From: Candidatus Moraniibacteriota bacterium
GTDB taxonomy: Bacteria; Patescibacteriota; Minisyncoccia; Moranbacterales; UBA2206
DNA: 64,000 nt
Direction: 5' to 3'
Assembly (NCBI GenBank): GCA_049303905.1
Contig: JBAQNP010000005.1
Coordinates: forward strand, 61,655-125,654
A model generated the notes under the pieces. It worked only from the letters and a program-made list of their open reading frames with translations, searched no databases and had not been told where the DNA came from. Below are positions 1 through 64,000 of the stretch, one piece after another; the first letter of the stretch is position 1; each line of letters starts with the position of its first letter. A program made the position numbers and the translations under genes.

Positions 1-1
1 A

Positions 2-274
2 GGCGAAACAAGGGATATGACTAATTCAATCCATCCAGAGATAAAAGAAATATGCGCTCGGGCTTCTCGAGCAACTGGAAAAACCCTTGCTGGCATTGAT
101 CTCATTTGTGATGACATTACCTTGCCTCCCGACAAACAAAAAATCAGTATCTTAGAGATAAACGGCAAACCGGATATTTATATTCACTACAATCCTACTC
201 AGGGAGAAACTCAAAATGTAGTAAAGAAAATAATTGACTATATTCTAAAACTAAAAACTGTCTCTGTTTTATAA
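2..274 (+). CDS. C-terminal fragment of an ATP-grasp (RimK-like) ligase; reading frame is open to the window edge
   Basis: The C-terminal motifs (…AGIDLI…ILEINGKPD…) resemble the C-terminus of RimK / D-Ala-D-Ala-ligase-type ATP-grasp proteins. There is no in-frame stop upstream of the Met at 17. Confidence 0.45.
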   Translation, partial: GETRDMTNSIHPEIKEICARASRATGKTLAGIDLICDDITLPPDKQKISILEINGKPDIYIHYNPTQGETQNVVKKIIDYILKLKTVSVL

Positions 275-295
275 TTAATCTAATTTCATACCACC

Positions 296-1207
296 ATGCT
301 TCTAATTCTACGCACTAAGAAAAAATCTTCCAAAAAAATGACTGAGTTTAACAAAAAACTCTCTGCACATCTTAAGAAAAAAAATATTTCTTTTGATTTA
401 TCCAGTTTTGAAGATATGGAGTTATTTTTGGAAAATAAAAAAATAAATTTATTGATTGACGGAAAATCTTTGGAAAATTGGAAGACTATCTATCCCCGAA
501 AAGTTGGGCGTTATGGCGGAATGGCTTTTATCCTAGCTAATCTGTGCAAAAATAAAAATATACAATTCATCGACAAGTTTCATGAAAAAAGCAAGGCCAG
601 TTCTGACACAGCCAAAATAATTCAAATGTTCAAGTTTTCCCTTGGTAGTGTGCCTATTCCAAAAACATACTACTCGGTTGCTTATCAAAAAGATCACATT
701 CAAAATGCCGCTAAGTTTCTTGGCTTTCCTATTGTAATAAAGCAGTGCAACAGCTCTCAGGGTTCAGGAGTTTTTTTAGCTAAGAACAAAAAAATACTAA
801 CAGCAAAAATTACCGAGCTTATGCAAAAAGAAACAGGGAAAGAAATCTTTCTTCAAGAATTTATCCCCAATACTTTCGAATATAGAGTTTTTGTCACCGG
901 GAAAGAGGTGGGCGCAGTTGAGAAAAAAATTCGTACCAAAAAAAATGAATTCAGAAATAATGTTTTCCTTGGTGCCAGAGAAGAATTTATGAATATTACC
1001 TCAGTTAAAAAAATAATTCTTAATACTGCGTTAAGAGCTTCACGAGTGGCTAATATCCAAGTTTCTGGAGTGGATGTTGTAGAAAAGGAAAATGGCGAGG
1101 TTGCAATCTTTGAGGCTAATAGCTGTCCCAGTTTAACGCTTAATGAAAAAATTTCTCCTGAACTAAAAAGCTTAAGTGATTATTTAGAAAAATGCGAAAA
1201 AAAATAA
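296..1207 (+). CDS. RimK-like ATP-grasp ligase
   Basis: ATP-grasp fold signatures are present (FPIVIKQCNSSQGSGVFLAKN…, EFIP…YRVFVTG…, SGVDVVEKENGEVAIFEANSCPSL). The real start may be Met15 (MTEFNKK). Confidence 0.65.
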   Translation: MLLILRTKKKSSKKMTEFNKKLSAHLKKKNISFDLSSFEDMELFLENKKINLLIDGKSLENWKTIYPRKVGRYGGMAFILANLCKNKNIQFIDKFHEKSKASSDTAKIIQMFKFSLGSVPIPKTYYSVAYQKDHIQNAAKFLGFPIVIKQCNSSQGSGVFLAKNKKILTAKITELMQKETGKEIFLQEFIPNTFEYRVFVTGKEVGAVEKKIRTKKNEFRNNVFLGAREEFMNITSVKKIILNTALRASRVANIQVSGVDVVEKENGEVAIFEANSCPSLTLNEKISPELKSLSDYLEKCEKK

Positions 1208-2136
1208 TAATGTTTTTTAATAAGGAAAAATCAGAAGAAAACCCCTTTTTTGGTTTTGGTGAAAAAGAGGCGGTCTATTTTGATTTTTTCAAACAAGGCA
1301 CCCTTTCTGGTGCTGATATGTATATATCCAGTAAGGAAAAGAATTACCAAGGCGGATTAAAATTCAAAGATCCTCTCTTTTTTAATGGGAAAAAATTCAA
1401 AAAAATATCTGGCATCATAACTGCCGATGCAATTTATGATAGAAGTGGTGGATTGAAATTTCCTTCCAAAAAAATAAGTCAAAAAGTTTTGAACAACATT
1501 GCTTTCAAATCTCTTTGTTATAGTAAAAACAAAATGTATGAAACTCTTGGTGAATTTATGCCAAAAAGCTTTAAGATAAAAAATCAAAATGATTTTGAAA
1601 AAAAAATTAAATTATTTTCTCCAAATGAAATGGTTGTTATCAAGCCATCCGAAGGTTTAGGTGGAAAAGGTATTATCATAGACACTGTTTCAAATATTAT
1701 AAAATTAAAATTAGTTATTAAAAAAGAAACTGTTCTGCAAAGGTTTGTAGATACCTCTCTTGGAATAAAAAATATCACTAATGGTCGACACGATTTGAGA
1801 ATTGTTATAGTTTTTGGAAAAATAATTTTTGCCAGCCTGCGAACCCCCAAAGAAGGTAGTCTTCTTGCTAATGTCGCCCAGGGCGGAAAGATAAAAGAAA
1901 TTTCTATTAAAAAAATTCCTACTGAAGTCAAAAGTGTTGTTTTAAAAATACAAAAAGTTCTGGATAAAAAATTCAATTATCCAATTTATTCAATTGATCT
2001 TGGTATTGAAAATACCCAGCCTTTTGTTTTTGAATTAAATGATCAGATTGGTTTTCCTTCTAAGAAAATGAAAAGTTATAAGCTTTTTAATAAAGCCTTA
2101 ATTAAGTCTTTAGGAAAAATAGCAGCTCAAAAATAA
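1192..2136 (+). CDS. ATP-grasp family ligase, third in the tandem set
   Basis: Motifs MVVIKPSEGLGGKGIII, DLRIVIVFGK, ANVAQGGKI and SIDLGIE… fit an ATP-grasp protein. It overlaps the upstream gene by 16 nt, consistent with an operon. Confidence 0.55.
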   Translation: MRKKIIMFFNKEKSEENPFFGFGEKEAVYFDFFKQGTLSGADMYISSKEKNYQGGLKFKDPLFFNGKKFKKISGIITADAIYDRSGGLKFPSKKISQKVLNNIAFKSLCYSKNKMYETLGEFMPKSFKIKNQNDFEKKIKLFSPNEMVVIKPSEGLGGKGIIIDTVSNIIKLKLVIKKETVLQRFVDTSLGIKNITNGRHDLRIVIVFGKIIFASLRTPKEGSLLANVAQGGKIKEISIKKIPTEVKSVVLKIQKVLDKKFNYPIYSIDLGIENTQPFVFELNDQIGFPSKKMKSYKLFNKALIKSLGKIAAQK

Positions 2137-2206
2137 CTTTGCCTTGATAACTTTTCTCTTTTATAATAGAATATAAGATGCTTTATAAATAAGCTAAATA
2201 AATTGT

Positions 2207-4765
2207 ATGTATATCTTCAGCCCTAAAAATTCTACCGGATCATCCGGCAAAAAACGTTTTAAAATTAATTGGAAATTCCTACGAAAATCGGCTTTGATTT
2301 TTTTTGGCGCTATCTTGCTTTTTGTTATTGCGGTTTTCGCTTGGTTTGCCAAGGATCTTCCAAGCCCTGGGAATCTGAAGAATCGCGTCGTCATTCAATC
2401 AACTAAGATCTATGATCGCAGTGGAAATCATATTCTTTATGAAGTCCACGGAGAAGAAAAAAGAACGGAAATCCCCTTTTCCCAAATGCCGGAAAGTTTG
2501 CGTTATGCTACTATCGCCCTGGAAGATCAAAGTTTCTATAATCATATCGGTATTCAACCGAAAAGTATTTTGCGCGCTGCTCTAAAGGATGTTTTCAAGT
2601 TTGGCGCTTCTCAAGGTGGATCAACTATCACCCAGCAACTTATCAAGCAATCCCTCCTGACCTCAGAAAAAACTTTCACAAGAAAAATAAAAGAAGTTAT
2701 TCTGGCTATCGAACTAGAACAAAAATTTTCCAAAGACGAAATCTTAGCCATGTATCTTAACGAGATTCCTTATGGCTCTAATGCTTATGGCGTTGAAGCG
2801 GCCGCCCAAACTTTTTTTGGTAAACATGCCAGCGAACTAACACTGGATGAATCCGCTATCTTAGCTTCCCTACCTCAAGCGCCTTCTCGATATTCACCTT
2901 ATGGAACCCACACAGAAAACCTCAAGGCTCGTCAAGAGTATGCATTGAGTCAAATGGCTCGCTTAGGTTATATAACTCAAGATCAAGCCAATGAAGCAAA
3001 GGCAGTGGATATTTTTTCTAAGATAAAAACTTTTTCTGATAATATCAGTGCCCCACATTTCGTAATGTATATTAAAGAATCTTTAGAAAAAAAATATGGG
3101 GCTGAGGCGGTTGAACAAGGTGGACTAAAAGTTTATACCACCCTTGATTGGGATAAGCAAAAAATCGCTGAGGAAGCCATCAAAAACCACAGTGAAAAAA
3201 ATGCCACCACCTACAAGGCCAACAATCAGGCACTTGTGGCGATGGATCCAAAAACTGGTCAGATTTTAGCCATGGTAGGTTCAAAAGATTATTTTGGCAA
3301 AGCCGTTCCTGCCGGTTGCGTGTCTGGAAAAAATTGTAAGTTTGAAGGCAATTTCAATGTGGCTACTGCTCTTCGCCAACCCGGCTCATCCTTTAAGCCC
3401 TATGTCTATCTAACCGCATTTTCCAAAGGCTATACCCCAGAAACAAATCTTTGGGATGTAGACACTAATTTTTCTACTGATGATGGAAAAGAATATAATC
3501 CAAAAAATTATGACGGCGAAAATCGAGGTTTACTTAAGATGAAAGACGCGTTAGCAATGTCACTTAATGTTCCTGCAGTAAAAACACTTTATCTCGCTGG
3601 GGTGCAAGAATCCATAGATACAGCTCATAAAATGGGTATCACGACCCTAAAAAATCCTAAAGATTATGGTCTTTCTTTAGTTCTTGGTGGAGGTGAGGTA
3701 AAATTACTTGATCATGTTAATGCTTTTTCCACCTTTGCTACAGGCGGAATTCATCATTCCACTGTTTCTGTTTTAAAAGTTGAAAGCGGATCAGGTGAAA
3801 TTTTAGAAGAATATAAACCGAGCGACGGACAAAGAGTGATCGAAGAAAAACATGTCGCGATGATAGACTACGTTTTATCCACTAATGAACTTCGCGCTCC
3901 GGTATTTGGAGAAAACAATCCACTCAAATTTGAAAATCGTCCTGTGGCAGCTAAAACTGGCACTACCAATGAATGGCGCGATGGTTGGACTGTTGGGTAT
4001 ACTCCATCTTTAGTCGCGGGTGTTTGGGCAGGGAATAATGATAATTCCATAATGGCCGAAGGGGCGGATGGATCCTATGTTGCCGCACCAATCTGGCGTG
4101 AATTTATGGAAAAATCTTTAGTTAATTATGATATTGAAAAATTTCCGGAATACAAAAAAGATGAAGAAGAAACAGGAAAAGATGTGCTAGATGGAAAACT
4201 TGATGACAAAAAAGAAATCCGCGTCTGTAAGATTCCCGGCTCTGACGATTATTGTTTAGCTAATGATAATTGCCCAGAATCTGAAAGAGAGAAAAAGAAA
4301 TTCGCCGACGCGCATTCTATTTTATATTATGTAAAAAAAGATGATCCCCGTGGAGACAAACCAGAAAAACCCGAGGATGATCCGCAGTTTAAGGGTTGGG
4401 AAAAAGCCATTGAAAAATGGTTGGACAAAAAAGAAGGTTATTCTTCTCGACCAACTCCAGAAAAAGAATGTCGGTCAGATGATTTTAAGGATTTTGATCC
4501 AAGTATAAAAATATCAGCGCCTTCTAGTGTTAGCTCTTCTTCTTTTACTATAAAAGTAAAAGCAGATGCGCCATTTGGAGTGGATAAGATAACTTTGTCT
4601 ATTGAAGGCGAGGAAGTTAAATCATCCTCTGAATCCTCTTTTAGTTATGACTATTCAGTTCCTGATTCCAAGAAAAATACTACTCTTTCAATTAAGGCCA
4701 CTGTCAAAGATAAAAATGGCGACAGTGATTCCGATAACACATCCGTGAAAACAAATATTCCCTAA
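2207..4765 (+). CDS. Class A penicillin-binding protein (PBP1A: transglycosylase plus transpeptidase) with a C-terminal Ig-like extension
   Basis: N-terminal TM segment. GT51 motifs (EDQSFYNHIGI, GGSTITQQL). Transpeptidase motifs SSFKP (SxxK) and KTGTT. The Ser/Thr-rich C-terminus has Big-like repeats. Confidence 0.85.
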   Translation: MYIFSPKNSTGSSGKKRFKINWKFLRKSALIFFGAILLFVIAVFAWFAKDLPSPGNLKNRVVIQSTKIYDRSGNHILYEVHGEEKRTEIPFSQMPESLRYATIALEDQSFYNHIGIQPKSILRAALKDVFKFGASQGGSTITQQLIKQSLLTSEKTFTRKIKEVILAIELEQKFSKDEILAMYLNEIPYGSNAYGVEAAAQTFFGKHASELTLDESAILASLPQAPSRYSPYGTHTENLKARQEYALSQMARLGYITQDQANEAKAVDIFSKIKTFSDNISAPHFVMYIKESLEKKYGAEAVEQGGLKVYTTLDWDKQKIAEEAIKNHSEKNATTYKANNQALVAMDPKTGQILAMVGSKDYFGKAVPAGCVSGKNCKFEGNFNVATALRQPGSSFKPYVYLTAFSKGYTPETNLWDVDTNFSTDDGKEYNPKNYDGENRGLLKMKDALAMSLNVPAVKTLYLAGVQESIDTAHKMGITTLKNPKDYGLSLVLGGGEVKLLDHVNAFSTFATGGIHHSTVSVLKVESGSGEILEEYKPSDGQRVIEEKHVAMIDYVLSTNELRAPVFGENNPLKFENRPVAAKTGTTNEWRDGWTVGYTPSLVAGVWAGNNDNSIMAEGADGSYVAAPIWREFMEKSLVNYDIEKFPEYKKDEEETGKDVLDGKLDDKKEIRVCKIPGSDDYCLANDNCPESEREKKKFADAHSILYYVKKDDPRGDKPEKPEDDPQFKGWEKAIEKWLDKKEGYSSRPTPEKECRSDDFKDFDPSIKISAPSSVSSSSFTIKVKADAPFGVDKITLSIEGEEVKSSSESSFSYDYSVPDSKKNTTLSIKATVKDKNGDSDSDNTSVKTNIP

Positions 4766-4788
4766 GAATTGAAATTTTTTTCCACTAA

Positions 4789-4820
4789 AAAACTCCGGCA
4801 ATCCGGAGTTTTTATTTTTA
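4789..4820. terminator. Rho-independent terminator hairpin downstream of the PBP gene
   Basis: AAAAAACTCCGG-caat-CCGGAGTTTTTATTTTT: a GC stem followed by a U-tract. It lies between convergent genes. Confidence 0.7.
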
Positions 4821-4831
4821 TAAGTTTTATT

Positions 4832-5278
4832 TTAGGTCTCTTTTTTAATTGGTTTATCAATATTTCCAATTTGGTTTTTACTAAAAAAATAGAAAAATGG
4901 AATGACCACAAGAAGTGAAACAAGATGCATTGAAGAAAAAATATAATTCATCACACTACTTCCATCAAAAAAAACAATTCTAAAAACAAATAAAAACACA
5001 CAAAGATATATTGTGGAAATTCTCACAATATTTGTATTGTCTTTTATAGCAAAAGTTTTAGTTATAAATTTTGCTGAATAAATTATACTTATCCAAACGA
5101 GAAAAAATTTCACTGCCTCACCCAAGATTGCCAACCAAACAATCACTCCGAAATTATTAGCTATGCCTTTTACAATATATCCAAAAATTGCACTAACTAA
5201 AAATGGTGCAAAAACCCCAGCTAGCATCCAATGAATCAAAGCAATTTTCCAATCTTGTATTTTCTTTTTCTTTTTCAT
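4832..5278 (-). CDS. Hypothetical small membrane protein
   Basis: The 148-aa ORF has 4 predicted TM segments. No recognisable family. Confidence 0.4.
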   Translation of the reverse strand: MKKKKKIQDWKIALIHWMLAGVFAPFLVSAIFGYIVKGIANNFGVIVWLAILGEAVKFFLVWISIIYSAKFITKTFAIKDNTNIVRISTIYLCVFLFVFRIVFFDGSSVMNYIFSSMHLVSLLVVIPFFYFFSKNQIGNIDKPIKKET

Positions 5279-5347
5279 AATAAATTTTTATTTTTTGTCT
5301 TTTTTTATTATACAATATTTTTGAAATTCATCAAAATTAAAAAGTTT

Positions 5348-5629
5348 TTATTTTATTTTTATTTCCTTAATTGCACCCTCCCCCAATTCTTTGTTTATTT
5401 TTTTAATGATCGTGTTTCGATTGGAAAATAATTCACTCGCCCAAGCGGAGCTAGTGAGTTTTATAAAAATAGTCCCGTTTTTAAAATAATCCGCTCGAAG
5501 TTTTGACGCTCCGACATTACCAAATTCCTCCTTAATAACTCGATTAAAAATATAGAAAAAATCTTTGTCCGTTAAGGATATTTTTTTAGTCTCTTTTCTT
5601 TTGTATAAAAGGTTTTTTAGGGATTTCAT
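5348..5629 (-). CDS. DUF721 family protein, possibly a DciA-like helicase-loader
   Basis: 93 aa. The IKLTSSAWASEL… pattern matches the SSAWAQEL-type core of DUF721. It is encoded in the origin neighbourhood. Confidence 0.5.
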   Translation of the reverse strand: MKSLKNLLYKRKETKKISLTDKDFFYIFNRVIKEEFGNVGASKLRADYFKNGTIFIKLTSSAWASELFSNRNTIIKKINKELGEGAIKEIKIK

Positions 5630-5635
5630 AATATT

Positions 5636-6433
5636 TTATGTTTCAAAATTTTTCAAAAAATCTGGTAAGCTAAGAATCCATTTAGCTTGTTCGCTTTGGA
5701 AAATAAAAGGCGAAACATCTTTAATCGCTTGTTCTAAATCAGAAGCGGAAATAATTTTTTCAAGCTCGATGATTAATTCTTTTTTGTTTTTTACATTAAT
5801 CTTTTTCTCCTTAAAAATTGCATGATTTGGCTCGATGTTTTTTTGCGCTAAAAACCAAACTAGATCATAGAAGTCCCGCCCTTTTTGATAGGGTCTAAAT
5901 TTCAGAGCGATAATTTTTTGCGCAAAAAGCGTGGGTAAAGTATTAATCAAAATTGGAAATCTTTCTCCAAAACTATCCACAAATTTTGTTTCAAATTTGA
6001 TATTTTTATATGGATCAAAATCAATTTCAAATTTGATAGTTATTTTTTCATTCTCTTGAACATTAAACCCAAATTCTTGCAAAACATTTTTAAATTTAAA
6101 ATAAATAATATGAATATTTTCTGTCGTCTTAATTTTTGTGTCCAAGCTAAATCCTAAAAGCTCCAGCTTTCCAGCAATCTCTTTGCCTATTTGATTAATA
6201 TCAAAATTTTCTTTTTTCAATAAATCAAAATCCAAATCCTCGGAAAATCTTTCGATATTATGAAGAAAACGCAGACTGGTCCCTCCCAAAAAAGAAACTG
6301 CGTCATTAAATTCACTCATTGAAAGAACTTTGAGAATTTGCGTTTGCAAATACTCTCTCAAAACATCTCTTTCTCGCCAAGGAATGTTTTTCTTTTGACA
6401 ATAATCCCTAAAATATTTTTTATCCGGCAACAT
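5636..6433 (-). CDS. AbiEii/AbiGii-family nucleotidyltransferase toxin (type IV TA / abortive infection)
   Basis: The N-terminus (…LGGTSLRFLHNIERFSEDLDFDL…) is the characteristic AbiEii (DUF1814) signature. It overlaps the upstream antitoxin by 14 nt. Confidence 0.75.
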   Translation of the reverse strand: MLPDKKYFRDYCQKKNIPWRERDVLREYLQTQILKVLSMSEFNDAVSFLGGTSLRFLHNIERFSEDLDFDLLKKENFDINQIGKEIAGKLELLGFSLDTKIKTTENIHIIYFKFKNVLQEFGFNVQENEKITIKFEIDFDPYKNIKFETKFVDSFGERFPILINTLPTLFAQKIIALKFRPYQKGRDFYDLVWFLAQKNIEPNHAIFKEKKINVKNKKELIIELEKIISASDLEQAIKDVSPFIFQSEQAKWILSLPDFLKNFET

Positions 6434-7049
6434 AAAATTTAATAAAATTATTAGTTAATTCCAAAACTTTTTTATTCTCAAAAGCTTTGGCAAATCTCGT
6501 CAGTTTATTTTTATTATATCTAAAATCATCACTGAATCGATAACTCTCAAATTGAAGCTGACTACCATCTAAAATATTCTTATTCAGATAAAAAAAATCC
6601 ACCAAGGCTTTTTCCGGCAAAGCTAAATTAAATGAAATTCCGAATTCTCTTTTTTGAATCGTTTCATATCCACCAAAAGCCGTTTTTTTGATTTTACGAA
6701 AAGTAAATTTTCCAAAATCATTAGAAAGCTCTTTTGTTTCTCGACTGGTCACGGAAGTTGTGGTAAAAACCGCTTCTGGAATAATTCCATAATATCCCAG
6801 GGCCGTTTCTAAGCTCACATAGGAAGGCGCATAAATCTTTGAAGCCAAAATCATTGGATCAACTGCATGTTTTAGATAACCCAGTAAATATAAGCCTTTT
6901 CTGAGTTGCAAAAGATACTCTTTTTTTTTCCAATTTTCCAAATTATTCAGAAATGACCGCTTAAATTCAGCTCCCAAAATTAATCGTAATTCTTTTGTGT
7001 TAAAAAGCGGAAATTCCTCCATTTTTTGCCTAAATTCAATATAATTCAT
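6420..7049 (-). CDS. AbiEi-family antitoxin / transcriptional regulator
   Basis: It sits immediately upstream of, and overlapping, the AbiEii toxin. The N-terminal region (…LRLILGAEF…LRKGLYLL) fits an AbiEi-type wHTH. Confidence 0.6.
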   Translation of the reverse strand: MNYIEFRQKMEEFPLFNTKELRLILGAEFKRSFLNNLENWKKKEYLLQLRKGLYLLGYLKHAVDPMILASKIYAPSYVSLETALGYYGIIPEAVFTTTSVTSRETKELSNDFGKFTFRKIKKTAFGGYETIQKREFGISFNLALPEKALVDFFYLNKNILDGSQLQFESYRFSDDFRYNKNKLTRFAKAFENKKVLELTNNFIKFYVAG

Positions 7050-7285
7050 TGTCGTAATTCATAAATTTTTATGATTTATGACATTATTATATCAAACACT
7101 AACTTTTTTGTCAATCTTTTTTCCCTAAAACAGACTCGATTAAGCCAATAACTTCTATGCGAATAAAAAATCAAAAAAAATATTCAAACCCCATAACCAC
7201 TTTCTATGTATAATTATTGAAAATTATTTTAATAATGCATAATTGTTAACATTTTTGTTAATAATATTACATCATAAAAAATTTA

Positions 7286-8230
7286 TTATCCTTTATTTTT
7301 CTTAAGAAAATCATGAATTGCGCGCGCGGAAATTGCACCTTCGGAGGCAGCAGTAATCACTTGGCGAAATTTATCTGAGCCATCTGTGATATCACCAGCT
7401 GAAAAAACTCCTGCTACATTTGTCGCGCCATTTTTTTGAATTTTAATATAACCGCTTTCATCCAATTTGATTCCTAATTCACTAAAATATTCCGTCGCCG
7501 GATCCGAGCCAGCTTCGATAAAAAGTCCGTCTAAGTTTAATTCTTTTGAATTTTTATGTTCTCGGTCTAGTTTTACTTTTTCTAATTTTTGCTGGCCTAA
7601 AATTTCCACTACATTAGTTTCATATAACACTTCAATTTTCGGATTTTTCAAAATTAAATTTACCCAGAATGGCTCAGCGCGAAGTTCGGTTTTTCGATAA
7701 ATTAAATATACCTTCTGCGCTAAATCCGCTAAGTATAATGTAGCGGTCGCCGCGCTATCTGATCCACCAATTACGCCCACGATTTTATTTTTATAAAAAA
7801 ATCCATCACAAGTAGCACAATATGAAACACCTTTCCCAATAAATTCTTTTTCTCCAATAATATTTAATTTTCTTTTTTTTGTGCCAGTCGCTAAAAGAAT
7901 TGTTCGCGCTTGCAAGGTTTTTTTATTCGCTAAGATTATAGAAAAAATATTATTTTCTTTTTTTATTTCTTCCACTATATCTGGCAAAATTTCCACCCCA
8001 TATTTTTTGGCATGATTTCCCCATTTTTGACTAAAATCAAATCCGCTCATATCTTCCATCCCAGGATAGTTGTCAATTTTATGCGTCTCACTAATTTGCC
8101 CACCTAAAATAGCCCCAATAATAAGATGCTTTATCCCGTACCGCGAAGCGTAGATTGACGCTGCAAGTCCTGCCGGCCCCGCGCCAATTATTATTAGATC
8201 GTGAATTTTATTTTCTGTTTCATGTTTCAT
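7286..8230 (-). CDS. trxB: Thioredoxin-disulfide reductase
   Basis: FAD motif GAGPAG, redox-active CATCDG, NAD(P) motif GGSDSA. Confidence 0.9.
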   Translation of the reverse strand: MKHETENKIHDLIIIGAGPAGLAASIYASRYGIKHLIIGAILGGQISETHKIDNYPGMEDMSGFDFSQKWGNHAKKYGVEILPDIVEEIKKENNIFSIILANKKTLQARTILLATGTKKRKLNIIGEKEFIGKGVSYCATCDGFFYKNKIVGVIGGSDSAATATLYLADLAQKVYLIYRKTELRAEPFWVNLILKNPKIEVLYETNVVEILGQQKLEKVKLDREHKNSKELNLDGLFIEAGSDPATEYFSELGIKLDESGYIKIQKNGATNVAGVFSAGDITDGSDKFRQVITAASEGAISARAIHDFLKKNKG

Positions 8231-8248
8231 GCTATATGTTTAATGTTT

Positions 8249-9406
8249 TTAATTTTTTATCGGCATCACAATATAAGTGAAATCTTCCAAAACTTCGCCG
8301 GATTTTTCATTTATTTCACGAACTGCTACAGGCGTAGCTTCACTATTTAGCAAAATTGCCACCTGAGAAGTAGTAGTAGCGTTAATTCCATCCAAAAGAT
8401 ATTTAGAGTTAAAAACAACTTCCTGAGATGGTCCTGTGATGTCAAATTTAAGCTCAGCCGAATTTTCTCCAGCTTCAGCGCTAGAAGATAGAATAAAAAT
8501 TTTTTCTTCTTCTTGGCTAATTTTAAGCGTTATCTCATTTGATCCGCCTGCAGAAAAAACACTCGCCATTTTGATAGCATTTTGCAAAACTTGTTTCTCT
8601 CCCACTATTCTTGTTTTATATTCAGCCGGCATTATATGTTTATATTCTGGATATTTTCCATTTATAAGTCGGGAGACTAATTTAATACCATCTATTTCAA
8701 AAAATATTTGCCCCTCCTCAATACTTATTTTTACTCGATTATCAATATCAGGCGCCAGCATCCGATTTAATTCCCCTAAAACATTCGCAGGGATAATCAC
8801 ATTTTCATTTTTTTCAATAAAAAGCTTGTAAGTTTCCTTGTTTATATTAATTTCTTCTATTTTAATTTTACATTCCGATAAACGAAAACTATCTGTAGCC
8901 GCTAAAATAAGCTCTTTTTCTCTTAATATAAGGTTTATTCCTGTAAGTTCTTGACGTGATTCATTAAAGGCTACTGCTGGCATTACTTTTAAAATAGCGG
9001 TTTTTAACTCTAAACTAGAAAGATCCAATAGGTGTTCTGTTTTTCTAAGTGGCAGAAGAGGGAAATCTTCTGCTGAAATTCCCTTTATTATAGCTTTATT
9101 TATCCCACTTTTTATTTTTAAATTATTATCCACAAGTTCTAATGAAATATTCTCTCCACTTGGAAGATTAGTAGAAAAATTACTAATAAGTTTAGCTGGA
9201 ATTGTTATTCGCCCTTCTTTTTCTATTTTTGCCCCTATTTTAGAAGAAACTCCAATTTCTAAATTAGTAGCAGATAATTTCAATCCTCCTTTTTCTGTTT
9301 CAAAAAGGATATTATTTAAAATAGGTAAGGTATTTTTTTTTGAAACTACTCTTTCGCAATTAAAAATTGCTTTTTTAAAATTCACCTCCGTACAAATTAA
9401 TTTCAT
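8249..9406 (-). CDS. dnaN: DNA polymerase III beta subunit (sliding clamp)
   Basis: The N-terminus MKLICTEVNFKKAI…LPILNNILFET… is typical of DnaN. Length is 385 aa. It lies immediately downstream of dnaA. Confidence 0.9.
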   Translation of the reverse strand: MKLICTEVNFKKAIFNCERVVSKKNTLPILNNILFETEKGGLKLSATNLEIGVSSKIGAKIEKEGRITIPAKLISNFSTNLPSGENISLELVDNNLKIKSGINKAIIKGISAEDFPLLPLRKTEHLLDLSSLELKTAILKVMPAVAFNESRQELTGINLILREKELILAATDSFRLSECKIKIEEININKETYKLFIEKNENVIIPANVLGELNRMLAPDIDNRVKISIEEGQIFFEIDGIKLVSRLINGKYPEYKHIMPAEYKTRIVGEKQVLQNAIKMASVFSAGGSNEITLKISQEEEKIFILSSSAEAGENSAELKFDITGPSQEVVFNSKYLLDGINATTTSQVAILLNSEATPVAVREINEKSGEVLEDFTYIVMPIKN

Positions 9407-9693
9407 AGTATTTTATTTAATATTTAATTATTCTTATTATTAATATAAAGTTATTACTATTATTAGGGTGGTTGATAATTGGGGATAAGTAGTAATTTTG
9501 TTTTATATAAGCTAAAATATATGTGGATAAAGACTGAATAAGTGTTTATAGGGAGTGTTTTTTAAGCGGGATAATTGAAGGGTGAAAAATATATTTTAGA
9601 ACCCTTTCAATTTAGAAACAGGTTTTTTAATGTTTTAAGCACAGAGTTATTATAGTCTTTTTAAAGTGTTTTTCCACAGTTTATACACTTTTA
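9407..9693. promoter_or_regulatory. Candidate oriC: the dnaA-dnaN intergenic region, with DnaA boxes and an AT-rich unwinding element
   Basis: Perfect DnaA box TGTGGATAA at 9522-9530. Variants TTTTCCACA at 9676-9684 and TTATACAC at ~9688. An 80% AT stretch at 9410-9470. Confidence 0.5.
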
Positions 9694-11073
9694 TTAATTT
9701 ACTGCATATAAAAGATCTTTTAAATGAGTGATTTCTTCTTCGAGCCTTTCATCTATTTTAATTTCTTTGGAAATTTTTTCATAAGCATGCATAGCTGTAG
9801 TATGATCGCGACCACCTAATTTATCACCAATTCCTGGGTAAGAGAAAGAAAGTTCAGTTCGCATAAGAAACATCGCTATTTGACGAGGCTTTACCACCTC
9901 TTGTTTTCTGTTTTTAGCTACTAAATCATCTGGGGATATTTCATAAAAATCAGAAACAGCCTTAATAATATGTTTATGATTAATGCCTTTTTTCTTACCA
10001 CTAGAGATAATATCAGACAGAATTTGCTTTGTATAAGCTGAATCTAGTGATTTTTTGGTTAATTGAGCGCTTACAGATACACGATTTAGCGCACCTTCTA
10101 GCTCGCGAATATTGTTTTTAATGTTAGTGGCAATAAATTCTAGAGCCTCTTCGGTTATTTCTACTCCATTTTGAGCGGCTTTTATTTTTAAAATAGCTAG
10201 TCTAGTCTCAAGATCTGGCTTAGAAACATCTGCAATCATCCCACCTTCAAAGCGCGAACGCAGTCTTTCCTCAAGAATTTGAATGGCTTTAGGAGCGCGA
10301 TCGCTAGAAAGAACTATTTGCTTATTGAGCTGGTAAAGATAATTAAAAATATGGAAAAATTCCTCCTGAGTCTTCTCTTTTCCGGAGATAAATTGGATAT
10401 CATCAATAATAAGCAGGTCTATTTTTTGATAATATTCCTTAAATTCCTGAATTCTTTGATTTTTTATAGAATCTATTAAATCACTCGTGAATCTTTCGGA
10501 AGAAATGTATTTGACTCGAGTCTGAGGATTTATTTTTAGCGCCTCATTACCAATAGATTGAATGAGATGGGTTTTTCCTAATCCTACGCCACCATAAATA
10601 AAAAGTGGATTATAGACATTTCCTAGGCTCTTTGAGACAGCATAGCAAGCAGCTCGAGCTAATTCATTACTTCCTCCGATAACAAAATTATCAAAGATAT
10701 ATTTTGGGTTTAAATTACTTTCTTGGCCTATTGGTGGCTTTTTTTCATAAAAAATAGGTGATTTTTTGGGAGCTGAAACAGCATCGACGGTTATTTCTTT
10801 GTTTATTTTGGGAAAAGATTGGGTTGGACCGGAGGAAATCAAGCAAGAAACTGACTTTATATCATCCTGAATATTTTTCAAGGCTCTTAAAATATACAGA
10901 TCGTACTTATTTTCGAGCCATTCTTTAGCAAAGCCATTTGGCACGCCAATAACCACATGGCCGTCCTTAAGGGAAAGAATAGAGGTGTTTTTAAACCAAG
11001 TGATAAAATTAGCCTTAGAAATAGAAAGTTCTATTTCTCCTAGGGCTGTTTGCCAAAGTTCCTCGTTGGTCAT
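9694..11073 (-). CDS. dnaA: Chromosomal replication initiator protein DnaA
   Basis: Walker A GGVGLGKTHL. IIDDIQF box. Sensor and DNA-binding domain (RPRQIAMFLMRTEL…GGRDHTTAMHA). Start placed at the internal Met (MTNEELW) rather than at the ORF-track start. Confidence 0.9.
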   Translation of the reverse strand: MTNEELWQTALGEIELSISKANFITWFKNTSILSLKDGHVVIGVPNGFAKEWLENKYDLYILRALKNIQDDIKSVSCLISSGPTQSFPKINKEITVDAVSAPKKSPIFYEKKPPIGQESNLNPKYIFDNFVIGGSNELARAACYAVSKSLGNVYNPLFIYGGVGLGKTHLIQSIGNEALKINPQTRVKYISSERFTSDLIDSIKNQRIQEFKEYYQKIDLLIIDDIQFISGKEKTQEEFFHIFNYLYQLNKQIVLSSDRAPKAIQILEERLRSRFEGGMIADVSKPDLETRLAILKIKAAQNGVEITEEALEFIATNIKNNIRELEGALNRVSVSAQLTKKSLDSAYTKQILSDIISSGKKKGINHKHIIKAVSDFYEISPDDLVAKNRKQEVVKPRQIAMFLMRTELSFSYPGIGDKLGGRDHTTAMHAYEKISKEIKIDERLEEEITHLKDLLYAVN

Positions 11074-11162
11074 TTTGTTGGTTAAGTTAATAAAGAAAGT
11101 TTTACTAAAAAAAGTATAACACAACTGAAAAATCTAGTCTAAGAAAAAAGGGGATAAAGGTG

Positions 11163-11192
11163 TTGACAACATGTGGATGACTATAATTAAAT
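11163..11192 (+). promoter_or_regulatory. Possible sigma70-like promoter overlapped by a DnaA-box variant, in the dnaA/rpmH divergent region
   Basis: TTGACA is followed by TGTGGATGA and then TATAAT-like hexamers. Spacing is uncertain. Confidence 0.25.
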
Positions 11193-11221
11193 ATATAATA
11201 CAAAACAAAAAGAAATGCAAG

Positions 11222-11340
11222 TTTATCCCCCACCACTTCCGGGGCAAGGTTTTTTATAGGCAAAAATTTGATGCAAAGCATCGGCTACGCCTCTATTTTT
11301 ACCCCACAACAATCTTTTTGTAGAAGTGGTGGGGGATAAA
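11222..11340. repeat. Perfect 18-bp inverted repeat (TTTATCCCCCACCACTTC / GAAGTGGTGGGGGATAAA) flanking an 83-bp spacer; first copy of the C-rich palindromic element
   Basis: Read directly from the sequence. A second copy with the same ATCCCCCACCACTT core lies at 34647-34761. Confidence 0.8.
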
Positions 11341-11397
11341 TTGACTTTTTGCCTTTTAACTGGTAGAATTTTAAATGAATTAACTAATAATAATAAA

Positions 11398-11532
11398 ATG
11401 AGCGTAACATACCAACCAAAAGCAGGCCGAAGAAAAAAAAGACACGGTTTTATCGAAAGAAACAGCACTAAAAACGGAAAAGCCGTCCTAAAAAGAAGAA
11501 GACAGGCTGGTCGAAAAAAACTATCCGTCTAA
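11398..11532 (+). CDS. rpmH: 50S ribosomal protein L34
   Basis: [18 protein letters not shown]…[19 protein letters not shown] is the L34 consensus. The longer ORF-track version begins inside the palindromic repeat (MVGDKL) and is an artefact. Confidence 0.9.
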
Positions 11533-11542
11533 ATATAGTCCT

Positions 11543-11917
11543 ATGCTTCCCCGTAAAAACAGACTTATTCAGAAAAAAGATTTTGAGGTAATTAGTCGCA
11601 CAGGTACCTTTTTTTCTTTTGGGGAAGTTTTTTTGAGGATAAGGAGGAATAATAGTGAAGAAACTAGAATAGGTTTTTCTGTTGGAATTAAGTTTTCTCC
11701 TAAAGCAGTGGAAAGAAATAAGGCTAAGCGACAGTTGCGAGAAATATTTAGGAAAAATATAAAAAACATAGAAAAAGGCTTAGATATAATGGTTTCCCTT
11801 AAAAAAAGCAATAAAAAAGAATTTTCAAGTAATGATTTAGAGCAAGATGTTTTGGCAGTATTAAAAAAAAGCAAAATTAATATAATTAATCTTTATAAAT
11901 TTCTAAAACACATATGA
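11543..11917 (+). CDS. rnpA: RNase P protein component
   Basis: MLPRKNRL…FGEVFLRI…RIGFSVGIKFSPKAVERNKAKRQLRE is the classic RnpA sequence. The rpmH-rnpA-yidC arrangement is conserved. Confidence 0.9.
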   Translation: MLPRKNRLIQKKDFEVISRTGTFFSFGEVFLRIRRNNSEETRIGFSVGIKFSPKAVERNKAKRQLREIFRKNIKNIEKGLDIMVSLKKSNKKEFSSNDLEQDVLAVLKKSKINIINLYKFLKHI

Positions 11918-12675
11918 TATCTTTTTTATTTGGGGAAACTGTTTATAGGCCGATTTATAACTTTCTTATTTTTGTTTATAATATTATCCCGCTACATGAT
12001 TTTGGTGTGGCAATTATTGTGGTAACCTTGGTTTTGAAGTTTCTTTTGATTCCACTCAGCAAAAAACAAATTCAATCACAGAAAAAAATGCAAGAAATGC
12101 AACCAAAAATCAAAGAAATTCAAGAAAAACACAAAAATGATAAGGAAAAACAAAGCCGAGCCTTGATGGAATTTTATAAAACAAACAAAACTAACCCATT
12201 TTCCGGTTGTTTGCCAACAATTTTCCAGCTTATTTTTCTAATTGCTATTTATCAAGTATTATTTAATATTTCTAAAGCAGGACTATTAGTAGATCCAAAA
12301 GAGTTATATTCATTTATTCCAAATCCGGGGCAAATTAATCAATATTTTTTAGGAATTATTGATCTTTCAAAAACTATTAATTTAAGTCAGATAGATATCC
12401 GGGTTGTTCCCCAGATAATTCTTATCATTTTGGCGGCATTGGCTCAATATGTGCAAATAAAAATGATGACGCCTAAAATGAACATACAAAATAAAAAATC
12501 AGAGCCGGATATGTCGCAGATAATGTCAAAACAAATGATGTACCTTGGGCCTCTTCTAACTTTATTTATCGGCATAAAGTTTCCGGCTGGACTGGCTCTC
12601 TATTGGCTTGTTTCGACGATTTTTGCTATAATTCAGCAGACGAAAGTGTTAGAAAAGGAAAAGACTAATAGTTAA
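11914..12675 (+). CDS. yidC: Membrane protein insertase YidC (short form)
   Basis: 253 aa with multiple TM segments. The conserved GCLPTIFQL… motif is present. Synteny fits. Confidence 0.8.
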   Translation: MISFLFGETVYRPIYNFLIFVYNIIPLHDFGVAIIVVTLVLKFLLIPLSKKQIQSQKKMQEMQPKIKEIQEKHKNDKEKQSRALMEFYKTNKTNPFSGCLPTIFQLIFLIAIYQVLFNISKAGLLVDPKELYSFIPNPGQINQYFLGIIDLSKTINLSQIDIRVVPQIILIILAALAQYVQIKMMTPKMNIQNKKSEPDMSQIMSKQMMYLGPLLTLFIGIKFPAGLALYWLVSTIFAIIQQTKVLEKEKTNS

Positions 12676-12689
12676 TATTTTTAAATAAT

Positions 12690-13178
12690 ATGGAAAACGA
12701 GAATATAACGTCCGAAATAAAGGAAGAAATAAAAAAAGCTATTGAAGAATTAGTTCTGAAAATGGGATTTTTTTGTGAGGTTGAAATTATAGAAACTCAA
12801 AACCAAGAGCAGGAAGAATTAGTCTTTAATATTAAAACACAAGAGTCAAGTTATTTAATCGGACAATATGGAGTAAATCTTCAGGCTTTGCAACATATGG
12901 CCAGAATAATTTTTCGTGGAAAAACCGAAAATAAAGCCAATTTTACCCTAGACGTTAACTCTTATCGACAAGAAAAAAATGAATCTGTTTTTGCTCTAGC
13001 AAAAAATATGTCCGAAACAGCTCTTCGGGAGGGGCGTGCGGTGGTTATGCGTCCAATGTCACCATATGAAAGACGACTTGTGCATATGGAACTGGCTAAA
13101 AATGACCAAATTAAAACTGAAAGTATCGGCGAAGGAGAAGATCGAAGAGTGGTCATCAAACCAGCTAGCCTTGCCTAG
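12690..13178 (+). CDS. Jag/KhpB R3H-domain RNA-binding protein
   Basis: The C-terminal R3H region (MSPYERRLVHMELAK…DRRVVIKP) matches. It lies downstream of yidC. Confidence 0.75.
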   Translation: MENENITSEIKEEIKKAIEELVLKMGFFCEVEIIETQNQEQEELVFNIKTQESSYLIGQYGVNLQALQHMARIIFRGKTENKANFTLDVNSYRQEKNESVFALAKNMSETALREGRAVVMRPMSPYERRLVHMELAKNDQIKTESIGEGEDRRVVIKPASLA

Positions 13179-13388
13179 TTCTTGCGAAGCATTAATCAAA
13201 TAGAGACACAGAGTCACTAAAGAATTAAATTTTTTTCAAAATTAAACTCGAACTCTTAATTTTATAACCAAAAATTGCCCTCAATCGACGGCTGCCAATG
13301 GAAATTTTTGGATAAAATTCGAGCTCTTAAACAAAAATTTTGTAAAAAAATTAATTCTTTAGTAGTTTGAATATAATTTTTAGAATTA

Positions 13389-13432
13389 TTCGTAGATTAG
13401 TATATTTGTATTTGATTAGTAATTCGTAAGTA
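13389..13432. repeat. ATTCGTA/TACGAAT-containing intergenic repeat; one member of a dispersed family
   Basis: attcgtagattagtatatttgtatttgattagtaattcgtaag. Related copies sit at 48551-48595 and 61014-61060 (reverse complement). Confidence 0.6.
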
Positions 13433-13433
13433 T

Positions 13434-14855
13434 ATGGTTATAGCAAGAAAAATAGCGTATAACGTTCTGGTTAGTAGTTTTTCTAAAGTTCTCTCGACTA
13501 TTTTAGCGCTACTTTCTATTGGATTAATTACGAGATATCTTGGACAAGAGGGTTTTGGAAATTATGCCACCGTGTTGGCGTTTTTATCTTTTTTCACCGC
13601 CATTGCTGATCTTGGGCTTTATTCTACTGTTACTCGAGAAATTTCTCGTGAAGGGGCGGACGAAAAGAAAATTATTGGTAATGTTTTTGCTTTGCGATTG
13701 GGAATTTCTTTTATTGTTATGCTACTGGCGCCTGTAATTGTTTTTTTCTTTCCTTATCCGACGGAGGTTAAACAAGCAATTATGATAGTGGCGTTGTCCT
13801 TTCTTTTTTCTTCATCCTATCAAGTATTAAATGGGGTGTTTCAAAAAAACCTTGCCATGGACAAAGTGGCAATTTCTGAATTAACCGGGAAAATTATTCA
13901 GGTGCTGTTTGTTTTTTGTGCTATAAAACTTAACCTGAGTTTTCTTTGGATCATGGCTTCACTTCTGTTTAATATGATGATTAGTTTTTCTTTAATATAT
14001 CTTTTTTCTAAGAAATATATTTCTTTTTCTCTTAAATTTGATCTAATTTATTGGAAGAAATTTATAAAAGAATCTTATCCCTTGGGAATTGCTGCGATTA
14101 TTAGTTTTGTTTATTTTAAAATTGACACGATCCTTTTATCAGTTTTGAAAACTAGCGCGGAAGTTGGAATATATAACGTGGCCTATAAGGTGATCGAAAA
14201 CATCATTTTTTTTCCAGCTATGATAGTCGGGTTGGTTTTTCCAATTATATCGAAAAACATTTTTTCTGATCAAGCACGTTTTTGGGATATTTCTAATAAA
14301 ACTTTTAAGGTTTTTTGGCTTTTTGTTATCCCCTTGATTGTGGGTACGATGTTTCTTTCAGATGGAATTGTTGAGCTCATTGGAGGGAAGGGATTTTTTG
14401 CTTCAGGAATAGTTCTTCGTATTCTGGTTTTTTCTTTGGTGTGTATGTTTTTTAGTAATTTATTTAATGTCATTTTAATTTCTGGCAACAAGCAAAAAAA
14501 ATTAATGACAGTTATGATTTTAGCCGCCATTTTTAATGTAGGGGCTAATCTAATTTTTATCCCGATTTATTCTTATATAGCATCGGCAATAATTTCTGTG
14601 ACAACGGAACTTTTTGTGACCATAGCTACGCTTTATATTATAATTAAGGATCTAAAATATTTTCCCAAAGTGGAAAAATTTTGGGCGATTGTTTTTTCTG
14701 GCGTGGTGATGGCAATTTATTTTTTCGCCTTTTCTAAAATTAACTTTTTTCTCTTAGCTTTTTCTGGGACGGCCGTCTATGCTTTGGCTATCTGGTTATC
14801 AAAAGCAGTTGAGATCAAGGAAATTGCTAGTATAATTAGCAAAAATACAAAATGA
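13434..14855 (+). CDS. Polysaccharide/oligosaccharide flippase of the Wzx-like MOP superfamily
   Basis: 473 aa with ~12-14 TM helices, at the head of a glycosyltransferase / O-antigen-ligase cluster. Confidence 0.65.
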   Translation: MVIARKIAYNVLVSSFSKVLSTILALLSIGLITRYLGQEGFGNYATVLAFLSFFTAIADLGLYSTVTREISREGADEKKIIGNVFALRLGISFIVMLLAPVIVFFFPYPTEVKQAIMIVALSFLFSSSYQVLNGVFQKNLAMDKVAISELTGKIIQVLFVFCAIKLNLSFLWIMASLLFNMMISFSLIYLFSKKYISFSLKFDLIYWKKFIKESYPLGIAAIISFVYFKIDTILLSVLKTSAEVGIYNVAYKVIENIIFFPAMIVGLVFPIISKNIFSDQARFWDISNKTFKVFWLFVIPLIVGTMFLSDGIVELIGGKGFFASGIVLRILVFSLVCMFFSNLFNVILISGNKQKKLMTVMILAAIFNVGANLIFIPIYSYIASAIISVTTELFVTIATLYIIIKDLKYFPKVEKFWAIVFSGVVMAIYFFAFSKINFFLLAFSGTAVYALAIWLSKAVEIKEIASIISKNTK

Positions 14856-15709
14856 GCACACCTAAGGTTTTCATAATAATTCTAAATTATAACGGGCAAA
14901 ACTTTTTGAAAAAAACACTCGCCAGTGTTTTTCAGGTGGATTATCCAAATTTTGAAATAGTTTTAGTGGATAATAATTCCAAGGACGGATCTTTTGAAGA
15001 GGCGCGCAGAGTTTTCCCAAAAATAGCTTGCATAAAAAACAGCGAAAATCTTGGTTTTTCTGCTGGCAACAATATTGGAATTGAATATGCGCTGGAGCGC
15101 TTGGCGGATTATATTTTACTTTTAAATTATGATACAACAGTTAGGAAAAATTTCCTTCGACCACTAGTTGATCTTATGGAGGGTGATGAAAAAACTGGAA
15201 TTAGTAGCCCGGTGATTTTTGAAGGAGAAAGTTCTAATATTTGGTTTTCAGGAGGAAAAATTGATTGGTTTAAAATGAAAACAGAACACAAAAAAGAATC
15301 TATAAAAGAAAATAATTTTCAATCAGATTATATTGCCGGTTGCGCTATGATGATCAAAAAAGAAGTTTTCAAAAAAATAGGTCTTTTAGATGAAGATTAT
15401 TTTTTATATTGGGAAGACGCAGATTTTAGTGTCCGAGCTAAAAGGGCTGGATATAAATTAGCAGTTTGCGCGCGCAGTCAGATCAGCCATTTGGAAAAAA
15501 GCCAAGAAAAAAAAGCTAACAAAATTTATTGGCTGGTGCTGTCAGGGCTGATTTTTTTCAAAAAAAACTCACCTACCTATTTGCAACCGTGGATTTTTTT
15601 CTATGTTTTATTGCGTAAGATAAAAAATAAAAGAGATATAAAGCGCCAAAAAACTTCATTCAATGAGTCAGTGCAAAAAGCATATAGAGATTTTAAAAAA
15701 GTAAGTTAA
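14852..15709 (+). CDS. Family 2 glycosyltransferase
   Basis: N-terminal VFIIILNYNGQNFL…VDNNSKDGS and the DxD region are typical of GT2. Confidence 0.75.
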   Translation: MSTPKVFIIILNYNGQNFLKKTLASVFQVDYPNFEIVLVDNNSKDGSFEEARRVFPKIACIKNSENLGFSAGNNIGIEYALERLADYILLLNYDTTVRKNFLRPLVDLMEGDEKTGISSPVIFEGESSNIWFSGGKIDWFKMKTEHKKESIKENNFQSDYIAGCAMMIKKEVFKKIGLLDEDYFLYWEDADFSVRAKRAGYKLAVCARSQISHLEKSQEKKANKIYWLVLSGLIFFKKNSPTYLQPWIFFYVLLRKIKNKRDIKRQKTSFNESVQKAYRDFKKVS

Positions 15710-15712
15710 TTT

Positions 15713-16450
15713 TTGATGATCTCCATTATAATTGTTAACTATCGCAGTAAGACATATTTAGATAAGTGTTTGTTTTCAATAGACAAGCATTCTTTTAATG
15801 AGGACTTAGAAATTATTGTGATTAACAATGATCAAAAAGAAAAATTGATGGATTTGGTTGAAAGATATCCTAGAGTCAAGCTATATCAAAATAAAAAAAA
15901 TATGGGATTTGGCGCTGCTTGTAATTTTGGAGCACGAAAGGCGCAAGGAGAAAAGCTTCTCTTTTTAAATCCCGACACTCAATTTCTAAATAATTATATA
16001 AGAGAAATTTTAATTAAAATACAAAAATATCAGAATGTTGCCATAATAGGCCCGAGATTAATAACGGACGAAGGAAAAACGCAAGAATGGAGTACTGGTA
16101 AAGAAACAAATTTTATTCAAATAATAAAAAATAATTTATGGATGACGGAAAGTCGTTATTTTTGGGAAAGTAAAAATGATATTTTTGTCGATTGGGTGAG
16201 TGGAGCGGCAATGTTTATCAAAAAAGATGTTTTTGATAAAATAGGTGGGTTTGATGAAAAATTTTTCATGTATGGAGAGGACATGGATTTGTGTGCTCAA
16301 GCAAGAGAGTTAGGATATGATATTTTATATTCTCCAGAACTTACAATATTGCACAGTGGAGGGAAAAGTCGGAAAAGCTTAATTAAGCAAAAAATTCAAT
16401 TTTTTAAATCATCTCTCTACTATTTAGCGAAAAGACGGCTTAAAAAATAA
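15713..16450 (+). CDS. Family 2 glycosyltransferase
   Basis: ISIIIVNYRS…IVINNDQ… fits the GT2 fold. It is adjacent to the other GT2 gene. Confidence 0.7.
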   Translation: MMISIIIVNYRSKTYLDKCLFSIDKHSFNEDLEIIVINNDQKEKLMDLVERYPRVKLYQNKKNMGFGAACNFGARKAQGEKLLFLNPDTQFLNNYIREILIKIQKYQNVAIIGPRLITDEGKTQEWSTGKETNFIQIIKNNLWMTESRYFWESKNDIFVDWVSGAAMFIKKDVFDKIGGFDEKFFMYGEDMDLCAQARELGYDILYSPELTILHSGGKSRKSLIKQKIQFFKSSLYYLAKRRLKK

Positions 16451-16454
16451 AACA

Positions 16455-17708
16455 ATGTTATTTAATTTTTTCTTATTATTATGTTTTTACCTACCTTTTC
16501 AAATTGCGCTTAATCCAACGCAGGGTGTTGATTTGGCTTCGAGTAGAATTTTTATTTTAATCCTATTCTTTTTTTGGGCTTATGATAAGATAAAAAATAA
16601 GAAAAAAATAATTTTTAATACTCAAGCAAAAGCAATTCTAGTTCTTCTTTTCTTGAGTTGTGTTTCTTTGTTTTTTGCTCAAAATTATCTTTGGTCGGCA
16701 AGAAAACTAGCTTATTTATTTTCCATTTTTCCGCTTTATTTTGTGGCGAAAGATATTCTAACCAGCAGAGAAAGGATGATAAAAACCTTAACGGTTTTGG
16801 TTTTATCAGCTTCTTTAGCTTCTATCATTGGAATTATCCAATTTTCTTCGCAATTTTTTTGGAGCCACGAAGAAATTTCAAATTTCTATTTAAATTTTAT
16901 CGGACCAATTTTCTGGGGAGAAAATTTGGCACAAATGGTGGCAAGATATCCAAGTTTTTTAGTAGGGGTCTCTGGGCAGAATTATTTTCGCTCAATTGCC
17001 GTCTTCCCAGATCCTCATGCTTTCTCGCTATTTTTGGGAATGGTGCTACCGTTTTCTGTGATACTGTTTTTTAGCTCAAAAAAGAAAATTCTGTGGGTAT
17101 TTTCTTTTGGAGTTATTTTTGTGGCAAATATCTTGACTTTCTCGCGTGGTGGGTATGTGGCAATAGCTATGGGATTGGCAATATTTATTTTTGTTTTCTG
17201 GAAAAGAATGATTTGGAAACATAGGATAGTATCGAGTTTGATGGTGATATTTTTTATTTTAATGTTTTCGGTTCCTGGGCCAGTTTCACAGAGATTTGTT
17301 TCAAGTTTTGATTCATATGAAGGTTCGAATATGGGAAGAATCGCAATGTGGCAAAAATCATGGGAAATAATCCAGAAGAAGCCATTTTTTGGCACAGGGA
17401 TTGGCAACTTTTCTCTAGAGGTGGATAATGAAATAAATTATAGGAATCCAATCTATGCCCACAATACGTATCTAGACATTGCAGTTGAAACGGGAATACT
17501 ATCTGGTTTAGTGTGGATATTTGTTTCGCTTATAACATTTTGGAATTTTTGGGTTTTTTCTAAAAAAGATATGATATATAGTGGATTTTTCACAAGCCTA
17601 GCTGTTTTTTCTGTTCATTCCCTGGTTGAAACTGGTCTTTATTCTCCTATTATCCTTGCTTTATTTCTAGTCACTATTAGTTTTTATCCGAAATATGAAA
17701 AAAAATAA
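16455..17708 (+). CDS. O-antigen ligase / polymerase (Wzy_C) family membrane protein
   Basis: Polytopic. Wzy_C hallmarks are FSRGGYVAIAMG and AHNTYLDIAVETG. Confidence 0.7.
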   Translation: MLFNFFLLLCFYLPFQIALNPTQGVDLASSRIFILILFFFWAYDKIKNKKKIIFNTQAKAILVLLFLSCVSLFFAQNYLWSARKLAYLFSIFPLYFVAKDILTSRERMIKTLTVLVLSASLASIIGIIQFSSQFFWSHEEISNFYLNFIGPIFWGENLAQMVARYPSFLVGVSGQNYFRSIAVFPDPHAFSLFLGMVLPFSVILFFSSKKKILWVFSFGVIFVANILTFSRGGYVAIAMGLAIFIFVFWKRMIWKHRIVSSLMVIFFILMFSVPGPVSQRFVSSFDSYEGSNMGRIAMWQKSWEIIQKKPFFGTGIGNFSLEVDNEINYRNPIYAHNTYLDIAVETGILSGLVWIFVSLITFWNFWVFSKKDMIYSGFFTSLAVFSVHSLVETGLYSPIILALFLVTISFYPKYEKK

Positions 17709-18843
17709 AATATTAGAAAACTTAATTTATTTGGCAATATTTTTTATCCCGCTTTATTTAGTGAAGATTAGAATGGGGTTTTTGCCGACGAATATTTTAG
17801 AAATAATGATCGGAGCAATTTTTTTGCTCTGGGTTTTTAGTGATAAGAAGAAAATAAAAGTCAGAAAGTTTTTTGTTGGATATAAAAAGTATATTATTTT
17901 TGGCGGAATGATGTTTTCGGGAATTTTACTTTCAACTTTTTTTAGCGGAAACCAATTGCAATCGTGGGGAATAATAAAAAGTTGGTTTTTGATGCCACTA
18001 GCTTTATTTTTTCTTGCTTGGAATATAATAGAAAAAGAAAAAATAAAAAATGTTTTTTTAGTATATTTCTTTTCGGCAATTGCGGTGGCAATTATTTCCT
18101 TAGGATATTTTATATTAAATCAATTAACTTACGATGGACGATTAGCTGGGATATTTAACTCTCCAAATTATCTAGCTATGTATTTAGCGCCGGCAATTAT
18201 AATCGCGCTAGCTCAAGCCAAAAGCTTTAGAATCTTTATAGGTCTAATTTTTATTTTAATTGCTTTTTATTTCACTTATTCCTATGCAGCTTGGGCTTCA
18301 GTTGTTGCTACTTTTATAATTATAATGTTTATCAAAAAAAACATTTCTTTCAAAAAAATAGCCTTAATCAGTATTACAACCTTACTGCTTTTATTTTCTC
18401 AATTAAACAATAAAAAATTCACGGATTTATTAGTAAATGACCAGCGCTCATCCTTGGCTTCTCGCATAATGATCTGGAAAGCTTCGGAAAAAATGATTGA
18501 GGATAGTTTTGTTTTTGGTATCGGGCCAGGTAATTTTCAAAAAATGTATTTAGAATATCAAAAATTTTATCCGCCATATTTAGAATGGGCGGTGCCACAT
18601 CCAAATAATTTATATTTAACCTGGTGGCTTTATGGCGGGATATTAGGCTTGATGGGTTTTTTAGGTTTGGCATTCTCATTTTTGCGAGATATCTTTAAGA
18701 GATCAAAAAAAGAGCCTAGACAGGTTCTTTTTGTGGCTCTCGGTATAATGCTAGTCATTCTAAGTCACGGAATTTTTGACACAACTTACTTCAAAAATGA
18801 TTTAGCAATTGTTTTTTGGTTGAATTTTTTAGTTCTAAAATAG
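17695..18843 (+). CDS. Second O-antigen ligase (Wzy_C) family membrane protein
   Basis: Polytopic. HPNNLYLTWWLYGGILG is a Wzy_C-like motif. Paralogous to the upstream gene. Confidence 0.6.
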   Translation: MKKNKILENLIYLAIFFIPLYLVKIRMGFLPTNILEIMIGAIFLLWVFSDKKKIKVRKFFVGYKKYIIFGGMMFSGILLSTFFSGNQLQSWGIIKSWFLMPLALFFLAWNIIEKEKIKNVFLVYFFSAIAVAIISLGYFILNQLTYDGRLAGIFNSPNYLAMYLAPAIIIALAQAKSFRIFIGLIFILIAFYFTYSYAAWASVVATFIIIMFIKKNISFKKIALISITTLLLLFSQLNNKKFTDLLVNDQRSSLASRIMIWKASEKMIEDSFVFGIGPGNFQKMYLEYQKFYPPYLEWAVPHPNNLYLTWWLYGGILGLMGFLGLAFSFLRDIFKRSKKEPRQVLFVALGIMLVILSHGIFDTTYFKNDLAIVFWLNFLVLK

Positions 18844-18853
18844 TTCCTTTCTC

Positions 18854-18955
18854 TGTCATTCCTGCGAAAGCAGGAATCTAGTGTAGAAACTTAGTGATTT
18901 GAGACTGGATTCCTGCTTTCGCAGGAATGACAATATACACAAGCCCTTCAGGAGG
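18854..18955. terminator. Cluster of GC-rich hairpins between convergent genes (bidirectional terminators)
   Basis: ATTCCTGCGAAAGCAGGAAT and ATTCCTGCTTTCGCAGGAAT together form an outer TGTCAT…ATGACA inverted repeat. A third hairpin is AGCCCTTCAGGAGGGCT. Confidence 0.6.
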
Positions 18956-18961
18956 GCTAAA

Positions 18962-20116
18962 CTAGAGAATTATTTTGTATAATTTCTTGTCTATTTTATT
19001 TACAAAGAAAAGTAAACTTTCATCGCTGTTGAGAAAAAATTCAGAGGCATCAAAAGAAGTGTTTGGCATGTCGCTAGTTTCCACTAAGCGACTTTTTTCT
19101 CCCGTCATAGTATCAATTTTCCAGAAAGTATCAGCGGTAGTGAATTTTCCAGCCTTATAATCATTGGGTAAAATTAAATTGTCAGGGATGTTTCCTGGGA
19201 GAGCGCAAAAAATTGTCTTATTGTCTTTTGACCAAACACATTTAGAAACAAATGTTGGGAGACCTAAATTTTTATACTCTCCCCCATTATAATTCATAAC
19301 GCCAAGTTGTATTTTTGTGCCACCCTTGGTGTCTGTTTGGCTAACTAGAACATGACTGCCGGAATTATCCCAGAGATAATCAGCCCCAAAACTATCTTTG
19401 TAGAGACTTTTGGTGTCCTCTCCGAGCAAGGATACTGTTTGGAAATCAGTTGGATAATTCGCATCGCCATTATTCCAAAAAGAAATTAGACCGGAACGAG
19501 GAATTTGCAAGAAGGATATTTTGTCATGAGGGAGTTCTGTAATTTTTTTCCAATTTTTTCCATCTGCGTCAGAAATATTTAAGGAGCTTTTTTTGCTAGT
19601 TGGATCAAAATATTTATAAATTATTTTTGAAGAAATTGCTTGCCAAGAAATTTCATTGATATTTTTGTTAAGCGTAACAAGTTGATCATTTTTGATATCA
19701 AAAAGTAAGAAATAGCTTTCCTTGGAGTCTTTACTGGTCCTTAGGAGTATTTTGGATTTATCCGGAGACCAAGATCCACCTAGTAGGCTGATGATTTTTG
19801 TTTCAGTTATTTTTTTTGAAATCTCTCCGATGAAATCCGTTTCTTTTAGTTCTCCGAAAGCGTCAAAATACCAAATTTTATCATCGGTATTGGAAATAGT
19901 TGGAGAAATGACCGGTTCTTTTGAAACGATGGATATTTTTGTACTAGAGACAGCTGGAATTTTTGGCAAATTTTGTGAAACAGAATTATTTAGAGGGAGG
20001 ATATTGTCTTTTTTTATCTCAGCTTTTTTGAAAGACAAAATATAAATCCCCCAAAAAAGTAAGGAGAAAAAAAGAACAAATAATGATAAGAAAAATATTT
20101 TTTTAAGAGTAGACAT
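18962..20116 (-). CDS. Membrane-anchored TolB-like / WD40-like beta-propeller repeat protein
   Basis: N-terminal TM segment. Repeated SWSPDKSKI / VWSKDNKTIF-type blades. Confidence 0.45.
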   Translation of the reverse strand: MSTLKKIFFLSLFVLFFSLLFWGIYILSFKKAEIKKDNILPLNNSVSQNLPKIPAVSSTKISIVSKEPVISPTISNTDDKIWYFDAFGELKETDFIGEISKKITETKIISLLGGSWSPDKSKILLRTSKDSKESYFLLFDIKNDQLVTLNKNINEISWQAISSKIIYKYFDPTSKKSSLNISDADGKNWKKITELPHDKISFLQIPRSGLISFWNNGDANYPTDFQTVSLLGEDTKSLYKDSFGADYLWDNSGSHVLVSQTDTKGGTKIQLGVMNYNGGEYKNLGLPTFVSKCVWSKDNKTIFCALPGNIPDNLILPNDYKAGKFTTADTFWKIDTMTGEKSRLVETSDMPNTSFDASEFFLNSDESLLFFVNKIDKKLYKIIL

Positions 20117-20141
20117 GAAATAGTAAGATTGTTAAAAGAAA

Positions 20142-20618
20142 TTATTCAGTAGGGGTAGCAGAACTTTGTGTACTGCATTCAAATTTATTCCAAGCTTTGC
20201 GTTCTAGAGTGGCTTTGTTATCGGTTATTGATTCCGGATCAGCGGAAAGTATCCACATAACCGCATTAACAAAAAACCAAGCCATTAGTACGATAGTAAA
20301 ACCAGTGAGACTAGCAGTGAGAAAAGCTTTGGCATTTGTCATCATCCCTTCATTGCCAGCAGAAATTATATACATTACTCCTGCAATGAAAATTCCCACC
20401 GCGGCAACAGTGATGAGAAGCTTCAAGCCAAAATCTATAATGCCTTTTATGCCTATGATTAAATGGCAAAGGGTGCAAATTTGACTTTCGTCGACATTTG
20501 GAGTTAATGGATCATTTTTACTCGATCCGCAAGGGACGAGACCGGCGTGCGCCGAAAAAATTGGCAAAAAAATTCCGATAAATAGCAAAAAAATAGCGAT
20601 TTTTATTTTAGTTTGCAT
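20142..20618 (-). CDS. VirB2/TrbC-like pilin-type small membrane protein
   Basis: Signal peptide, two hydrophobic helices, and the motif GVMYIISAGNEG shared with the adjacent paralog. Size and topology resemble T4SS pilins. Confidence 0.4.
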   Translation of the reverse strand: MQTKIKIAIFLLFIGIFLPIFSAHAGLVPCGSSKNDPLTPNVDESQICTLCHLIIGIKGIIDFGLKLLITVAAVGIFIAGVMYIISAGNEGMMTNAKAFLTASLTGFTIVLMAWFFVNAVMWILSADPESITDNKATLERKAWNKFECSTQSSATPTE

Positions 20619-20636
20619 AAGTTTAATTTAAAAATA

Positions 20637-21566
20637 TTAGCTACTCTTGCATTGATTGTAAAAATTTAAAAACACATTGGTTCTTTCGGGCACTGGGCAA
20701 AGTAAATTACAATTAATCGTACAATCCCATTGTAAATAAGGACTTCCATAGCTATTGGTTCCAGAACAGTCGGCACTTGGGCTAAGCGCTACACAACCGC
20801 CGTTATATCCAGCATAAATATCTCTTATTTTTTGTTCTTCGTTAGTTGTTCTCCATTTAGAACTGCATTGTTTTAAATATCTTGCCGCACACTCGAGAGC
20901 TTTTTTTGGGTTGCTTTCTAAATCTTCGCAAGTGGTTCCGCAATTTGCATTGGCTGCAATTTGTACGGCGCTACAATCCCTTCCTCCATTTGTTCGGGCA
21001 GGAACTTGATTGCAACTAGATTCTTTGGCTACTAGAGCTTGAAGTATACATTTATCAAGGCCAGTACTACTAGAAACTTGTTGAAATAGCGTTTGCCACT
21101 CAGAAGAATTGCAATTTGCTGGCATCGTAGCTTTTACTGTGCTAGTTGTTGTACTAGTAGGCGTAGTAGATAATAATCCCCGTAGTGGCTTAAACTGAAC
21201 TAACTCAGGATTGATTGTCCAAAGCAAAACATAAGAAACTAAAGCGAGGATTAGACCAGCGATGGCGTCAGTAATGATTCCTTTGGCTTTGCCCGTTTGA
21301 GAATTGTTACCGGCAGAAGTCAGATACATATAACCACCAAGCATAATCATAAACATTGCTGAGGTTCCAATAGCCCACAGGCCAAATTTGTAGATTGCCA
21401 TTAGATAGGCTGGAAAATCTACCACTGTATTAGCTTGAATAAGTCCGGGAATTCCTTCCATTAGTTTATAGCCAGTAGATGGTGTTTCTGCGGCTAAACA
21501 AAAAAATGGGATAAAATTAATTATCAATAAAAGCAGAAATATTATTTTTATTTTTGTGAATTTCAT
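20637..21566 (-). CDS. Fusion protein: pilin-like N-terminal membrane domain plus a Cys-rich lytic transglycosylase (VirB1-like) domain
   Basis: The N-terminus is paralogous to the preceding gene (GGYMYLTSAGNNS). The C-terminus has the SLT-type catalytic region (…VAKESSCNQ…) and the AYNAG-like motif (DIYAGYNGG). Confidence 0.5.
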   Translation of the reverse strand: MKFTKIKIIFLLLLIINFIPFFCLAAETPSTGYKLMEGIPGLIQANTVVDFPAYLMAIYKFGLWAIGTSAMFMIMLGGYMYLTSAGNNSQTGKAKGIITDAIAGLILALVSYVLLWTINPELVQFKPLRGLLSTTPTSTTTSTVKATMPANCNSSEWQTLFQQVSSSTGLDKCILQALVAKESSCNQVPARTNGGRDCSAVQIAANANCGTTCEDLESNPKKALECAARYLKQCSSKWRTTNEEQKIRDIYAGYNGGCVALSPSADCSGTNSYGSPYLQWDCTINCNLLCPVPERTNVFLNFYNQCKSS

Positions 21567-21661
21567 TTTGTTTTTTTTACCCTATGGAGTACGGACTCAC
21601 AAGGTTGTTAACGCGATTTTTATATTAACGATAATGAATACACAAGAGGTGTATTATGAAA

Positions 21662-24421
21662 TTACTCCATAGGGTGAATTTCCGGAGCAAAGGAAAAAAC
21701 TAATTTAATTACAAATAAAATTAGGGATATCGTAAGGACTATTCGTAGAAGAAATGCTAGATAGGCGGGAGCGGAAGAATAAATAGTAGCGAATATTTTT
21801 TTTGATTTTGCGCTAGCTGTTGTAGTTGGAGCATCTTGCATAGTTATAATAGCATCATCAGAAACTGCTTTTTCATAGAATTGATTGTAAGTGACGCCCC
21901 AAATAGCATTCAGCGCTTTTTTGACCGAATTATTTTGCGTATAAAGGGTGCCAACTGAAATGTTATAGCTTTCCCCCTGTTTTTCTTTTGGAGGAATAGT
22001 CAATATGCCATTGCTATCAATTTTAAAACCATAAACACTAGCATTGGAATAGTTTACTGAATCACCATCGATTTCCCAACCTAAGTTTTCTGGTGAAGCG
22101 GTAAATCCGGTCGTGACTACTTTTAATTTTATATTGGAACTATTATAGGCCCAAAAATTTAATTGGCTATAATCATAAAATGAATTGCCATTAACATCAA
22201 AATATTTTCCTAAAACTGTTTGGTTACAGGTTGTTGTGTCAGCTGAGAGAATGGTGATTTTAGGATCGACCACTTGAAAATTTCTGGATATATTTATTTT
22301 TTCACCATTTTTGTTGGTGGCAATTAGATTTACGGTATATTGTTCCCCAACCTCTTTAAGAACCGGAAAGTAGGCAATGGAAGTTTGTTTTTCGGGGTCG
22401 CAATTTTTGAAAAAACAATATGGATAGGTAAAGGGCTTGCCATCGATTGTCCAGAGAAAATCAGGAGAAATTTCTTTGGGAAAATTATCTGCTGGAACAG
22501 ATAGTCCAACGATTTGATTTTTAGTTACAGGGCAAATGGCTTTGTCCATTGGGTTTTCATCGTCATTGCAAATTTCATTTCCTAAAGCTAAATCTACATT
22601 GGATAAATTACCAGGAATAGTGGTTGGTGTTGTCGGTGTGATATTATGAATGCTTATTTTTTCCTCAGTAGAGCTTATTGGGATAATTAGATCCTGAGTA
22701 TTTTTTCGGGGATGCTTTTCATCACCAGTATTTTCTGTGACGGTGAGAACAACCTTAATATATTTATTTGTTTCAGGTAAACCTAATTTGAATTTGAAAG
22801 TATTGATCCCTAGTCCGACTGATTGAGTTGAGTCTAATAATTCTGGCTTCAAAAGTAGGGTCCAATTATCAGAACTGATATCTGCGCCAGCATAAACCTT
22901 CCAATCATATTGTAAATAATTAGTGTCTTTAGCATTAGAAACAGAAGAATTGATTGTGAGTAAATCGCCATCGCCATCGGCACCAGAAGGGTCATTCATT
23001 GGATTATTTGGAGAATAAGAAAGACTAATGTCAAGCTTATTGCTTCCGGGAGTATTTTCTTGAGGAGAAACTAAAGAATTATAGAGAAATTTATTGAGAT
23101 CAGAAGTTTTTTCAATTTTTCCATCATCAAGTTCAAAATCGTCCGCCGAAAAATTTTCGGTGGAGTAAGTTATGATTGGATTGAGCACGGTATCTGTTTC
23201 GGCTACATTAGTATCGCTTACTAAGGCTTGAGAGATGGTATCTCTTACAACATTATGCATTGTGACAGTAGTTTTAATAGTGGCCATGCTATTAACAACT
23301 TCGCCATCAATTTCTTGGAGAGTTGTTTCGGTGAGATAGGTTGTTTGCCCGGCGACAGGAGTATCGACTGCAGTAGAGATAATTTCATCTGTAGTGGCTG
23401 GATATTCATTATTAGTAAAATCAGCATCAAACTCATTCAATCCTTCGTTCATTGCCCACATTGTTTTATAGGAAGAATCTTCGGTGAGTGGGGCCTCAGT
23501 AGAAACTCCTTCCACAACCACGCCAATCTTGTCGCCTTTTTGATAGCTCCAAGTGAAACTAATAACGCCAAGTCCAGCGACAGTAGCTTCATCGGAGTGC
23601 CCATTATTGGCGGTGTCATTGCTATTAGGATCGGTACGCCAGAATTTTTCTTCATCTCGGCCGAAATCTCCATCGCCTGTTTCTTCCGTATCCCAATCTA
23701 TGGAATTACCTTTATAGTCGATAAAATTTTCGTCTTTAGGGTCAGGGAATAAATGTTCACAAGTGATTTCATATTCCTTGCCAGATTGTGTATTATGGAT
23801 ATAGCAATAAGCATCCTTCCCTTTTTGATCATCGCCACCAAAAGAAGCTTCGTAACCATCATTATCAGAGGATGATTTGTAAATATCTTCAGAGCTTACC
23901 ACGAATCCATTACTGACAATAATTCTCATGGCTTTTATTTTATAGTCTTCTATATCAACCTCATCGTCATTGTTTAGGTCGCATTTATCAAAATCTCCTG
24001 ATTTGAATTTATTTTTATAATTAGACCCATCCAATTCTTCATCGTAACAGATATTTGATTTTAGAAACCAAGTATAGTATAAATTTTTAGGATCATTAAG
24101 GAAAGAAGTCGGGGAAGCGGTGGCAGTGACTTTTTCTCCTTCACTCGGATTGGTTGGGCTAAAGAAAAGTGAAACTTGAGGTGGGTTTTTTTTCTGAGGA
24201 GCGACATTCAACGCTCCGGTAAAAGTTTTGAGAGTTTCCAAATCAAGACCGGCCTCTTCGGCCATTTCACTCATAAGCATTCCCGGTCCGGATATTCCCC
24301 AGATTTTTGAAACACTGCCGACATTAATAGCTTGTGCTATTCCGGCTTGAGAAAAAAACAAAAAACCAATGAGGATAATATTAATTGTTTGATGTATTTT
24401 TTTTAACTTTTTATTTTTCAT
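21662..24421 (-). CDS. Large secreted/surface protein with a C-terminal membrane anchor (candidate adhesin)
   Basis: Signal peptide (MKNKKLKK…AQA). ~900 aa of Asp/Thr/Asn-rich repeats. C-terminal TM helix. Start placed at Met21, abutting the upstream gene. Confidence 0.5.
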   Translation of the reverse strand: MKNKKLKKIHQTINIILIGFLFFSQAGIAQAINVGSVSKIWGISGPGMLMSEMAEEAGLDLETLKTFTGALNVAPQKKNPPQVSLFFSPTNPSEGEKVTATASPTSFLNDPKNLYYTWFLKSNICYDEELDGSNYKNKFKSGDFDKCDLNNDDEVDIEDYKIKAMRIIVSNGFVVSSEDIYKSSSDNDGYEASFGGDDQKGKDAYCYIHNTQSGKEYEITCEHLFPDPKDENFIDYKGNSIDWDTEETGDGDFGRDEEKFWRTDPNSNDTANNGHSDEATVAGLGVISFTWSYQKGDKIGVVVEGVSTEAPLTEDSSYKTMWAMNEGLNEFDADFTNNEYPATTDEIISTAVDTPVAGQTTYLTETTLQEIDGEVVNSMATIKTTVTMHNVVRDTISQALVSDTNVAETDTVLNPIITYSTENFSADDFELDDGKIEKTSDLNKFLYNSLVSPQENTPGSNKLDISLSYSPNNPMNDPSGADGDGDLLTINSSVSNAKDTNYLQYDWKVYAGADISSDNWTLLLKPELLDSTQSVGLGINTFKFKLGLPETNKYIKVVLTVTENTGDEKHPRKNTQDLIIPISSTEEKISIHNITPTTPTTIPGNLSNVDLALGNEICNDDENPMDKAICPVTKNQIVGLSVPADNFPKEISPDFLWTIDGKPFTYPYCFFKNCDPEKQTSIAYFPVLKEVGEQYTVNLIATNKNGEKINISRNFQVVDPKITILSADTTTCNQTVLGKYFDVNGNSFYDYSQLNFWAYNSSNIKLKVVTTGFTASPENLGWEIDGDSVNYSNASVYGFKIDSNGILTIPPKEKQGESYNISVGTLYTQNNSVKKALNAIWGVTYNQFYEKAVSDDAIITMQDAPTTTASAKSKKIFATIYSSAPAYLAFLLRIVLTISLILFVIKLVFSFAPEIHPME

Positions 24422-25086
24422 TTTAGATGGTAAATTATAAAACTGTCTAAAATTATAAGGGAAAATAGAGAGGCTACCCAAGAATAAAATATAGAACGAC
24501 TCTTATAGACTATTATACCAGAAAATAAAGAAATTACGAGTGTCGGTGTCATTTGCCAGAAAGAATTTTCAGTTGGAATAAGAATCAGTGTATAAATAAA
24601 AAATTGCAAAAAAATTGCAAAAAAATCTATTTTTTTAGAAAAATAAAGCAAAACAAACCCTCTCCAGAAAAACTCTTGAATAAAAACAAAAATATTAGCT
24701 AAAATAAGTTCATAAAGCAGAAAAATCCAAAAATTATGAACGACGTAAGAGGATAGTAAATAGTTTTTCCGGAAATCTGTATAGTTATAAAGCAAAAAGA
24801 AGACTAAAAGAGTAACAAAAAACCCAAAAATTCCCCAAAAAAGGCCAGCCTTTTTATCGCCTAAAGTTAAACCAAAATCAGAAATATTTTTTCTAAGAAT
24901 TAATTTATAATAAAGGATAGGGACGATTATTAAAAAGAAAACATTTCTGGTTAATAGTTGAATAGAATTTTTAACAGGAAAAAAGAGGGAGAAAAGAAGA
25001 CAAAAAACAATCACACCAGAAGTGATGATGATTTCTTTGTTCTCGATTAAGCGAGAAGATAGTTTTCTTTTATGATAGTAACGCAT
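24418..25086 (-). CDS. CPBP-family (CAAX/Abi) intramembrane metalloprotease
   Basis: Polytopic. The conserved EExxxR-type motif appears as QEFFWRGFVL. Confidence 0.6.
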   Translation of the reverse strand: MRYYHKRKLSSRLIENKEIIITSGVIVFCLLFSLFFPVKNSIQLLTRNVFFLIIVPILYYKLILRKNISDFGLTLGDKKAGLFWGIFGFFVTLLVFFLLYNYTDFRKNYLLSSYVVHNFWIFLLYELILANIFVFIQEFFWRGFVLLYFSKKIDFFAIFLQFFIYTLILIPTENSFWQMTPTLVISLFSGIIVYKSRSIFYSWVASLFSLIILDSFIIYHLK

Positions 25087-25095
25087 TGATTTTTA

Positions 25096-25599
25096 TTACG
25101 CGTAGCTTTCTTGCTCCGCGTATCTTTGTTGCTCAATTTTCTCAGCATTTTTTTTTCTTTTTTTTAAAACTACAATATACATAGCTACTACTATGCCGGT
25201 GGTTGCAGGGAGGAGACTTATTCCAGGGAGTATTTCTGTAATAGTTCCACCTAAAAGCATAAGTAGAATGCTTATTCCACCGCCTCCACCAGCCAGAACT
25301 CCAAGCATTACCATAAAACCGATAAAAATGAAAATTAAAATAGTCATAATAACCACAAGAGCATAACCCGCACCAGTGACCTGAAAAAGACTTAATAAGT
25401 CATTTAGTGAAGCAGCCACAAGGGCAATATAAAAAAACACATCAGAAGATTTTCTTTGAGAAAAGAGAGAAGTGGATCGGATAATCTTATTAGCAGCAGC
25501 TAATTTTTTTCTAGCTTGTTCTCTTTCTCCAGCTTCTTTTTGTCGAGCCTCTTGCTGACTATTTTCTAATTCTTCTTTTTTTTGGTGGTCGTAATTCAT
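25096..25599 (-). CDS. Hypothetical membrane protein with a charged N-terminus and Gly-rich TM core
   Basis: 167 aa with two or three TM helices. Encoded directly upstream of the VirB4-like ATPase. Confidence 0.4.
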   Translation of the reverse strand: MNYDHQKKEELENSQQEARQKEAGEREQARKKLAAANKIIRSTSLFSQRKSSDVFFYIALVAASLNDLLSLFQVTGAGYALVVIMTILIFIFIGFMVMLGVLAGGGGGISILLMLLGGTITEILPGISLLPATTGIVVAMYIVVLKKRKKNAEKIEQQRYAEQESYA

Positions 25600-25602
25600 A
25601 AT

Positions 25603-27420
25603 TTATTCTTCATCAAACTCTTTCTTGGCTCTTTCAATTTCCAGCATTTGCGCTGGATCGGTGGTGATTATCTGGTCTTCGGAATAGGAAGCGACGACTT
25701 TAATGGCGACATGATTGGTGCCAGCGAAAAAAATTCCTTCTCCTACATTAGATTCAAGAAGTAGAAATTTTTCTTGATCAGTTAAATAGAATGTTTCGCT
25801 AATTACATCTACTGCTGCTGGAGATTGTTTTAGGAGTAGTTGAATAGAGGAGTTGGTGACAATGGCTTTGCCGTAGCGAGAACTCAAAAAATCATTAACG
25901 TCTTGAGTGACAGTAGTAAGCCCGGTATAATATTTTCGGCAACGCTTAGCGATTCCAAAAAGAAAAGAAGCAGCGTCATCATATTTCATCATTACCCAGG
26001 CTTCATCAGCTAAAACCAGTCTTTTTTTGAGAGTAGTTCTCATTTCATTCCAAATAAATTGCATTACCATATACATAGCAATCGGTCGGAGTTCTTCTTC
26101 CATATCGCGAATATTGAAAACCATCATCGGGTTGTCCACCACAACATTAGTAATATTATTTAGAAAACCGGAAAAAATTCCTTCTGTATATTTCTCCATG
26201 CGAATGGCTAAATTTTCTCCACCATCCATACTGCGCAAGATTTGATAGAGATCAGACATGGTTGGATAGGATTCTTTGGTAAGAGAATTAAAGTTTGTTT
26301 CAGCGGAAATATCTCGAACAGCATAAGTTTCTTTGATGGCTCGACCCAAAATCGAATCTTCTTCTGGGGTGATGTTACCAAGCATAATATGGAGTAGTCC
26401 CAAAAGATTAGCGATATTATTTCGTAATATATCTTCCGGATCTTCATCTTCTTTGATATGAGGAAGGTCAAATGGATTGATATGATTGTTTGAATTGAGA
26501 GAAATTTTTATAAAAGTTCCGCCCACTGTTTCACAAAGATGTTTATATTCATTTTCTGGGTCAATAATGATCACATCAGTTCCCATCATCAGCGAGCGAA
26601 GTACTTCCAGTTTTATGGTATAACTTTTTCCAGCGCCGGATTTAGCAAAAACTACCATATTGGCATTTTCCATTTTGAAGCGGTCAAAAATAATCAAACT
26701 ATTATTGTGACGATTTATTCCATAAAGAATTCCTTCATTGGAAGATAGGGTTGAGGAAACAAAAGGAAAAGTCGTGGAAAGCGGAGCGCTGTTCATACTG
26801 GAACCGATGTCCAGTTCATCATTAGCCAATGGCAAAGTTGAATTGAAACCTTGCTCAGATTTGAAAATGGCCGGTTTGACATAAACTAACTGAGCTTCCA
26901 AAATAGCTTCGATAGAACGAGTGATATCAGAAAGCTCTTTTTCATTTTCGCCGTAAGCGGTGATATAGAGTCCAAAGCGAAAAAACTTTTCTGTGCCTTG
27001 TTGCAAATTATTTCTAAGCTCATCGATATCTTGGATGGCAGTTTCAAGGGCGGGATCACGAATCATGCCTTTTTCTTGCTCGATATGAATTTGTGATTCA
27101 ACTCGGGTAGCATTTTTTTTGAGATCTTTCAAAATATCATAAGTTTCAATTGGATGGATAAACATTGAAATATCAATTGGCAAATCGATGTTTATAATGG
27201 GAGAAAACCAATTGCTATTGAGAAATCTTGGATAGGCCACCACAAAAATAGTCTGCGCCAGCGTTTCTCCAACGCGGATAAATTTCGGCATTATTTTTAT
27301 CGCAGCCGGAGCCAAAAGATCATTGAGACGCGAAACACCTTCCTGATAGTATTTTTCACCTTCAAGAATTTCGTTAGTTTTGGCTTGAGTGGTTGGGTTT
27401 TTTTTAAGAAAATTTAGCAT
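25603..27420 (-). CDS. VirB4/TrbE-like type IV secretion ATPase
   Basis: Walker A VVFAKSGAGKSYT. Walker B LVLADEAWVMMK. The C-terminal region resembles the AAA_10 / DUF87 family of conjugative VirB4 ATPases. Confidence 0.7.
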   Translation of the reverse strand: MLNFLKKNPTTQAKTNEILEGEKYYQEGVSRLNDLLAPAAIKIMPKFIRVGETLAQTIFVVAYPRFLNSNWFSPIINIDLPIDISMFIHPIETYDILKDLKKNATRVESQIHIEQEKGMIRDPALETAIQDIDELRNNLQQGTEKFFRFGLYITAYGENEKELSDITRSIEAILEAQLVYVKPAIFKSEQGFNSTLPLANDELDIGSSMNSAPLSTTFPFVSSTLSSNEGILYGINRHNNSLIIFDRFKMENANMVVFAKSGAGKSYTIKLEVLRSLMMGTDVIIIDPENEYKHLCETVGGTFIKISLNSNNHINPFDLPHIKEDEDPEDILRNNIANLLGLLHIMLGNITPEEDSILGRAIKETYAVRDISAETNFNSLTKESYPTMSDLYQILRSMDGGENLAIRMEKYTEGIFSGFLNNITNVVVDNPMMVFNIRDMEEELRPIAMYMVMQFIWNEMRTTLKKRLVLADEAWVMMKYDDAASFLFGIAKRCRKYYTGLTTVTQDVNDFLSSRYGKAIVTNSSIQLLLKQSPAAVDVISETFYLTDQEKFLLLESNVGEGIFFAGTNHVAIKVVASYSEDQIITTDPAQMLEIERAKKEFDEE

Positions 27421-27517
27421 AGTTTTTTTACGAACTACGAAATAAGTAAAATACGAAACGATTAAACTCCATTTTCGTACTTTCGTATTTAGTATTTATT
27501 TCGTAGTTCGTAAATGA
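27421..27517. repeat. TACGAA-rich hairpin element with an 18-bp perfect inverted repeat (TTACGAACTACGAAATAA … TTATTTCGTAGTTCGTAA)
   Basis: Read directly. It fills the whole spacer between the upstream gene's stop and the VirB4 start. Related to 28705-28797 and 43741-43855. Confidence 0.8.
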
Positions 27518-28240
27518 TTATTGTAATTCTAACTTTTCCACATCTTTTAATTCTGACGCATTGAAAATTTCTGGATTGTATGAATTGAACAGCAGTTCGA
27601 TGAGTTCTTCGGTTTTAAGTGGGGCAATGCGCAGTCCAATTCCAGAAAGAGCGGCGATTATATGGTCAACTCTTTGAAAAAGCTGATTTTTGTAAGTTTC
27701 AAAATTTTCATTTTTTTCGATGATGTTTTTTTGTGGGTTCATTAGACTGCCAATATTGGAAAAAAACCCTTTTCCAGTGTTTTCGATCGGAGAAAATGGA
27801 ATAATGATATAGAAATTCTTTTCCATAATATTGGAACCACTCACGAGTTGTTCAATGAAGCTTCTATATTCAGATAGTTGCAAGCGAAGAAGTTCGCTGG
27901 GCTGAGTTTTCTCTTTGCTAGTGACATAATCAAAATAATTTCGCATATCTAGTTTTCGCGAGCTCACTAGTATTTGTACAGGAAAATCTACCGAATTCAA
28001 GAAATTTTGATATTGATTAATGATGGCTTCTTGTTCTTGGGTTGATTTCAAATCAAAATTTATCGCTGACACAGCCAAAACGGAGCGCATAGCACCTGAT
28101 TTCAAAATGACCACATCATCTTTGACTTCTGCTACGTCCAAGTATTTTTGGGTTGGAGAAGATGATGGTTCAGTAGAGAGTTTTTTTGAGTGTAGAAATT
28201 CCATAGATATCTGAACCACATGATTCTCACTGATTAACAC
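27518..28240 (-). CDS. Hypothetical protein within the T4SS-like cluster
   Basis: 240-aa ORF, co-directional and tightly spaced with its neighbours. No recognisable family. Confidence 0.45.
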   Translation of the reverse strand: MLISENHVVQISMEFLHSKKLSTEPSSSPTQKYLDVAEVKDDVVILKSGAMRSVLAVSAINFDLKSTQEQEAIINQYQNFLNSVDFPVQILVSSRKLDMRNYFDYVTSKEKTQPSELLRLQLSEYRSFIEQLVSGSNIMEKNFYIIIPFSPIENTGKGFFSNIGSLMNPQKNIIEKNENFETYKNQLFQRVDHIIAALSGIGLRIAPLKTEELIELLFNSYNPEIFNASELKDVEKLELQ

Positions 28241-28308
28241 TTGATTGCATATGAATTAAAATTCAGTGAAATCAGGAAAATCATGTGATAATCAGTGGTT
28301 CTGATTTT

Positions 28309-28704
28309 TTATTTTCTGTTTAATATTTTTGTCAGTTCTTCTATCTTGCTATTATCCAAAACTTTTCTTTTGACAATAATTTCTTCTTTAGGTTTCTGGA
28401 TTTTTTTAGCTACTTTCATATTATCATAATATCGTTTCCAAACATAGACCTTAGGCTTGAGAAAAAAATTAACTCCAGACATTAGAAAATTGAGAAGTGG
28501 TTGGTTGTAGGGTCTATAGAAAGCTAGCGCGCCAAAAATTGCTAGAGTGATAACGGCTACAGGAAGAAAAGTAGAAAAAACCAGTGTGCTCCAAAAAATC
28601 AAAAGTAAAACGCCGGCAATTCCAAGCCAACCAAGTTGTTTGGCAGTAAGCGGACCGACAATCTTGTCCTCGATGTCGATGAATTGTGGTACGTTAAAAA
28701 GCAT
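28309..28704 (-). CDS. Small membrane protein, possibly a VirB3-like T4SS component
   Basis: 131 aa, two TM helices, a basic C-terminus. Positioned near the VirB4-like gene as VirB3 homologs are in Gram-positive T4SS. Confidence 0.35.
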   Translation of the reverse strand: MLFNVPQFIDIEDKIVGPLTAKQLGWLGIAGVLLLIFWSTLVFSTFLPVAVITLAIFGALAFYRPYNQPLLNFLMSGVNFFLKPKVYVWKRYYDNMKVAKKIQKPKEEIIVKRKVLDNSKIEELTKILNRK

Positions 28705-28797
28705 TTTGTGTGTATGGTTAATTATTTATTTACGAAAATACGAATTAAACTAAATTACGAATTCGTACTTTCGCTAGATTCGTATTTTCGTAAATGA
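28705..28797. repeat. TACGAA-rich hairpin element (TTACGAAAATACGAAT … ATTCGTATTTTCGTAA)
   Basis: 16-bp perfect inverted repeat. Its last ~15 nt (cgtaaatgattattg) are identical to those of the 27421-27517 element, and both abut a stop codon. Confidence 0.8.
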
Positions 28798-30159
28798 TTA
28801 TTGTTTATTCTTGAGGTTGACTATATTCCCCGGTGGCACATCGGTTTTTCGCATATTTTGCGAGGAAATTCGCATTGGCTGAGGCCCTGGATTAGGCAAT
28901 GGTTGTTGTATGGGTTGAATAGTCTGTTTTTCATAGGGCAATTTTTGCGGAGAACTGAAATTAATGTTGCCGGCATTTCTATTTTCGGTAGCCATTCTTT
29001 CTTCTTTGAAAATATCTTTTGGTTTTACTTCTTGTTTTTGAGAATTATAAACTTCTTGAATATTTCTTTGCGGTGTTTGGTAAATCACTCTTGGAGGTTC
29101 GACCTCCCTTTTGGAGGTCGAACCTCCATTGGAAACGGCTTGCTCGTGTCTTGAAAAAACTATTTGTTTTGTGTTCACATTAACATCCACCAAGGAATTT
29201 TCGTCATAAGCCTTTAAAAGAAAAGAAATTTTTTCACGGTCAGTTGAGTTCAAAACCTTGGCATTTTCATTGCGGAAAAGGTATGTTCCGCGATCCATGG
29301 CACTGTGTGATTCAAAACCGAGGCTGAAAGTGTAATCCGAAAGCCAATTACTGATTGATGGTCGCACCGGTTCTGGAAAATTTTTGAGTTTGATGCGCAT
29401 TGAAGTGACAAGTTGTTCACCAATTTCGGGAAATTTTTTGAGAGCGTCGGGAAGGAAGAGTTGTTCGATTTTTGTTTGTTCTTCCTGACTGTTAGAAATA
29501 GAGTTTTGAGGGATATAATTATGTAGGGTTTGGGGTTGTGGAGAAGAAAAATTCTGGGATGATTGATGATTGGAATTTAGAATTGCATCAAGTGTTGGTC
29601 CTGTAGCTGGTAAGGTAGTGACAAGCAAATAGTCATAAATATGAATAAACTCTTTGAGGCGACTTTTTTCAATAGGATTTAATGATATAGCATTTCGGTT
29701 GGTGTTTACGAAATCAACTGAAGCTGATAAATTTCTGGTTTTGATGTTATGATTTTTCTCAAATTCTGCTATCCATTCCGAGACTGTAAGCGATCCAAGT
29801 TTTTGTTGATTTTCCATAAGTGCTTGTTTGAGTTTTTGTCTGAGGGCATCACGAGGAATTTCTGGGACTAGAAATAATTTTACAGTCAATCTATTTTCCA
29901 TATCAATTTCTGCATCAAAAGAAGAAAGAAAATTATCTCTTAAAACTCTAGCTGTTTCTTCATCGGAAAGTTGTGGAATAGCGGTTAGATTAAGATAGAT
30001 GAGGATTTTTTGTAATTTCTCAAATAAGACAGGATTATTTTTTTGCACATTTTCTGACGCTAAAAAATCTCGCACATCCTTGATGAGTTTTTTTGCTTCC
30101 ACATCATCATAATGATGAATAGCATCATTCGAATTTTTTATAAAATCATTTGTTAACAT
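28798..30159 (-). CDS. Hypothetical protein within the T4SS-like cluster
   Basis: 453-aa ORF with no TM segment. The C-terminus is Gln/Pro-rich. Confidence 0.45.
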   Translation of the reverse strand: MLTNDFIKNSNDAIHHYDDVEAKKLIKDVRDFLASENVQKNNPVLFEKLQKILIYLNLTAIPQLSDEETARVLRDNFLSSFDAEIDMENRLTVKLFLVPEIPRDALRQKLKQALMENQQKLGSLTVSEWIAEFEKNHNIKTRNLSASVDFVNTNRNAISLNPIEKSRLKEFIHIYDYLLVTTLPATGPTLDAILNSNHQSSQNFSSPQPQTLHNYIPQNSISNSQEEQTKIEQLFLPDALKKFPEIGEQLVTSMRIKLKNFPEPVRPSISNWLSDYTFSLGFESHSAMDRGTYLFRNENAKVLNSTDREKISFLLKAYDENSLVDVNVNTKQIVFSRHEQAVSNGGSTSKREVEPPRVIYQTPQRNIQEVYNSQKQEVKPKDIFKEERMATENRNAGNINFSSPQKLPYEKQTIQPIQQPLPNPGPQPMRISSQNMRKTDVPPGNIVNLKNKQ

Positions 30160-30171
30160 AAAATATTTTAT

Positions 30172-32385
30172 CTATGGCTTAAAATTAGGATCATTTTTAA
30201 ATCCATCTACCCTTCTAATAAACTCATCAATTATTCCAGCTTGAGTTGGATTCGCAGTTCTAATTGAATTGGCGTGAGTTCGCATCTCAGGAATTTTTTG
30301 AGACATTCTATCAAAAAAATCTTTTCTGGCTCGGTTTAATTGACCTAATTCAGAAGGTGTCAGAGATTCAAGTTGCTTAAACCCAATTCCATGAATATTG
30401 CCAGTAGTTCCATCCGCATTTTGTTGTAAAAATGAATTCCAATGCCACAAGTCAGTTTTTGTTTGAGCTTTTATATTAGAAGCTTTTCCGGCTGCCATTG
30501 CAAATTGACCTGAATCAGCTCCTGTTGCTGGATCTAAATCGATATCTTCATTTTTTTGATATTTTCCTGTTTTTATATTAAACTTGCCCATTCCAAAGAG
30601 TTGAAAATTTCCTTTTCCGAATGAAATCTCTCCAATATCTGCTAATTGTTTTGCTGCTTGTTCTTTTGACATTCCTGATTTAGTTAATTGTGCGTATATT
30701 CTCTCCCTAACATTTGTTGGATCCATTGTATCTCCTTCTTCTTGCATAAAATCATTGAGATCATTATTTGATGCAATAATACGAAGTGTTGCTGACATTT
30801 TTTCATGATCACCAGCGCTTCTCGCCTTTTTGTATTCATTATAGAGATATCGAAAATCAGTACTAGTGCTTTGTAATTCCTTTTCTTTAGTGGCAATATT
30901 TCCTTGAATTGCAGTGTCTTTGAAATTTGTTTGCTCACCACTAATTTTATTTAATTTATCTCTCCATGATCCAGTAGCAATTTTGAAAGCTTTTCTTTCT
31001 TTTTCTGCTGTATTTTCTTTCCAGGCGGTTTTGAAAGCGGTTGGGCTTGCCCACCACATGTATTTGCTTTTTGCTAAGCCTCGATCTGTTTTTTTCAAAA
31101 GAGTAGACCCGCCCCATTTACCTGCCCTGACTGGCCAGTTCATGACTTTTTTCCCTTGACCGACTACCGCGCCTGCTCCGACAGCGCTCATTGATTGAGC
31201 GACGCCAATTCCCATCCAAAGAATAACGATTGGAATAGTGAAAAATGAAATACTAGCTATAAAATCTGGATTATCAGTTTGACTAGCGGCTATTTTTTGC
31301 ATAGAACCCATTCCACTTTTTCCAATCTCAGTCATCATTCCAGAGGCGATATACATCATAAATAGCATTATTGGCCCAAAAAAAGCATAATTGAAAAGTT
31401 TTTTCCACCAATCTGAGGCATAGGAAGAAAGTTGTGGAATGGCAGCTCCGACAAAAGCCAGAGAAGAAAAAATAATGAGTATTGCTAATGCAATTGTTCG
31501 CAAAACAAAGAGAACGGTGATAGTTACTATGGTTACGGCAAAGATAAAAACAAAAATAACAGCTGCAAGTAAGTATGTTGAATCAAAGGAACCAATTTCA
31601 TTATGAATAATTTCTGGTAATTTAGCAGCGCCAGCAAAATCAACCATTGTTCTTGCGCCATTGATTCCAAGGGCATCGGCAAAATAAAACATCATCACAT
31701 TAGAAACATCAATAATGAAGCGAGAAATAGGAAAGCTAAAATTGACTAAAAGTGCCATAATCACAATCCATAACAATGTTTTTTTGTAATTATATTTGTC
31801 AACTTGAAAAACAGTAGCAAAAGCGCTAAAAAGCAAAAACATAATAAATGAAACATTAAGCACATCGCGGACCATTGTCCAAGCATTATAAACGGAATTA
31901 TTGTTTATAACAGCAGTGACATTTTCTGGTTTCATTATCCATTCAAAAAGAGAAGCCGCAGATTCCATTAGCCATACCATGAGATTTAACAACATAAGCA
32001 GAGTACAATTCATGATGTTTTTACTAAATTCAGGGAGCGTACAAGAATCTGGACTAGGGTTAAGGGTAGTAGATGCACTATTATAGTTGCCAAGGCCAAT
32101 ATTAGAATCGGAATTGTCATCAAATGCACAATTGTCGGAAGCAACATTTTTAGCTTTGCACAAATCTTGACATTTTGCTTGTGTGACATTTTCTCCTAAT
32201 GGAGTATTTATAACATCAACTCTTTCGAAACAGTCTCCGAGAGGTTCTTCTGCTTTTGCCTTCTCCCCTTTCCCAAACCCAAAACCAATCACCAATATAA
32301 AAATGATAGCTAGTAAAATTTTGCGGGGATTTGTTTTTATGTGTGTTTGTTGGGACATGTATCTTATAAAATTTTCAATTTTCAA
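30172..32385 (-). CDS. Large polytopic membrane protein, VirB6/TrbL-like candidate
   Basis: Signal peptide. A Cys-containing extracytoplasmic domain. About 7 TM helices centrally. A C-terminal soluble domain. This topology is typical of Gram-positive VirB6 homologs. Confidence 0.4.
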   Translation of the reverse strand: MKIENFIRYMSQQTHIKTNPRKILLAIIFILVIGFGFGKGEKAKAEEPLGDCFERVDVINTPLGENVTQAKCQDLCKAKNVASDNCAFDDNSDSNIGLGNYNSASTTLNPSPDSCTLPEFSKNIMNCTLLMLLNLMVWLMESAASLFEWIMKPENVTAVINNNSVYNAWTMVRDVLNVSFIMFLLFSAFATVFQVDKYNYKKTLLWIVIMALLVNFSFPISRFIIDVSNVMMFYFADALGINGARTMVDFAGAAKLPEIIHNEIGSFDSTYLLAAVIFVFIFAVTIVTITVLFVLRTIALAILIIFSSLAFVGAAIPQLSSYASDWWKKLFNYAFFGPIMLFMMYIASGMMTEIGKSGMGSMQKIAASQTDNPDFIASISFFTIPIVILWMGIGVAQSMSAVGAGAVVGQGKKVMNWPVRAGKWGGSTLLKKTDRGLAKSKYMWWASPTAFKTAWKENTAEKERKAFKIATGSWRDKLNKISGEQTNFKDTAIQGNIATKEKELQSTSTDFRYLYNEYKKARSAGDHEKMSATLRIIASNNDLNDFMQEEGDTMDPTNVRERIYAQLTKSGMSKEQAAKQLADIGEISFGKGNFQLFGMGKFNIKTGKYQKNEDIDLDPATGADSGQFAMAAGKASNIKAQTKTDLWHWNSFLQQNADGTTGNIHGIGFKQLESLTPSELGQLNRARKDFFDRMSQKIPEMRTHANSIRTANPTQAGIIDEFIRRVDGFKNDPNFKP

Positions 32386-32492
32386 TTATCAAATATCTCT
32401 GGTTTGAAATTTTTTACTTAAAAATTCATTGAAAATTGAAAACTGAAGCTTGTTTTTGTATTTTGTTCGTTTCATTCGCATGTGGTTCGCCC

Positions 32493-32533
32493 GCCTCGAC
32501 TCGCGGAGACCGCTTGTCGACGCGAGGCGGGTA
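32493..32533. repeat. GC-rich ~42-bp palindromic element (CCCGCCTCG…GTCGACG…CGAGGCGGG)
   Basis: It stands out in an AT-rich genome. Near-identical copies at 43778-43819 and 60967-61013 (reverse complement). Confidence 0.75.
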
Positions 32534-32551
32534 GATTTGCGTCGCTATATA

Positions 32552-33550
32552 TTATAAAACAGTATCCCCGATTGATTTTTTTATATCAGTAGCTGTTTGT
32601 CCGGAATTTTTCACGGCGTCCACTCCGAATCTGGCGGCTGGACCGTAGGTGGTCATAGCGGAACTGGCGGCGCCGGTATATTTGGTTGCGCCGGCGGTAG
32701 CTTTGGCTGTTTTTGATTTGACACTCACAAATCCTTGCATAACCAGGCGACTAGTCATCTGAGTGACCAAGGCAGTGGCGATTTCCGGAACGCTAGAGGC
32801 GGCTTCCAAAAGGCGATCAGGCATAGTTTGCTTGCTGTTCATCAGTGCCCCGACGGTGCTTCCAGGCATAGTTTCTGTACCAGGAGAATCTCCAGGAACT
32901 CCCAAATATCCTCCACCGGCAATACCTTTGGCCATAGCGATTTTTTCTTCATTTTCAAGTACTCTTTGACGTTCAGTTTGAAGTGTCGTATAAACACCAG
33001 GTAAATAATTTGGTCTTTTAACAGAATTTCCTAGATTTTTAAAAGTGCCACTTTGAAGTGCTTGCCGTGGATTACCCTCATAGGTCACTTGAGGATTTTT
33101 AGCGTTTCCTAATAATTGGCCAACTTGTCCTAATTGAGCCGCATAATTATTTGGTCCGGAAAAACCTTCGGTGGAATAGAGAGAGGAAGAATTTCTTCCA
33201 CGAGTCATTTGACTGATATAGTCGTTCATATATAAATTTGTTTTGTTTTGTGGTTCGTTGATCAAATAATCTTCCCAATTGACAATAAAAGATGCTTGTC
33301 CACCAGCACCTCGTCCCGCCAAGGCGTCAACTTGCATACTGAGCATTATAACGGCTTGTTGCTTCAGTGTACCAACCATAAGACCATCTATCATATCCTC
33401 TATTATCATTAGTCCTTCCATAATAGCCGGATCAAGTCCTGGAATCCAAGCTGCCTGAGTTTTAGGCACACTGGAAAAGCAGAAAATTACTAGTATAAAA
33501 ACTATTAAAAATATTTTTATTATAATTTTATTTTTATAACGAAAAAACAT
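32552..33550 (-). CDS. Secreted hypothetical protein
   Basis: N-terminal signal peptide. Ala/Gly/Thr-rich. No recognisable family. Confidence 0.45.
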   Translation of the reverse strand: MFFRYKNKIIIKIFLIVFILVIFCFSSVPKTQAAWIPGLDPAIMEGLMIIEDMIDGLMVGTLKQQAVIMLSMQVDALAGRGAGGQASFIVNWEDYLINEPQNKTNLYMNDYISQMTRGRNSSSLYSTEGFSGPNNYAAQLGQVGQLLGNAKNPQVTYEGNPRQALQSGTFKNLGNSVKRPNYLPGVYTTLQTERQRVLENEEKIAMAKGIAGGGYLGVPGDSPGTETMPGSTVGALMNSKQTMPDRLLEAASSVPEIATALVTQMTSRLVMQGFVSVKSKTAKATAGATKYTGAASSAMTTYGPAARFGVDAVKNSGQTATDIKKSIGDTVL

Positions 33551-33564
33551 AATTTTTTTGTACT

Positions 33565-34584
33565 TTATTTTTCAAAAATATCCATACTAATCCCTTTGTC
33601 ATTTAGTTTGTTTTGAACATTCTCAGAATCAATGCCATAATCATTTAGTTTGGTTTGAATTTCATCATAAAAACTATTCAGGCTTTGCACAAAAGTTGCA
33701 ATTTTCGAGTAGTTTGCCAGATTTGATAACGGATCGGCTGGATCAATCTTGATTAAATTTTTCAAGTCCTGAGCATAGAGTCCATATTGCAAGGCTTTTA
33801 TCTGAGTATCAACCAAATCCTCCGGCACTTCCACTTCTTTTAGTTGTTCATAAATTTTTTTCCCGCTTTGGCTAAGATCAGTAAGATTGGCCGGATCGCC
33901 GGAAGTCAAGGAAGAAGAAATTTGAGTGACAATTTGATTTATCACGGCATTTGTGTCTGAAGCAGAAGTGAGTGGTTTGGGAGAATTGCTAGTGAAAATA
34001 TAGAGAATGGAAACAAAATAATTTGTAGCATCCTCCTTCATTTTTTCTTTGGCTTTTTCTTTGCTTAAATTTCCATAATTTTGTTTCAATATTTTTATGG
34101 AATCTTTGGAAATTTCTGGCAGTTCACTTTTGAGATTTTCGCCATTCATAATGGAGTCTAGGAGTGTCTGAACTTCCTCCATACCAATTTCTTGTTTGTC
34201 TACATCTTTTTCATTAGTTAGCACGGATATTTTTTGGGCCACATCTTGGGTTAGGTTTTGTTTTTCTTTTTTTGTATCAGTGCTTTCTCCTTTGACAGCT
34301 GGAACTAGGGAAGCAGTGAGTTTATCTCCGGGAGCTTTTTTTAGTGGGTCATACCCTGCTTTTATTTCAGCGCCGTCAGAATATCCATCGCCGTCCGTGT
34401 CAGCTTTTTTTGCGTCAGTACCATAAGTTTTTTCTTCCGCATCAGTGAGACCATCTTGATCAGAGTCGAGAAAAATATTTTTTGTGCCATTAGAATTTTC
34501 AGTGGCGCTCACAAAAAAAGCCAAGCTTAAAGACAATAAGCTCACTAGTATTAGTAGGGTTGCGTTGATATTTTTCAGTTTCAT
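33565..34584 (-). CDS. Secreted protein with thrombospondin-type-3-like Ca-binding repeats
   Basis: Signal peptide after Met27. Repeats DSDQDGLTDAEE / DTDGDGYSDGAE. The ORF-track N-terminal extension (MVGDKL…) runs through the palindromic repeat and is an artefact. Confidence 0.5.
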   Translation of the reverse strand: MKLKNINATLLILVSLLSLSLAFFVSATENSNGTKNIFLDSDQDGLTDAEEKTYGTDAKKADTDGDGYSDGAEIKAGYDPLKKAPGDKLTASLVPAVKGESTDTKKEKQNLTQDVAQKISVLTNEKDVDKQEIGMEEVQTLLDSIMNGENLKSELPEISKDSIKILKQNYGNLSKEKAKEKMKEDATNYFVSILYIFTSNSPKPLTSASDTNAVINQIVTQISSSLTSGDPANLTDLSQSGKKIYEQLKEVEVPEDLVDTQIKALQYGLYAQDLKNLIKIDPADPLSNLANYSKIATFVQSLNSFYDEIQTKLNDYGIDSENVQNKLNDKGISMDIFEK

Positions 34585-34646
34585 AATTGCAAATAAATTA
34601 TACCATAAAAAAGAAAAATTTAAAACAAATTTTAGGGTGTGGATAA

Positions 34647-34761
34647 GTTTATCCCCCACCACTTTTAGTTTTGTTTATTTTAATTAAATTCATTAAATTA
34701 ACTAAAAGGGTTTAAATTTACATTTTTATACAAAAATCTCATAAACTAAAAGTGGTGGGGG
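34647..34761. repeat. Second copy of the C-rich palindromic element (ATCCCCCACCACTTTTAG … CTAAAAGTGGTGGGGGAT)
   Basis: 18-bp perfect inverted repeat around a 75-bp AT-rich spacer. Preceded by TGTGGATAA (34637-34645). Lies in a divergent promoter region. Confidence 0.8.
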
Positions 34762-34810
34762 ATTTGCTCTGGGGGTGTACTTTTTCAAAATTATTTGCTA
34801 GATTTAGATT

Positions 34811-36442
34811 ATGAATAAGCTTAAAAAAATAGAAAATTTCTTGGATAGTTTGCTTGAAAAAAAAGCCAATCTTTCATCTTGGACGATGGCTTTTTTGAGT
34901 ATTATTTTCATAAGAATTTTTATTGAGCAGTTTTTGGCCATATCTAAGCCAATTTTGCCCTATGAGGTCGTAATTGAATATGTGCAAAGTTTTTATTTTT
35001 TTTCTTTGGTAATAGTCCTTTTTTGGCTTATATTAAGCCTTATTTTGAAAATAAAACCACAAAAACTATCTTTTGTGCTCATTTTTTCTCTGCTTTTAGT
35101 TCCTCTTCCTCCGCTTATTGATATAGCTAGAACAGGAGGAGAGGCTTATTGGAGTTTTTACCTCTTTAGCTCCCCATCTGATTTGTGGCTTCAATACCGA
35201 ACTATTTTTGGTCATTTGCCTAGTGCCATTGTTTATTTTGGAACTAAGATAATTTTTCTCTTGGTTATTTTTTTGCTAGTACTTTTGATATGGCTAAAAA
35301 CAAAAAACTATATTAAAACGATATTTAGCGCTGTTATGATTTACTCGATACTGTTCTTTATGGGTGGTTTCCCTTCTTTCTTCTATTATGGTTATAATTT
35401 TATTTTTGGAACAAAAAAATTCATTGAGATAAAATCTTTCGAAATTTTTGAATTTTTTGGTTCGCCGAATATGATTTTAGGAGTGAATTTCCAAAATTTC
35501 AAATATTCAGTGGCCTATCGCCTAGATTTTATTTATTTTCTTTTGCTAATCGCCTTACTTCTAATTTTATTTTGGTGGATTGATCGGCAAAAATTCATCG
35601 CAGTCTGGAAAAATGCTCGTTTCCCTCAGCTGGCCTATCATAGCGGACTTTTTTTCGTTGGAATTGCGATTGGTGCTTTGAACTATCCGCATAATTTGCG
35701 CTTTGATTTGTTTTCTATTTTTTCAATCTTAGTATTACTTATTAGCGTCTGGCTAGCCTGGCTCGCGTCAGTGGTTGTGAATGATGTAAATGATTTAGAA
35801 ATAGATTCTATCTCTAATCCTGAGCGCCCCTTACAAAAAAGAATTTTCACGCGAGAAGAATATATCCACTTGGGCTGGGCCTTCTTTTTTCTTTCAATTT
35901 TAGGCACTCTTTCAATTGGCTTTTCTTTTATGATATTAGTTATTTTTTACCAAATAATTGCTTGGATATATTCAGCTCAACCTTTTCGTCTTAAGAAATT
36001 TCCAATAATTGGAACGCTTATGAGTTCTTTGGCGCTACTGATGATTTTATTTCTAGGTTATATATTAATGTCGGATGGTCAAACTATTCACACTTTGTCT
36101 ATTCGAATTATTTTTCTGATGCTTATTAGCGGAACGATTTGTTTGCCAATTAAAGATTTTAAAGATATCGCTGGCGACAAAAGTGACAACATTTGGACAC
36201 TACCAGTAATTTTTGGAGAAAAAAAAGCGCGTCTGATTGTGGCAATCAATTTGTTTGTTTCTTTCATGCTTAGCGTTTTTCTTCTTAATGAGCTGGGTCT
36301 TTTTTGGTGGGCGCTTATTTTTGGTACAATTGCTTTTCTAATTGTAGTGTCGGATAAAATAAAACCGCGCCAAATATTTTGGCCGGTCTTGGGAATTATT
36401 TTTATTTACGGATTGATTATGGTAAGGGTTTTATTCTTTTAA
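34811..36442 (+). CDS. UbiA-family prenyltransferase fused to an N-terminal polytopic membrane domain
   Basis: The C-terminal half carries NDVNDLEID (NDxxDxxxD) and a second DxxxD-type motif (DFKDIAGDKSD). Many TM helices. Confidence 0.55.
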   Translation: MNKLKKIENFLDSLLEKKANLSSWTMAFLSIIFIRIFIEQFLAISKPILPYEVVIEYVQSFYFFSLVIVLFWLILSLILKIKPQKLSFVLIFSLLLVPLPPLIDIARTGGEAYWSFYLFSSPSDLWLQYRTIFGHLPSAIVYFGTKIIFLLVIFLLVLLIWLKTKNYIKTIFSAVMIYSILFFMGGFPSFFYYGYNFIFGTKKFIEIKSFEIFEFFGSPNMILGVNFQNFKYSVAYRLDFIYFLLLIALLLILFWWIDRQKFIAVWKNARFPQLAYHSGLFFVGIAIGALNYPHNLRFDLFSIFSILVLLISVWLAWLASVVVNDVNDLEIDSISNPERPLQKRIFTREEYIHLGWAFFFLSILGTLSIGFSFMILVIFYQIIAWIYSAQPFRLKKFPIIGTLMSSLALLMILFLGYILMSDGQTIHTLSIRIIFLMLISGTICLPIKDFKDIAGDKSDNIWTLPVIFGEKKARLIVAINLFVSFMLSVFLLNELGLFWWALIFGTIAFLIVVSDKIKPRQIFWPVLGIIFIYGLIMVRVLFF

Positions 36443-36492
36443 AAATATTTAGTCATTGCGAAGGAGCGTAGCGACTGTGGCAATCTCGTATT

Positions 36493-37368
36493 TTAATCTT
36501 GAGATTGCTTCGCTTTGCTCGCAATGACAGGTAGGGAGTTGGCTATTTTTTTCCAATCCTCCACGCTTAGTTCTTGTGCTCTTTGTTTTGGCGTAATGCC
36601 AATTTTTTTTAGTTTTTCCTCTACTTCTTTTTTGTCTAATTTGAGACTAGCGGATAAATTATTGACCAGTGTTTTTCTTTTAGACGAAAATCCCGCCTTA
36701 ACAATTCTAAAAAAATTCCCAGCCCCCTTTTCTTTAGTAAGGGGAATGGTTGTGGACGAGGTAGTGGATTGAAAAGGAGTAATTTTTATCACTGCCGAAT
36801 CCACTTCTGGCACTGGAAAAAAACTTTCTTTGTCAACATAAAATAGTAATTCCGGCTTGGCATAGTATTGCACACTTACAGCTAGAATACTCATTTGTCC
36901 GGGATTACTACAAATACGCTCCGCTACTTCCTTTTGCACCATCAGAATCATTTCACTTGGTGGAAACTTAGTTTCTAGAAAGAGTTGGATAATGGGCGAA
37001 GTAATATAATATGGAATATTGGCAACAACTTTGTAATGAATTGTGCCACCTTCTCCTTTGTAAGGAGAGGGGCTGGGGGTGAGGTTTGAAATGATTTCTG
37101 GCAAATTAATTTTTAAAATATCAGCATTTATTATTTCTATTTTTTTACTATCCTTATATTGTTTTTTTAATTTATTAGCCAGAGCTCCATCAACCTCGAT
37201 AGCCAAAACCTTGCCAGCATGCTTAAATAATTTTTCCGTGAGCACACCTTTTCCTGGTCCAATTTCAATTACAAAATTGTCCGATTTTAAGTTGGCGGAT
37301 TGAATAATTTTTTCTAAAACAGTTGTATCTCTTAGAAAATTTTGTCCTAAAGATTTTATTGGTTTCAT
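36493..37368 (-). CDS. rsmA: 16S rRNA (adenine1518/1519-N6)-dimethyltransferase RsmA/KsgA, carrying an in-frame palindromic insertion
   Basis: SLGQNFL, EIGPGKGVLT and NIPYYITSPI are KsgA motifs. The segment LTPSPSPYKGEGG is encoded by the ~40-bp GC-rich palindromic element at 37048-37088. Confidence 0.85.
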   Translation of the reverse strand: MKPIKSLGQNFLRDTTVLEKIIQSANLKSDNFVIEIGPGKGVLTEKLFKHAGKVLAIEVDGALANKLKKQYKDSKKIEIINADILKINLPEIISNLTPSPSPYKGEGGTIHYKVVANIPYYITSPIIQLFLETKFPPSEMILMVQKEVAERICSNPGQMSILAVSVQYYAKPELLFYVDKESFFPVPEVDSAVIKITPFQSTTSSTTIPLTKEKGAGNFFRIVKAGFSSKRKTLVNNLSASLKLDKKEVEEKLKKIGITPKQRAQELSVEDWKKIANSLPVIASKAKQSQD

Positions 37369-37372
37369 AAAT

Positions 37373-38332
37373 TTAATTTAGCACTTCTTCGACTTTCACC
37401 CCAATCACGCCGGCGCCAAGACTTGCAATCTTAGCGAAAGCCACCTTATCTAAGTCAATTATACGCCCTTTTCCTTGTGGTCCATAGTCATTAATTTGCA
37501 CTACGATGGATTTGCCATTGGCGGTATTGGTCACTTTAGCATAATTTCCCTTGGGAATGGTAGTTGAAGCGGCAAACATTCCGCCTCTATAAGCATACCA
37601 TGTTCCTTGCCCTTTGGCAGCTCCGCCCAATTTCATATAAGTTCCTTGGGTTTCAATTTGAGATACAGGATCTTTCGTAATATTTTTTTCCAATACCACT
37701 CTGGAAATTTCTTTGCCATTTTTGTAAGTGATTTTATATTTTACTTCGATTATTCCTTTTTCTCCTTTTTGCGTGACTATTTTTTCTCTCCAACCAAGTT
37801 TGGAATCATTTTTGGCAATTGTTTTGAAATCGATATCTTCTTTTTCAATTTTTTCTTCCACGTTTATTCTAGTTACAATAATCTTAGAATTATTTTCTAC
37901 CGGATAGCTTAGACGTGGTTCGGTTTTGTCTAATCTTGTGAGGATAACATTATTTTCTTTCAAAGCTTCGCTGATATTTTTCCCTAACGCATAAGTTTCA
38001 ATTTCTTTTCCATCAACTTCAATTTTTATTTTCGCTGCTCTTCGAATTTCAATTTTTGAGCCGGAAAAAATTCTAGCATTAATTTCCGGAACGATTTGAT
38101 CATGCTCAGTTAATGCTATATTTTCATCTCTCAGAAAATCAGAAATTGAATTAGAAGAAGTAGAGGTTTTAAAAACCAAACCATTGTCGTGCAGAAGAAT
38201 TGTTTTTTTGTAATTTGGATTCTCAGAAAAAATTCTTTTCTTTGATAGAGGAGAAAATTTATATGTAAAAAACAAAAAAACTAAAATAAAAAATAACCAT
38301 AAAATTTTTCGCAATCTTTTTCGGGGTTTCAT
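37373..38332 (-). CDS. YabE-like cell-wall-binding protein with a 3D (RlpA-like DPBB) domain and a G5-like region
   Basis: The C-terminal 3D domain (…VQINDYGP…IDLDKVAFAKI…) matches. N-terminal TM segment. Adjacent to ksgA, as yabE is in Firmicutes. Confidence 0.6.
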   Translation of the reverse strand: MKPRKRLRKILWLFFILVFLFFTYKFSPLSKKRIFSENPNYKKTILLHDNGLVFKTSTSSNSISDFLRDENIALTEHDQIVPEINARIFSGSKIEIRRAAKIKIEVDGKEIETYALGKNISEALKENNVILTRLDKTEPRLSYPVENNSKIIVTRINVEEKIEKEDIDFKTIAKNDSKLGWREKIVTQKGEKGIIEVKYKITYKNGKEISRVVLEKNITKDPVSQIETQGTYMKLGGAAKGQGTWYAYRGGMFAASTTIPKGNYAKVTNTANGKSIVVQINDYGPQGKGRIIDLDKVAFAKIASLGAGVIGVKVEEVLN

Positions 38333-38341
38333 AATGTATGT

Positions 38342-39079
38342 TTATTTAATCAGATTCCAGGTAAAATCAAAAAACTTTATAAAAGTTTGGGCTAGTTCTG
38401 GACTTTCAATCATAATCCCACTTTCATCTTTGAGAAATCCAATTAGGGATATTCGACTTGGACAAGCGCTGATGCGTCCGGTTATCGAACCCATACTTTC
38501 AGGCAAGTATTTAGTTGCAAGATTGGTAAATTGATTTCCATATTTTTCAAGATATGGAATTAGATCAGCGCTACCAATCATCTGAGTTTCAATCCCCATT
38601 TCTTGTCTTTGCTGAGCATATAGAATTCTAAAGTCGGCGTCAACACTATAGAAAGATGCGCCAGCCACTGTACGAAGGATTTTTTCTTCTTTATTTTTAT
38701 AATAACTCAGTTCGTCCAAAAATAGTTGCTGAATCCCTTTTCTGCCATTGTAATATTTGACTTTGGCGACATTATCTATTTTTTGCATAAAAGCTTCAAA
38801 TTGCGGGATGGCGTGCAAAAAAACGAGATTATTGTTTTGAAGTTTGTCAAAAAGTTGTCTAGGATGAACGGCTTGCAGGCTTCTTTCGGCCAAATTCTGG
38901 CTAATTAAGCCTTTTTTGCTCATTTTTTCAACAATTAGGTAAAGCGTCGTTCTCTTTAGGTTGGTTTCTTTGGCAAGTTGCGTGTAGTTGGCTTTTCCGA
39001 GTTTTAGAAGCGCCAAATATACCGCTGATTGGTCTTTTGGTATGTCTAAATTAGAGAGTATATTTTCGAGATGTTCCAT
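38342..39079 (-). CDS. TrmB-family transcriptional regulator
   Basis: The N-terminal HTH (…AVYLALLKLGKANYTQLAKETNLKRTTLYLIVEKMSKKGLI) matches TrmB. Confidence 0.65.
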   Translation of the reverse strand: MEHLENILSNLDIPKDQSAVYLALLKLGKANYTQLAKETNLKRTTLYLIVEKMSKKGLISQNLAERSLQAVHPRQLFDKLQNNNLVFLHAIPQFEAFMQKIDNVAKVKYYNGRKGIQQLFLDELSYYKNKEEKILRTVAGASFYSVDADFRILYAQQRQEMGIETQMIGSADLIPYLEKYGNQFTNLATKYLPESMGSITGRISACPSRISLIGFLKDESGIMIESPELAQTFIKFFDFTWNLIK

Positions 39080-39165
39080 GGTTTTGATGACGAAATTATC
39101 GTCATTAAGTATATCATAGCATTTAATTTATTTCAAATAAAGCAAAATATAAATATATATTTACA

Positions 39166-39195
39166 TAAATCTTGTCAAAACTCTAATTTTGGTGT
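39166..39195 (+). promoter_or_regulatory. Candidate sigma70-type promoter upstream of pncB
   Basis: TTGTCA, a 17-bp spacer, then TATATT. Confidence 0.25.
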
Positions 39196-39354
39196 ATATT
39201 GAAATACTAAGATAAAAAATGAATCAAAATAATAAGCTAGTATAATAATAAAGTATGGTAAAATAAAATCATAACGAAGATTTTAAATAAAGAGTGTTTT
39301 AAATACAATAAGAATTTGAATTTGAATTTTAATTTATTATTAAACAATAAAAGT

Positions 39355-40725
39355 ATGAATAATCTTTTTGAATTATCTGATTTACCATTAACACAATTTG
39401 CCTCAAGCTTTGCACAAGGATCTGTTTGGCTTGAAGAAGGAATGGATAAGCAAGTCGCCACTTTTGACTTGGTTGTAAGGGAGATGTCGGAATCAAGAAA
39501 CTATCTTGTGTATGGCGGACTTGAGGAGTTGGTGTTTTATATTCAAAATTTAAAATATTCCAAAAAACAAATTAAGGTTCTTTTAGATGGAAAGATAATT
39601 ACAAAGAAATTTGCAAAGTATTTAGAAAAATTTCGTTTTTCTGGGGATATACACGCAATGCCCGAAGGCACAATATTTTTTCCAGGTGAACCAATCGTTC
39701 GCATCACAGCACCTCTCATAGAAGCATCTCTTATTGAAATTGCTCTATTTAATATTACTGTCTCGAATGTTATTTTTCTTTCAAAGGCAGCTAGAATTAA
39801 AAGTGCAAGCCAAGGAAAAGGTGTGACACTTGGGATGCAAAGAGGACACTCTTTCGAATCAGGGATGAAAGGCTTACGAAGTGGATATATTTGCGGACTA
39901 CTTACTACTGGTTGGCCAAATTTTGTTCAAAAATATAATTTAGAACAAAAAAGAGAATATTTAATCAGTGGTCAACACTTTTTTATCAAATCATTCCCAA
40001 ATGAGATTGAAGCATTCGAAAAGCTGGCTAAATATTTTCCAAATAATACTGGCTTCATGATTGATACATACAATATTGACGAGGGAATATTAAATGCTAT
40101 TACTGTTGCAAAGGAGCTAAAAAGTAAAGGGAATAATTTACGCTTCGTTACAATAGATTCGGGTGATTTAATGGTACTATCTAAAAAGACCAGGAAAAGG
40201 TTAGATGAAAATAACTTAAAAGAAGTTAAAATTCTTGCAGCTACAAACATGAACGAATATAAGATCAAAAAATTGCTAGACAATGGAGCACCGATTGATT
40301 TCTTTATCTTAGCAACTGAATATGTGACCGTTTCTGATGCGCCAACACTTGAAGTGGTGTATAAAATGGCAGAGTTAAGGGATGGTAAAAAAATCCGCTA
40401 TACAGCTAAGTTAGCACAGGGAAAAACTAGTTACCCTGGAAGAAAACAGGTGTATCGTAACTTTAAAAACGGCATTATGTTTCAAGATATTGTGGGATTG
40501 GAAAATGAAAAACAAGGAGAACCACTGTTGAAAAAATATATTAGCAAAGGAATCCTGGTTAAAGAATTGCCAAAACTTGATGATATTAAGCGATATTTTA
40601 GTCAGCAAATTGAATTGATGCCTCCAAAATTATTAGACATCGAAAAGCAACAGAAATACCCAGTAGTTATTAGTGATAAAATTATTAAATTATTTAATGA
40701 GTTAAAAAATAGTCATCAAAAATAA
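39355..40725 (+). CDS. pncB: Nicotinate phosphoribosyltransferase
   Basis: The NAPRTase N-terminal region (…YGGLEELVFYIQNLKYSKKQIKVL…) and its ~450-aa length match. Start placed at the internal Met (MNNLFEL). Confidence 0.65.
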   Translation: MNNLFELSDLPLTQFASSFAQGSVWLEEGMDKQVATFDLVVREMSESRNYLVYGGLEELVFYIQNLKYSKKQIKVLLDGKIITKKFAKYLEKFRFSGDIHAMPEGTIFFPGEPIVRITAPLIEASLIEIALFNITVSNVIFLSKAARIKSASQGKGVTLGMQRGHSFESGMKGLRSGYICGLLTTGWPNFVQKYNLEQKREYLISGQHFFIKSFPNEIEAFEKLAKYFPNNTGFMIDTYNIDEGILNAITVAKELKSKGNNLRFVTIDSGDLMVLSKKTRKRLDENNLKEVKILAATNMNEYKIKKLLDNGAPIDFFILATEYVTVSDAPTLEVVYKMAELRDGKKIRYTAKLAQGKTSYPGRKQVYRNFKNGIMFQDIVGLENEKQGEPLLKKYISKGILVKELPKLDDIKRYFSQQIELMPPKLLDIEKQQKYPVVISDKIIKLFNELKNSHQK

Positions 40726-40874
40726 TTCGTTAAAAATGAGCAAAGAATATCGGCAAGATTTTGAGGAAGATTGCTTATGTGCCGGGTTTATTATTTGTAA
40801 GTGAAAATAAAATAAAGCTTGATAAGTTAAAACTTATAATTAGATTTGTGAGTAATAAAATAAAGAGTCTTTTT

Positions 40875-42404
40875 TTATTCCGTCTTAAAGCGGTATTGCA
40901 AGGCTTCGGCGATGTGGGTGGGGGAAATTTTTTCGGAACTTTCGAGATCGGCGATGGTGCGGGCGACTTTGATGATGCGATAATAGGCGCGGGCGCTCAG
41001 GTGAAAATTAGAAACCGCTTTTTTCATAAGTTCCAATGATTCAGGCGTAAGGCGACAGAAATTTTTTATTTGTTCACTGCCCATTTCGCTGTTGGAAATA
41101 GTTTGAGATCCGGAAAATCTTTCTTTTTGAATAGCGCGAGCTTTTTCGACGCGAACTCGGATGTCGCAAGATTTTTCTCCAACAGTGGCATCTTCAGAAA
41201 GTTTTTCAAATTTGATGCGCGGGACTTCGACATGGAGATCGATTCTGTCCATAATCGGTCCGGAAATTTTTCGTTGATATTTTATGATGGAAGCCGGATT
41301 GCAGACACAAGTTTTTTCCGGATCAGTGGCATTGCCACAAGGGCAGGGATTCATTGCGGCGATCAAAGTAAACCTCGCTGGAAATTCCATTGTGCCTTGG
41401 GCGCGAGAAATTGTTATTATTCCATCTTCCAGTGGTTGTCTCAAATTTTCCAAAACATTGCGAGAGAATTCAGGGAATTCATCCAGAAACAATATTCCAC
41501 GATGTGAAAGGCTGATTTCTCCAGGGCGAGGAAAGGTTCCTCCACCAACCAAAGAAACGGAAGAAGCACTGTGATGTGGGGAGCGAAACTGACGTTTGGT
41601 GATGAGTGAGTCGGAACGTTTTAGTTGTCCGGCAATGGAAAATATCTTTGTCACTTCCAAAGCTTCGGGAATGGTGAGTTTGGGCAAAATCGAAGACATG
41701 GTTTTGGCGAGAAGGGTTTTTCCACTTCCCGGTGGGCCGTTCAAAATCACATTATGTCCTCCGGCAGCCGCAATTTCAAGCGCGCGTTTAGCATGTTCTT
41801 GTCCGCGAACGTGTGACATATCCACAAGATAATCATCATAGGAAAAAAGTTCCTCCAGATTTATTTTTTCCGCGGGAATAATTTTTTGTTCTCCGGAAAG
41901 ATGATCAATAAGTTCAATGAGAGTACTTACTGGAAAAATTTCTACGCCAGAAATGACAGAAGCTTCGCCGATATTGTCCTTGGGGATATATAATTCTTTG
42001 ATATTTTTTTCTTTGGCTAAAATTGCCATTGGAAGCACACCTTTGATTGGTCTGACTTTTCCATCCAGCGACAATTCTCCTAGGAATATTTTGTCTTTGA
42101 AATCAAAGGTCAATTGATCAGTGGCTAAAAGAAAACCAAGGGCGATTGGCAAATCATAAATCGGACCTTCTTTTTTGAGATCAGCCGGAGCCAAATTGAC
42201 AGTGACGCGTCCAGCGCGATGCGGTGGCAAGAATCCAGAATTTCGAATAGCGGCGCTCACACGATCGCGAGATTCTTTGATGGCGGTATCAGGCAGTCCA
42301 ACAATATTGAATTGATGAAGACCAGCGCTGACTGTGTCTGCTTCCACTTCGACGAGCTCGCTTTTGAGTCCGATTGTTGCGGCCGAAAAAACTTTTGAAG
42401 ACAT
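40875..42404 (-). CDS. YifB/ComM-family Mg-chelatase-like AAA+ ATPase
   Basis: The N-terminal Lon-like domain (…ESRDRVSAAIRNSGF…) plus the Walker A site GPPGSGKT match. Start placed at MSSKVF; the longer ORF-track start lies inside CATGAAR repeats. Confidence 0.8.
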   Translation of the reverse strand: MSSKVFSAATIGLKSELVEVEADTVSAGLHQFNIVGLPDTAIKESRDRVSAAIRNSGFLPPHRAGRVTVNLAPADLKKEGPIYDLPIALGFLLATDQLTFDFKDKIFLGELSLDGKVRPIKGVLPMAILAKEKNIKELYIPKDNIGEASVISGVEIFPVSTLIELIDHLSGEQKIIPAEKINLEELFSYDDYLVDMSHVRGQEHAKRALEIAAAGGHNVILNGPPGSGKTLLAKTMSSILPKLTIPEALEVTKIFSIAGQLKRSDSLITKRQFRSPHHSASSVSLVGGGTFPRPGEISLSHRGILFLDEFPEFSRNVLENLRQPLEDGIITISRAQGTMEFPARFTLIAAMNPCPCGNATDPEKTCVCNPASIIKYQRKISGPIMDRIDLHVEVPRIKFEKLSEDATVGEKSCDIRVRVEKARAIQKERFSGSQTISNSEMGSEQIKNFCRLTPESLELMKKAVSNFHLSARAYYRIIKVARTIADLESSEKISPTHIAEALQYRFKTE

Positions 42405-42441
42405 AAATTCATGAAACATGAAGCATGAAACACGAAACAAT

Positions 42442-42897
42442 CTAGTTTAATTTTTGTTTCATGTTACATGTTATATGTTGCGTGATTAATATGATTATTC
42501 CTATTGTAATATAAATATCTGCGAAATTAAATATGGGCCAGAATTTTAGGTCGATAAAATCGATGACACAACCGAAGTGGAGCCTGTCAATAATATTAGC
42601 TATTGCTCCTGATAAAATTAACAAAAATGAAATAGATGGTATTACTTTAAAATTTTCAATTTTCAATTTACAATTTTCAATGAATTTTTTAATGTTCAAT
42701 TTTAAATGATAAATAAAAAATATTAAAAGTATAAAAGCTATTATAATAAAAAGATAATTAAATTTTAATCCAAAAGCCAAATTTTCATTGCAAATATAAA
42801 ATCCGCTTTTAGTGCGGATGATATATTTTGAAATCTGATCAAGCGAAATTAGAAATAAAAAACAAACAGTATAAATTATTTTTTTATATTTCCCCAT
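42442..42897 (-). CDS. lspA: Lipoprotein signal peptidase (signal peptidase II)
   Basis: 151 aa, 4 TM helices, the conserved FNFADIYITIG region. Confidence 0.75.
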   Translation of the reverse strand: MGKYKKIIYTVCFLFLISLDQISKYIIRTKSGFYICNENLAFGLKFNYLFIIIAFILLIFFIYHLKLNIKKFIENCKLKIENFKVIPSISFLLILSGAIANIIDRLHFGCVIDFIDLKFWPIFNFADIYITIGIIILITQHITCNMKQKLN

Positions 42898-42913
42898 TCG
42901 TGATTATTAGTAT

Positions 42914-43267
42914 TTAGCAGTCAAGACAAACTCGTGCGCTTGGATTAACCCGAAGTCTTTCTAGCGGAATATCCTTATCACAATTTTCGCATTTTCCATA
43001 AGTACCTTTTTCCATCTTTTCCAAAGCATCAAGAACATTTTGTAGTTGTTTTTCTAAAGAATTTTCTACGGATAAGTTTTGGGAATATTGATCAACTTCA
43101 GTTGCATTATCATCTTTATCATCGCCAAGTTCTTCAAAAGAAGTTTCATAATCCCCCTCTTCCTTGTTGATTGGTTTTGCGATTCGTCCTAAGTTTTTTT
43201 CCAAATCTTCTTTCTCATTGAGAAGCATTGCTTTTAGCTCATCTAATGTTTTTTGGTCGATAGCCAT
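42914..43267 (-). CDS. DksA/TraR-family C4 zinc-finger protein
   Basis: An acidic coiled-coil N-terminus and the C-terminal CENCDKDIP…VCLDC four-Cys finger. Confidence 0.65.
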   Translation of the reverse strand: MAIDQKTLDELKAMLLNEKEDLEKNLGRIAKPINKEEGDYETSFEELGDDKDDNATEVDQYSQNLSVENSLEKQLQNVLDALEKMEKGTYGKCENCDKDIPLERLRVNPSARVCLDC

Positions 43268-43333
43268 AAATTTATTTTAATCTAATTATTACTTAGCTAA
43301 TACAATTTTAGCAGAGAAAAAGGCTAATGTCTA

Positions 43334-43717
43334 TCAAAGACTGGGAATATGTTTTATTTTAGCTTCATTTGTTTCTTTATTTATCCAGACAGAAATAGCA
43401 TCAAAGCGGTAAGGCGCATTATGTAGATTTTTTGTGCGCAGGTAGACACTGGCAATTTTGTCGAGTTTTTTGAGTTTGGTGTAGGTAATATTCTCTTCCG
43501 GCAAAGTATTTTTATATTTTTCATATCCCCTAGTTTTGACTTCCACAAAAACAATTTCACCATTTTTCAATTCTTTGGCTATAATATCAATTTCTCCCAA
43601 TCTTCGGCCAAGATTATTTTGAAAATTGCGATCCAAAATTTTGTAGCCATTATTCTGTAGAAATTTGACGGCGGCATCTTCTCCGAGATTGCCTAAATTT
43701 TTAGTTTCAGTAGTCAT
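43334..43717 (-). CDS. YraN-family (UPF0102) endonuclease-like protein
   Basis: LGEDAAVKFLQNNGYKILDRNF…GEIDIIAK…VFVEVKTR is the YraN signature. Confidence 0.7.
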   Translation of the reverse strand: MTTETKNLGNLGEDAAVKFLQNNGYKILDRNFQNNLGRRLGEIDIIAKELKNGEIVFVEVKTRGYEKYKNTLPEENITYTKLKKLDKIASVYLRTKNLHNAPYRFDAISVWINKETNEAKIKHIPSL

Positions 43718-43740
43718 GAATATATTATAACAGATTTATA

Positions 43741-43855
43741 ATTTACGAAAATACGAATTAAACTAAATTACTAATTCGCCCAGCCTCGACTCGCGAAGAC
43801 GCTCGTCGACGCGAGGCGGGTACTTTCGCTAGATTCGTATTTTCGTAAGGATAAC
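43741..43855. repeat. Composite repeat: a TACGAA hairpin element (as at 28705-28797) interrupted by the GC-rich 42-bp palindrome
   Basis: The outer ~75 bp align almost base-for-base with 28721-28797. The inner block 43778-43819 matches 32493-32533. Confidence 0.8.
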
Positions 43856-44699
43856 AAAAAACACCCTTCTTAGGTGCCTCTAAAATCTAATAAAATTCTC
43901 CAACTTCACCCGCCCGATTACGCATAAGGTATGGTAACCGGGCATCCTATGCCCGTATAATAAATATAATTGACAAGAATGCCCGGTGTTTGTCATGTAT
44001 TAACATATAATACGGAAATTTTTTAGCCCGGGTGAGAGGCATCGAAATTATGATATATATGTATTTTATATACATGCCGTTTTTAGTATTCTTCTGACTT
44101 TTTTTGAATACTCTTCTTCTGCCATCCTCTGGCATAAAGCCTTTGGATTTAAAGAACTAACTTTTTATTTTTTATTTTTGTTTAAAAAGTTTTTATGACG
44201 TGTCCTCTTGAAAATATAACTTTATTTATAGTCTCAAGCGGACACATCATTTTTTGTTTTTGTTTTGGGTCTCCAAGGTCAGAAATCTTGGAGCGACTCC
44301 TGCGCGTTGGCAGGAATACTTGGACAGCAGAATAGTTTTCAATCGTAAATAGGGGGAAATTACGATTGAAAACTATTCTGCCATACCGCTGCGCAAGTTT
44401 TTAATGTTCAATATAACTATTATATCAAAAAAATTGGTAAAAGTCAATTATGCGCATGAATAATAATTCAGAAGACCATTGTTTATGCAGTTAAATGATA
44501 TTTTTTGGATAATTTTTCCTCTCTTTACTTTTTTAAAATAAAAATAGCTATTTTTTAAATGAAATCCTTTATTTCTATTGAGTTATCCACAGGTTATGCC
44601 GTTATAACTTAAATTATACTATTTTTAAGTGAGTATCATAGGTTTGTCTAGCAGAATTTCTTGTAAAATACAATTAAAATTGTTTAAGTTATAACGGTA

Positions 44700-45977
44700 T
44701 TATTCAGATAATCGATCTAAGGCTGAAAATAAGGTAGTTTTAGTAGTTCCGATGACTAATTTATTCCCAACAAATGCATAATCTAGTGCATAATCATCAG
44801 CTGAGGTGATATTCGTATAGCGGACAGCATGATTTTTGTATGTAGCAGAGGAAAAAGTACTTATAGTAGGCGCAGTTATGGTTGGATAAAGTGGGGATAA
44901 GCTAATTGGAAGGCTTTTTTCTTCTTTTGTGAGAGCGGTTTTCATGAAATTGTCATTTAGTACAGTCAAAAGTAATCCAAATCTTGTTTTGTCGCCGTAA
45001 TTATAGATATAGAGACTGAAGTCTTGGCCAATTTGAGCGGAAATTCCCGGAGTTAGGTTTATGCCGAGGGTTGTGGCAAAATCTTGAAAAGTGACAGGGG
45101 TGTTTGTTTCGTCAGTTATTAGAAATTCAAAAACTCCTATTTCATTAGTTGCCAAAACTTTAGTGGTATATTCATTTAGTGTTTGTTTTAGGTTTTCAGC
45201 ATTAGCCTGAGTCAGATTGATTTGCAAATAGTTGGAATTTTTGGATGAAAGAGTTGGGATTGGCGTTGTTTCCTCGGGCAGCGTTTCTTCTTCGGGAAAA
45301 GTCGTCTCGGGCTTGTCAATGATAATATCTTTTTGAACCGGAACTGATATGCGAGTCATCCAAAAATAGTATCCACCAGCGCTGGCAATTAGAATGACAA
45401 AAATCACAACTGCAATGGTAATTGCTTTGCCAATGCCATGATGTGGTTCGGCAATATTTTCTTTTGGAGTTTCTTGAAAAGTTTTTTGCATAGTAGGCTG
45501 AGAATTTTTTGGTATTTCTTGTGATTTGATATTTATTTTTTCTTCAACTTTCTTAGCATTAGTTGGTCTTGGCGCAGGCGCAGGAACTTCTCTTGGTGTT
45601 TCAACAGCTATTTTTTTTGGAAGTTCTACAGATTCATCAAAATAAAGGGGCTCATTTTTTGTTTGGGCAATTTTAGGCGCATAATTAGCAGGCTTTTCTT
45701 GAGTTTTTGGGGTTTCTGGGCGAAAGAACGGTCCATTTTTTTCCGGAGAAATATTTTGTGGTTTTGCATCAAAAGAAAATGTTTTTTTTGGCTCAATATT
45801 TTCAATCTGAATTTCTTTTTTGAGAGAAGGATTTTGCAATTCTTTTAAATCTTCTTTCATAGTATGAATTGGAAAATCTTCCAATTTGAAATTGTCTTCA
45901 TTGAGATTTATTTTTTCATCGCTTGTCTGATTTTTATTTTTTGGATCATTTGATCCTTTTGAATTTAGTCCAAACAT
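44700..45977 (-). CDS. Hypothetical Pro/Lys-rich single-pass membrane protein
   Basis: 425 aa. Low-complexity N-terminal half, one TM helix, C-terminal globular part. Confidence 0.45.
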   Translation of the reverse strand: MFGLNSKGSNDPKNKNQTSDEKINLNEDNFKLEDFPIHTMKEDLKELQNPSLKKEIQIENIEPKKTFSFDAKPQNISPEKNGPFFRPETPKTQEKPANYAPKIAQTKNEPLYFDESVELPKKIAVETPREVPAPAPRPTNAKKVEEKINIKSQEIPKNSQPTMQKTFQETPKENIAEPHHGIGKAITIAVVIFVILIASAGGYYFWMTRISVPVQKDIIIDKPETTFPEEETLPEETTPIPTLSSKNSNYLQINLTQANAENLKQTLNEYTTKVLATNEIGVFEFLITDETNTPVTFQDFATTLGINLTPGISAQIGQDFSLYIYNYGDKTRFGLLLTVLNDNFMKTALTKEEKSLPISLSPLYPTITAPTISTFSSATYKNHAVRYTNITSADDYALDYAFVGNKLVIGTTKTTLFSALDRLSE

Positions 45978-46127
45978 TTTGTTAAAAAATAATTTTTATT
46001 TTATTGAAATATTATTTGTAGATTCGCATCGCTATTATTATTTTACAATAGATTTGAAAATTTGGGAAATGGGATATTTTAAAATTAAAAAGCGGAGAGT
46101 GATTATTGCATCACCTCCGCTTTTTTT

Positions 46128-46215
46128 ATTTGTCATGCTGAATTTATTTCAGCATCTCTTCTTTAGATCCTGAAACCCGCCTGCCGGCGAGGCATGGCAA
46201 GTTCAGGATGACAAG
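46128..46215. terminator. Nested-hairpin terminator element (TGTCATGCTGAA…TTCAGCATCT…ATCCTGAAC…GTTCAGGATGACAA) downstream of pnp
   Basis: A second copy lies at 57951-58015. This copy also carries a GC-rich palindrome insert (CCGCCTGCCGGCGAGGC). Confidence 0.65.
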
Positions 46216-46223
46216 GAAAATAA

Positions 46224-48332
46224 TTATTCCTTATTCACATTCTTCATAGTGAGACTTATTTTTCCTTGATCGTCAATTGTTTTGACGCGTACGGGAACAA
46301 TTTGGCCAACTTTCAAGTAGTCTTCTACATTTTCTACGCGTTTATCGGCAATTTCACTGACGTGAATGAGACCATCTTGTCCTGGGAGAAGTTCGACGAA
46401 AGCGCCGAAAGCCATAATTTTGACTACCTTAGCTTGGAAGATTTCACCGGCTTTGACTTCTCGGGTGAGGTTATTAATCCATTCTTTCGCCTTTTCAGCA
46501 GACTGTTTGTCAACGGAAGTGATGAAAACTGAACCGTCGTCTTCAATGTCAATTTCTACTCCAGTTTCGTCAATTATTTCATTGATGACTTTGCCACCAG
46601 TACCGATGACATTTCTAATTTTGTCAGGATTGATATGCATAACGATAATGCGTGGAGCATATTGAGACATTTCAGGATTTGGAACAGCGATAGTGTCGGT
46701 AATTTTCTTGAGAATTTCCATTCTATTTTTTTGCGATTGGATAAGAACGGCTTCGAGCATTGGAATGGTCACTCCATCAAGTTTCACATCCATTTGCAAA
46801 GCGGTAATTCCTTCGCTTGTTCCAGCCGCTTTGAAGTCCATGTCGCCATAATGATCCTCGAGTCCTTGAATGTCCGTTAGAACTTTAAATTTTTGATTGT
46901 CCTTTTGATCAACGATAATTCCCATGGCAATTCCTGAAACAGGACGCTTAATCGGCACACCAGCATTCATAAGAGAAAGGGTGGATCCACAAGTAGAAGC
47001 CATTGAAGAAGAACCATTGGAAGAAAGTGTTTCACTCATAAGAAGAATTGTATATGGAAATTCTTCTTTGGAAGGCAAAACTGGCACGAGGGCTTTTTCT
47101 GCGAGTGCTCCATGGCCAATTTCTCGTCGCCCTGGACCGCGCATTGGTCGTACTTCTCCGACTGAGTATGGCGGGAAGTTGTAATAATGAATATATCTCT
47201 TTTTAGTGTCTACTTCCATCGTGTCGATTATTTGTTCCGCTCCCGGAGCACCAAGAGTTGTGACGGTGAGGGCTTGAGTTTCTCCGCGAGTGAAAAGCCC
47301 GGTACCATGAGTGCGTGGCAAAATTCCTACTTTGCATTCGATATGACGAATTTCTTCTAGTTTCCGTCCATCCGGTCGCATTTCTTTTTCTAGGATATTT
47401 TGATGTACAATTTCATCAGATACTTCTTCGGATACAATATCCGCTATTTCTTTGAGTTTCTCTGCTTCATCCGGATAGGTTTCCTTGATGAAAACAGAAA
47501 TTTTTTCACTAATTGCTTTGGTTTTCTCTTCAATAACCTTTTTGTCTTTATCATAAAGCGCTTCGGCTAGTCCTTCTGACAAAAGCATTTCCTTGATCTT
47601 ATTTTCAAATTCCTCTGTTCCTTTGACAAGCGCTGGCTCAGATTTTTCTTTTCCAATTTCTTTTTGAATTTGTCCAACAAATTCTGAGATTTTTCCAATG
47701 GCTTCATGAGCGAATTTAATTGCTTCGATCATTTCTGATTCTGGTACTTCCTTAGAAGCGCATTCAATCATATTGATTTTGTCTTGTGTTCCACTGACGA
47801 GAAGATCGAGTGATCCGTCAGTTAATTCTCCATTGACTGGGTTTAGGATTAGTTCTTCTCCAACTTTTCCTACGCGAACGGCGCTCACGGGTCCATTCCA
47901 AGGAATGTTGGAAATGGAAAGCGCGGCTGAGGCAGCGATAATAGCAACTACATCCGGATCGTTTTCGCCATCATATGATAAAACAGTACAAACTACTTGT
48001 ACATCATTTCTCATTCGAGAGTTGAAAAGTGGGCGAATAGTTCGGTCAACTGCGCGACCAGACAAAATTGCATCGTCGCTTGGTCGGCCTTCACGCTTGA
48101 TGAATCTCGAACCTTTAATTTTCCCAGCGGCATAATATCTTTCTTCAAAATCTACCATTAGTGGAAAATACCCACTCACTCTTGATGCAGATTTACTCAT
48201 GACAGCTGTAGCAAGCACCACTGTGTCGCCATAACGAGCCGTTACAGCGCCGTTGGCTTGACCGGCCAAAAGACCGGTTTCGATTTCCAAAATTCGTCCC
48301 CCAACTTGGAGGGACCATTTTTTTTGTTCCAT
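46224..48332 (-). CDS. pnp: Polyribonucleotide nucleotidyltransferase (PNPase)
   Basis: Two RNase PH domains, plus the KH and S1 domains (…GEIFQAKVVKIMAFGAFVEL…). 702 aa. Lies downstream of rpsO. Confidence 0.9.
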   Translation of the reverse strand: MEQKKWSLQVGGRILEIETGLLAGQANGAVTARYGDTVVLATAVMSKSASRVSGYFPLMVDFEERYYAAGKIKGSRFIKREGRPSDDAILSGRAVDRTIRPLFNSRMRNDVQVVCTVLSYDGENDPDVVAIIAASAALSISNIPWNGPVSAVRVGKVGEELILNPVNGELTDGSLDLLVSGTQDKINMIECASKEVPESEMIEAIKFAHEAIGKISEFVGQIQKEIGKEKSEPALVKGTEEFENKIKEMLLSEGLAEALYDKDKKVIEEKTKAISEKISVFIKETYPDEAEKLKEIADIVSEEVSDEIVHQNILEKEMRPDGRKLEEIRHIECKVGILPRTHGTGLFTRGETQALTVTTLGAPGAEQIIDTMEVDTKKRYIHYYNFPPYSVGEVRPMRGPGRREIGHGALAEKALVPVLPSKEEFPYTILLMSETLSSNGSSSMASTCGSTLSLMNAGVPIKRPVSGIAMGIIVDQKDNQKFKVLTDIQGLEDHYGDMDFKAAGTSEGITALQMDVKLDGVTIPMLEAVLIQSQKNRMEILKKITDTIAVPNPEMSQYAPRIIVMHINPDKIRNVIGTGGKVINEIIDETGVEIDIEDDGSVFITSVDKQSAEKAKEWINNLTREVKAGEIFQAKVVKIMAFGAFVELLPGQDGLIHVSEIADKRVENVEDYLKVGQIVPVRVKTIDDQGKISLTMKNVNKE

Positions 48333-48354
48333 AGATTGCGTAAATTCACGCGAA

Positions 48355-48395
48355 AGTCAAAAGTCAAAAGTCAAAAGTCAAAACTACAATTCAAA
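48355..48395. repeat. Heptamer tandem array (AAAGTCA)x4, decaying into related 7-mers, in the pnp leader region
   Basis: Read directly: aaagtcaaaagtcaaaagtcaaaagtcaaaactac…. Confidence 0.8.
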
Positions 48396-48594
48396 ACTTA
48401 AAAGTTAAATACTGAATTGTGGCTTTGAGTGGCTTTTCTTTAGCCTTGGGCGTGATTTTAAATTACTTAATTATTGTTAAAATTCTAGCTTATTTTAGGG
48501 GTTTTGTCAATTTTTTTAGGAAAAATAAAAAAACGGAGCATAATCCGTTTTTTGTATATTCGTATATTTGTAATAGATTAGTAATTCGTAAAGT

Positions 48595-49092
48595 TTAGAT
48601 CAAAAACTTCTTTTTATTCTCACTTAAGTTGATGAAAGCATCTAATTCTTCGACAAGTTTTCCGCTAGTGGACTCGCTAAAAGCAATGCCTTCGACGCGA
48701 CAGCCGGTAGTGGATTGAATATATTTGACAAGCGGAATATAGTCTCCATCACCTGAGACAAGCACAATTACATCCAAACTTTTGGACATTTTGATAGCAT
48801 CAATGGCAATTCCAACGTCCCAGTCGCCTTTTTTGGCACCACCGGGAAAAATTTGAAGATCCTTAGTTTTGACTTCATAGCCAACTTTTTCCAAAGCTTC
48901 AAAGAATTTTTCCTCTTGGCCTTCTAGGGTTTTGATTCCATAGGCAATAGCGCGGATGAGTTTTCGGTCCCCGACAGCTTCTTTTAGGATTTGTCCAAAG
49001 CTAACTTTCTTTTTATGCAAAACTTTGGCGCTATAATAGAGATTTTGAATGTCCACCAAGACACCCACTCTTTGCTCTTTGTATATGCTCAT
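48595..49092 (-). CDS. NYN-domain (LabA/DUF88-like) protein
   Basis: VGVLVDIQNLYYS…, IVLVSGDGDYIPLV. The PIN-like acidic residues are present. Confidence 0.6.
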   Translation of the reverse strand: MSIYKEQRVGVLVDIQNLYYSAKVLHKKKVSFGQILKEAVGDRKLIRAIAYGIKTLEGQEEKFFEALEKVGYEVKTKDLQIFPGGAKKGDWDVGIAIDAIKMSKSLDVIVLVSGDGDYIPLVKYIQSTTGCRVEGIAFSESTSGKLVEELDAFINLSENKKKFLI

Positions 49093-49106
49093 ATAGTATA
49101 AATTTC

Positions 49107-49240
49107 AGAAAAATAGTTTTTAGAGATTAGAAAATAGTTCAGGAAACTTGAAATTAGAAAATAGAATCAAAAAATATCCTTTTTCAATTTTCTTTTTTCT
49201 TGAGCTAACTTCCACTTTCCTTTTTACTTATTTCTTGTGG
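49107..49240. repeat. ~130-bp dispersed repeat, first copy
   Basis: …tagaaaatagttcaggaaacttgaaattagaaaatagaatc…ctaacttccactttcctttttacttatttctt. It aligns along its length with 58999-59130. Confidence 0.75.
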
Positions 49241-49241
49241 T

Positions 49242-49526
49242 CTATCCTTTTAAATCAAGCTTTTTAATCAAAGTTTTGTAGGCTTTTTCGTTGGTTTTTT
49301 GCAAGTATCCCATTAGTTTCTTTCTTTTAGAAACCATTTTCAAAAGTCCTCGGCGAGAATGAAAGTCCTTGGCATTCTTTTTGAGGTGAGTGGTGAGTTT
49401 TTTGATTTGTTCTGAGAAAAGGGCGATTTGGTATTCTGGAGAACCAGTATCCTTTTCGTGGCGAGCTACTTCCTTAGTTACTTTCTGCTTTTGTTTGGCG
49501 CTTAGAGCCATAGTTTTTTCGGCCAA
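49242..49526 (-). CDS. rpsO: 30S ribosomal protein S15
   Basis: …HEKDTGSPEYQIALFSEQIKKLTTHLKKNAKDFHSRRGLLKMVSKR… is the S15 consensus. The rpsO-pnp linkage supports the call. Confidence 0.9.
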   Translation of the reverse strand: MAEKTMALSAKQKQKVTKEVARHEKDTGSPEYQIALFSEQIKKLTTHLKKNAKDFHSRRGLLKMVSKRKKLMGYLQKTNEKAYKTLIKKLDLKG

Positions 49527-49656
49527 ACACTCGTTGCGAGAACTTCCCCCTCGAAAAACCAGTGTCGGCTAGTTAGAATTATTATATATCAATATTACAA
49601 TATAATTTAAGTTTTGGCAAATTTTTGGAATATTGAAATAAAAAAGAAGAAGGGCA

Positions 49657-49690
49657 TCTAAATTTTAGAAATTTAGATGCCCTTGTATGT
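49657..49690. terminator. Perfect 15-bp-stem hairpin terminator (AAGGGCATCTAAATTT…AAATTTAGATGCCCTT)
   Basis: Read directly. It separates the retron-RT transcription unit from the rpsO promoter region. Confidence 0.65.
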
Positions 49691-49715
49691 CTTCAGCCGT
49701 TTGGCTGGTTGTTTC

Positions 49716-50045
49716 CCCAGAAAGCTTAGAGGGTTGTCTCAACGACAAGGGGAGATTTGGGTCTTTCATTGCCGCGCTTTAATTTTAAATCCTCTCGAGT
49801 CGCCGATATCGGTAAAGATATGTGAAACACGCGAAGATACTCAAAAAAAACGTTCGCAAAGATCTTCAAGGGGAAGAAAAATGCTAGGCGATATGGGACA
49901 TTCCCTGACGAAACTTTCGGTTTCCGGAAATTCCCTCTACGCCATTTGAATGACGCAGATGTTTCTTACTGCTGGACTGAAAAAGGTATAAAATTTCATA
50001 CCTTCCCAATCAATCTCCCAATAAAGCCCTCTAAGCTTCTGATGT
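49716..50045. ncRNA. Candidate structured ncRNA bounded by a long-range inverted repeat, adjacent to the retron-type RT; possibly an msr/msd-like template RNA
   Basis: CAGAAAGCTTAGAGGG (49719-49735) is the reverse complement of CCCTCTAAGCTTCTG (50028-50042), with ~290 bp between. The segment is non-coding, GC-elevated, and has several local hairpins. Confidence 0.35.
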
Positions 50046-50066
50046 TTTAATCTTAGCAGAGTTTAT

Positions 50067-51161
50067 TTATTTGTGAAGTTTCCGCATTTCTCTAAATTTC
50101 AGGACAACTTCACTTTCTGATTTGTGACGGAAGGCATAAGGACTTCTTTTTCGCGTCACTGAGAAAAAAGCTCCCATCATACCTTGAATGATTTCAAAAG
50201 GTATGAGACCTTTTTCATAAAGATGTATTGCCCCATTAATTTTCCTGAGATAATTTCTGGGCAAAAAAGTTTCTCCTCTAAATTTCAATCCCACGCCGGT
50301 GATTATAATCTGGCGTTTCTCTGCCAAATCAATTACGGCTGATTTTTTGTGACTGATTTGCAGTCCGGCATCAATAATTACTTGGCGAATTTTTTTTCGC
50401 ACTCTTTTTCCGATTGGCTTCAAAGAAGAAAAAGCCAAATCATCAAGAAATCTGGTAAAACGAAGATCATTTTTTTCACAAATCTCCGCTAATGGCGCAT
50501 CTAATAAATACGCCGCAAAGATGTTTGCTAGATCTACTGAAGCTGGCGCGCCGGTTTTTAGTCCCGTGCCAGACTTCAAGAAGCAATATTTTTTCAAGAA
50601 TTTGGAGAGTTTTTTTCTATTTTCCCAAGTTGTCATACAGAGAATATCCAGTAGTCTATCTCCGTCAATGTTATTATAGAAGCTATGAATATCGAGGAGA
50701 TAAAAATATCTTCCGTTCTTATGCTTTTCTACATTTCTCAGTGGACTCCAGCCGGTGATTCCACCGGTGGCAAAACGAAGGCCAACTGGAAGCTCGTTTA
50801 TCAATTCTTTACTTCTCAGAACATTTCGAACAAATGCGCGATGAATTAAGCGCATAGTGAGGTTTGGATTGTGGATAGTCCGAAATTTACGGGTATTTTT
50901 TATTGGATTGAAATCTTCCAACTTATATACTCTGAATTTCGGAGACTGAAAAGTGAAAAAACAGAAATAAAAGTAGAAAATCCAAAAATTCAAACTTGCT
51001 TGAATTTCCTTGACTTCGAAATCCGGTTTTTTTCCGAAAAAAATCTGATATAAATTGTCAAATAACATAGGTCGCCCCCTTATTATTGAATGTTTTTTTA
51101 TTTGTTTTAGTTTAAAGCAGAATAGCAGAACAGGGCATAATTGGCAAGTTTTTGGCGACAA
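50067..51161 (-). CDS. Retron-type reverse transcriptase
   Basis: RT motif 1 RKFRTIHNP. Motif 2 TGGITGWSPLRNVEKH (the retron NAxxH). Motif 3 YFYLLDIHSFY. Motif 4 GLKTGAPASVDLANIF. Motif 5 FLDDLAFS (the YADD-equivalent). The retron VTG motif appears as IITGVG. The true start may be Met32. Confidence 0.7.
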   Translation of the reverse strand: MSPKTCQLCPVLLFCFKLKQIKKHSIIRGRPMLFDNLYQIFFGKKPDFEVKEIQASLNFWIFYFYFCFFTFQSPKFRVYKLEDFNPIKNTRKFRTIHNPNLTMRLIHRAFVRNVLRSKELINELPVGLRFATGGITGWSPLRNVEKHKNGRYFYLLDIHSFYNNIDGDRLLDILCMTTWENRKKLSKFLKKYCFLKSGTGLKTGAPASVDLANIFAAYLLDAPLAEICEKNDLRFTRFLDDLAFSSLKPIGKRVRKKIRQVIIDAGLQISHKKSAVIDLAEKRQIIITGVGLKFRGETFLPRNYLRKINGAIHLYEKGLIPFEIIQGMMGAFFSVTRKRSPYAFRHKSESEVVLKFREMRKLHK

Positions 51162-51190
51162 AGTTCCTAGTGTGGTAAGATGAGATTATT

Positions 51191-54100
51191 ATGCATGAAA
51201 TATTGGAAAAACTTAATGCTCCGCAAAGAGAGGCGGTGACGACGACGGAAGGGCCGGTTCTCATTATTGCGGGGGCAGGATCGGGGAAAACGCGCGCACT
51301 AACACACAGGGTGGCGTATTTGATTTGTGAAAAAAAGATTAGTCCTCGAAGAATTTTGGCGGTGACTTTTACTAATAAAGCGGCGGGAGAGATGAAGGAA
51401 AGGATTAGGGAATTACTTAGTGCAAATACGCGAATTGATGCGAATGATGCGAATGACCTCACCCCCAGCCCCTCTCCTTATAAAGGAGAGGGTAGCCAAT
51501 ATGATATGCCAACAGTCGGAACTTTTCATTCTATCTGCGTGAGGATTTTGCGTCATGAGATTGAGAAGATGGGATATAAAAGCTCTTTTAATATTTTTGA
51601 TGATCAAGATCAGCTGGCTCTCATGAAAAAAGTGATGAAAGAAATGGAAATTAACACCGATCAATTCAAACCAAAAGCAATTCTTGGCGCAATTTCCAAT
51701 GCGAAAAATGAACTCAAGAGTGCGGAGGAATTTTTAGCAGGAGTGGGTGGATATTTTGAAGAGATGGTGGCCAAGATTTATCTGAACTATCAAAAAAAAT
51801 TGAAAGATCAAGGTGCTTTGGATTTTGATGATATCTTGATGATTATAGTGAAGCTTTTCCAAAAGTTTCCAGAAGTTTTGGAAAAGTATCAGAATTTTTT
51901 TCAGTATATTATGGTAGACGAATATCAAGATACTAACCGCGCGCAATATTTGTTGGTAAAATTGTTGTCGGAAAAATATAAAAATTTGTGTGTGGTGGGT
52001 GATGATTGGCAATGTTTTCCGAGGGGAATAAAAATATCAGTGGATGACAAAAAAACCAAAAATATTGAGAAAATAAGAAAAGGAGATGCAATTATGTCAG
52101 CTTCAGGGCAAGGTGAGATTTGCCCTCAATCGATAGAAAGAAATAAAAAATCTAAATTCAAGGGAGAGCTAATAAAAATCACGACAAAATCAGGTAAAAG
52201 TTTAATGGCTACACCTAACCATATTCTTTTTTCTAAATTATCTTTAAGCGCAAATATATTCTATGTATATTTAATGTATAAAAAAGAGATAGGATATCGT
52301 ATTGGAATGGTAAAGGGAATTAGGATAGTTAAATCAAATGGACTTAATGCGGGATTAAATGTCAGGGCTAATCAAGAACGAGCAGACAGGATGTGGATTT
52401 TGAAAATTTGCCAGACAAAAACCCAAGCGCAATACTGGGAGCAATATCTTGGATTTTTTTATGGTATTCCGACGTTGGTTTTTATTGCGGGCAGTGGAAG
52501 AAAAATGAAATTTGAGCAAAAATATTTGGATGATTTGTATAAAAATATTAATACCTTAGAAAGAGTTAAGAAAATATTTTTAGATTTTAATTTAAATTTT
52601 GATTATCCTCATCATATTCCGCAATCAACCATAAGAAGTGGAATAAAAAGAGTTTCTGTTAACTTTACTTTATTTAGCGATCGCAGAAAAGGAATTTCAA
52701 TTAGCAATTGGGGAAGACACAGGATAAGCATTAATTCGAATGACAAAGAGACTAAAAAAATACTAGAGTTAGCTGGTTTCAAAACGAGAAAAGGAAAGAA
52801 GAATGATTGGCGATTGGAAATTTCTAGCAGAAAATATGAGGAAATGGAAAAGGTTCTAAATAAAATTATAAAAATTATTCCTAATATAGTGGTCACCAAA
52901 AGAGCGCTCTTAGCGGGAGGCAAAAGATTTTATTTTCAACCGGCGGGACATATCAGAGAAACAATGCTCGTGCCTATTTTAGAAAAAGGAAAAATTATTG
53001 AAGAGGAGATAGAAAAAGTTGAAAAAATAAAATATGCTGGTCCGGTTTATGATTTAGATGTAGCAAATGTGCATAATTATATTGCAAATAATTTTGTGGT
53101 GCATAATTCAATTTATGGATGGCGAGGAGCCAATATTCAAAATATTTTAGATTTTGAAAAAGATTATCCGCAGGCGCGCGTGATTAAGTTGGAGCAGAAT
53201 TATCGCTCGACGCAAAATATTTTAGACGCGGCTTATGGTGTGATTTCAAAAAACATTAATCGCAAGGACAAAAAAATTTGGACGGATAATCAAAGCGGGC
53301 ATCTTCTTTCTAGTTTTGAAGCAGAAGATGAAAAAGAAGAAGCACAGTTTATTGTGGATGAGATAAAAAAAATATGTCATCCTGAACTTGTTTCAAAATC
53401 TAATGAGGAGATTCCGGATCAAGTCCGGAATGACAAATACAGATTTTCCGATTTTGTAGTTCTCTATCGAACCAATGCGCAGTCTCGAATGATTGAAGAA
53501 GCGATGCTTCGAAATTCTATTCCGTACCGAATTATTGGCGGGGTAAAATTCTACCAAAGAAAAGAAATTAAAGATGTGATTGCATATCTGCGAGTGATTA
53601 ATAATTTTAATGATGAAACTTCGCTGGAACGAATTATTAATGAACCGAAGCGAGGGATAGGCGATGTAACACTGAGCAAGTGGATAAAAATAGCTCGATT
53701 AGATGAAAATAATTTAATAGATGCAGGGATTAAAATTAAACAGTTGCAAGATACAAAATACAAGATACAAGATACAAGACTGGATGCAATTGTGAAATTT
53801 TGCGAATTCATTCAGAGAATGTCAGAGCTCAAAGAAAAATTATCTCTTACTGATTTTATCCAAAAAATTTATAGTGAATCGGGGTATGAAAGATTTCTTA
53901 TGGACGGAACTGAAGAGGGAGAAATGAGAAATGAAAATGTTAGAGAGCTTCTCACTGTTGCAAAGAAATATGACGAGTATGAACCAATGGAAAGTTTGAA
54001 ATTATTTTTAGAAGAAGTAGCTTTGGTTTCTGACACGGATAATATTGATCAAGCTGTTGATGCGGTACATCTTATGACACTTCACAGTGCTAAAGGTTTA

Positions 54101-54577
54101 GAATTTAAAATTGTTTTTATTGCTGGGCTCGAAGAAGGGATTTTGCCACATTCCAGAAGTATGCTTAGCGACTCTGAAATGGAAGAAGAGAGACGCCTGA
54201 TGTATGTGGGAATCACGCGCGCTATGGAAAAAGTCTATTTGCTTTTTACTCGTATGCGAAATATTTTTGGTTCCACACAGATTAATGCTTCTTCAAGATT
54301 TTTGGAAGATGTGCCGGAGCATCTACTTGAGTCATATAACATGAAGCATGAAACATGTAACAAAAAACAAAGTGATAAGATTAGGCAAGGTTCGGAAAAA
54401 AATGCTTCATGCTTCATGCTTCATGCTTCATGTTTTAAGGACGGTGATCGGGTGCGACATGAGGTTTTTGGTGATGGCTTGATTGTTGCGAGTCAAGGCG
54501 ACATAATCACCGTCGCCTTTTCCAAGGCGGGACTCAAAAAACTTTCTACTTCAATCGCACACTTAGAAAAAATATAA
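51191..54577 (+). CDS. pcrA: ATP-dependent DNA helicase PcrA/UvrD, interrupted by an intein and carrying an in-frame palindromic insertion
   Basis: Walker A AGAGSGKTR. Motifs Ia, II (DEYQD) and IV-VI are present. Motif III reads VVGDDWQ|intein|SIYGWRGA. The N-terminal insert TPSPSPYKGEG is encoded by the palindromic element. Confidence 0.85.
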   Translation: MHEILEKLNAPQREAVTTTEGPVLIIAGAGSGKTRALTHRVAYLICEKKISPRRILAVTFTNKAAGEMKERIRELLSANTRIDANDANDLTPSPSPYKGEGSQYDMPTVGTFHSICVRILRHEIEKMGYKSSFNIFDDQDQLALMKKVMKEMEINTDQFKPKAILGAISNAKNELKSAEEFLAGVGGYFEEMVAKIYLNYQKKLKDQGALDFDDILMIIVKLFQKFPEVLEKYQNFFQYIMVDEYQDTNRAQYLLVKLLSEKYKNLCVVGDDWQCFPRGIKISVDDKKTKNIEKIRKGDAIMSASGQGEICPQSIERNKKSKFKGELIKITTKSGKSLMATPNHILFSKLSLSANIFYVYLMYKKEIGYRIGMVKGIRIVKSNGLNAGLNVRANQERADRMWILKICQTKTQAQYWEQYLGFFYGIPTLVFIAGSGRKMKFEQKYLDDLYKNINTLERVKKIFLDFNLNFDYPHHIPQSTIRSGIKRVSVNFTLFSDRRKGISISNWGRHRISINSNDKETKKILELAGFKTRKGKKNDWRLEISSRKYEEMEKVLNKIIKIIPNIVVTKRALLAGGKRFYFQPAGHIRETMLVPILEKGKIIEEEIEKVEKIKYAGPVYDLDVANVHNYIANNFVVHNSIYGWRGANIQNILDFEKDYPQARVIKLEQNYRSTQNILDAAYGVISKNINRKDKKIWTDNQSGHLLSSFEAEDEKEEAQFIVDEIKKICHPELVSKSNEEIPDQVRNDKYRFSDFVVLYRTNAQSRMIEEAMLRNSIPYRIIGGVKFYQRKEIKDVIAYLRVINNFNDETSLERIINEPKRGIGDVTLSKWIKIARLDENNLIDAGIKIKQLQDTKYKIQDTRLDAIVKFCEFIQRMSELKEKLSLTDFIQKIYSESGYERFLMDGTEEGEMRNENVRELLTVAKKYDEYEPMESLKLFLEEVALVSDTDNIDQAVDAVHLMTLHSAKGLEFKIVFIAGLEEGILPHSRSMLSDSEMEEERRLMYVGITRAMEKVYLLFTRMRNIFGSTQINASSRFLEDVPEHLLESYNMKHETCNKKQSDKIRQGSEKNASCFMLHASCFKDGDRVRHEVFGDGLIVASQGDIITVAFSKAGLKKLSTSIAHLEKI
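52013..53107 (+). mobile_element. Intein (365 aa) inside pcrA motif III, with a central endonuclease-like region
   Basis: Starts at Cys1 (CFPRG…). Block B TPNH. C-terminal blocks VYDLDVANVHNYIANNFVVHN followed by +1 Ser. Excision restores the canonical GDDxQSIYGWRGA. Confidence 0.8.
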
Positions 54578-54617
54578 AAAAAGTAGAATGTAGAAAGTAT
54601 AATGTATAAAGTAATTA

Positions 54618-54648
54618 AAAAATCCCCCCTCGGGGATTTTTTAATTTG
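54618..54648. terminator. Rho-independent bidirectional terminator (AAAAAATCCCCCCTCGGGGATTTTTT)
   Basis: Read directly. It lies between the convergent pcrA and the LysM-CHAP gene. Confidence 0.75.
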
Positions 54649-54659
54649 TGTATTTTGCT

Positions 54660-54700
54660 TACTACTTCCTACTTCCTACTTCCTACTTCCTACTTTCCAC
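54660..54700. repeat. Heptamer tandem array (TACTTCC)x5
   Basis: cttcctacttcctacttcctacttcctactttccactt. An imperfect inverted counterpart (GTAGAAA/GTATAAA)n lies at 54585-54615, on the other side of the terminator. Confidence 0.8.
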
Positions 54701-55693
54701 TTAGTATATGAATCCTTTAATCACCCTAGATTTTGAATCCAAAGTTCGGGTACTTTTCTTGGCAAATTTAACATAATTCATTTCGGAAACAGTAATAGAA
54801 TTGCCGGAAACTTTTTCAACGATTGCTACATGTCCCCACCAAGATTCGGAAGTCACCATAATTGCTCCAACGCGTGGAGATCTTCCTGTAGAATAACCCG
54901 CGGCTTTAGCATGGTATAGCCAAGTACCAGCGTTTCCGCCCCATGGGACATATCTTTTTTGTGCGACATACCAAGTACAATAGCCATAAGGGAATCGATG
55001 TCCTGTTCCAGCTTTGCCATCAAGTTTTTTTCCAGCAGAGAATGATTCATAAGGACGCTCAGCAATATTGAGCGGACTGGAAACAGAAGGAGTAGGACGC
55101 GGAACTTCTTTTTGCCCGTCAGGAATAGTAATTTCTTGACCAACTTCTAAATCTCCATTGGCGGGTAGATTATTGAAAGAAATAATCTTATTTTTATCCG
55201 CTTTATATTTTGAGGCGATATTATCAATTGTTTCTCCACTTTTGACTTTATGGTTAAGACCAGATACTGGCAAAATAAAGATTTTGTCGCCTGGTTTTAT
55301 AGAATCGACATTATCCAACTCATTAGACCATAAAATAGTGTTAATGGAAATATGATTAGCTGCAGCAATTGCGCCGACAGTATCCCCTTCTTTCACTTCA
55401 TAAATAATAACACCACCATCTTCTTCCGGATCTTTTTTGATAGGGCTATTACCAGCAACTAGGGCTTGTCCTTGAATTATCATTGATTCATCTTCGCGTT
55501 CTAAGCGGGCATTTTTAGGATCAGGCAATGTTTTAGCTTTGGATAGTCCGGCCAGAGTCGCACTGTTTTTTTCTGCAGTTTTCAAGAACATCGTGTCTTT
55601 TAAGGGATTTTCGTAGTTTTCATTTTCGCCAAAATAGCCAAACAAAAAACCACTGGACTCACGTCCTGCGGCTAGATTAGTAGCCGAAACCAA
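54701..55693 (-). CDS. Peptidoglycan hydrolase with two LysM domains and a C-terminal CHAP domain
   Basis: LysM-like segments (…GDTVGAIAAANHISINTI…; …GETIDNIASKYKADKNKI…). CHAP residues in …YGYCTWYV…GHVAIV…. The ORF uses a TTG start and is preceded by a hydrophobic stretch, so a signal peptide is likely. Confidence 0.65.
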   Translation of the reverse strand: MVSATNLAAGRESSGFLFGYFGENENYENPLKDTMFLKTAEKNSATLAGLSKAKTLPDPKNARLEREDESMIIQGQALVAGNSPIKKDPEEDGGVIIYEVKEGDTVGAIAAANHISINTILWSNELDNVDSIKPGDKIFILPVSGLNHKVKSGETIDNIASKYKADKNKIISFNNLPANGDLEVGQEITIPDGQKEVPRPTPSVSSPLNIAERPYESFSAGKKLDGKAGTGHRFPYGYCTWYVAQKRYVPWGGNAGTWLYHAKAAGYSTGRSPRVGAIMVTSESWWGHVAIVEKVSGNSITVSEMNYVKFAKKSTRTLDSKSRVIKGFIY

Positions 55694-56026
55694 GAAAGCG
55701 CTCGAAACAACAACGGCAAAAGCTGAATAGTTTCGAAACAGATGCAGACCCTTTATAGTTTGATGTTCCTTGATAAAGGTTGCGACAATTTTCTGTTTGA
55801 TATGAACCTGGTTTCTTATAAGTTGTAGATTTTCTCGAATATGAAGTTTTCTAACTGCTTCTATTAGTTTACTAATAGGGTTGGTCTTTCTTGTGGTTTT
55901 GATTTGAAAAAGCCTTATAAAAAGGCATCTTTCTCTTCTAAAACCCTAATATTTACTTCTAAAACAGTATAGCTTGTTAACGACTTTTTGTCAAACGTAA
56001 ATTATGAGGTATAATGAAATTAATTA

Positions 56027-57013
56027 ATGTCGCATAATATGAATATTAGAGATTATAAAACTCAATTTTTGGAATATTTGGAAGTGGAAAAACAGCGTTC
56101 ACCTAAAACGATTGAAAATTATGATCGTTATTTGGAAAAATTCTTAGTTTGGGCAAAAATTAGTGATCCAAAGGGTATTAATGATGATCTAATCCGAAGT
56201 TTTCGCCTCTATCTTAATCGATTTCAAAATGAAAAAGGCCAAAATATCAAGAGAATCACGCAAAATTATTACATTATTGCTATTCGATGTTTTTTAAAGT
56301 ATCTAGCCAAGAGAGACGTCAAAACTTTGCAGGCGGAAAAGGTAGAAATTGGAAAAACGCCAGAGCGAGAGGTGGATTTCTTGGAAAATAGCGAAGTGGA
56401 GAGGATTTTGGAGTCAGCTGGTGGGGTAAGCTTCAAATCTTTGCGTGATCGAGCCATTATGGAATTGCTTTTCTCAGCTGGACTTCGGGTTTCGGAATTA
56501 ACTAGCATTAATCGGGATAAATTGAATCTGAAAAGTGGAGAATTAAGTGTGCGAGGCAAAGGCAATAAGATTCGGGTAGTTTTTATCTCAGACACAGCTT
56601 CGGCGTCTCTTCGAGAATATCTCAAGAAAAGGGAAGATATTGATCCAGCTTTATTTGTGCGAGATGTGAAAGGTTTGGCGAAATTTAAGAAAAAAAATAA
56701 ATCCGCTGTAGAGACGAGGCAGTGCCTCGTCTCTATCAAGGATGATAATAATCTCCGCCTCACTCCGCGTTCTATTCAGCGAATTGTGAAATACTATGCT
56801 CTAAAGGCCGGAATCGTAAAAGATGTCCATCCGCATACCTTGCGTCATTCTTTTGCTACGGATCTTTTGATGAATGGAGCGGATATTCGCTCTGTTCAAG
56901 CAATGCTTGGCCATGCTTCGATCAATACTACTCAAATTTATACTCATGTTACCAATCCCCATCTCAAAGAGGTCCATCAGGCCTTCCATGCCAGAAGAAG
57001 GAAAAAAGATTGA
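56027..57013 (+). CDS. xerD: Tyrosine site-specific recombinase of the XerC/XerD family, with a palindromic in-frame insert
   Basis: Catalytic box HPHTLRHSFATDLLMNGADIRSVQAMLGHASINTTQIYTHV. The N-terminal SAM-like domain is present. A 27-bp perfect palindrome at 56709-56735 encodes AVETRQCLV. Confidence 0.8.
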   Translation: MSHNMNIRDYKTQFLEYLEVEKQRSPKTIENYDRYLEKFLVWAKISDPKGINDDLIRSFRLYLNRFQNEKGQNIKRITQNYYIIAIRCFLKYLAKRDVKTLQAEKVEIGKTPEREVDFLENSEVERILESAGGVSFKSLRDRAIMELLFSAGLRVSELTSINRDKLNLKSGELSVRGKGNKIRVVFISDTASASLREYLKKREDIDPALFVRDVKGLAKFKKKNKSAVETRQCLVSIKDDNNLRLTPRSIQRIVKYYALKAGIVKDVHPHTLRHSFATDLLMNGADIRSVQAMLGHASINTTQIYTHVTNPHLKEVHQAFHARRRKKD

Positions 57014-57052
57014 CCAATCTGCTTTTTTGAAATAGTATTAGAGATGTTATGC

Positions 57053-57126
57053 GGGTGTTTAGCTCAGCTGGTTAGAGCGTCACATTGACATTGTGGAGGT
57101 CACTGGTTCGAGTCCAGTAATACCCA
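57053..57126 (+). tRNA. tRNA-Val (anticodon GAC)
   Basis: Manual cloverleaf fold. Acceptor GGGTGTT/AATACCC (one G·U pair). D arm GCTC/GAGC. Anticodon arm TCACA-TTGACAT-TGTGG. T arm ACTGG-TTCGAGT-CCAGT. Confidence 0.7.
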
Positions 57127-57214
57127 CAGCATAAGAAATATGATAGAGTTAAAGAGTCGAGAAAGTACATTTAAAAAGATAATGGGACCATAGCTCAGTG
57201 GTAGAGCGCGCGGC

Positions 57215-57589
57215 TCAAGTAAATAATTCTAAACTGTGTTTTGGATGATGGAGTTCGGCATGACAATTGTTGCAAACAAGGATGCACTTTTTAAGTTCGG
57301 TATCAATCCAGGAAAGTTTGCGATTTGACAGGGATCTGATATCAAGCTGGAAATGTTTTTCTTTTGGATTTTTGTGATGAAAAGTCAAGGCGGCATAATT
57401 TTTTTTATACCCGCAGACACAGCAACATCCTCCAAGTTTTTTCACACAACTAATCTTTCTCTTCCAGCCTCGGGCTTGTTGAAGATGATAGGATTGGTTG
57501 ACGCTATTTTTGCAAGTGGGAGAACAATAACGTGTTTGTCTGCCCCCAAGAGGGTGATTACAAACTACGCAGGTTATGATTTTATTCAT
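57215..57589 (-). CDS. HNH endonuclease (homing-endonuclease-like), encoded antisense inside the tRNA intron
   Basis: Zn-ribbon CVVCNH…YCSPTC. HNH core CCCVCGY…LTFHHKNP…KH…N…LVCNNCHAELHH. Confidence 0.6.
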   Translation of the reverse strand: MNKIITCVVCNHPLGGRQTRYCSPTCKNSVNQSYHLQQARGWKRKISCVKKLGGCCCVCGYKKNYAALTFHHKNPKEKHFQLDIRSLSNRKLSWIDTELKKCILVCNNCHAELHHPKHSLELFT

Positions 57590-57838
57590 AATCTAATTAT
57601 AACACAAAATGAATAATTGCAACAGGGCTGTTTGAGAAGTAATTTTCAAATGAATTCTGTCAAATTCGGGGAAATCTTAAGTTTTTATTTTATATAAAAA
57701 AATGACAATCCCGAGCCAAGTCCCGACGCTAAGTCGGGAAAGGTGTAGAGACTAGATGGCAGACATCCCGAGTATTTGGGATGAAGGGATAGTCCAGCTT
57801 ACAAATTCGAAAGAAGTTGCGAAAGCAATAGTGAGATG
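57216..57838 (+). mobile_element. Group I intron (IC3-like, tRNA-intron type) with an antisense HNH ORF
   Basis: The core matches cyanobacterial-type tRNA introns: CAATCCCGAGCCAAGTCC, GGGAAAGGTGTAGAGACTAGATGGCAG, and the P7 pair AGACUA/UAGUCC. It ends in omega-G at 57838. Confidence 0.65.
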
Positions 57839-57884
57839 CATAACCGCTTGGTCGAAGGTTCGAATCCTTCTGGTCCCACAAAAA

Positions 57885-57920
57885 AACCGCCCTGATTAAA
57901 TCTCGGGGCGGTTTTAGATT
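57885..57920. terminator. Rho-independent terminator after the tRNA (ACCGCCC…GGGGCGGTTTT)
   Basis: Read directly. Confidence 0.65.
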
Positions 57921-57950
57921 TCTGGAATAATATAATTTTGTCATGCTGAA

Positions 57951-58015
57951 CTTGTTTCAGCATCTTAATCGTTAGAGATCCTGAAACGAGTTCAGGATGA
58001 CAATCGAAGATTAAT
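57951..58015. repeat. Second copy of the TGTCATGCTGAA…GTTCAGGATGACAA nested-hairpin element
   Basis: It aligns with 46128-46215 minus the GC-rich insert. Confidence 0.75.
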
Positions 58016-58988
58016 TCTCCTTCCTCGCTTCAATCACCGGCATTGGTTTTATGATGGGTTCGGTTTTTTCTTCAACTTCAATGATGGCCTCAGGAATTTT
58101 TGGTGTTGCAATTTCGTGGAAAAAAAGAATCCAGATAGCCTGAGAAAAAACCTCATATATACTTTTGGCAAAAATAGCATAAAGAAAGAAAATGACCAAT
58201 CCAATCGCACTGATAATGATGGCGGTAATTTTTCCCAAAGTAAGATAGCTAATTATGCCAAGGATAAGAAAAACAAGAAGTAGAAATGGTATGATAGCTA
58301 AGATAACAAGCATAAGAACAATTCCGAGTGGGATAAAAATCAAACTCAAAATAATACTCGCCCAAAAATTTTTGGCAAAAAGATTATAGGCGCTTTCAAT
58401 CGCTGGCCAGAAGCGAAGTTTTCCAAGGATGCAATAAAGGTAGCCATAATTTTTAAGATAGCTTGAAAGAATTGCAATTGGGATGAAAATTAAGATTGCC
58501 AGAAAAGTCAAGATTCCACCGATGATATAATTTTTGTTAAAAAACAAAACAGCCACTGGAGCGATAAGAATTAGTAGGGTAAGAAGAATGAATAATCCAA
58601 GTGAAAAATCGATAATAAATATTTTCCAGAAATTTTTCTTGCCATCCTTCCAACCGGATTTAAAATTGGAAACTTGTCCTTTAATATTTTTTTCGATAGA
58701 TGCAATAAGCGCGCCTCGGCCAAGTGTGTTTAGGATGAAAAAAATAATCAAAAGCAAAAAGACTATAGTTGCGAGTGCTATAATCCAGTGGATGTTTTGC
58801 GAAAAGAATTCCAGAATCTTTTCATTTTGTGCTGGATCAAGTTTTTTGTCTTCTCCTGAATTAAAGAAATAATTCATACTTCCTCCACCACCCAAAACAA
58901 CAAAAAAACCAAACCACCATAAATACCTGTTTTTCCAAGTAATTGCCCAAGCTTTTTTGATTATTTCGAGATAATTTATTTTGGACAT
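58011..58988 (-). CDS. Hypothetical polytopic membrane protein
   Basis: 325-aa ORF with ~8 TM helices. No recognisable family. Confidence 0.45.
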   Translation of the reverse strand: MSKINYLEIIKKAWAITWKNRYLWWFGFFVVLGGGGSMNYFFNSGEDKKLDPAQNEKILEFFSQNIHWIIALATIVFLLLIIFFILNTLGRGALIASIEKNIKGQVSNFKSGWKDGKKNFWKIFIIDFSLGLFILLTLLILIAPVAVLFFNKNYIIGGILTFLAILIFIPIAILSSYLKNYGYLYCILGKLRFWPAIESAYNLFAKNFWASIILSLIFIPLGIVLMLVILAIIPFLLLVFLILGIISYLTLGKITAIIISAIGLVIFFLYAIFAKSIYEVFSQAIWILFFHEIATPKIPEAIIEVEEKTEPIIKPMPVIEARKEN

Positions 58989-58998
58989 ATTTTTTTAG

Positions 58999-59130
58999 AG
59001 AATAGTTATTAGAAATTAGAAAATGGTTCAGGAAATTTGAAATAGGAAAATAGAATAAACATTTTTCTTTTTTCTATTATCTATTTTCTTAAACTAATTT
59101 CCATTTTCTTTTTCACTTACTTCTTTCTTT
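58999..59130. repeat. Second copy of the ~130-bp dispersed repeat; it extends into the 3' end of ftsH
   Basis: It aligns with 49107-49240 (tagaaaatRgttcaggaaayttgaaat…ttccaytttcyttttyacttayttctt). Confidence 0.75.
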
Positions 59131-60956
59131 TCTACTTTCGGAACTATTCCCATAATTTCATTAAATTCAATTTGTTCAATAGTTTCTTTTTCTAAAAGAG
59201 TAGTGGAAAGTTTTTCTAATAGTTCTTTTTTATCTTGCAAAATATTTTCCGCTACCTTGTAGGCATTTTCGATAAAACTTGAAACTTGTCGATCAATTTC
59301 CTCGGCAGTTTTTTCTGAGTAATTTTTTTCTTCATGCATTTCTTTGCCAAGAAAAACCATTTCTTGTTTGTGTCCAAAGGTTCGCGGTCCAAGTTCGCTC
59401 ATGCCATATCGAGTGACTAAACTTCGTGACATATTAGTAGCTCTTTCCAAATCATTGGAAGCTCCTGTGGTCACATCACCAAAAGTCAATTTTTCACTCA
59501 CATATCCTCCAAGTAGAACTGAGAGCTCGTCGATGAAATAATTTCTCGAATGTAAGGTCTTATCTTTTTCTGGAGTGCTGAAAGTATATCCACCGGCATT
59601 GCCTCGAGAGATGATAGAAATTTTTTGCACTGGATCAGCATTTTTGAGCGTAGCGCCCAAAATCGCGTGTCCTGCTTCATGATAGGCGATAATTTTCTTT
59701 TCTTCTTCATCAATTCGACGGCTTCTTCTTTCTGGCCCTAAGATTACTTTTTCGATTGACTCAGTGAGCTCATCCATTGAAATTGTTTTTCTGTTTCTTC
59801 TGGCGGCCAAAATAGCGCCTTCATTCAAAAGATTGGAAAGATCAGCGCCAGAAAAGCCGGGAGTTCTTTGGGCAATTTGTCGAAGGTCAGCGTCTTTTGT
59901 GAGAGGTTTGTTTTTGGAATGCAACTTCAAGATTTCTTCGCGTTCAGCGATATCTGGCAAATCCATTGTCACTCGGCGATCAAAACGTCCTGGGCGAAGA
60001 AGGGCTGGGTCAAGTACGTCTGGTCGGTTGGTGGCTGCAATGATAATTACATTAGTGTTAGTGTCAAAACCATCCATTTCTACCAAGATTTGATTCAATG
60101 TTTGCTCTCTTTCATCATGCCCACCACCAAGTCCGGCGCCACGATGACGTCCTACAGCATCGATTTCATCGATAAAAATGATTGCCGGGGCATTTTTCTT
60201 GGCTTGTTTGAAAAGATCCCGCACTCGGCTTGCACCTACTCCCACAAACATTTCCACGAATTCTGAACCACTAATATTGAAAAATGGTACATTAGCTTCT
60301 CCGGCTACTGCCTTGGAAATCAAAGTTTTCCCAGTTCCTGGGGAACCAAGTAAAAGAACACCTTTGGGAATTTTCGCCCCTAAATCCAAAAATTTCTTCG
60401 GATTTTTCAAAAATTCTACAATTTCATATAATTCTTCCTTAGCTTCCTTTGATCCAGCAACACTTTTGAAAGTCACTTTCTGATTTTTGTTTTTTGGATC
60501 AATCATTCGGGCTCGCGAACTACCAAAAGACATCGCTTGATTATTACCTCTTTGGGCTTGTCTCAGCATATACCAAATAAAAGCGCCAACAAGAAGAAAG
60601 GGTAAAAGAAAAGGGATAATTGAACCTAGCCAAAAACTCACACCTGATTCTCCTTGAATATTAATACTCACACTTTGAATTTTTTCACTGTCTACACCAT
60701 AATTCTTGAGAGTTTCCACTATTCCCGCGCTGGTTTCTTTGGTTGATTTTTCAGTAGAGCCGTCATTTAGGGTTATATCCAAATTATTAGAACTAACCTT
60801 TATCTCCTTAATTTTTCCTTCATTAACTTGTTGAGCAAGAGTTGAAAGTGAAACTGACGCTGGTTTTTTGGTTGGATTGCCATAAAGAACCATGATTCCA
60901 GAGATAAAAAGGAATATTATAATAACAACACCGATGTTTTTGAATAGTTTCTGCAT
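59094..60956 (-). CDS. ftsH: ATP-dependent zinc metalloprotease FtsH
   Basis: N-terminal TM segments. AAA Walker [12 protein letters not shown] region. Zn site HEAGHA. Start placed at MQKLFKN; the longer ORF reads through the GC-rich palindrome. Confidence 0.9.
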
Positions 60957-60966
60957 AATATTTTTA

Positions 60967-61060
60967 CCTGCCTCGCGTCGACGAGCGGTCGTTTCCGCGA
61001 GTCGAGGCTGGCGAATTACGAATCTATACAAATATACTAATGTACGAATTATATAAAAAC
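60967..61060. repeat. GC-rich 42-bp palindrome (reverse-complement copy) followed by a TACGAAT-type repeat, upstream of ftsH
   Basis: cctgcctcgcgtcgacgagcggtcgtttccgcgagtcgaggctgg, then cgaattacgaatctatacaaatatactaatgtacgaatt. Confidence 0.75.
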
Positions 61061-61099
61061 GTAGTAATTACTTATTAAGTTATTGTTTCATATTTCATG

Positions 61100-62044
61100 C
61101 TATATGTTGCATGATATTTGTAGCTTATCATTTTTCTTGGTAATTTTCAATCCCGGGAGTATTACAATCTGAGTCTTGTTTTTCGTGCTTTTTATGATTT
61201 TTATGATTTCTTCGATATTATTGGTACTGATATTTTTCAAGTCTCCCTTTGTATCTTTTATATTATTTCTTAAGACCCTGCGCAAAATTGCCGGATGTAA
61301 TTTTTCTAGTTTTTTAATCTCTAAGCTGTTTGAATTTTTCAAAGCAGTTTTTTCGAGATATTCCGAATCCTCAGAAATAGAAACCAAAGAATCAAAAATA
61401 GTTTCTTTGATCTTTGGGTTGAAATCTTTTTCTAAACTCGGGATGAGTTTGTTTCGGATTTTGTTTCGCAGATATAAGTTTTGTGCATTCGTCTTATCTG
61501 TCATATAGGTCAAATTTCTCTCTTGCAAATACTCTAAAATTTCTTTTCGACTAACGGAAAGCAATGGCCGAATTATTTTTTCATTTTTGAATTTCATAGC
61601 TGTGAGTCCTGACATTCCACTGCCTCGAAGGATGCGCATAAGAAATGTTTCCACTTGGTCGTCAGCGTTGTGTGCCACAGCCACAAAATCGAAATCATAA
61701 TCGACGCGAAGTTTCTCAAAAAAATCATAACGAATGTTGCGTAGATAATTTTCAGAAATATTTTTCTTGGGGATTTCGATGCTTTGCGCAAAAATTTCCA
61801 GATTATATTTTGTCGCCAAATCTTGCACGAATTTTTCGTCCCCCATACTGTCCTTACCGCGCAAATTATAATTGACATGGGCGATGATTAGTTCCAAGGA
61901 ATATTTTTTTTGCAGACGTGAAAAAACATCAAGCAAGCAGACGCTATCCGGCCCACCGGAAACCGCTAGGATTATTTTCGCCTCGCGGTTAAAAAGATTA
62001 TTCTGAAAGATTACATTCTGAACTTTTTTGGTTAAGTTAGGCAT
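61100..62044 (-). CDS. tilS: tRNA(Ile)-lysidine synthetase
   Basis: PP-loop AVSGGPDSVCLLDV, plus the conserved tilS-(hpt)-ftsH neighbourhood. Confidence 0.8.
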   Translation of the reverse strand: MPNLTKKVQNVIFQNNLFNREAKIILAVSGGPDSVCLLDVFSRLQKKYSLELIIAHVNYNLRGKDSMGDEKFVQDLATKYNLEIFAQSIEIPKKNISENYLRNIRYDFFEKLRVDYDFDFVAVAHNADDQVETFLMRILRGSGMSGLTAMKFKNEKIIRPLLSVSRKEILEYLQERNLTYMTDKTNAQNLYLRNKIRNKLIPSLEKDFNPKIKETIFDSLVSISEDSEYLEKTALKNSNSLEIKKLEKLHPAILRRVLRNNIKDTKGDLKNISTNNIEEIIKIIKSTKNKTQIVILPGLKITKKNDKLQISCNI

Positions 62045-62600
62045 TCATTTTTGATTGAATAAATTCCATTGTCTTTTCAAAAACTTTTTCTACAGAAAGA
62101 TTGGTGGTATCTAATATAAAGTCATAATTGCTATCATTATGAATTTTTATTCCATAATATTTTTGATAGCGTCTATCATTATTTTCTTTTCTATTTCTTT
62201 CACTGATAATTATATTATCTATAGAATTAAGATTTTTATCCTCCTTGCTTCTGGCACTACTTTTTTCTATTTCATTAAAGATTCTTTTAGCACCTTCTTT
62301 CTCGCTTACTTTTAAATAAATTTTAAGAGAGTTTGGGATAAAATGCCAAGCAGTTCGACTTTCTACTATAAAATCTTTTTCCTTCTTAGAGAGGTCAACT
62401 AAATAAGTATCTACTTTTTTATCAGCCGAAGGATCTTTTTCACATAAAGATTGAAATTCTGCTAAATTCAATCCCTCTTTCTCTGCTAAATCACGGAAAA
62501 TCTGTCCCATGTAGTATCGCGGGTAGTTTATTTTTTTTGCTATCATTTTGGCAATGGTACTTTTCCCGGAACCATGATCGCCATTAAAAGAAATAATCAT
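62037..62600 (-). CDS. cmk: Cytidylate kinase-like P-loop nucleotide kinase
   Basis: The P-loop ISFNGDHGSGKSTIAKMIA matches. It is encoded immediately upstream of rpsA, as cmk typically is. Confidence 0.55.
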   Translation of the reverse strand: MIISFNGDHGSGKSTIAKMIAKKINYPRYYMGQIFRDLAEKEGLNLAEFQSLCEKDPSADKKVDTYLVDLSKKEKDFIVESRTAWHFIPNSLKIYLKVSEKEGAKRIFNEIEKSSARSKEDKNLNSIDNIIISERNRKENNDRRYQKYYGIKIHNDSNYDFILDTTNLSVEKVFEKTMEFIQSKMNA

Positions 62601-62606
62601 TTGGAT

Positions 62607-63971
62607 TTATTTTTCTTCTTTCTTCTTAGTTTTACTCTTAACTTCTTTTTTCTCCTTAACCACCTTTTCTTTCTTTTCTGCTTTCTCCTTTTTTTCTTTC
62701 TTCTCTTTCTTCACTTCTTTTTCTTCAACCTTTTCCTCAACTTTTTCTTCCTTGTCTTCTTTTTTCTTTTTCTTATCTTTAGCAAGCACTAGCCCCATGC
62801 GATGTTCTTTTGGTTCGATAGAAAGAATTTCCCAATTATATTTTTCATTGGCCTTGATAAGTTCGCCCAAAGTTTTTCCTGGGTAGGCTTCAGACATTTC
62901 ACTGATGTGAGCCAAACCATGAATATCTTTGTCGAGATATACAAAGGCTCCGAAGTGATTGATTTTGTTGACTGTGCCGGAAACGATGTCGCCTTTTTTG
63001 TATTTAGCGGCAATTTCAGACCAAGGATCTTCTTGGAGAGCGCGAATAGAAAGAGAAATTTTGTCGCCATCAATTCCGATTATCTTGGCGCTTACTTTGT
63101 CGCCAACCTTCACAATTGTGCGAGGATCTTCAATTAGTTGCCAAGCAAGTTCTGAAATGTGTACCAATCCTTCGAGTTTTCGTTCAGAGTCATTTTCTTT
63201 TATCGAGAATTTCACAAAAGCACCGAAATTGACCACTCCACTGATTTCTCCAGATACTGTGTCACCAACATTCAAAGCGGAGATAACTTCCATATCTTTT
63301 TCGCTTTGGGCGGCTTTTTCACTGACGATAAGTTTTTGGGTTTCACGATCAGCGTCAATTATGCGTACTTCCAATTCTTGACCCACTAATTTTTTGAGCA
63401 AATTTAAGATTTTGTTCTTGTCGCCATCTTCAACTCGAGGATAATTTTTGCTGGAAAGTTGAGAAACAGGCAAAAATCCGGAAATGCTGTTGACTTCTAT
63501 CAGAAGCCCACCCTTATTAGCGCTTAAAACCTTAATATGAACTTTTTCTTGAGTATCTTTCTTGCTTTCTAGATCATCCCAAGCTTTTTCACAAGAAGCT
63601 TCACGAATGGACAGCTCAATATAACCATCTTCATTCTCCATGTCGATTATAGTCGCATTAACAACATCGTCAATTTTGAGTTTTCCACTTCCAAGACCGT
63701 CCTTGATTTCTTTTCCCAAAACTATACCTGTTCCAAAAGGTGGTAAATCAAGGTAAATTTCGTTGGAAGACACATAAATCACTTTTCCGTCAATTGTGTC
63801 GCCAACTTGAGGAAAACGAAAATTTCCCTTGGAAAACAAGAGATTCATTGGTGAATTATCTTCAGCTATTTCTACTATTTCCGCTTCTTTCTTCTTTTTT
63901 GGTGTTTTAGGGCTTACTTCTTCGGAAATCTTATCTACTTCTTTTGCTAAATTGTCTAGGATGTCTGACAT
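62607..63971 (-). CDS. rpsA: 30S ribosomal protein S1 with a Lys/Glu-rich C-terminal tail
   Basis: Four S1 repeats (…GDTVSGEISGVVNFGAFVKF…, …GDIVSGTVNKINHFGAFVYL…). The tail is low-complexity KE-rich. Confidence 0.8.
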   Translation of the reverse strand: MSDILDNLAKEVDKISEEVSPKTPKKKKEAEIVEIAEDNSPMNLLFSKGNFRFPQVGDTIDGKVIYVSSNEIYLDLPPFGTGIVLGKEIKDGLGSGKLKIDDVVNATIIDMENEDGYIELSIREASCEKAWDDLESKKDTQEKVHIKVLSANKGGLLIEVNSISGFLPVSQLSSKNYPRVEDGDKNKILNLLKKLVGQELEVRIIDADRETQKLIVSEKAAQSEKDMEVISALNVGDTVSGEISGVVNFGAFVKFSIKENDSERKLEGLVHISELAWQLIEDPRTIVKVGDKVSAKIIGIDGDKISLSIRALQEDPWSEIAAKYKKGDIVSGTVNKINHFGAFVYLDKDIHGLAHISEMSEAYPGKTLGELIKANEKYNWEILSIEPKEHRMGLVLAKDKKKKKEDKEEKVEEKVEEKEVKKEKKEKKEKAEKKEKVVKEKKEVKSKTKKKEEK

Positions 63972-64000
63972 AGTACCGATGCGAAACTACGAATTTAATG

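Follow-up and report, generated by a model that had tools for sequence, protein, structure and literature searches.

What kind of DNA is translated into the same peptide in two unrelated genes of a Patescibacteria genome, and by what route did it reach both of them? In the stretch analysed here, a window of 64 kb, a segment of pcrA/uvrD and a segment of ksgA/rsmA form a 41-nt inverted pair (51456-51496 and 37045-37085), which a repeat finder reports as 93% complementary, with 38/41 identity. The first-pass annotation had described a GC-rich palindromic element lying in frame in pcrA and a near-identical segment in ksgA; both descriptions stand, except that the ksgA coordinates it gave, 37048-37088, were 3 nt off. 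Read in the long ORFs, the two copies give LTPSPSPYKGEG at amino acids 90-101 of PcrA and 96-107 of KsgA/RsmA, in agreement with the same-frame reading proposed for the two genes. The core 21-mer, CCTCACCCCCAGCCCCTCTCC, occurs twice in the window versus 0.00 expected over 100 shuffles, and an nhmmer profile of the family recovers just these two copies in the 64 kb. The G+C content of the element is 59% (24/41, by manual count) versus 34.9% for the window: it is GC-rich, as had been claimed. The segment is, in our view, probably a repeat of the BoxC/PIT/TM intrastrand triplex type, inserted in frame in PcrA and KsgA and putatively copied by host replication or repair. The features of the two loci are as follows.

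51191..54577, + strand: host gene pcrA/uvrD, 1128 aa, with the element between helicase motifs Ia and Ib.
51437..51456, + strand: tandem duplication of GATGCGAAT, 2.2 copies, encoding DANDAND and adjoining the element on its 5′ side.
51456..51496, + strand: the repeat as it occurs in pcrA, ACCTCACCCCCAGCCCCTCTCCTTATAAAGGAGAGGGTAGC, with the mRNA corresponding to the C-rich strand (E = 6e-14 with the nhmmer family profile).
51457..51465, + strand: tail block CCTCACCCC; its complement GGGGTGAGG is the candidate third-strand (reverse-Hoogsteen) block on the G-rich strand.
51466..51468, + strand: 3-nt spacer CAG (loop 2), a variable part of the repeat family.
51469..51477, + strand: pyrimidine block CCCCTCTCC, the 5′ hairpin arm.
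51478..51484, + strand: AT-rich loop 1, TTATAAA; its outer T/A pairs lengthen the stem to 10 bp and leave a 3-nt loop, ATA.
51485..51493, + strand: purine block GGAGAGGGT, the 3′ hairpin arm; in the family consensus it ends in G.
36493..37368, - strand: host gene ksgA/rsmA, 291 aa, with the element in the loop that joins helix 89-96 to strand 113-117.
37045..37085, - strand: ksgA copy of the repeat; the + strand is here the G-rich strand (nhmmer family profile, E = 1.8e-11).
37048-37056, read on the + strand: Y block ACCTTCTCC, with two changes.
37057-37063, read on the + strand: loop.
37064-37072, read on the + strand: R block GGAGAGGGG, intact.
37073-37075, read on the + strand: spacer CTG.
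37076-37084, read on the + strand: candidate third-strand block GGGGTGAGG, intact.

Alignment with orthologues identifies the segment as an insertion in both proteins. KsgA orthologues at 77-82% identity lack it, and the same loop is filled in them by KNNNFQK or by unrelated palindromes. It is likewise absent from the 79 best PcrA matches that were aligned, the peptide being missing from PcrA orthologues outside the subclade, and from the relative L208, whose pcrA differs by a net 36 nt and represents a near-empty site. The pcrA insertion is also found on three separately named metagenome contigs (L214, L297 and L305). These comparisons show that the element was inserted into the PcrA and KsgA loops in this Candidatus Moranbacteria lineage. 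The PcrA of G. stearothermophilus (1PJR) spans with residues 82-88 the region that takes residues 78-108 in the query, and KsgA residues 101-110 have a mean AlphaFold pLDDT of 60 versus about 90 in the core. It is thus confirmed that in both PcrA and KsgA the element occupies a surface loop whose counterpart in homologues is short, as had been suggested for the site, and we infer that the encoded peptide is a tolerated passenger with no functional motif. Since orthologues without the peptide exist and many further copies were found in genomes, metagenomes and viral contigs, neither a conserved protein feature nor gene conversion between the two loci explains the match.

The region around the insertion, for which the window reads GATGCGAATGATGCGAATGACCTCACCCCCAGCCCCTCTCCTTATAAAGGAGAGGGTAGCCAAT at 51437-51500, is itself unstable. 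Tandem Repeats Finder confirms the duplication next to the element (51430-51456, period 9, 2.9 copies, 94% matches), but it is separate from the insertion: GATGCGAAT is duplicated in the window and in L214, single in L297, which nonetheless carries the element, and absent in L305 and L208. This polymorphism among relatives points to secondary slippage and not to a target-site duplication. Moreover, no target-site duplication, target motif or microhomology was found at the window copies or in the filled/near-empty comparisons. The combination of terminal inverted repeats and target-site duplication that characterizes MITEs is missing, as the 9-nt repeat lies wholly on one side and there is no flanking direct repeat. 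At a second pcrA site, two unrelated inserts of about 60 nt share identical boundaries.

The palindrome had been described as perfect, and it consists of a perfect 10-nt inverted repeat around a 3-nt spacer, CCCTCTCCTT-ATA-AAGGAGAGGG. The hairpin reading is supported, although a description in terms of the hairpin alone missed a conserved 12-nt C-rich tail, and it is this tail that makes the element a three-block motif of the BoxC/PIT/TM type, which is on record from E. coli as well as from other bacteria (PMC4666352). The overall design is CCTCACCCC-CAG-CCCCTCTCC-loop-GGAGAGGG, laid out in the pcrA copy as ACCTCACCCC-CAG-CCCCTCTCC-TTATAAA-GGAGAGGG. On the G-rich strand, 5′-CCCTCTCCTTTATAAGGAGAGGGGCTGGGGGTGAGG-3′, the order is CCC(C)TCTCC, loop, GGAGAGGGG, CTG and the mirror-image GGGGTGAGG, with blocks of 9 nt each. 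Watson-Crick pairing between the first two blocks amounts to 8/9 positions in the pcrA copy and to 7/9 plus one G.T in the ksgA copy, whereas the tail GGGGTGAGG can be set against the purine block GGAGAGGGG with 9/9 allowed antiparallel triads. A Y block, its Watson-Crick R partner and a mirror third block are thus all present, as in the class II purine motif. Loop 2 measures 3 nt, and loop 1 either 3 nt, with the 10-bp stem, or 7 nt when the G/C blocks alone are counted, so that the loops are short, as the motif demands. The RNA hairpin, whose stability had been proposed as a check, is predicted at -18.2 kcal/mol for pcrA (z -2.5) and -16.6 kcal/mol for ksgA (z -4.0); the DNA hairpin of both copies is predicted at -8.6 to -10.5 kcal/mol (z -2.3 to -4.5). 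When single-stranded, the G-rich strand would fold into the hairpin, and its G-rich tail would then lie antiparallel along the purine arm, making G.GC, T.AT and A.AT triads. Judged from its base order, the G-rich strand is a candidate for intrastrand triplex formation in the single-stranded state. A G-quadruplex or i-motif reading of the 21-mer was considered and kept as a side possibility only, as it leaves the conserved TCA/TCT interruptions and the mirror symmetry unexplained. The G runs of the 21-mer do permit a G-quadruplex, more so in high-GC copies.

BoxC, the PIT (potential intrastrand triplex) element and TM_ECO are names for one motif (Bachellier 1990s; Hoyne & Maher 2000/2002; Holder et al. 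2015, PMC4666352), for which the published pattern is 5′-CCCTCNCCC N3-6 GGGNGAGGG N3 GGGNGAGGG, ITxF loops having 1-6 nt and those of TM_ECO 3-6 nt (loop 1) and 3 nt (loop 2) (PMC4666352). The window element shares with it the succession of Y block, loop, R block, 3-nt spacer and mirror G-rich block, the AGA/TGA core with flanking G runs and the T.AT / A.AT / G.GC triad logic. In both, the stems are more conserved than the loops, single copies are found alongside inverted pairs, there is no linked mobility gene and the neighbouring sequence is unstable; there are common spacer types as well, TAA on the C-rich strand being the TTA of E. coli type A. The strict pattern is nevertheless missed by one mismatch per block (CCCTCTCCT / AGGAGAGGG / GGGTGAGGT), and the register is shifted by one base, with GGAGAGGGG/GGGGTGAGG here versus GGGAGAGGG/GGGTGAGGG in E. 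coli, where the K-12 hrpB-mrcB copy reads ACCCTCACCC-TAA-CCCTCTCCC-TCAA-GGGAGAGGG. Further differences are the AT-rich loop 1, the 35% G+C Patescibacteria host and the location of the window copies, both in frame inside ORFs of essential genes. The strict pattern has been reported in 262 proteobacterial genomes, and the E. coli copies are ‘always intergenic’; evidence for the triplex comes solely from single strands in vitro, in vivo footprinting having failed to show it, and the motif has been tied to local deletions and slippage (PMC4666352).

Other known repeats resemble the element in part. Rickettsia palindromic elements (RPEs; Ogata 2000/2002, summarised in PMC10969869), with which it had been likened, are Rickettsia-specific and about 150 bp long. 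The behaviour is indeed analogous, as in both cases a palindromic repeat has entered unrelated housekeeping genes in frame, in an organism with a reduced genome, and is tolerated there as an additional translated loop. The element is no RPE, however: it is set apart by its size (41 nt versus about 100-150 bp) and its Candidatus Moranbacteria host, by a triplex-type third block that RPEs lack, and by belonging to a pan-bacterial family. With the RAYT-mobilised REP/REPIN sequences (Di Nocera 2013, PMC3733652; Bertels & Rainey 2011, PMC3116915) it has in common a GC-rich hairpin of 20-40 nt with a short conserved single-stranded extension, high repetition and an arrangement in single copies or inverted doublets. 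In contrast, the conserved GTAG or CGTC tag is missing here, no RAYT-like gene lies near any examined locus (about 330 loci, 1.2 kb), and REPs lie outside genes and are lineage-specific. Recurrent G-quadruplex/triplex repeats of methanogenic archaea, which their authors liken to the E. coli PIT/TM motifs, also combine a G-rich tract with a partly complementary C-rich tract and a possible hairpin-triplex/G4 switch, but they are archaeal, their block order differs and the reported copies are all intergenic (PMC8044849). A search of Rfam with the window and 18 loci from other phyla gave no family covering the element (best match wcaG, 19 bits versus a gathering score of 42), and a literature search on CPR groups and repeat elements found no CPR-specific report of such repeats.

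The three-block organization holds across the family. With the hairpin held fixed, exactly three blocks are counted in 91/117 distinct copies, four in 11, and the hairpin alone in 15. Among the 81 copies with a 5′ tail, the tail is CCTCACCCC in 74 and CCTCTCCCC in 5, its fifth base, opposite the A-T pair, is exclusively A or T, and the spacer is 3 nt long in 51, TAA (12) and CAG (7) being the commonest variants. In an alignment of 100 sequences the C blocks appear as invariant columns while spacer and loop vary; the family consensus ends GGAGAGGGG(A/G). The element thus belongs to a family of many similar, dispersed copies with stems more conserved than loops. Genome contigs with the exact 21-mer number at least 120 and represent about 11 phyla, assigned from record titles (including Chloroflexota, Pseudomonadota, Bacteroidota, Cyanobacteriota, Planctomycetota, Acidobacteriota and Armatimonadota); viral contigs with it number 85. 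Some copies form inverted doublets spaced by 60-230 nt, as on L142, L145, L185, L118, L121 and L164.

Copies sit in unrelated genes, in both orientations and three frames, and in intergenic DNA. Most lie outside long ORFs, 33/104 being inside; in low-GC metagenome contigs, 45-48% of the elements fall in long ORFs versus 60-62% of random sites. The genes hosting them include TsaD, LigA, MurC, SecA, DnaE, PurL, MurB, UvrC and LepA, and in other genes the same DNA is read as SPPAPLLIKERG or PLSFIRRGAGGEV. As the ORF-borne copies use the three stop-free frames in the proportion 13 : 7 : 8, with 5 more in other frames (attributed to differing spacer length), the idea that the frame shared by pcrA and ksgA reveals a preferred one has to be abandoned: two copies would coincide in about one case in three.

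The pcrA copies of the window, L214 and L297 are identical at 38/38 nt, about 12 synonymous positions included, whereas the adjacent helicase coding sequence is 80-83% identical (P 2e-4 to 9e-4, for a single orthologous set of non-independent pairs, the only one qualifying with diverged flanks). The L305 copy differs only in its spacer, where one common type is swapped for another, TAA instead of CAG. Perfect conservation of orthologous copies may reflect homogenisation or constraint, and it could point to a host-level function, since a selfish, passively inherited insert should decay.

We propose that insertion is blind to the reading frame, and that selection retains only those stop-free, multiple-of-three insertions that fall in tolerant loops. 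The element would have no enzyme of its own; host replication or repair would copy it, by template switching or by conversion of a short patch, at a stalled site able to form structure. This process would also keep the copies homogeneous and make their flanks unstable, which fits the polymorphism of the 9-nt duplication and the replacement of one insert by another at a single site. No recurrent mobility gene was found when the 1.2 kb around the elements was examined at about 330 loci. The recurrent neighbour clusters consist of ordinary genes (MetRS, ABC transporter, GGDEF-EAL, phage terminase/portal), some of which carry in-frame copies. A link to the retron-type reverse transcriptase encoded beside pcrA (50067-51161, - strand) was considered and rejected, as a homologue is present in 0/328 loci, element-bearing pcrA orthologue loci included, and the ksgA copy has no reverse transcriptase nearby.

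Mobilisation in trans by a transposase that recognises the hairpin and the conserved tail, as in a MITE- or REP/REPIN-like element, would account for the sharp and constant ends of the many dispersed copies, for their varying presence among orthologues and for the inverted doublets, which recall REPINs or MITEs. The hairpin with its conserved single-stranded tail also resembles a Y1 transposase substrate; Y1 transposases use a conserved single-stranded tail beside a hairpin. This explanation appears unlikely, however, in view of the missing target-site duplications and of the ends themselves, GGGTAGC in the pcrA copy and GGTGGC in that of ksgA, which share no GTAG or CGTC tag. Di Nocera 2013 (PMC3733652) contains no such motif, no transposase recurs near the about 330 loci, and none was found near the E. 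coli copies either (Holder et al. 2015, PMC4666352). In addition, transposition leaves the identity of old orthologous copies unexplained. That identity, next to helicase motifs about 20% diverged, would speak for a nucleic-acid signal useful to the host and kept in ORFs by selection, be it a pause site (for replication, transcription or translation), a hairpin for RNA processing or a hotspot of recombination through which loops diversify; the conservation of the block sequences across phyla can be read in the same way, as can the fact that inserts in the same loops replace one another within fixed boundaries. We nevertheless regard a selected signal as doubtful: the copies are indifferent to gene, orientation and frame and extend to intergenic DNA, close KsgA orthologues manage without the element, PIT elements in E. 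coli neither acted as promoters or terminators nor had any effect in vivo (Hoyne & Maher, cited in PMC4666352), and short-patch gene conversion accounts for the conservation equally well.

Selection at the amino-acid level, for instance on a Pro-rich linker or ligand, might be suspected from the 12-residue peptide common to the two window proteins and several others. Such a protein motif is most improbable, given that the same DNA encodes other peptides elsewhere, that most copies lie outside long ORFs, that orthologues dispense with the peptide, that the synonymous positions are frozen and that the region is modelled with low confidence. Lastly, the presence of just two copies in the 64 kb would suit a duplication or gene conversion private to these two loci, or an artefact of assembly, but this is already refuted: copies number in the hundreds across independent genomes, metagenomes and viral contigs, and the pcrA insertion recurs on L214, L297 and L305. 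A repeat of the intrastrand triplex type, putatively copied by host replication or repair, is the reading we favour.

BoxC/PIT/TM motifs have been known for about 30 years, and the published descriptions consulted place them between genes, with no assigned function or spreading route. The present analysis shows a register-shifted subfamily common to many phyla and to viral contigs, shows that low-GC contigs, among them those of this Patescibacteria lineage, carry in-frame copies in the core genes PcrA, KsgA, UvrC, LigA, SecA and DnaE, and shows that orthologous copies remain identical as the surrounding helicase motifs diverge. Coding copies are tractable because they can be dated through their orthologous context, are filtered by frame and come as filled/empty alleles, and they provide a handle on how the element is copied and on whether non-B DNA motifs shape proteins. 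A bolder proposal, to which we give little credence at present, is that BoxC/triplex-type repeats of Patescibacteria enter essential genes nearly as often as random sites and are then actively kept identical, by selection for a DNA or RNA structure or by a dedicated copy-correction/insertion process, acting as fragile or pausing sites for the exchange of surface-loop cassettes; if true, it would amount to a structure-driven diversification of protein loops in reduced genomes. From a practical point of view, the metagenomic peptides LTPSPSPYKGEG, SPPAPLLIKERG and PLSFIRRGAGGEV should be treated as repeat-derived and masked in homology and structure work. In the window, the candidate tryptic peptide covering the translated segment is IDANDANDLTPSPSPYK.

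A 41-nt GC-rich element, formed by a hairpin and a C-rich tail, occurs twice in the window, within two housekeeping genes:

51456-51496 (+): pcrA copy, 41 nt, ACCTCACCCCCAGCCCCTCTCCTTATAAAGGAGAGGGTAGC
37045-37085 (-): ksgA copy, reverse complement of the pcrA copy, 38/41 identical
51191-54577 (+): host ORF of the pcrA copy, UvrD/PcrA helicase (Pfam)
36493-37368 (-): host ORF of the ksgA copy, 16S rRNA dimethyltransferase RsmA/KsgA

The first-pass annotation had described a nearly identical inverted pair read as one peptide in both genes, and this is borne out: both copies translate as LTPSPSPYKGEG. The KsgA protein is matched at 100% identity by one from a Candidatus Moranbacteria MAG. The 21-mer CCTCACCCCCAGCCCCTCTCC is found twice in the window versus never in 100 shuffles, and a family profile search of the 64 kb detected no third or decayed copy. 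The arms CCCTCTCCTT and AAGGAGAGGG are predicted to pair as a 10-bp hairpin, with energies of -16.6 to -18.2 kcal/mol as RNA and -8.6 to -10.5 kcal/mol as DNA (z -2.3 to -4.5). By direct count, G+C reaches 59% in the element, against 34.9% in the window.

The family is widespread. IMG/VR has the exact 21-mer in 85 contigs (G+C 39-70%), and among species-representative genomes at least 120 stretches contain it; according to record titles, these genomes span Chloroflexota, Pseudomonadota, Myxococcota, Bacteroidota, Cyanobacteriota, Planctomycetota, Acidobacteriota, Armatimonadota, Nitrospirota, Bipolaricaulota and Desulfobacterota. In all viral and genome matches listed, a short loop and then GGAGAGGGG follow on its 3' side. 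No Rfam family matches the element. The E. coli repeat BoxC, named TM_ECO by Holder et al. (2015) and rediscovered by Hoyne & Maher as the 'potential intrastrand triplex' (PIT) element, follows the pattern 5'-CCCTCNCCC N3-6 GGGNGAGGG N3 GGGNGAGGG (PMC4666352). In K-12, the copy between hrpB and mrcB reads ACCCTCACCC-TAA-CCCTCTCCC-TCAA-GGGAGAGGG, and the window copy, in the same blocks, ACCTCACCCC-CAG-CCCCTCTCC-TTATAAA-GGAGAGGG: architecture and AGA/TGA core are identical, but the G/C runs are displaced by one base, so that the strict published pattern does not match the window element. Read on the G-rich strand, GGAGAGGGG (purine block) and GGGGTGAGG (tail) mirror each other, with 9/9 permitted antiparallel triads (G.GC, T.AT, A.AT). 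This mirror symmetry, together with the family statistics, identifies the 12-nt tail, earlier regarded as mere flank, as the third block of the motif.

Block census of 117 distinct metagenome copies among the matches listed (hairpin fixed by the search pattern)
Three blocks: 91 copies
Four blocks: 11 copies
Hairpin only: 15 copies

The spacer is 3 nt long in 51/81 copies, and the sole variable tail position, which opposes an A-T pair, is A in 74 copies, T in 5 and never G or C (among the matches listed in both cases). As the three blocks constrain each other, their independent information amounts to about one 9-mer plus the spacing, which tempers, without removing, the surprise at identity across phyla. 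By its design, the element belongs to a register-shifted subfamily of the BoxC/PIT/TM class. The analogy with Rickettsia palindromic elements proposed in the first-pass annotation holds at the protein level, where the element works alike, and does not extend to its identity.

In both genes the element has been inserted into a tolerant loop. Of 32 KsgA orthologues compared, none at 77-82% identity has the element peptide, and the loop following '...INLPEII' is found in three states: a short native sequence (e.g., KNNNFQK in the comparison locus L206); another palindromic repeat, such as VETRHCLVST (GTAGAGACGAGGCACTGCCTCGTCTCTAC, in L207), GHSMSIMDIECP, HSERSEA..., AYKLEA or SLPHP.FGHPLP.GE; and, in one 66%-identical orthologue, TPNPSPYQEEG, a decayed relative of the element. 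At the DNA level, the differing inserts align to one shared edge of the loop. AlphaFold models KsgA with a mean pLDDT of 82.7; over the insert, confidence falls to 60 (residues 101-110, flanked by helix 89-96 and strand 113-117), and it drops too at the non-conserved segments 203-212 and 283-291. The PcrA copy falls between helicase motifs Ia and Ib, a stretch of about 11 residues in Bacillus-type matches; residues 82-88 of the G. stearothermophilus protein (1PJR) span what residues 78-108 fill in the window protein. None of the 79 best PcrA matches aligned contains the element peptide, and the relative L208 provides a near-empty site, with a net difference of exactly 36 nt counted from the alignment.

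KsgA residues 200-217 (QSTTSSTTIPLTKEKGAG, 36718-36771, -) and the tail 279-291 (LPVIASKAKQSQD, 36496-36534, -) are non-conserved, with pLDDT below 50, and orthologues carry other repeat-like peptides at the aligned positions (PSPVASTRHPLPKGEE; SFPRKRESS); both resemble earlier insertions derived from repeats. In pcrA, 95 nt at the 5' end (Walker A region, 51217-51311, +) have 73% G+C in a genome of 35%; L208 is about as GC-rich at the orthologous position, so the composition seems to belong to the gene and not to a foreign insert.

Residence in coding sequence is not restricted to the window. Searching metagenomes for the hairpin CCCCTCTCCTTAYAAAGGAGA retrieved at least 120 loci, and 33/104 copies, among the matches listed, lie inside ORFs that are 150 codons or longer and reach at least 40 codons to either side of the element.

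Reading frames of in-ORF metagenome copies (among the matches listed)
F1: peptide LTPSPSPYKGEG, 13 copies
F2: peptide SPPAPLLIKERG, 7 copies
R1: peptide PLSFIRRGAGGEV, 8 copies
Other frames: 5 copies, attributed to differing spacer length

Six-frame translation of the canonical element leaves only F1, F2 and R1 free of stops. With all three in use, the frame shared by the two window copies is about a 1-in-3 coincidence. Housekeeping hosts of in-frame copies include TsaD, LigA, MurC, SecA, DnaE, PurL, MurB, UvrC (up to three copies per gene) and LepA, and from their translations, read by eye, we take further hosts to be phage terminase and portal/head-morphogenesis genes. ORF 1776-4515 (-) of L087, a betaproteobacterial MAG, is presumably a methionyl-tRNA synthetase with an inserted endonuclease-like domain, likewise read by eye; if this reading is correct, in-frame copies extend beyond low-GC genomes. 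On the same reading, this ORF has tandem in-frame copies of the element (PSPSGRGAGGEGG...) and another copy (PSPPTPLPEGEGS).

Elements in long ORFs, where there was room to judge, versus random 36-nt sites on the same contigs
Metagenome, G+C < 0.40: 15/33 (45%) among the matches listed; random 62%
Metagenome, G+C 0.40-0.50: 14/29 (48%) among the matches listed; random 60%
Species-representative genomes, G+C < 0.50: 3/18 (17%) among the matches listed; random 63%
Viral contigs, G+C < 0.50: 13/54 (24%); random 52%

E. coli BoxC copies have been reported as always intergenic (PMC4666352), and related archaeal repeats likewise as intergenic (PMC8044849). Neither the papers on the motif class that we consulted nor a CPR-directed search of open-access text mentions members of this class lying in frame within essential genes. 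The C-rich half is also repeated head to tail every 36 nt, lacking a hairpin partner, in L088 (a Polyangiales MAG, 11-139) and in L195 (108-200), another genome contig.

The history of the pcrA copy can be followed in three metagenome loci, L214, L297 and L305, which are clearly pcrA orthologues from the same lineage as the window and have the element at the same site; in L208 it is absent. The tandem GATGCGAAT repeat noted earlier beside the element is real: there are two copies in the window and L214 and one in L297, with other sequence in L305. As L297 has the element and a single GATGCGAAT, the duplication postdates insertion; it is wholly one-sided and is not a target-site duplication. 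We read it as slippage beside a structure-forming motif, and comparable flank instability has been described around TM_ECO (Holder et al., PMC4666352). The element itself is conserved at the nucleotide level, a 38-nt stretch being 38/38 identical across the window, L214 and L297, against only 80-83% for the adjoining, strongly conserved helicase coding sequence (P 2e-4 to 9e-4 per pair, for non-independent pairs from one orthologous set, pcrA). Identity extends no more than a few bases beyond the element, and in L305 the sole difference is the spacer, TAA for CAG, these being the two commonest spacer types among the matches listed. For a loop insert that is inherited passively, divergence no slower than at synonymous sites would be expected; the identity thus points to short-patch conversion from other copies or to selection on nucleotide sequence or structure. 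A second site in pcrA (53378-53437, +) is occupied in the window and L297 by a repeat of another family (HPELVS...; TGTCATSCTGAACTTGTTTCAGSATC..., in frame in the window as HPELVSKSNEEIPDQVRNDK), with related copies at 46129-46157 and 57937-57965, and L305 has an unrelated insert of about 60 nt (GNRRGSFASLPHRQASAQDG) with the same boundaries. Taken together with the KsgA loop, this site shows that inserts turn over at fixed hot spots.

With modest confidence, we infer that the element lacks an enzyme of its own and that host replication or repair copies or patches it. This would take place at a stalled, folded single strand, and selection would then let only stop-free, multiple-of-three insertions in tolerant loops survive. 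Movement by a trans-acting transposase, in a REP/RAYT- or MITE-like manner, is a main rival; against it, no recurrent mobility gene was found within 1.2 kb of the element among about 330 loci, as none was linked in the E. coli TM_ECO study (PMC4666352), and neither the window copies nor the filled/near-empty alignments display a target-site duplication or target motif. The other main rival, that the folded DNA or RNA serves a host-level function, would fit the selection branch of the pcrA identity argument, of which short-patch conversion is the other branch.

Next to pcrA, and divergent from it, lies a retron-type reverse transcriptase (50067-51161, -; Pfam RVT_1 2e-13; PADLOC RT_II-A 1.5e-30, RT_III-A 4e-30). 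A link between it and the element was considered and set aside, as it has no homologue at any other locus with the element. Further features of the window are as follows:

52013-53107 (+): intein, PcrA residues 275-639 (Pfam Intein_splicing and Hint), splitting the helicase motif '...VVGDDWQ|C...HN|SIYGWRGAN'; the close orthologues L297 and L305 have no intein and read uninterrupted DDWQGIYSWRGAN
54332-54437 (+): heptamer-based repeat CATGAAR / ATGCTTC, perfect over 4.4 copies at 54402-54432 and translated as NASCFMLHASCF, the C-terminal segment of PcrA; further members of this family lie near 8207, 42409 and 61075
57184-57879 (+): tRNA (anticodon CAU), not called by ARAGORN, apparently split in the anticodon loop by a group I intron of about 620 nt (Rfam Intron_gpI, 57605-57819, 81.7 bits); 5' half 57184-57217, 3' half about 57841-57879

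Many small repeat families populate this genome. A GC-rich palindromic family, ...CGCCTCGACTCGCG-N-GTCGACGCGAGGCGGG..., has three copies (32473-32547, 43773-43833 and 60962-61016), and single GC-rich hairpins are located at 46163-46212, 56702-56733 and 18854-18932.

Follow-up and report, generated by a model that had tools for sequence, protein, structure and literature searches.

What interrupts the tRNA(CAU) gene of this Candidatus Moraniibacteriota bacterium, and how does the interruption accommodate a protein-coding gene on its opposite strand? The window analysed here, a stretch of 64,000 nucleotides, contains two tRNA halves ~623 nt apart, which the initial annotation had read as a tRNA(CAU) gene split by a group I intron with IC3-type core elements and an HNH ORF in antisense. 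That annotation also regarded bacterial tRNA introns as rare, a view that is outdated: the survey of 4,934 complete genomes by Nakagawa et al. (2026, mSystems; PMC13011429) lists 333 of them, with endonuclease genes in 12. The same survey reports IC3 introns lacking a homing endonuclease gene (HEG) at position 33/34 of tRNA-Ile2(CAU) in Acidobacteriota and in Desulforudis audaxviator (Table S5); it records no Ile2 intron with an endonuclease gene, does not mention an antisense gene, lists no IC-type tRNA intron in Patescibacteria and judges horizontal spread to be limited (PMC13011429). Introns in tRNA-Ile2 have also been noted for Acidovorax and Burkholderia (PMC8450103). Our analysis makes it very probable that a mobile group I intron of IC3 type has inserted into the tRNA-Ile2(CAU) gene at this locus, separating U33 from C34, with an antisense HNH gene lodged in its P1 loop.

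Results

A tRNA(CAU) gene interrupted between U33 and C34

The two halves (Table 1) belong to one tRNA, as had been proposed: the joined exons make up 72 nt that ARAGORN folds into a standard cloverleaf with the anticodon CAU in the loop CUCAUAA. In intron mode the program calls a single gene at 57184..57879 with a 623-nt intron; without this mode it finds tRNA-Val alone in the window and misses the split gene. The anticodons offered in intron mode (Leu/Ser/Pro) are false, because the canonical 37/38 intron position is assumed, and the intron is placed 3 nt too far 3'; the boundaries were instead re-derived from group I rules and from relatives. From the window alone the junction has a 2-nt ambiguity, CA being present at both ends, which is settled as U33/C34 by the relative L001 (GGCT/TAAG...GATG/CATAA, slashes marking splice sites). 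All 44 homologous intron-bearing genes, each derived from a genome, read ...GGCU/intron...G/CAUAAC, and the 5' exon end ...CGGCU and the 3' exon start CAUAAC are constant in every one of them. The minimum-free-energy fold of the spliced tRNA is not a cloverleaf, which we do not count against the tRNA, given how unreliable thermodynamic predictions are for individual tRNAs. The gene is probably co-transcribed with tRNA-Val(GAC), and a weak promoter-like site lies upstream of the latter at 57010-57038.

Table 1. Features of the interrupted tRNA locus (window coordinates)
Feature	Position	Strand	Remarks
tRNA-Val(GAC)	57053..57127	+	56 nt upstream of tRNA(CAU), same strand; Val-CAU pairing also in syntenic relatives
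5' exon, tRNA(CAU) positions 1-33	57184..57215	+	ends ...GCGCGGCU, U33 last; ARAGORN cloverleaf of joined exons
P1 5' strand	57210..57216	+	exon end GCGGCU and first intron base C; duplex prediction
HNH-family endonuclease gene, 124 aa	57215..57589	-	antisense to intron; fills P1 terminal loop
Group I intron, 623 nt, IC3-like, tRNA position 33/34	57216..57838	+	Rfam RF00028; boundaries from relatives; omega-G at 57838
P1a 5' strand	57222..57229	+	AAUAAUUC; pairs with 57611-57618; duplex prediction
Putative HNH-gene promoter	57596..57622	-	-35-like TTGCAA 57622-57617; TG 57604-57603; -10 TATAAT 57601-57596
P1a 3' strand	57611..57618	+	GAAUAAUU; partner of 57222-57229
Internal guide sequence (P1 3' strand)	57625..57631	+	GGGCUGU; GGGC invariant in 35 introns
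P2 hairpin	57631..57650	+	GUAA tetraloop; 8/8 pairs covary
P3, around P4, P5, P6 and P6a	57656..57763	+	57656-57661/57758-57763; 96-99% paired, 35 introns
P4	57666-57671/57709-57714	+	
P5	57674-57676/57704-57706	+	
P6	57715-57717/57742-57744	+	
P6a	57721-57727/57733-57739	+	
P7 pseudoknot	57750..57794	+	57750-57754 GACUA with 57790-57794 UAGUC, around P3 3' strand and P8
P8	57764-57771/57776-57783	+	5/5 pairs covary
P9	57798..57835	+	57798-57802/57831-57835, with two GAAA-capped hairpins: P9a 57806-57815, P9b 57817-57828
3' exon, tRNA(CAU) C34 to discriminator A73	57839..57878	+	CAUAACCGC...UGGUCCCA; CCA not encoded
Hairpin between A-run and U-run (inverted repeat)	57883..57915	.	likely intrinsic terminator after the tRNA, possibly bidirectional; fold -21.3 kcal/mol, z -5.9
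tilS (tRNA-Ile lysidine synthetase)	61100..62044	-	TIGR02432 193.6 bits vs cut-off 93.6; Pfam PP-loop

An IC3-like ribozyme supported by covariation

The presence of a group I intron is borne out by Rfam Intron_gpI (RF00028), which matches 57605-57819 on the plus strand over the full model (1-253) with 81.7 bits (E 3.3e-19; gathering score 50 bits); the relatives' introns reach 68-83 bits. The core strings quoted in the initial annotation, its P7 pairing and the terminal G at 57838 are all present. When the 52 pairs of the fold were followed through 35 homologous introns, 97.5% of the cells were paired and 33 of the 52 pairs had compensatory changes, with 0 of 500 shuffles scoring as high and slid controls at 30-49%.

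In P1, which is 96% paired, U33 (57215) forms a U-G wobble at the 5' splice site, retained in 28/28 introns, and the complete lack of compensatory change in this helix among the compared introns is explained by the invariant exon side. The P1a pairing joins the two ends of the ORF insert and has compensatory changes in 8 of its 10 pairs across the family, while P7 is paired in 100% of the 35 introns and has compensatory changes at two pairs. The window copy has lost none of the invariant core positions, and its P5 contains a single A-C mismatch. A P10 pairing of the 3' exon with the guide region amounts to at most ~1 bp by eye, and none is claimed.

A ribozyme profile built here scores 167, 123 and 111 bits against tRNA introns labelled IC3 by Nakagawa et al. 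and 30-36 bits against their IA introns, the top score of 167 bits being that of the Desulforudis tRNA-Ile2 33/34 intron. By homology to published IC3 tRNA introns the intron is IC3-like, as its core elements had suggested at the outset, and it is predicted to be self-splicing.

A conserved HNH-family gene on the opposite strand

The 124-aa ORF is a real conserved gene of the HNH family, with 100 homologues and a dN/dS of ~0.1 (0.08-0.10) indicating purifying selection, and it ends with a TGA codon (57217-57215) lying across the 5' splice site. We base the family assignment on PHROGs, conserved motifs and fold matches, not on Pfam. Three PHROGs, all named "HNH endonuclease" (2255, 3106 and 35854), match at E 5e-19 to 1e-13, with 2255 at 5e-19; 31 sequences, down to 35% identity, share 19 invariant columns that include CxxC, HH and CxxCH..H motifs (C56, C59, H71, H72, C106, C109, H110 and H114), with conservation of 90% or more at N89 and N108, in keeping with catalytic His, Asn and His residues between two CxxC pairs of zinc ligands; the AlphaFold model has a pLDDT of 93.7, and its top fold matches are HNH domains. 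The initial annotation had pointed to the Pfam HNH profile PF01844 as a check, and here the ORF falls short, scoring 13.3 bits (E 0.094) against a gathering threshold of 21.4. The homologues have no precomputed Pfam domain assigned, and a search of the ORF against NCBIfam gave no match. Pfam matches to the zinc ribbons of PLATZ and Trm112p were discarded as being at chance level. The predicted protein would be a nuclease composed of a zinc ribbon and an HNH domain.

A promoter signal surfaced only when 38 homologues were aligned. In the window the -10 element TATAAT sits 6 nt before the ATG (57589), and in 35 of the 38 homologues the pattern TAnnnT occupies -12..-7, at precisely this distance; 34 of the 38 lack a Shine-Dalgarno sequence, and free-standing copies of the gene (L016 and L018) keep the same start signature, TATAATGCAGTTATG. 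This suggests that the HNH gene is read from its own antisense promoter as a leaderless mRNA. The conserved P1/P1a 3' strand, read as its reverse complement, yields the -35-like hexamer, and the conservation of this hexamer and of part of the spacer is not independent evidence for a promoter because both are also constrained as a strand of P1a. A sigma-70 scan reported no minus-strand promoter, since the scan demands a spacer of 16-18 nt and the spacer in the window has 15 nt.

Recurrence of the arrangement and polymorphism at the insertion site

Of the 80 best species genomes, 41 repeat the whole arrangement: the intron interrupts the tRNA at the identical site, its P1 loop houses this ORF in antisense, and the ribozyme abuts the ORF start on the opposite strand. 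These genomes come from Patescibacteria, Chloroflexota, Latescibacteria and Armatimonadota; the backwards arrangement of intron and ORF recurs in dozens of uncultured bacterial lineages. The uninterrupted tRNA is carried by 24 metagenome contigs, several of them syntenic with the window: the intron-less contigs L100, L095, L099 and L091 have LysM-CHAP, XerC, tRNA-Val and a membrane protein as in the window, and FtsH (L100, L095) and TilS (L089, L094, L105, L107) are further neighbours shared with intron-less contigs. L001-L003, which are syntenic as well, do have the intron. Such variation in intron occupancy at a single site is what a mobile element should show.

The HNH family, with 363 relatives from genomes and 513 from viruses, also occurs in other settings. 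In L016 and L018 the gene is free-standing, 1.5-2 kb from a tRNA(CAU) gene with a ribozyme of the same type; the tRNA(CAU) gene of L018 is complete and has an HEG-less 250-nt intron at 33/34. These two introns do not reach the Rfam gathering score and were recovered by the ribozyme profile built here. Further members lie beside tRNA(CAU) genes of Gammaproteobacteria, where the intron occupies a different site (36/37), within a long tRNA array in Nostoc and, in sense orientation, inside tRNA-Asn 35/36 introns, and 71 of 80 viral HNH loci have tRNA genes within 1.5 kb.

Identity of the interrupted tRNA

The anticodon CAU does not by itself discriminate between tRNA-Ile2 and tRNA-Met, and ARAGORN calls the gene tRNA-Met. 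Searching E. coli genomes with the spliced tRNA by blastn returned tRNA-Asn as the best match (81%), which is uninformative for the isotype, and the tRNA was instead compared pairwise with verified ileX and metT sequences. It is 76.7% identical to E. coli ileX (annotated tRNA-Ile) and 63.5% to the elongator tRNA-Met of E. coli; identity is 79.5% to the Desulforudis gene assigned to Ile2 by Nakagawa et al., with which the tRNA of the Chloroflexota hosts shares 93%. The anticodon arm of L001, AGGCGGCUCAUAACCGCUUGGUC, departs from that of ileX at the 31:39 pair alone, and tilS, which had been noted ~3 kb away, is indeed encoded 3.2 kb from the tRNA gene, as context outside the intron element. An initiator tRNA is excluded by the G1-C72 pair and by the absence of three G-C pairs at 29-31:39-41. 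For an elongator tRNA-Met speak, besides the anticodon and the ARAGORN call, the moderate size of the similarity margin and the acceptor pair 4:69, which is A-U in the lineage of the window and C-G in E. coli and the Chloroflexota hosts. Weighing these data, we infer that the interrupted gene encodes tRNA-Ile2(CAU), which it resembles more than tRNA-Met by a modest margin, and we consider it improbable that it encodes the elongator tRNA-Met; the early guess of a lysidine tRNA is the better-supported identity.

Discussion

Starting from the established exons, intron boundaries, ribozyme fold, conservation of the ORF, recurrence of the arrangement and presence/absence polymorphism, we suggest the following scheme for splicing and spread of the element: (i) the precursor would be transcribed, probably together with tRNA-Val(GAC), and the ribozyme would fold, with P1 formed by the exon end GCGGCU (U33 in the U-G wobble) and the guide GGGCUGU ~410 nt downstream, and with the extended P1a stem clamping the ends of the large P1 loop; (ii) two guanosine-initiated transesterifications would excise the intron and restore the loop CUCAUAA, after which TilS would convert C34 of the spliced tRNA to lysidine; and (iii) the HNH gene would be read from its own promoter on the minus strand as a leaderless mRNA, and we infer that the most likely target of its product, for cutting or nicking, is the intron-less tRNA-Ile2 gene around CGGCU/CAUAACCG, so that repair of the cut allele would copy the intron in by homing.

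The role of the nuclease in this scheme is the part with the strongest competitor. The HNH gene could be an independent selfish cassette of promoter and leaderless ORF, normally free-standing beside tRNA genes and settled in a P1 loop that tolerates it; its target may be some other sequence in tRNA genes, or it may nick DNA without cutting it through, and the intron may spread little or only by hitch-hiking. The copies outside the intron fit such a cassette: those of L016 and L018 with their identical start signature near ribozyme-bearing tRNA(CAU) genes, those of Gammaproteobacteria, the Nostoc copy in its tRNA array, which matches what has been published for all8564 (PMC8421152), the proximity of tRNA genes in most viral loci and the sense-oriented copies in tRNA-Asn introns. 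Nevertheless, the fixed place and orientation in one intron and tRNA site in about half of the best genomes and across several phyla, the invariant exon flank CGGCU/CAUAACC in 44 genome-derived hosts, and the presence or absence of the intron at orthologous loci form the pattern expected if the enzyme drives the spread of the intron; moreover, the two readings overlap, as a free-standing origin is compatible with present-day homing. We regard a cassette without a homing function as unlikely, though as the most serious of the alternatives. That the locus is instead a decaying relic, either a tRNA pseudogene or a non-splicing intron, with the working tRNA encoded elsewhere, seems to us very improbable. 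The window covers 64 kb of the genome, so that a second intact tRNA-Ile2 gene might lie outside it, and the A-C mismatch in P5 could be read as incipient decay; against this stand the intact invariant core positions, the perfect cloverleaf made by the exons, a full-length ORF under purifying selection with all catalytic residues and zinc ligands, and the occurrence of the relatives' tRNA(CAU) at the same syntenic position.

Taking the mobile Ile2 intron with its homing HNH gene as the preferred reading, it is in our judgement an evenly balanced question whether a broader proposal holds: that this is the first bacterial group I intron family with a homing endonuclease gene antisense to the ribozyme, in which a cassette of -10 element, leaderless ATG and 124-aa zinc-ribbon-HNH ORF sits in the P1b loop, with a conserved P1a strand doubling as -35 element and the 5' splice site supplying the stop codon, and that the family spans stages in the invasion of introns by free-standing endonucleases and has spread the IC3 intron of tRNA-Ile2 across four or more phyla. 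The backwards arrangement is undescribed in the literature searched, whereas IC3 introns at 33/34 of tRNA-Ile2 without an endonuclease have already been published; a bacterial group I intron that carries its HEG in antisense, or an HEG with a leaderless mRNA, likewise had no precedent there, in a search that covered few subscription journals and whose outcome is not proof of absence.

The locus and its at least 40 relatives add to the sole systematic survey a widespread, cross-phylum lineage of endonuclease-bearing IC3 introns that includes Patescibacteria, and the cross-phylum spread, if true, would run against the current view, in which endonuclease genes and transfer are both rare for bacterial tRNA introns. 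They also mark a blind spot of annotation, in that standard tRNA finders miss the split gene and Pfam misses the ORF, and carrier genomes appear to be without tRNA-Ile2, which is essential for reading AUA. The overlap of RNA and protein functions is tight: a single stretch of DNA would encode a ribozyme helix on its plus strand and, on its minus strand, would provide promoter elements and the final ORF codons. Finally, the three states of one nuclease family, free-standing, within an intron in sense and within an intron in antisense, provide a comparison series for the endonuclease-invasion model.

Among known systems, the HEG-less Ile2 33/34 introns are alike in tRNA, insertion site and ribozyme lineage (167 and 123 bits) and share the extended P1-P1a-P1b hairpin with the 3' strand ...GAUAUGAC...UGUCAAGGGCUG; they differ in being ORF-less and 243-252 nt long, whereas here an antisense cassette of ~390 nt replaces the P1b loop. 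The I-Ssp6803I intron, reportedly described by Bonocora and Shub in 2001, is said to lie at 33/34 of the cyanobacterial tRNA-fMet(CAU). Like the present element it is a mobile intron of IC3 type that interrupts a CAU tRNA at 33/34 and carries a homing endonuclease, and its ribozyme is related, an fMet 33/34 intron scoring 110.6 bits; it differs in that its host is the initiator tRNA, its enzyme is of the PD-(D/E)XK type and its gene is sense-oriented. PF11645 introns are listed in PMC13011429. The tRNA-Asn(GUU) 35/36 introns of Patescibacteria (Nakagawa et al. 2026) are anticodon-loop introns of the same phylum with the same HNH family (...KCILVCANCH...), but their ribozyme is of the IA class (36 bits), the tRNA and site are others and the ORF runs in sense.

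An endonuclease gene opposite the ribozyme strand is known from group I introns in eukaryotic nuclear rDNA, where antisense genes of the His-Cys box type occur, for example at L2066 (PMC9548176; reviewed in PMC3679873). Such a placement requires the gene to have transcription signals of its own; the eukaryotic genes differ from the one described here in their Pol II-type expression, their spliceosomal introns and their nuclease family. Free-standing HNH endonucleases beside tRNA gene arrays are exemplified by all8564 of Anabaena (PMC8421152). Those of Nostoc and of many viral contigs belong to the same family as the 124-aa ORF and lie outside introns, in contrast to the gene nested in the ribozyme loop, and SegB of phage T4 is a functional analogue of them.

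The Azoarcus pre-tRNA-Ile(CAU) intron, attributed to Reinhold-Hurek and Shub in 1992, is reportedly ORF-less, ~205 nt long and located at 36/37. It shares with the present intron a small IC3 ribozyme and the tRNA species, and it differs in sitting after the anticodon, in its length and in lacking an ORF. The gammaproteobacterial loci L049-L055 look to be of this Azoarcus type (36/37).

Structure and lineage of the intron

The two halves of the tRNA(CAU) gene, which are separated by 623 nt, give a canonical 72-nt cloverleaf with the anticodon CAU when joined and submitted to ARAGORN. In standard mode, ARAGORN did not call the split gene in this region and found only the adjoining tRNA-Val(GAC); in intron mode, it returned a single gene at 57184..57879 with an intron of 623 nt and with anticodons that are false because a 37/38 intron is assumed. 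In the window, three junctions are possible (after U33, C34 or A35), since each end carries CA, and relatives resolve this ambiguity: locus L001, with GGCT followed by TAAGTAAT at the 5' junction and GAGATG followed by CATAACC at the 3' junction, and locus L004, with GGCT followed by CGAAAAG at the 5' junction. All 44 of 44 distinct homologous genes share the 5' exon end CGGCU, the intron-final G and the 3' exon start CAUAAC. We therefore place the intron at tRNA position 33/34.

Features of the split tRNA gene, its intron and other elements of the window
Feature	Position	Strand	Remark
tRNA(CAU) 5' half	57184-57215	+	reads GGGACCATAGCTCAGTGGTAGAGCGCGCGGCT
Intron	57216-57838		placed by comparison with relatives
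tRNA(CAU) 3' half	57839-57878	+	reads CATAACCGCTTGGTCGAAGGTTCGAATCCTTCTGGTCCCA
Rfam group I intron match	57605-57819	+	full length
P1 3' strand GGGCUGU	57625-57631		guide sequence
124-aa ORF	57215-57589	-	in intron; ATG at 57589
ORF stop TGA	57217-57215	-	
Putative -35-like TTGCAA	57622-57617	-	from sequence
TG element of putative promoter	57604-57603	-	from sequence
Putative -10 TATAAT	57601-57596	-	from sequence
tRNA-Val(GAC)	57053-57127		
tRNA-Val(GAC)-tRNA(CAU) spacer	57128-57183		
TilS	61100-62044		
Reverse transcriptase	50067-51161	-	364 aa
UvrD/PcrA-type helicase	51191-54577	+	1,128 aa
GTCATSCTGAACTYGTTTCAG motif, two inverted copies	57940-58001		just past tRNA terminator
GTCATSCTGAACTYGTTTCAG motif, third copy	53376-53396		inside helicase/intein ORF

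The tRNA is 76.7% identical to E. coli ileX and 63.5% identical to metT (tRNA-Ile and tRNA-Met, respectively, per RefSeq annotation), 79.5% identical to a Desulforudis gene assigned to tRNA-Ile2 by Nakagawa et al. (2026) and 54-58% identical to fMet-type genes; the Chloroflexota host tRNAs are 93% identical to the Desulforudis Ile2 gene. An initiator tRNA is ruled out by G1-C72 and by C29 rather than G29-G31. TilS is also encoded in the window, and we consider the split tRNA likely to be tRNA-Ile2.

The Rfam group I intron model matches the plus strand with 81.7 bits (E 3.3e-19; gathering threshold 50). Together with the tRNA halves, the cloverleaf and the ORF, this match bears out the initial annotation at the coordinates that it gave. 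The window intron and 34 relatives were aligned over the stretch that starts at the guide sequence and runs to the 3' splice site, with pairings set on the window sequence (P2, P3, P4, P5, P6, P6a, the P7 pseudoknot, P8, P9, P9a and P9b). In these 35 introns, standard pairs make up 97.5% of 1,816 pair cells and both-sided changes occur at 33 of 52 ribozyme pairs, values matched by 0 of 500 column shuffles; pairing fell to 30-49% when the 3' partners were shifted by 1-3 columns. In P7, 100% of cells are paired, and two positions covary. The guide sequence forms P1 with GCGGCU at the exon end and with the first base of the intron, ~410 nt upstream of it. Among 28 introns, P1 is 96% paired with an invariant U33-G wobble and has no compensatory changes because the exon strand never varies; beyond it lie a 3x3 internal loop, P1a (8 of 10 pairs covary) and a short P1b. 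A search for P10 gave no convincing pairing.

A profile from this alignment was scored against the introns in Table S5 of Nakagawa et al. (2026; PMC13011429). Among introns labelled IC3 there, it gave 167 bits for the 252-nt Desulforudis audaxviator tRNA-Ile2 33/34 intron, 123 bits for Acidobacteriota Ile2 33/34, 111 bits for Bacteroidota fMet 33/34 and 74 bits for Anabaena tRNA-Leu; IA introns gave 29-36 bits. The window intron is therefore assigned to IC3 by homology to introns so labelled. The Desulforudis intron, which lacks a homing endonuclease gene (HEG), has the same P1-P1a-P1b hairpin, but there it closes with a short loop (...GAGUCUAAGUCGG-GUUU-CCGAUAUGACUUGGCUGUCAAGGGCUG), in place of which the window family carries the ORF cassette.

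An intron of the same type in an Anaerolineae MAG (L027:1027-2408), also with an antisense HNH gene, is 1,307 nt long, and the ribozyme profile matches it in three separated pieces, which implies that its P5/P6 region has extra insertions of ~80 and ~625 nt; these may be a second nested element.

The antisense HNH gene and its putative promoter

The Pfam HNH profile, by which the initial annotation proposed to verify the 124-aa ORF, gave only an E-value of 0.094, below the cut-off, and NCBIfam gave no match to the ORF. It does match three PHROG families, all annotated as HNH endonuclease, with E 5e-19 to 1e-13, and 100 homologues, mostly of 120-130 aa, were returned from 5.8 billion proteins. 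An alignment of 31 sequences with identity down to 35% keeps an N-terminal CxxC...C...C ribbon and C56xxC59...H71H72...N89...C106xxC109H110...H114, and dN/dS is 0.08-0.10 against seven relatives where dS is unsaturated. Despite the Pfam miss, these data indicate a real HNH gene encoding a putative nuclease. Its stop codon is the complement of U33 and the first two intron bases, an overlap with the 5' splice site also found in most of 38 homologous introns examined.

Alignment of the 60 nt that precede the ATG in 38 introns shows a common order. P2 in reverse complement comes first, then CAGCCC (the guide sequence in reverse complement), then a hexamer resembling TTGACA or TTGCAA; these are followed by ~15-17 nt, TAnAAT, 6 nt (usually GCAGTT) and ATG. 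In 35 of the 38, TAnnnT falls precisely on positions -12 to -7, with a mean TATAAT match of 4.8/6, and 34 of the 38 lack a Shine-Dalgarno-like sequence. Since the -10 box is 6 nt from the start codon, a leaderless mRNA is implied, and we infer that the HNH gene has an antisense promoter of its own. On the opposite strand, the -35-like hexamer corresponds to the internal loop and the 3' strand of P1a (UGUCAA). The HEG-less Desulforudis intron has UGUCAA as well, so RNA constraints also contribute to the conservation of the hexamer. The segment with the -10 box and ATG lies outside ribozyme sequence, and free-standing HNH copies in L016 (Peribacteria) and L018 (Gracilibacteria) keep TATAATGCAGTTATG. 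A consensus promoter scan of the window did not flag the putative site.

Distribution and mobility

Relatives of the ORF occur in 363 genomes (GTDB, one genome per species). Among the best 80 of the 363, the ribozyme ends ~35 nt before the ORF start on the opposite strand in 41 (L007-L015, L017, L019-L048 and L054), and every parsable locus among these has a tRNA(CAU) gene interrupted at 33/34. The 41 carry the labels Moraniibacteriota, Peregrinibacteria, Doudnabacteria, unclassified Patescibacteria, many Anaerolineae/Chloroflexota, Latescibacteria and Chthonomonadaceae as well as, in three genomes that we suspect to be mislabelled bins, Bdellovibrionales. The closest relatives, with 81% protein identity, are L007 (Bdellovibrionales label) and L008 (Moraniibacteriota), and the gene order of the window also matches contigs of this kind, which makes it probable that the window comes from this group. 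The arrangement is also present in L112 and L115, contigs classed as viral.

A metagenome contig search found the uninterrupted tRNA (GGGACCATAGCTCAGYGGTAGAGCNNNCGGCTCATAACCG) on 24 contigs. Four of these (L100, L095, L099 and L091) have the window neighbourhood of LysM-CHAP, XerC, tRNA-Val(GAC), tRNA(CAU) and a 325-aa membrane protein; two of them, L100 and L095, additionally have a matching FtsH (70-81% identity to the window), XerC of the intron-less syntenic contigs is 64-73% identical to that of the window, and a TilS homologue matches in intron-less L089, L094, L105 and L107. The intron is present in the LysM-CHAP/XerC/tRNA-Val neighbourhood of contigs L001-L003. Another context is a tRNA cluster of the order Leu-Val-(Ile)-Phe-CAU-Gly, in which L004-L006 have the intron and L088, L101, L103, L106, L108 and L110 are without it. 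Presence and absence at orthologous sites, the spread across phyla and the invariant CGGCU/CAUAACC flanks together form the pattern that homing predicts. The tRNA-Val(GAC)-tRNA(CAU) spacer is ~300-360 nt in several intron-less relatives (L091, L095, L099, L100) and 56 nt in the window.

The same HNH family occurs in other settings. In Gammaproteobacteria/Lysobacterales MAGs (L049-L051, L055, L065, L066), a free-standing, divergent relative lies ~25-170 nt from a tRNA(CAU) gene with a 226-252-nt group I intron after CAU (36/37); its placement next to the intron-bearing tRNA-Ile2 gene, and not within the intron, is reminiscent of the free-standing stage that has been proposed for intron invasion. 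In L016 and L018, the free-standing gene keeps the TATAATGCAGTT-ATG start signature and lies 1.5-2 kb from a same-family ribozyme in a tRNA(CAU) gene, and this gene is complete in L018, where its intron at 33/34 is HEG-less and 250 nt long; the L016 locus stops inside the intron, so that only the intron 3' part and the 3' exon are visible. In L056, L060 and L080 (Patescibacteria/Saccharibacteria) and L057-L084 (Clostridia MAGs), HNH relatives accompany tRNA-Asn(GUU)-like genes split by group I introns. Intron and ORF share a strand there, and the ORF lies within a 546-609-nt intron at some loci and just downstream of a tRNA with a ~220-250-nt intron at others. The Clostridia cases appear to reach beyond the phyla emphasised in PMC13011429. 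Viral contigs (IMG/VR) yielded 513 HNH relatives, and 71 of the best 80 (L111-L190) have tRNA genes, often arrays, within 1.5 kb. In L053 (Nostoc sp. FACHB-280) and L067, the gene lies within a long tRNA array, as published for all8564 (PMC8421152).

Relation to known introns

The tRNA(CAU) group I intron with an antisense HNH gene claimed in the initial annotation is real, and its interpretation was essentially right. Mobile group I introns in the anticodon loop of bacterial tRNAs are a known kind of element, and the ribozyme lineage is known too. Azoarcus has a group I intron in tRNA-Ile2. Others are found in tRNA-Ile2 of Acidovorax and Burkholderia (PMC8450103), and Ile2 33/34 IC3 introns have been published (PMC13011429). 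Of the 333 tRNA introns in that survey, 12 have an endonuclease gene, and none of the 12 is in Ile2; HNH genes are reported only for Patescibacteria tRNA-Asn 35/36 IA introns and one Bacteroidota tRNA-Leu intron, and its Patescibacteria tRNA introns are stated to include no IC type. HEGs were detected there with Pfam at E < 0.01, a threshold that would not label the window ORF; the tRNA-Asn example printed in its table is of the same HNH family but on the sense strand. Antisense endonuclease genes are described in eukaryotic nuclear rDNA introns (PMC9548176, PMC3679873); in the literature searched, no bacterial case was found. What is new here is that an HNH gene lies antisense in the P1 loop, that it has an apparent leaderless promoter which overlaps the ribozyme P1 strand, and that the arrangement extends so broadly over Patescibacteria, Chloroflexota and other phyla.

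Other elements in the window

The helicase contains an intein at residues ~273-639 (Pfam Intein_splicing, Hint), and its orthologue in syntenic L001-L003 has 741 aa; the intein looks like a second mobile element in the window, absent from L001-L003. The reverse transcriptase matches Pfam RVT_1, its best NCBIfam match being the retron St85-family RT (E 1e-31, below the curated cut-off), and is possibly a retron or defence-type enzyme. The two inverted copies of the ~21-nt GTCATSCTGAACTYGTTTCAG motif are 20 nt apart; no copies are expected by chance, and the motif may be a small repeat element.
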